This document shows positions 1 through 64,000 of a DNA stretch of 64,000 nucleotides, piece after piece (position 1 is the first letter of the stretch; every line of letters begins with the position of its first letter). The translations under genes were made by a program, and so were the position numbers. The notes under the pieces are model-generated. The model was not told where the DNA came from and made no database searches. It saw nothing but the letters and a program-made list of their open reading frames with translations. Source of the DNA: Chrysomallon squamiferum (lineage: Eukaryota > Animalia > Mollusca); contig CM022678.1 of the NCBI GenBank assembly GCA_012295275.1, positions 15,376,001 to 15,440,000 of the forward strand, in the 5' to 3' direction.

Positions 1-410
1 GAGTCTGCAACACTGTCATTTAACTTGGAGAAATCTCCATTTAACCTTTCTTCAATTAGAACCCAGTCATTTTCACTTAACGTGCAACCAGAAGCAACCT
101 CGTCCATTACTGCCATCTGAGGAACTAGAGTTCGGATCTTGGTGGATGCCAGTTTTCTTAAGTTGAATTCGTTCGCCAGTTTTTGGACCGCCTGACACTT
201 CGTTACTTCAGCAGAACAGAACTGTTCCGTCCAGGCGCCTTTCAAAGCAGTTTTGACACAAACGTTTTTATAGCCTGATGGTTCAAAGCTAGGAAACAGA
301 TAACCTTTGAAAACCTTTTTTTGACTTCCTGTGTGCCAGATGTTCGATTTGAACGCGGCGTGTCCGAAAGGTTCCCCCGGATATACGCAGCAACACGTTG
401 TGTTAGTCAT
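1..410 (-). CDS. Alpha-kinase-family gene A, N-terminal part; runs off the window edge and is not in the ORF track
   Basis: Hand translation from ATG 410: MTNTTCCCVYPGEPFGHAAFKSNIWHTGSQKKVFKGYLFPSFEPSGYKNVCVKTALKGAWTEQFCSAEVTKCQAVQKLANEFNLRKLASTKIRTLVPQMAVMDEVASGCTLSENDWVLIEERLNGDFSKLNDSVAD, open to position 1. Aligns by eye to the 3839/8648 proteins (W..G.KKV..G, VCVK, G.WT...AEV.KC...QK.A..FN, LVP, LSE.D.VL.E). Acceptor tttcag at 416-421; upstream donor cag|gtatg at 821-823. Confidence 0.85.
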   Translation of the reverse strand, partial: MTNTTCCCVYPGEPFGHAAFKSNIWHTGSQKKVFKGYLFPSFEPSGYKNVCVKTALKGAWTEQFCSAEVTKCQAVQKLANEFNLRKLASTKIRTLVPQMAVMDEVASGCTLSENDWVLIEERLNGDFSKLNDSVAD

Positions 411-599
411 TTCAGCTGAAAAATAAACACACTCTATATTTATTTATTTTTGATTAAAAACAAATAAAAACAATAAAAACAAAAAACAAAACAACAAATC
501 GCTGCTAACAAAGCTTTCGCATCTGGGAAATACCAACACACAAATACTTAGAACCAGATAAAATAATCGAGTTTGAAATTCATGATTACCCGCTGGAAA

Positions 600-633
<34 letters not shown>

Positions 634-895
634 TTTATATTTTAGAAATAAACAAATAAAAAATCAATAAAATAAAATTAACTTAAATTAAAAAAAAAAA
701 AAACACATAATTATTGAAAAATGTATTACTTGGATATCGTAGTATTTACTGAAGTATGTATCAATCTTTAACTGTAATAATAACAATAATTGTTTAAAAA
801 ATATAGAATAATTTAAACATACCTGATAGTTTCGTTTGTAACGCCAATCATTTAAACAAATGTCTTTAATGCTTGAAATCGCGAAAATTGTTTTA

Positions 896-924
896 TTTAT
901 ATACAGCCGAGATGGGGAATTTCC
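896..924 (-). promoter_or_regulatory. Putative promoter of gene A: TATA box plus kappaB (Rel/NF-kB) site
   Basis: TATATAAA on the minus strand at 896-903. GGGGAATTTCC at 914-924 fits the kappaB consensus GGGRNWYYCC. A short non-coding first exon would end at the donor at 823. Confidence 0.55.
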
Positions 925-1176
925 ATTATTAATGTTTACTATAGTACGCACGTGGTTTTCTAAATATAGCGACAGCGAACCTCGAATGTTTATCCTGTTT
1001 GTGATTATCAATAGAAAGTCACGCTGTCCTGACCTTTTTATTTAAATTTACCGGGTCAAACTGAACAAGAAAGTAGCTGAAACATCTAATAGTATTGTTT
1101 GTCATTAATTTCCATTCTTCTTTGGATGGAATCCAAACTTTCTGTATCTGTCATTATTAGCATTATTAGCATCATG

Positions 1177-1417
<241 letters not shown>

Positions 1418-3003
1418 TAAGTTTATTATGATCATGATTTTAATTATCATTATAATTATATTCCTCCTTATATTTATATATATATAACTACGTAATTATC
1501 CGGGCTGTGTATTACAGAACCACTCTCGTCAGCTGTTGTGGGGTGTGCGTGTGTTTAGTGATATCTTTATTTTGTGTCTGAATTAGTAAGCGTGTAAAGT
1601 TCTCAGTATCATCACATCAAAATCATTCTGTGAGTGCTATATTAGAAGTTGTGAGTAGGAAAGCACGTGGTCTGAGAAATAAACAGCGTGATGCTGACTG
1701 CGATTTAACGTCTGTTTAAGACGACATGTAAAAAAAAAATAAAGAAATAAAGATTTCGATTATCGAGATTGATTAATAAAAAATGTAATATTGGAATTAC
1801 TCAAAGCCATTATAATATAATATAATATAATATAATATAATATAATATAATATAATAAATCAGTAAAGCAGTAGACAGACAGAGAGATAAATAAATAAAT
1901 AAGCATAAACAAGATGAAAAAAAAAAAAAAAAAAAAAAAAATGAGAGAAATAACATTTAAAAATATGAAACAAATAAAAATCAAAAAATCAAATGAAAAA
2001 AAAAATGAAAGAAAATTAATTTAAAAAACGAAAGAAAATTAATAAAGAAATGAAAGAAAATAAATGAAAAGAAAGAAAGAAAAGGAAAAGAATGAAGAAG
2101 TGAAACGTAAATAAAAAAGTTTATTAATGAAAATTACGCAATGTTGACACTCGTGATCATTCATTGGAAAAAGGTGGGGCAGAAAGATAAACTGGCAACG
2201 TGCCAAGCGGATTAATGCACTCGCTAAATGGAAAGTTTTGTTTGATCACATGTTAATCCTAATATTTATGTATTTAGAACACTTCACATATCCGGGAATA
2301 GTTATTAATCGCAGCGTGATTATTTCTCAAAAGTTTATTACTATTTTTCATGGAAAATGATATGTTTTCTTATTGACTTTTTGTCTGAAACGTCCGCATT
2401 CATTGTATGAAACTAATTACACTGTCTGCGTTCAGTTGTAACCAAACACACACGCATGTACGCACAGACATTGGATTCGCGCTAAGTCAGTGATCGTTTC
2501 TGAAAACTGGCTATTTTTAGAACTCACAGCGTCACCTGATGCATTCAACACAATGATGTACTAGACTGTACTGATAAAGACGATTATAAACGCTTTGAAA
2601 TTTAATCTCTCCTAGACAGAACTTGTTTTTAATTATTATTATTTTCCTTTTCTTCTTTCCTTTTTTTCTTATTCCCCCCCCTCACTTAATAAAAATATGA
2701 TACGAAATTTTATGTAAATTTCATTCATTAATAAAAACTTCTCCTTATAATTTCAGTGGTGATGTTTGTTGTTTCACGTGTTTGCATGGTACGCTAAAGA
2801 ATTCTTGAGAAAATTTATTTTAAAAACCAGCTCACGCACTGAAAAGTCAGCTGATGTTCAGAGAGAAAACAAAACATTACGTCATCAAAAAAAGAAAAAA
2901 TTCCCGTGAACTCACGCAGTACATTTCTTCAAGGAGACTGGATAATAAGAAAGTGGTGTGATTTTTTATTTCATCAGCTTTTCTATTTCCTTGTTTTCAA
3001 TAA

Positions 3004-3045
<42 letters not shown>

Positions 3046-3268
3046 TAATAATATAGCCTTCTCTCTCTGACGCATACACGCACACACACACAGTACACGT
3101 ATATATATCTATATATATATACATATATATAATTATATTATACACTTGGTATGGTAACCAGACAATTATACAAAACAACAACAATAAAAAAAAAAAATAA
3201 TAATAATTTGTAAACCCTTCACTGTAGTGCATCTAATTTAAATATTTTTATAAACGTTCATGCAGGCA

Positions 3269-3405
3269 GGGAATTCCCCTAATTAAGCTGTTATCATTCA
3301 GTGGAAATTTACTACAACTGGTTTTCCCAGTTTTGTCAATGTTATAAATTCTAAGGGTAACTGAAAACTCCTAGTATAATCTTCAACAGTGTTTTGCTTT
3401 CAGAG
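3269..3405 (+). promoter_or_regulatory. Putative promoter and non-coding exon 1 of gene B, with a kappaB cluster
   Basis: GGGAATTCCCC 3269-3279, GGAAATTTAC 3303-3312, GGTTTTCCC 3320-3328, TATAAA 3343-3348, donor gag|gtaagg at 3405/3406. The intron ends at ttttag 3830. Confidence 0.55.
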
Positions 3406-3726
3406 GTAAGGTTTTGTTTTTCGTATTACTTTTATTATTATTTAATTTTAATTTTAATTTAATTTAATTTAATTTAATTTTTATTTTATCTTATTTTATT
3501 TTTGTTTCTTTATTTCATTACTTTTTTTATAATTTATTTATTTATTTATTTATTTACTGACTTATTTTAATTTCGTTTATTAGAAGTGAATGTTAAAACT
3601 GCATATCGTATTAACTATATAGTGCAGAGTTATTGAACGAATAGGATTCAAATCGAAATTTATATTTTTTAATATTTGCAGAAACAAATAGGTAGATGAG
3701 ATTAGTTATTACAACGGATCAATATT

Positions 3727-3783
<57 letters not shown>

Positions 3784-3838
3784 CAATATTAGAAAAATGT
3801 TTTGTTTTAATGGGATTGTATTAATTTTAGAAACCGCG

Positions 3839-4840
3839 ATGAGTTTCCTGTGTAACAGTACCTACAGAAGTACAAACAAAGATGGCGCTGCTTACAGCGT
3901 AGATTATGAGGACTCCTCGTGGAGAAAGGGCAGAAGGAAGAAGGTATATGTGGGAATTGCCCGAGGTCAAGGACCTCTTAACGCAGAGAAAGTTTGTGTT
4001 AAAGTGAGGCGCTCTGGGAAATGGACACACTGTGAAAGCGAGGCTGAAGTCAACAAATGTAAAATCGCTCAGAAATACGCCACGCAGTTTAACAAACTTT
4101 TCAATAAGACACGAGTTACCGTTCTTGTTCCTTTCTCCGCTAAAGTGAGCGATGTGGCGTTGCTGCACACGGTGAAACGACGGCATCGTTCTCTCAGCGA
4201 AGGAGACTTGGTCCTGTTCGAACCCAAAATCGACAAGCATTTCAAAGCTCTCGTCAGACGAAACGGCGAAGTCATTAACGACGTCGATGACAACGTTCTG
4301 GAAGCTTTCGTACATTTCACGTATCACGTGAGCGGAGGCGCGTGCGTGGTGTGCGGTCTTCAGGGAGTTATGTCACGTGACTTAAAAGAAATTCTAATTT
4401 CCGGGCCGACGGTTCACTCGGTTGGACATGACTACGGAGAGCTGGATGGAGGACGTGACGGCATCGACGAAGTCTTTAGAAACCACAGCTGCAACGACAT
4501 GTGTGAAAACTGGTCATTACCTGACGACGACATCCACCTCAAAGAACACAGCGATGTACGACTGCAGCCAACAGCTCCTCCAGAATACGACGAAATGTTT
4601 CAAATGGATGACATCGAAAAACCTGTTCAGACAGAGCCAAAGGAACAAGCATTTCCCGGGTTTTTCTCAGAATATTTTGATTATCACATGATCTGGTACA
4701 GCGATACGTCATCACCCCCACCGTATACAGAACAGCCAATGAGTTTTTCACTTCCTGATCCAGAATGTTTCCATGGTAAAGTTTACAGAAGTTGTCATGA
4801 CAACACAGAATCATATACATTTGTTCCTTACAGATATTAA
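3839..4840 (+). CDS. Alpha-kinase-fold protein B (predicted pseudokinase) with C-terminal PTAP/PPxY motifs, 333 aa, single coding exon
   Basis: Alpha-kinase (eEF2K/TRPM7/MHCK-type) motifs: VCVK lysine, AFVHFTY..S, (D->G)LQGV, (TDP->SGP), Zn-finger tail H-x-CN-x-x-C. The likely start is MSFLC (ATG 3839), just after acceptor ttttag 3830. The ORF-track start at 3797 is intronic. Confidence 0.9.
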   Translation: MSFLCNSTYRSTNKDGAAYSVDYEDSSWRKGRRKKVYVGIARGQGPLNAEKVCVKVRRSGKWTHCESEAEVNKCKIAQKYATQFNKLFNKTRVTVLVPFSAKVSDVALLHTVKRRHRSLSEGDLVLFEPKIDKHFKALVRRNGEVINDVDDNVLEAFVHFTYHVSGGACVVCGLQGVMSRDLKEILISGPTVHSVGHDYGELDGGRDGIDEVFRNHSCNDMCENWSLPDDDIHLKEHSDVRLQPTAPPEYDEMFQMDDIEKPVQTEPKEQAFPGFFSEYFDYHMIWYSDTSSPPPYTEQPMSFSLPDPECFHGKVYRSCHDNTESYTFVPYRY

Positions 4841-4944
4841 AAAAGAACGTAAAGATAAACAACACTGAATGACGTGTACATAAATCTGTATAAAGATATG
4901 TATAATAAAAACAGCTATGAGAATATCTGTGAGTTTGTTTGTCT

Positions 4945-6040
4945 GTCTCTCTTTCTTTTTCTCCATCCTTCTTTCTATTTTCACCTTATTCCCACTCTGT
5001 CAATCACTCTCTTTGTTTTCATTCCCTCCATTCCCTTCGTTCCTTTTTTCTCTCTCTCCCCTTCCTCTCTTTCTTTTTTTTCTCTCTCTCTCCTCTCTTT
5101 TTTTCTTTTTTTTCTATCTCCCTCCCTTTCTTTCTTTTTTTCTCTCCTCCCTCTCTTTCTTTCTTTTTCTATCTCCCTCCCTCTCTTTCTTTCTTTTTTT
5201 TCTCCTCCCTCTTTTTCTTTCTTTTTCTCTCTCTCCCCTCTTTCTTTCTTTTTTTTTCTCTCTCCTCCCTCTCTTTTTTTTTTTCTATCTCCCCTCCCTC
5301 TCTTTCTTTTTTTTTTCTCTCTCTCTCTCTTTTTTTTTTTCTCTCCTTCTTTCTTTCTTTTTTTTCTCTCTCCTCCCTCTTTCTTTTTTTTCTTTTTCTC
5401 TCCTCTCCTCTCTTTCTTTCTTTTTTTCTCTCTCCTTTCTTTCTTTTTTTTTTTCTCTCTCCCTCCCTCTCTTTCTTTCTTTTTCTCTCCTCCTCCTCTC
5501 TTTCTTCTTTTTTTTTCTCTCTCCCTCTCCTTCTCTTTCTTTTTTTCTCCTACCTCTATCTTTCTTTTTCTCTCTTTCTCTTTTTTCTTTTTTCTCTCTC
5601 CCTCTCTTTCTTTCCTCCTTTCTTTCTTTTTTTCTCTCTCCTCCCCTCTTTCTTTTTTTTTTTTCTCTCTCCTCTCTTTCTTTTTTTTTTTTCTCCTCTC
5701 TTTCTTTCTTTCTCCCCCTCCCTTTCTTTTTTCCCTCTTTCTTTCTTTTCCTCCTCCTCTCTTTCCTCTCCTCTCTTTCTTTCTTTTTCTCTCTTCCTCT
5801 CTTTCTTTCTTTTTTTCTTCTTCCCTCCTCTCTTTTTTCTTTTTTTTTTTCTCCCCTCCCTCTCTTTCTTTCTTTTTCTCTCTTTCTTTTTCTCTCTCTT
5901 CCCTCTCTTTCTTTTTTTTTCTCCCTTCTTTCTTTCTTTTTTCTCCATCTTCCCTCCTCTCTTTCTTTCTTTTTCTCTCTCTTCCTCCCTCTCTTTCTTT
6001 TTCTTCTCTCTTCCCCTTCCTGTCTTTCCTTCTTTTTCCT
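4945..6040. repeat. About 1.1 kb polypyrimidine (C/T) low-complexity tract
   Basis: Almost only C and T; it generates the spurious F/S/L and K/R/E ORFs. Confidence 0.9.
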
Positions 6041-6601
6041 CGCTAATATAATTATTATTGCCATAAATAACAAAAAATATATATTATTTATTGTGTTGTT
6101 TATTTGTTTATTTACTGTTCAGTGTATGCTTATAAAAATACTCAGTTGCTATTTTAAAATTCTTCCGTGGTTTAGTTTCAGAAGGTCAGTGACGAGTTAA
6201 ACAAACAAAGTGTACTTCATTATTGCGGATTTTATAAACTTTGTCTGACATACTAAAAAATCACCTGACGAGTTATTTTGGTAGCCACGTTACAGAATTC
6301 TTGAGATTTTTTTTTTTTAAATGCAGCTCACAAACTAAAAGTCAGCTGATTGTGGCAGTGAAAAATAGTGAATTATGTCAACAATCAGAGAAGAAATTCC
6401 CGTTAGTACAAAACGACGCAGTAAATGTTTTCAAGGAAACTGGTTGATGAGAAGTAGTGTAAATATGTAACTTTATATATTCTGTGTCTGACTCGTGTTT
6501 TCTATTTCTTATTTATAGTAATGAACATGATATGGTCTTGATGATGATGATGATGATGATAATAATAATAATAATATATTACATATCCCCTCTCTCAGTT
6601 T

Positions 6602-6654
<53 letters not shown>

Positions 6655-6744
6655 CACGTATTAAATATGTACTGAAACAAATATGCGTGCATAAAAAATA
6701 ACACATTTTCTAGGAAACTGAAGTATGCAATATATTTATATATG

Positions 6745-6778
<34 letters not shown>

Positions 6779-6783
6779 TGTAT

Positions 6784-6841
6784 GGAGGCGCGTGCGTTGT
6801 GTGCGGTCTTCAGGGTGTTATGTCATGTGAATTAAAAGAAA
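6784..6841 (+). pseudogene. 58-bp fragment of the alpha-kinase coding exon embedded in a (TATG)n microsatellite
   Basis: ggaggcgcgtgcgttgtgtgcggtcttcagggtgttatgtcatgtgaattaaaagaaa is nearly identical to 9143-9200 (GGACVVCGLQGVMS..LKE), with tatg repeats on both sides. Confidence 0.85.
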
Positions 6842-6842
6842 A

Positions 6843-6875
<33 letters not shown>

Positions 6876-6890
6876 ATGTACACACATACA

Positions 6891-6943
<53 letters not shown>

Positions 6944-7916
6944 TTTAAATACTTCGTAACCAGATAAATATACACAAAACCAGTTAAATAAAAGTTATAA
7001 CTACTGGGCAGCTGAATATTCCTGACTAATATTTCGATATTACAATAAAAAGAAAATAATACTTGTGAGAGAAAAAGGAAATCGTGTAACCTGGTCACTG
7101 GTTGCACGTGTTGTGTGTTAAGGCAGACACATTACAACAACACAAGACACGGTTGAGCGCGTTACTAATGACCTGCCGTGTACCTTGTGTAACACACGCA
7201 GTAAATAATGGAACTGACTGGGACAACTAAATCCAGAACACAGAACAAAATTATATAAAATAAGATTTATTTATAGACTTATTAACAGATTTTTATTTGT
7301 AGATTTATTAATTGCATTTACCCGACTATAATTAGGCTCTCGCTGTTGTTGTATGAAATGAGTAGATGTAAGAAAACACTGTAACTAGGTGCAATATAAA
7401 ACAACACTGTGGTAAAGTCAGTGGGGCTAATTGATTAACACATAGTTGTTTCAATGTAGAGGTAGCCTGCTGAACAGACTGGACTAATGTAGCAGGGGTG
7501 AACGGGTTACATTATGTGAACCAGTAAAGAGTTTTGTCTATCAAATGAAATGTCTGCATTACTGGATGTCTGTCTTTTGGAAAGGAACCCACTGTAATAT
7601 ATCCAATGTGTATATTTTAAAAATACTACAATTAATAAAATGTTCATAAGATTTTCATTCAGTTTGTAATGCTTTTCTGTTAGTTTCTTTTTTTAATTTT
7701 TAATTTTAATTTATTTGATAATATTACAGGCTCTAATTCACATATTATATTTCTGAATTTATATATTATGAATATGCGTTACAGATTTTTATATCAAATC
7801 GATTGTGGACAGCAAACACGCTACAATATAACTGACTTTTCATGCGTCATTAGATATCTGTGGTGGAATAATTACTGGTCTTGACCTTTCAATGAAATGT
7901 AATTGTGTGTAGATCA

Positions 7917-8174
7917 GGGGATTCCCCTATGATATCATCTTTCTTGGGGAAATTTATTTATAGACCTGGATTTGTCCAGTTATATGAATGTTATAGTTAC
8001 GGGGCAACTGAAAAATTCTAAAACTAATGTTTCAACATTCCTGTACTGGAGCCCGTCCCTGGGGATTCAGAGATCGGACCCGAGGCATGCGTGTCTGATC
8101 GTACTTCTGGATGTGTGTACGTAAAAAGGGTTCTGATACATATAATCCTTTAATAGTGTTTTCTCCTCTCTGAG
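7917..8174 (+). promoter_or_regulatory. Putative promoter and non-coding exon 1 of gene C, with kappaB sites
   Basis: Near-palindromic GGGGATTCCCC at 7917-7927 and GGGGAAATTT at about 7946-7955. The region is homologous to 3269-3405 and has donor gag|gtaaga at 8174/8175. It also carries an extra ~110-120 bp GC-richer segment (about 8022-8140) absent from copy B. Confidence 0.55.
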
Positions 8175-8507
8175 GTAAGATCTTGTCTTTCATATAACTT
8201 TATTTTTATTTATTTTTTAAATGTTTTGTACATTTTTATTATGCTTTTATTTTTACTTTTATTTTGATTTTGTTTTTTGTGTTTATTTTTATTTTTATTT
8301 ATATTTTTAAATTTTTTAATTTAATTTAATTTAATTTGTTTAAATTACGTTTATTAGTAGTGCATGTTAAAATAGCATTTAGTATTAACTGTATCTGACA
8401 ATTCATGGTTCTTTAATTTATATTTTTAAATACATGATGTATATAAATAGCAATATTATACCTGACGATAGTTAAATAAGTATAGTTATCAGAACTAACA
8501 TATATAT

Positions 8508-8592
<85 letters not shown>

Positions 8593-8647
8593 CAAAATGA
8601 GAGAAATGTTTTGTTATAATGGGATTGTATTAATTTTAGAATTTGCG

Positions 8648-9649
8648 ATGAGTTTCCTGTGTAACAGTACCTACAGAAGTACAAACAAAGATGGCGCTGC
8701 TTACAGCGTAGATTATGAGGACTCCTCATGGAGAAAGGGCAGAAGGAAGAAGGTATATGTGGGAATTGCCAGAGGTCAAGGACCTCTTAACGCAGAGAAA
8801 GTTTGTGTTAAGGTGAGGCGCTCTGGGAAATGGACACACTGTGAAAGTGAGGCTGAAGTCAACAAATGTAAAATCGCTCAGAAATACGCCACGCAGTTTA
8901 ACAAACTTTTCAATAAGACACGAGTTACCGTTCTTGTTCCTTTCTTCGCTAAAGTGTGCGATGTGGCGTTGCTGCACACGGTGAAACGACGGCATCGTTC
9001 TCTCAGCGAAGGAGACTTGGTCCTGTTCGAACCCAAAATCGACAAGCATTTCAAAGCTCTCGTCACACGAAACGGTGAAGTCATTAACGACGTTGATAAC
9101 AACGTTCTGGAAGCTTTCGTACATTTCACGTATCACGTGAGCGGAGGCGCGTGCGTGGTGTGCGGTCTTCAGGGTGTTATGTCACGTGACTTAAAAGAAA
9201 TTCTAATTTCCGGGCCGACGGTTCACTCGGTTGGACGTGACTATGGAGAGCTGGACGGAGGACGTGACGGCATCGACGAAGTCTTCAGAAACCACAGATG
9301 CAACGACATGTGTGAAAACTGGTCATTACCTGACGACGACATCCACCTCAAAGAACACAGCGATGTACGACTGCAGCCAACAGCTCCTCCAGAATACGAC
9401 GAAATATTTCAAATGGATGACATCGAAAAACCTGTTCAGGCTGAGCCAAACCAAAAAGCATTTCCCGGTTTTTTCTCAGAATATTTTGATTATCACATGA
9501 TCTGGTACAGTGATACGTCATCACCCCCACCGTATACAGAACAGCCAATGTGTTTTTCATTTCCTGATCCAGAATATTTCCATGGTAAAGTTTACAGAAG
9601 TTGTCATGACAGCACAGAATCATATACATTTGTTCCTTACAGATATTAA
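8648..9649 (+). CDS. Alpha-kinase-fold protein C (predicted pseudokinase), tandem duplicate of B, 333 aa
   Basis: About 15 amino-acid differences from B by hand comparison. Same GLQG/SGP substitutions, PTAPPEY and PPPY. Acceptor ttttag at 8639, ATG at 8648. Confidence 0.9.
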   Translation: MSFLCNSTYRSTNKDGAAYSVDYEDSSWRKGRRKKVYVGIARGQGPLNAEKVCVKVRRSGKWTHCESEAEVNKCKIAQKYATQFNKLFNKTRVTVLVPFFAKVCDVALLHTVKRRHRSLSEGDLVLFEPKIDKHFKALVTRNGEVINDVDNNVLEAFVHFTYHVSGGACVVCGLQGVMSRDLKEILISGPTVHSVGRDYGELDGGRDGIDEVFRNHRCNDMCENWSLPDDDIHLKEHSDVRLQPTAPPEYDEIFQMDDIEKPVQAEPNQKAFPGFFSEYFDYHMIWYSDTSSPPPYTEQPMCFSFPDPEYFHGKVYRSCHDSTESYTFVPYRY

Positions 9650-9755
9650 ATAAGAACGTTATGATTAAAAAATACTGAATGAAATGTATATAATTATAAA
9701 GATATGTATAATAAAAACAAGTATGAGTTTGTTAAAAAAGTATTATATAATTAAG

Positions 9756-9858
9756 TATAAAGATATGTATAATTAAGTATAAAGATATGTATAATTATGT
9801 ATAAAGATATGTATAATTATGTATAAAGATATGTATAATTATGTATAAAGATATGTAT
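9756..9858. repeat. 22-bp tandem repeat (ataattatgtataaagatatgt) in the 3' flank/UTR of gene C
   Basis: About 4-5 consecutive copies; the equivalent flank of gene B has only a single related unit. Confidence 0.75.
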
Positions 9859-10012
9859 GGTAAAAACAATTATTAGAATCTGAGTCAGTTTGTTTGTCTT
9901 CCTCTCTTTTTCTCCATCTTTCTCTCTATTTTAGCCTTTGTATCTCTGTATCCTTCCCACTCTGTAACTGTCTTTCTTTGTCCTAGCTAGTTTAATTAAC
10001 AAATAACAAAAT

Positions 10013-10137
<125 letters not shown>

Positions 10138-10381
10138 GTCGATAAGTTTTTCTACTGTTAGGATATTTGGTGACTTTTTTTTCATCTTTGCATAGAGATG
10201 TACGAGAAAACAAGCAGATAATTAAATAATTGTAGTTTTGTTCTGAATCTAAGTCTCTCAAGTGTTTTCGATTAATTAGAACAGGAACATAAATAATAAA
10301 TAAGTACTTGTTACACAACAGCTATTACAATTACTACACCTTCTACTACTACTTCTTCTACAACCACTGCTGCTGCTGCTG

Positions 10382-11420
<1,039 letters not shown>

Positions 11421-11987
11421 TTCTTTGTCTCCATTGTCTCTCTCTATTTTGTTTTGTTTTATTTGTTTGTGTGTGTCTGTTTCAGACTAAATTAGTAAGT
11501 ATCAACATGCTTTTTACAACAGTTATTTTGTTGAAAAATGAAGGTCGTGCAAGATTTATCACTATACATTAAAAAAAACAACAAAAATAAAAGACAGAGT
11601 CAGAAAAAGAAAAAAAAACCCACCTTTGTATTGAAAATAAATAGCTCCTAAGTTATAAAGTTCTCGGAGAAAAAAAAAAAGTCTAAATTGGTGACAAATA
11701 TTTGTGTCGTCTGCTTCTTATTCAGTGTGTGATGTTAATCTGTCACATCGTGTTGACGTTAAATAATGTCAGTACATACTAACTAGACGTTGTCCTGTGT
11801 CCCGGATGTTGTCAGAGTCTAATGAGAAGTACAGAGAATATGAACTGTAAACACATGCTTACATAACCACAAACACTGGTAAACACCATTCAAAATTTTA
11901 GTTAACATAGCTGGAAATAAATTATCTTTTTTCTTTATTTCTTTCCTTCTTTATTTTATTTCCTTTCTTTCTTTCTTTCTTTCTTTT

Positions 11988-12019
<32 letters not shown>

Positions 12020-63556: not shown

Positions 63557-64000
63557 GTCTGCAGCAATTCTTTTTTTTTTTTTTTTTTTTAAAGATTTAT
63601 TGTTATTTATGACTGTCCAGGAATATAAAATTAATAATGCTAATTTTTTTTAAGACGATATTATTTTGGTTTCGGTTTCTTAATAAGTTTTAATGTTTAC
63701 AATAGTTGTTGTTGGTGGTGATGATGATGATGATGTTGATAAAATGATTATGAATAATAATAGGATGATAGTGATAGTGACAATAACAATAGCAACAATA
63801 ATAACAACAACAGAAAAAAAAATAATATCAATTATTATTGTTGTTGTTGTTGTTGTTGTAGTTGTAGAAATTAAATTTAATTTATTTTTTATTTACTGGT
63901 GTTTATTTTTATTTATTTATTTATTTACGTATTTATTTATTTATTTTATTACATTTATATATATTACTTTTATTACTTATTGTTTATATCATTCATTATT

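Follow-up and report, generated by a model that had tools for sequence, protein, structure and literature searches.

Results

The window, a 64,000-nucleotide stretch of contig CM022678.1 of Chrysomallon squamiferum, carried two complete tandem genes, A and B, and at its edge the start of a diverged paralog, gene C, in head-to-head orientation (Table 1). The A and B proteins were 95.5% identical and both open reading frames were intact (333 aa each). A haplotype artefact was rejected as their origin, as the coding sequences differed at 28 of 1002 bases, whereas divergence was far greater in the introns (337 identities, 77 mismatches, 62 gaps) and in the promoters (98 identities, 35 mismatches, 16 gaps). 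That they are pseudogenes was likewise rejected, given the intact frames, the spliced RNA and a kinase-domain dN/dS of 0.16 (10 synonymous and 6 non-synonymous changes), which points to purifying selection on this domain; the tail, with only 3 synonymous and 9 non-synonymous changes, gave a dN/dS of 0.69. In the RNA contig that crossed the gene B intron, the ATG came after the splice acceptor. This splice was read from RNA reads matched to the gene A region, with contig ends carrying B letters, and because the RNA contigs had B-type letters where A and B differ, the evidence for expression is limited to B.

Table 1. Coordinates of genes, introns, kB sites and coding features within the window
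Feature	Position	Strand	Basis or remark
Gene C (diverged paralog), codons 1-136	3..410	-	PF02816 and alignment; leaves window edge before catalytic loop
Gene C, predicted 5' UTR intron	416..822	-	GT..AG, sequence; none seen in RNA
kB consensus site, gene C	914..924	.	Consensus scan; about 90 bp upstream of predicted donor; then TATATAAA on minus strand
kB consensus site, gene A	3269..3279	.	Consensus scan; 126 bp upstream of predicted first-exon donor
Gene A, predicted 5' UTR intron	3406..3830	+	GT..AG, sequence and homology to gene B; none seen in RNA
Gene A CDS	3839..4840	+	Single coding exon; product of 333 aa with the alpha-kinase fold at about residues 1-228 and then an acidic, mostly disordered tail
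Gene A, Gly173 (VCGLQG) in place of first catalytic Asp (DxQG; MHCK-A D756 position)	4355..4357	+	Alignment
Gene A, Gly189 (ISGP) in place of second catalytic Asp (TDP; MHCK-A D766 position)	4403..4405	+	Alignment
Gene A, overlapping PTAP / PPEY (PTAPPEY), residues 244-250	4568..4588	+	Sequence
Gene A, PPPY, residues 293-296	4715..4726	+	Sequence
Isolated CDS fragment, 57-58 bp (codons 166-184), between microsatellites	6784..6841	+	Sequence match
kB consensus site, gene B	7917..7927	.	Block homologous to A promoter; 247 bp upstream of first-exon donor
Gene B, 5' UTR intron	8175..8639	+	GT..AG; single RNA contig joins 8150-8174 to 8640 onward
Gene B CDS	8648..9649	+	333 aa; active-site losses and motifs as in A; 28 nucleotide differences from A
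Gene B, PTAP / PPEY	9377..9397	+	Sequence
Gene B, PPPY	9524..9535	+	Sequence

PF02816 matched the two proteins with E-values of 1.2e-25 and 4.6e-26 (91-92 bits against a cut-off of 21.3), and a predicted structure, with pLDDT mostly >90 across residues 11-230 and a mostly low-confidence tail, aligned to MHCK-A (3lmh) over 204 residues (Z 21.8, rmsd 2.3 Å); a prediction made without an alignment reached a pLDDT of only 38.8 and was not used. The zinc ligands H159, H216, C218 and C222, a His-His-Cys-Cys site that is a feature of alpha-kinases, were invariant in the family, and the alpha-kinase fold is predicted to be intact in A and B. It began near residue 5, with no N-terminal vWA or heptose-sensing domain in either protein, and a scan of A, B and 30 longer homologs turned up no second Pfam domain in any of them.

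The two catalytic aspartates of alpha-kinases (TRPM7 D1767/D1777; MHCK-A D756/D766) were absent from A and B. Gly173 aligned with the Asp of DxQG in EhAK1, TRPM7, ALPK1 and eEF2K, and Gly189 with the Asp of TDP in EhAK1, ALPK1 and eEF2K, the TRPM7 row being shifted at this second site; in the family profile, the second Asp position aligned with the Ala of the MHCK-A D766A entry 3lmi. By the titles of the structure entries, the MHCK-A D756A and D766A proteins were deposited as inactive, and D766 is termed catalytically essential in a report on this kinase (PMC4876393). Further positions conserved in the Asp-intact branch of the family (D173 96%, D189 96%, N141 100%, K137 87%, R34 82%) had changed as well, residues 173, 189, 141, 137 and 34 of the query being G, G, R, A and K. 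Retained in A and B were K55 (the invariant lysine of beta-strand 3), E128 and the invariant D203, and the Asp-poor branch at large conserved D203 (100%), K/R55 (96%), E128 (93%), H193 (98%) and S194 (100%), with Lys at position 175 in 34% of members. Judged from sequence only, phosphotransfer has very probably been lost in A and B.

The tail (residues 229-333) had a net charge of -14 and held PTAP (244-247), an overlapping PPEY (247-250) and the more distal PPPY; when the query tail was shuffled 200,000 times, the probability of PSAP plus two PPxY motifs was 4e-5. By established motif biology, the tails of A and B are predicted, with good confidence, to bind TSG101 and WW domains. The sequence-only reading had described an alpha-kinase fold devoid of both Asp joined to an acidic PTAPPEY/PPPY tail, and Gly173, Gly189, the PF02816 matches and the motif positions bear this out. 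A Met-Gly start, a possible myristoylation signal, was found in 26 of 69 relatives of the Asp-poor branch and in 16 of 30 of the Asp-intact sister branch. A and B have Cys5 and, since they lack Gly2, no evident membrane anchor; gene C has Cys6-8.

A midpoint-rooted tree of the kinase domain only, built from 129 homologs, resolved two branches. In the first (n=83; both Asp present in only 5), P[ST]AP was found in 38 members and PPxY in 42; in the second (n=46; both Asp present in 43), which included a brachiopod member, neither motif occurred. Among the 93 homologs that had lost at least one Asp, 42 carried P[ST]AP (mean 0.9 and maximum 4 in 2000 shuffles of the tails) and 31 carried both motifs (shuffle mean 0.06, maximum 2), figures that the full-length query of the homolog search may slightly favour by drawing in tails with similar motifs; three permuted control motifs had 0 occurrences among the same 93. 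PSAP preceded PPxY in 26 of 28 double-motif proteins, and the motifs stood as conserved islands within otherwise poorly alignable tails. Co-occurrence of Asp loss and PTAP/PPxY among homologs, on which the sequence-only reading had staked itself beforehand, was thus far above both shuffled and permuted controls.

Motif retention was incomplete: 31 of the 83 branch homologs had no motif (14 of 66 when the tail was at least 30 aa), and in one bivalve sub-branch motifs were missing from 9 of 10 members, with tails of 91-125 aa. Motifs were also present in four Asp-intact members, so a dead kinase is not a precondition for the tail. An independent-contrast test of co-evolution between Asp loss and motifs had only 2 well-supported pairs, and motif state differed in neither; the co-occurrence traces to a single branch rather than to repeated co-evolution. 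The replacement residues were heterogeneous (G/N/D at 173, Q/K/E at 175, T/N/V/D at 189). The catalytic loop and tail of gene C lie beyond the window.

Family members were about 25-35% identical, and named members came from 15 genera of gastropods and bivalves, their genes often arranged in tandem. Named orthologs include Haliotis LOC124138542 and LOC124138545 and Mizuhopecten LOC110466759 and LOC110466764. A word-based homolog search with a single protein found 0 among 776 candidates, and a metagenome scan yielded, from 97 candidates, 1 locus, an unrelated Asp-intact kinase. No description of the family was found in a search of freely accessible papers, supplementary tables excepted, and this is apparently an old, undescribed mollusc family of snails and clams. 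Database labels of its members read 'alpha-protein kinase vwkA-like' or 'alpha-protein kinase 1-like'; ESM Atlas matches were labelled 'alpha-kinase' only, with mollusc clusters among the top matches.

Relatives were found in 0 of 47 candidate viral contigs, and no viral structure matched at E <= 0.001. A viral origin of the motifs was unsupported, as no viral relatives were found and a Gag_p6 match (E 0.16) fell below threshold.

The strict kB consensus gave 9 matches at 4 distinct places in the window (about 915, 3269, 7917 and 12242), compared with a mean of 0.52 and a maximum of 4 in shuffled sequence. Set against a repeat-masked Markov control (on average 0.76 distinct sites, at most 4 in 100), the number of sites is by itself only modestly raised, and a relaxed kB pattern showed no enrichment in the window (4 against 3.3 expected). 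Three of the 4 strict sites lay about 90-250 bp upstream of the three first-exon donors, a placement (<=300 bp before donors, a window size picked post hoc) with a binomial probability of 4e-5, or 6e-4 with the duplicated A and B counted once. The position of the sites is stronger evidence than their count. Earlier wording had put them near the start of transcription; they do precede the first-exon donors, but the start itself is a prediction. Gene C, matched by PF02816 (E 2.5e-6) and 34% identical to A, proved to be the head-to-head, diverged paralog with a kB site of its own that had been proposed. The placement of the sites weakly suggests control of the genes by NF-kB, which we consider somewhat likely.

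Discussion

We propose, with a probability of roughly 55%, that A and B are ubiquitin-ESCRT adaptors of the LITAF or alpha-arrestin kind built on a likely dead alpha-kinase, and possibly switched by NF-kB. The dead kinase domain would hold a partner while PTAP would recruit TSG101 (ESCRT-I) and PPxY would recruit NEDD4-type ubiquitin ligases, so that the held partner may be delivered to ubiquitination and to endosomal sorting or vesicle release; the genes could be turned on by NF-kB. The least supported part of this proposal is cargo binding by the kinase domain, for which a substrate or partner of active sister kinases would be the most plausible candidate. The core of the sequence-only reading, Asp loss and motif tails as a family trait, is supported by these comparisons, and that reading as a whole partly so.

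Alpha-arrestin PPxY motifs serve NEDD4-type ligases. ARRDC1 resembles A and B in joining a non-enzymatic folded domain to a C-terminal tail with PSAP; its PSAP is reported to bind the TSG101 UEV domain and to drive release of its own microvesicles (PMC9105457). The fold is an arrestin there and an alpha-kinase here, and binding, cargo and vesicle release are predicted at most for A and B. LITAF/SIMPLE likewise has its motifs in a flexible region beside a folded domain, with PPxY and P(S/T)AP reported to overlap (PMC5142333) and the protein reported to bind zinc (PMC5095921), but its motifs are N-terminal and accompany a membrane-anchoring LITAF domain, whereas those of A and B are C-terminal to a kinase fold with no evident anchor. 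Neither an arrestin fold nor a LITAF domain was present in A or B, the folded part being an alpha-kinase with no other significant Pfam family. With MHCK-A, EhAK1, eEF2K, TRPM7, ALPK1 and the 'vwkA-like' stand-alone kinases, A and B share the fold, the zinc site, the lysine and the hinge glutamate; unlike these active kinases, they have lost both catalytic Asp. The link to ALPK1 drawn earlier holds as family resemblance, but A and B are bare kinase domains that lack its sugar-sensing domain. The claim that no alpha-kinase of such architecture had been described also stood in part: no such tail was found in the literature, but an alpha-pseudokinase is already published. This is ALPK3, presented as the first of its kind, a large vertebrate muscle protein with a kinase domain reported to be inactive and a scaffold role, in which the predicted catalytic Asp1774 is kept and four other residues are changed; a late-domain tail is not mentioned for it in the available portion of that report (PMC9698156).

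Within the small alpha-kinase family, the one pseudokinase in print is ALPK3, whose inactivity is itself disputed. Here a whole expanded gastropod and bivalve branch, annotated by default as ordinary kinases, has lost the catalytic residues and has a tail predicted to dock onto the ubiquitin-ESCRT machinery. Should its motifs act as in ARRDC1 and LITAF, this would be a third protein fold recruited as a PSAP/PPxY adaptor, and if the genes are immune-induced they would be candidates for a role in the defence of farmed abalone, scallops and oysters. A bolder version, which we regard as unlikely, is that in molluscs a membrane-linked alpha-kinase became a set of NF-kB-induced receptor-adaptors, whose dead, diversifying kinase domains would recognise targets of microbial origin or from host signalling. 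The adaptors would pass these targets, or themselves, on to ESCRT-driven destruction or to export in vesicles, and so compete with enveloped viruses for the budding machinery; if true, it would constitute an innate immune module without a vertebrate counterpart.

Several other explanations were weighed. The tail pairs PTAP with PPxY as viral late domains do (PMC2958808), although A and B are cellular, intron-containing genes. The kB sites lie upstream of all three paralogs, members of a family whose tandem arrays diversify in several molluscs; infection-induced decoys that sequester TSG101 and NEDD4 ligases, slowing the budding of enveloped viruses, would fit. A decoy could, however, do without a conserved kinase fold kept by purifying selection, and rapid adaptive change was not apparent, so that we hold this to be the most improbable explanation. 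Scarcely more probable is that the enzymes are not dead, with D203, K55, E128 and the frequent Lys175 serving an unusual nucleotide-dependent reaction or sensing that the tail targets to ESCRT. The strong conservation of these residues, H193 and S194 in the Asp-poor branch would agree with this, as would inactive MHCK-A mutants that, by their entry titles, still bind ATP, but the heterogeneous residues at 173, 175 and 189 are those expected from drift and not a new catalytic set, and D203 is as invariant in the active branch, where it is perhaps structural.

The dead domain might instead regulate active sister alpha-kinases, allosterically or by competition, with the tail destroying the pair and ending the signal. 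An Asp-intact, motif-free sister branch of 46 proteins with frequent Met-Gly starts exists, and TRPM6/7 alpha-kinase domains are reported to dimerise (PMC2827801), but no active paralog lay within the window, and we judge this improbable. Rather unlikely, too, is that the motifs act on the pseudokinase itself, for lysosomal turnover or export in extracellular vesicles (for example in mucus or shell-forming secretion) with no other cargo. The fixed PSAP-then-PPxY order and its retention in gastropods and bivalves fit dedicated adaptors better than such self-disposal, for which ARRDC1 and its self-released microvesicles (PMC9105457) would nonetheless be a precedent. Met-Gly starts are frequent in the family, motif-less sub-branches persist, which implies that the kinase domain has a tail-independent job, and for a mussel gene annotated as VwkA, at most a candidate member of this branch, expression in the larval shell field and upregulation at low pH are reported (PMC9283884).

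The A and B genes and a third paralog, C

The window is animal DNA, high in AT and with many microsatellites, and the products of its genes A, B and C all matched the Pfam Alpha_kinase model. Proteins A and B were 95.5% identical, and their genes are a true duplication, because divergence is far greater in the introns and promoters than in the coding sequences; the dN/dS ratio between them was 0.16 in the kinase domain and 0.69 in the tail, from few changes. A common layout was found in all three genes, with a strict NF-kB consensus match (kB site) followed by a short untranslated exon, a GT-AG intron (407-465 bp) and an ATG 5-8 bases inside exon 2 (predicted for A and C). Low-depth RNA contigs (3 runs, one study) covered parts of the coding sequence, and one had a loose end matching 8150-8174 joined to letters from 8640, the spliced form of B. 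As the contigs carried mostly B letters at A/B-differing sites, the RNA evidence credits B and leaves the expression of A unsupported.

Positions of the genes and other features in the window
Feature	Position	Strand	Remark
Gene A	3839-4840	+	intact ORF, 333 aa
Gene B	8648-9649	+	intact ORF, 333 aa
Gene C	start at 410, then past window edge	minus	136 codons
Gene C N-terminus	405-410 region	minus	three adjacent Cys, residues 6-8
Lone coding-sequence piece	6784-6841		57-58 bp, codons 166-184
Insertion in run X4	3265		14 bases
Fourth strict kB site	12242-12251
Block upstream of A and B	2791-3092; 6287-6625		non-coding, 69% identical
kB-like half site in block	2896; 6392
ACTGAAA in A and B promoters	3360; 8007		equivalent position
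Scattered exons	18.8-25 kb	+
Scattered exons	49.6-54.7 kb	-
Ser/Thr-rich exon	33.5-34.1 kb
N gap, then low-GC stretch	36845-43500		200 bases; ~6.5 kb, ~10% GC, strong strand skew

Gene C bore out the third, diverged paralog with its own kB site that the sequence-only reading had described. Its closest match was homolog P0031 (51% over 130 aa), which lacks both catalytic Asp and has PSAP (P[ST]AP), PPPY and PPSY motifs, so gene C probably belongs with A and B. The adjacent cysteines of gene C, also present in P0031, are a possible lipid-anchor site in place of Met-Gly. The lone coding-sequence piece, with microsatellites on both sides, is possibly the remnant of a fourth gene copy; a similar piece flanked by repeats was seen in the read data set X4.

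An alpha-kinase fold with both catalytic Asp replaced

A structure model of the A/B protein, built from 146 aligned sequences, had pLDDT mostly above 90 at residues 11-230 and low confidence in the tail, and matched MHCK-A (Z 21.8, rmsd 2.3 A, 204 residues); the top 23 entries of the structure search were all alpha-kinases, with the next entry at Z 9.1. The claimed loss of both catalytic Asp was confirmed by alignment with solved alpha-kinases, where Gly173 takes the place of the DxQG Asp and Gly189 that of the TDP Asp (the TRPM7 row being shifted at this second site), and in the family profile position 189 pairs with the substituted Ala in the D766A entry for MHCK-A. A review of the family (PMC2827801) counts these two Asp and one Lys as the invariant catalytic set, and D766 of MHCK-A is described as catalytically essential (PMC4876393). 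The protein also lacks R34, K137 and N141, conserved among relatives with both Asp (Asp-intact), and retains K55, E70, E128, Q175, D203 and four zinc ligands. With these three residues and both Asp gone, and with the MHCK-A D756A and D766A structures deposited under titles calling them inactive and ATP-bound, phosphotransfer has likely been lost. Nucleotide binding may be retained.

Co-occurrence of Asp loss with tail motifs

A HMMER scan with the full-length protein, which may slightly favour similar tails, gave 1478 representatives at E <= 0.001, and the best 150 were taken; 5 homologs longer than 730 aa were set aside (1 with both motifs, 1 with a distant PPEY, 3 with none) and 145 were aligned. 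Among these 145 of the best 150, both catalytic Asp were kept in 52, one in 18 and neither in 75, and after the kinase domain PSAP occurred in 3/52, 6/18 and 36/75, and PPxY in 4/52, 7/18 and 39/75, respectively. Across the 93 non-intact homologs of this sample, PSAP was present in 42 (0.9 with shuffled tails), PPxY in 46 (3.9 shuffled) and both in 31 (0.06 shuffled). The permuted motifs PA[ST]P, P[ST]PA and AP[ST]P did not occur in these 93, where the control motifs PPxF and PPxW numbered 6 and 0. The longer homologs scanned (30/30) all lacked a second Pfam domain. Four homologs were unusual, two of P0022, P0145, P0034 and P0067 having three tandem alpha-kinase domains and two beginning with a degenerate kinase domain, after which come 1300-3000 residues without a Pfam match.

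A tree of the kinase domain only, with the two Asp motifs cut out and 16 partial homologs omitted, held 131 rows (129 homologs from the best 150 of 1478, plus A and B) and split in two with SH-aLRT 97, a split recovered by FastTree. The branch of 46 contained 43 Asp-intact members and none with a motif in 2,419 tail residues, where ~10 PSAP were expected at the A/B branch rate. The branch of 85 comprised A, B and 83 homologs, 5 of them Asp-intact, with PSAP in 38, PPxY in 42, both in 28 and either in 52; PSAP preceded PPxY in 26/28. The predicted co-occurrence of Asp loss and PTAP/PPxY thus held in the counts, but on this tree it is a single inheritance, since only 2 supported independent pairs were present and neither differed in motifs. 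The tail may be older than full Asp loss (midpoint rooting), as a five-member sub-branch with motifs is 4/5 Asp-intact and the motifs were lost in other sub-branches. Both branches include proteins that begin with Met-Gly (26/69 in the A/B branch, 16/30 in the Asp-intact branch), which hints at a membrane-anchored ancestor; A and B lack Gly2.

Organism names came from 9 clusters among 20 representatives looked up, and more from two profile searches. The degenerate type was found in 9 gastropod genera (Patella, Haliotis, Gigantopelta, Arion, Nucella, Elysia, Plakobranchus, Bradybaena, Candidula) and 6 bivalve genera (Mizuhopecten, Pecten, Argopecten, Ylistrum, Pinctada, Saccostrea), some assigned by similarity and common Asp loss rather than by tree, a range drawn from named records, which are a minority, and not implying restriction to molluscs. 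The one named member of the Asp-intact branch was the brachiopod Lingula. Neighbouring locus tags in Patella and in Haliotis, and four Mizuhopecten proteins from a same-length contig, indicate tandem arrays in these molluscs. Database labels of the family were uncharacterised, vwkA-like or ALPK1-like.

kB sites and upstream elements

Within the 64 kb, the strict kB consensus fell at 4 separate sites (9 matches against a mean of 0.52 in shuffles; 0.76 distinct sites, maximum 4 in 100, in a repeat-masked simulation), and 3/4 lay ~90 (C), 126 (A) and 247 bp (B) upstream of the first-exon donors. The proposal of kB sites near the putative transcription starts was sustained for strict sites, but relaxed patterns were not enriched in the window. 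The chance of this placement was ~6e-4, with A and B counted once and the window size chosen after looking. A site at the equivalent relative position in a paralog of only 34% identity argues for selection.

The fourth strict site has no alpha-kinase gene nearby. The X4 insertion lies directly before the gene A kB site, which itself has no listed difference. The block upstream of A and B, with its kB-like half site, is a candidate shared enhancer. ACTGAAA, which resembles an IRF half site, is frequent in the window's AT-rich DNA.

Possible function and relation to known proteins

P(S/T)AP is reported to bind TSG101, and PPxY to bind NEDD4-like HECT ligases (PMC2958808). The C-terminal PSAP of ARRDC1 is described as recruiting TSG101, with release of microvesicles (PMC9105457), and in LITAF the two motifs are said to overlap (PMC5142333), as in the PTAPPEY of A and B. 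The A/B family lies within the alpha-kinase fold family and outside both adaptor families, and probably works like known PSAP/PPxY adaptors. Because a folded dead domain with a flexible two-motif tail fits an adaptor, we favour this role for A and B (probability about 0.55): the dead kinase domain would hold a partner and the tail would bring ligase and ESCRT-I, the partner then being ubiquitinated and sorted or exported. That the motifs instead serve self-turnover or export of the pseudokinase is unlikely, and regulation of active sister kinases by the dead domain seems rather less probable; we would be surprised by unusual residual chemistry, and marginally more so by a pure antiviral decoy.

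ALPK3, a large muscle protein called the first alpha-pseudokinase, is described as keeping its catalytic Asp (PMC9698156), whereas A and B have lost both. Nor is ALPK1, described as an active sensor kinase signalling to NF-kB (PMC12236711), orthologous to them. In the mussel shell field, a gene annotated VwkA is reported to respond to pH (PMC9283884), and an alpha-protein kinase of a sponge is reported to rise on contact with microbes (PMC11229196). No published description of this PSAP/PPxY alpha-pseudokinase family was found in a search of the open-access literature; the domain-motif combination is real and old, and apparently undescribed so far.

Elsewhere in the window, a Ser/Thr-rich exon was seen, and the scattered exons on either strand look like cadherin repeats, judging by motifs that include DYNDNRPIF and DIDDNPPIF. 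The low-GC stretch after the N gap is probably satellite DNA.

What the first reader, a model, noticed from the sequence alone, without database searches (positions are those of the whole stretch)
4316..4504. Both catalytic aspartates of the alpha-kinase core are replaced by Gly, but the Zn site and ATP lysine are kept
Seen: VVC-G-LQGV (GGT 4355-4357) where alpha-kinases have D-L-Q-G, and LIS-G-P (GGG 4403-4405) where they have LT-D-P. Copy C has the same changes. VCVK, the His of HFTY and H-x-C-x-x-x-C are intact. Known: in the TRPM7 kinase these positions are the catalytic base D1765, the metal-binding D1775, K1646 and the Zn ligands H1751/H1808/C1810/C1814. Inference: a folded but inactive pseudokinase, possibly still nucleotide-binding. 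An intact ORF in two copies argues against simple decay.
Basis: partly seen in the sequence, partly recalled or inferred. Interest (0 to 1): 0.72.

Follow-up and report, generated by a model that had tools for sequence, protein, structure and literature searches.

The report
Dead mollusc kinase with trafficking tail
This gene encodes an alpha-kinase domain that lacks both catalytic aspartates and belongs to a large mollusc family whose tails carry PSAP and PPxY motifs, so it is predicted to be an inactive kinase likely reused as an adaptor for ubiquitin tagging and membrane sorting.

Summary
Confirmed: Gly (GGT 4355-57, GGG 4403-05) sits where alpha-kinases have their two catalytic Asp; Lys and Zn ligands are kept; copy C is the same. 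Single Asp-to-Ala mutants of MHCK-A are titled 'inactive' in the PDB and still hold ATP. The gene is not decaying: B-vs-C dN/dS 0.16 in the domain (p=0.0005), a spliced RNA contig for copy C, model pLDDT 92 (Z 22 to MHCK-A). The loss is not private: 79 of the 150 best homologs lack both Asp. They form one tree branch (SH-aLRT 98); all 17 named clusters checked are molluscs (limpet, abalone, snails, bivalves, chiton). In this branch 41 of 70 tails have P[ST]AP and 43 of 70 PPxY (shuffles 1.0, 3.8), against 0 of 37 in the active branch. Best reading: a pseudokinase adaptor recruiting TSG101/ESCRT-I and NEDD4-type ligases, working like ARRDC1 or Tribbles (inferred; binding and cargo untested). 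Gene A groups with a dead relative, so an active+dead pair is unlikely. I found no paper describing the family.

The parts
3839..4840 (+). Gene B coding sequence (333 aa, single coding exon): pseudo-alpha-kinase domain plus about 100-aa acidic, Pro-rich tail
   Evidence: ORF; Pfam Alpha_kinase E 1.3e-25; ATG 3839 is the first in-frame Met after splicing
3406..3830 (+). Intron in the 5' UTR of gene B (GAG|GTAAG ... TTTTAG|), inferred from homology to copy C
3929..3940 (+). P-loop GRRK: Gly kept, the conserved Arg (MHCK-A Arg592) is Lys
   Evidence: Arg592 role in PMC4876393 passages
3992..4003 (+). VCVK with the ATP-binding Lys (kept)
4250..4267 (+). N/D loop: LVRRNG in place of FNSNNG; the Asn found in 48 of 50 active-branch proteins is Arg
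4313..4315 (+). Zn-ligand His of HFTY (kept in 139 of 139 homologs in the tree)
4355..4357 (+). Gly in place of the catalytic-base Asp (MHCK-A D756, mouse TRPM7 D1765)
4403..4405 (+). Gly in place of the metal-binding/phospho-accepting Asp (MHCK-A D766, mouse TRPM7 D1775)
4484..4504 (+). H-x-C-x-x-x-C Zn ligands (kept)
4568..4588 (+). PTAPPEY: overlapping P(T/S)AP (predicted TSG101-UEV ligand) and PPxY (predicted WW-domain ligand)
   Evidence: family enrichment
4715..4726 (+). PPPY, second PPxY motif
6784..6841 (+). 58-bp stray copy of the GLQG-coding stretch inside a microsatellite (93% to B); non-coding remnant
8150..8174 (+). 3' end of the non-coding first exon of gene C, found spliced to 8640 in an RNA contig
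   Evidence: loose end of run X2 contig equals these bases plus the exon-2 start
8648..9649 (+). Gene C coding sequence, tandem paralog of B (97.2% nt): same two Gly (9164-9166, 9212-9214), PTAPPEY 9377-9397, PPPY 9524-9535
1..410 (-). 5' part of gene A, a divergent member of the same branch, runs off the window before its catalytic loop

Best explanation
Genes B and C encode a zinc-bound alpha-kinase fold that lacks both catalytic aspartates and is predicted to be inactive, followed by a tail whose PTAP and PPxY motifs likely recruit TSG101/ESCRT-I and NEDD4-family ubiquitin ligases, so the protein likely works as an adaptor rather than an enzyme. Shown: loss of both Asp and of the N/D-loop Asn; kept Lys, hinge Glu and Zn ligands; purifying selection; splicing of copy C; membership of a mollusc branch in which catalytic residues are variable while fold residues and the two tail motifs are kept. 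Inferred: no phosphotransfer. Inferred: the dead domain (its former substrate groove, or a partner kinase surface) binds a cargo, the PPxY motifs bring a WW-HECT ligase, and PTAP hands the ubiquitylated complex to ESCRT-I for lysosomal sorting or vesicle budding. Unknown: the cargo, ATP binding, and how B reaches a membrane.
For: Register of both Gly on the catalytic Asp. PDB titles call MHCK-A D756A and D766A 'inactive', each solved with ATP; Asp766 'catalytically essential' (PMC4876393 passage). Model pLDDT 92.1, pTM 0.87; Z 22.2, rmsd 2.3 A over 203 residues to MHCK-A. dN/dS 0.16 in the domain, 10 syn vs 6 non-syn, Fisher p=0.0005. Spliced RNA contig. Among 150 homologs: 79 lack both Asp, 53 keep both, 14 only the first, 4 only the second. 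Branch of 89 homologs plus B separated from 50 mostly intact kinases, SH-aLRT 98 with 11 catalytic columns removed. Six catalytic positions: 42 of 50 active-branch proteins keep all six, 2 of 76 scorable ones in B's branch do. Tails of 30 aa or more: P[ST]AP 41 of 70, PPxY 43 of 70, both 30 of 70 (1000 shuffles: mean 1.0, 3.8, 0.08; max 6, 11, 2), against 0 of 37 in the active branch; no other order of the letters P,S/T,A,P exceeds 2 of 70 once the motif is masked. Motifs kept across four Haliotis and two Patella species sets. The motif-to-partner link is from PMC8402826 and PMC9105457 passages.
Against: No activity, binding or localisation data. 16 of 70 tails in the branch have neither motif, and some sub-groups (scallop P0029 cluster, Elysia P0012 cluster) have none. 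Five branch members keep both Asp, two keep all six positions, so the branch is not uniformly dead. B and C lack the N-terminal Met-Gly that 26 of 88 branch members (and 17 of 49 active ones) have, so no membrane anchor is evident. The motifs could just destroy the protein itself rather than a cargo. The B/C tail evolves near neutrally (dN/dS 0.70, p=0.7), although the three motifs are unchanged. RNA support is three shallow runs of one study (depth 2.5-3.3) and its alleles mostly match C, so B's own expression is not shown. Kinship inflates motif counts: the 70 tails are not independent (they are under 50% identical clusters).
Confidence: 0.6

Rival explanations
1. Inactive regulator or decoy: the dead domain inhibits, activates or mimics an active alpha-kinase (or senses a nucleotide), and the PTAP/PPxY tail only sets its own turnover or location; no third-party cargo is ubiquitylated.
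For: Lys, hinge Glu and P-loop Gly are kept and Asp-less MHCK-A mutants bind ATP (titles). Active relatives exist in related animals (Lingula). Tandem expansion with fast divergence (Patella SNE40_017457-017463, Haliotis) is what decoy families look like (general knowledge).
Against: Two different motifs in fixed order (P[ST]AP before the first PPxY in 29 of 31) is the layout of ARRDC1-type adaptors and viral late domains rather than of a plain degron. The nearest candidate partner, gene A, also falls among dead proteins.
Confidence: 0.24
2. Re-tooled enzyme: the domain performs a different chemistry (ATPase, AMPylation or similar) with other residues.
For: His207, Ser208 and Asp217 (ORF numbering) are as conserved or more conserved in the Asp-less branch (86/88, 87/87, 87/87) than in the active one (32/50, 45/50, 48/49). 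Other pseudokinases have turned out to be enzymes (recalled: SelO, SidJ).
Against: The two former Asp columns hold no consistent substitute (G 44, N 20, D 18, K 3; T 31, N 18, D 7, V 7 of 89); the first column changes at least 9 and up to 18 times on the tree, as a relaxed site would. I could not inspect model coordinates for compensating acids.
Confidence: 0.1
3. Residual protein kinase, or a decaying or mis-assembled duplicate with no function.
For: Lys and fold kept; CDS copies are 97% identical and may have been homogenised; a stray fragment lies between them.
Against: Each single Asp mutant is inactive in MHCK-A (titles); dN/dS 0.16; spliced transcript; same losses in intact orthologs of many molluscs; flanks of B and C differ too much (69-88%) to be one allele assembled twice.
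Confidence: 0.06

Closest known systems
Alpha-kinases (PF02816): MHCK-A, EhAK, eEF2K, TRPM7, ALPK1; database label 'alpha-protein kinase vwkA-like'
   Same: Fold (Z 22), ATP Lys, hinge Glu, Zn site, GxxDxG loop
   Different: Both catalytic Asp, N/D-loop Asn and P-loop Arg lost; stand-alone domain with a PTAP/PPxY tail; databases still name relatives as kinases
ALPK3
   Same: [quoted passage not shown]
   Different: ALPK3 keeps both Asp (D1774, D1784) and varies at four other residues; its inactivity is disputed in the literature (recalled; PMC11358020 seen only as a listing); large Ig-domain muscle protein of vertebrates
ARRDC1 (alpha-arrestin) and LITAF/SIMPLE
   Same: Folded domain plus unstructured tail with PSAP (binds TSG101 UEV; PMC9105457 passage) and PPxY motifs
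   Different: Different fold (alpha-kinase, not arrestin or LITAF domain); binding shown for them, only predicted here
Tribbles pseudokinases
   Same: Dead kinase domain binds a substrate and a tail motif recruits an E3 ligase (PMC13648414 abstract start)
   Different: Conventional CAMK-like fold, COP1 ligase and proteasome; here alpha-kinase fold with predicted NEDD4/ESCRT route
Viral late domains (Ebola VP40, HTLV-1 Gag)
   Same: Overlapping or paired P(T/S)AP and PPxY (PMC8402826 passages); B's PTAPPEY is of the overlapping type
   Different: Cellular, intron-containing gene; the overlap itself is rare in the family (1 of 70 other tails), so convergence, not viral origin

Membership tests
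Alpha-kinase family (fold) | Pfam Alpha_kinase profile above cut-off and alpha-kinase 3D fold | tested here: met
   91 bits vs cut-off 21.3; Foldseek E 2e-14; Z 22.2, rmsd 2.3, 203 aligned
Alpha-kinase family (fold) | C-lobe Zn site His/His/Cys/Cys | tested here: met
   H173, H230, C232, C236 present; metal binding itself not assayed
Active alpha-kinase | Invariant ATP Lys | tested here: met
   K69
Active alpha-kinase | Catalytic-base Asp (DLQG) and metal-binding Asp (TDP) | tested here: not met
   Both Gly
Active alpha-kinase | N/D-loop Asn and P-loop Arg | tested here: not met
   Arg155 for Asn; Lys48 for Arg, a conservative change also seen in 6 of 50 active-branch proteins
Pseudokinase (functional class) | Expressed, selected, folded kinase domain lacking catalytic residues | tested here: met
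   expression shown for a C-type transcript only
Pseudokinase (functional class) | No measurable phosphotransfer; nucleotide-binding class | not testable with these tools
   needs assays
ALPK3-type pseudokinase | Both Asp kept, other cleft residues changed | tested here: not met
   ALPK3 keeps D1774/D1784; B lacks both
ARRDC1/LITAF-like ESCRT-NEDD4 adaptor (works-like) | Conserved P(S/T)AP and PPxY in an unstructured tail | tested here: met
   model confidence falls after residue 230
ARRDC1/LITAF-like ESCRT-NEDD4 adaptor (works-like) | Binding to TSG101-UEV and WW domains; cargo ubiquitylation or vesicle release | not testable with these tools
ARRDC1/LITAF-like ESCRT-NEDD4 adaptor (works-like) | Membrane-targeting element | tested here: inconclusive
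   Met-Gly start in 26 of 88 branch members but not in B or C; B has one N-terminal Cys, A has three
Alpha-arrestin family (membership) | Arrestin N and C domains | tested here: not met
   Pfam finds only Alpha_kinase at E<=1 for B
Tribbles (membership) | CAMK-like pseudokinase fold and COP1-binding tail motif | tested here: not met
   Fold is alpha-kinase; the COP1 motif was not scanned

The most novel reading that the evidence does not exclude
Molluscs turned a stand-alone alpha-kinase into a large family of dead, late-domain-bearing adaptors: the tail was gained first, the catalytic aspartates were then lost repeatedly, and the proteins (many myristoylated) drive NEDD4/ESCRT sorting or ARMM-like vesicle budding of selected cargo, for example in shell secretion or immunity - an arrestin-like system built on a kinase fold.
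Probability: 0.35. Interest if true: 0.82.

Novelty: new variant of a known kind. Interest (0 to 1): 0.63.

Why it matters
The only alpha-family pseudokinase I found in print, ALPK3, keeps both catalytic Asp. Here a whole, expanded mollusc branch lacks them outright while keeping fold and zinc, giving natural dead/alive comparisons across more than 80 divergent proteins. The coupling of catalytic loss to PSAP/PPxY tails yields a concrete, cheap test (TSG101 and WW binding) and would add a new scaffold to the short list of ESCRT/NEDD4 adaptors. It also means many mollusc genes annotated 'alpha-protein kinase vwkA-like' are probably not kinases; one so-named Mytilus gene is expressed in the larval shell field and read as a kinase (PMC9283884), though I could not place it in either branch.

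Tried and rejected
No whole genome is held, so the rest of gene A could not be read. Word-indexed homolog searches with B's domain and full length found nothing at E<=0.001; the branch profile returned only 5 proteins, all scallop or unnamed, so that tool gives no range. ESM Atlas only confirms Alpha_kinase clusters. A second laying of reads on copy C returned nothing, so the splice rests on one loose end. Three look-ups in earlier findings were empty. Literature searches (listings, plus passages of the papers cited) showed no description of Asp-less mollusc alpha-kinases; the library lacks most subscription journals, and one search was too broad to be informative. The Mytilus 'VwkA' supplement gives only a contig id and primers, so its branch is unknown. 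Myristoylation as a branch-specific trait was rejected: 26 of 88 vs 17 of 49. YPx(n)L (ALIX) motifs are not common (5 of 70). Sequencing error, haplotig duplicate and active+dead pair with gene A were considered and rejected or judged unlikely. Eleven partial homologs were dropped before the trees; tails under 30 aa or without the last Cys were left out of motif counts (19 of 89 and 13 of 50).

Full report
Setting. The window is AT-rich animal DNA with microsatellites; no whole genome is held. Three alpha-kinase genes lie in the first 10 kb: A (410 to the left edge, minus strand), B (ORF 3797-4840) and C (ORF 8597-9649); all pass the Pfam Alpha_kinase cut-off. A profile scan of all six frames finds no further copy apart from a weak remnant near 6.8 kb. 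The nearest named relatives are from Patella and Haliotis, so the animal is likely a gastropod (inference). Residue numbers below count from the ORF start at 3797; subtract 14 for the likely real protein.

Observation. GGT 4355-4357 and GGG 4403-4405 are present. Alignments to EhAK (4KUJ) and ALPK1 place G187 on the Asp of DIQG/DLQG and G203 on the Asp of LTDP; the family profile aligns the same columns to MHCK-A, whose D766A mutant reads YTAP there. K69, E142, H173, H230, C232 and C236 are kept. The review PMC2827801 (passages) names the Lys and two Asp as invariant catalytic residues; PMC4876393 (passages) calls Asp766 catalytically essential. PDB titles describe MHCK-A D756A and D766A as inactive and both were solved with ATP. 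A protein lacking both is therefore predicted inactive, and ATP binding remains possible.

It is a live gene. B and C differ at 10 synonymous and 6 non-synonymous sites in residues 15-243 (dN/dS 0.16, Fisher p=0.0005) and at 3 and 9 in the tail (0.70, not significant). Four public runs hold part of the stretch. An RNA contig of run X2 continues upstream with bases equal to the end of C's first exon (8150-8174) joined to 8640, i.e. a spliced transcript; a stop codon in frame just upstream makes ATG 8648 the start of C, and ATG 3839 the start of B. An RNA contig of run X1 covers both Gly codons with no other letter listed. These contigs are shallow (depth 2.5-3.3), from one study, and mostly carry C alleles; B's own expression is not shown. 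AlphaFold2 with an 82-sequence alignment gives pLDDT 92.1, pTM 0.87; the model matches MHCK-A at Z 22.2, rmsd 2.3 A over 203 residues and TRPM7 at Z 18.8. CDS identity is 97.2% while flanks align at 69-88%: a real tandem duplicate, perhaps homogenised by gene conversion.

It is a family. Of the 150 best hits among 1.84 billion cluster representatives (1510 hits at E<=0.001, only these 150 examined), 79 lack both Asp, 53 keep both, 14 keep only the first and 4 only the second. After dropping 11 partial rows and masking the two Asp columns, the tree splits into 50 proteins (45 with both Asp) and 89 homologs plus B and C (5 with both Asp). The split holds at SH-aLRT 98 with 11 catalytic columns removed (groups taken, no outgroup, so monophyly rests on the intact state being ancestral). 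Of six catalytic positions, 42 of 50 proteins of the intact branch keep all; in B's branch 2 of 76 scorable ones do and the commonest count is one. I looked up 26 clusters of B's branch: 17 carry names, all molluscs (Patella, Haliotis, Nucella, Biomphalaria, Elysia, Mizuhopecten and other scallops, Pinctada, Saccostrea, Liolophura); 9 are unnamed. Of 4 intact-branch clusters, one is named (Lingula). Neighbouring locus tags in Patella (SNE40_017457, 460, 461, 463) show tandem clusters like this one. The first Asp column changes 9 to 18 times on the tree, so it behaves as a relaxed site or was lost repeatedly. Gene A is sister to P0036 (SH-aLRT 99; 51% identity), which reads GGFGG and THSS at the two sites and has PSAP and PPPY in its tail; an active A is unlikely but not excluded.

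The tail. B and C end in about 100 acidic, Pro-rich residues with PTAPPEY and PPPY. Among tails of 30 aa or more, B's branch has P[ST]AP in 41 of 70, PPxY in 43 of 70 and both in 30 of 70; 1000 shuffles give means 1.0, 3.8 and 0.08 (maxima 6, 11, 2); the intact branch has 0 of 37 for each. Other orders of the same four letters reach at most 2 of 70 once the motif is masked, and Tyr is by far the commonest residue after PPx (43 vs 18 for the next). P[ST]AP precedes the first PPxY in 29 of 31 tails that have both (B included), usually 11-40 residues after the last Zn Cys. The motifs are kept in ortholog sets of Haliotis and Patella, and absent from a scallop and an Elysia set; 16 of 70 tails have neither. 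The few branch members that keep both Asp include ones with the motifs (P0025, P0044, P0088, P0099), which suggests the tail came before complete catalytic loss (inference).

Mechanism. P(T/S)AP binds the UEV domain of TSG101 and PPxY the WW domains of NEDD4-family ligases; cellular adaptors such as HRS and ARRDC1 and viral late domains use them, and Ebola VP40 has the two overlapping (PMC8402826 and PMC9105457 passages). I therefore read these proteins as pseudokinase adaptors: the dead domain binds a partner or cargo, the tail brings a HECT ligase and ESCRT-I, and the complex is sorted to lysosomes or budded in vesicles. This is the logic of Tribbles (PMC13648414 abstract start) with another fold and another ligase. 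Catalytic death I put at about 0.9, motif function at about 0.75, and the full adaptor model at 0.6. Gaps: no cargo, no binding data, and no clear membrane anchor in B or C (Met-Gly starts occur in 26 of 88 branch members but equally in the intact branch). Rivals: a regulator or decoy whose tail controls only its own turnover (0.24); a re-tooled enzyme using His207/Asp217, which are very conserved in the branch (0.10); residual kinase or decay (0.06).

Comparison and novelty. It belongs to the alpha-kinase fold family but fails the active-site test. ALPK3, described as the first alpha-family pseudokinase, keeps both Asp (PMC9698156 passages). It is not an arrestin, LITAF or Tribbles member. 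Seven searches of the held library gave no paper on Asp-less mollusc alpha-kinases or their tails; I read passages of PMC13143021, which deals only with vertebrate ALPK/TRPM kinase domains. Subscription journals and unseen supplements could hold a mention. A Mytilus gene labelled VwkA is expressed in the larval shell field and rises at low pH (PMC9283884 passages and one supplement file); whether it is in this branch is unknown.

Verdict. Observation confirmed; pseudokinase reading supported and extended to a mollusc-wide branch with ESCRT/NEDD4-type tail motifs. New variant of a known kind; interest 0.63.

Noticed in passing
window 6784-6841: 58-bp copy of the GLQG-coding stretch (93% to B) sitting inside a (TATG)n microsatellite between genes B and C
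   Followed up: partly
window 43762-46354 (+): Exons of a glycosyl hydrolase family 9 (cellulase) gene, three Pfam hits
   Followed up: no
window 23251-23757 (+) and 49611-50282 (-): Cadherin-domain exons on opposite strands
   Followed up: no
window 36845-43540: 200-N assembly gap followed by about 6.5 kb of degenerate, strongly strand-skewed AT-rich tandem sequence (GC about 0.10)
   Followed up: no
window 50954-52064: Tandem array with a 70-bp period, about 95% identical units
   Followed up: no
window 381-410 (-), gene A N-terminus: MTNTTCCCVYPG: three adjacent Cys, shared with P0036, a possible palmitoylation site
   Followed up: no
P0031 (1530 aa), P0069 (3296 aa), P0016/P0017/P0033 (660-900 aa): Asp-less alpha-kinase domains also occur inside much longer proteins; their other domains were not examined
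   Followed up: no
P0015, P0025: Members of the Asp-less branch that keep all six catalytic positions (P0025 with a PTAP tail): candidate active controls
   Followed up: partly
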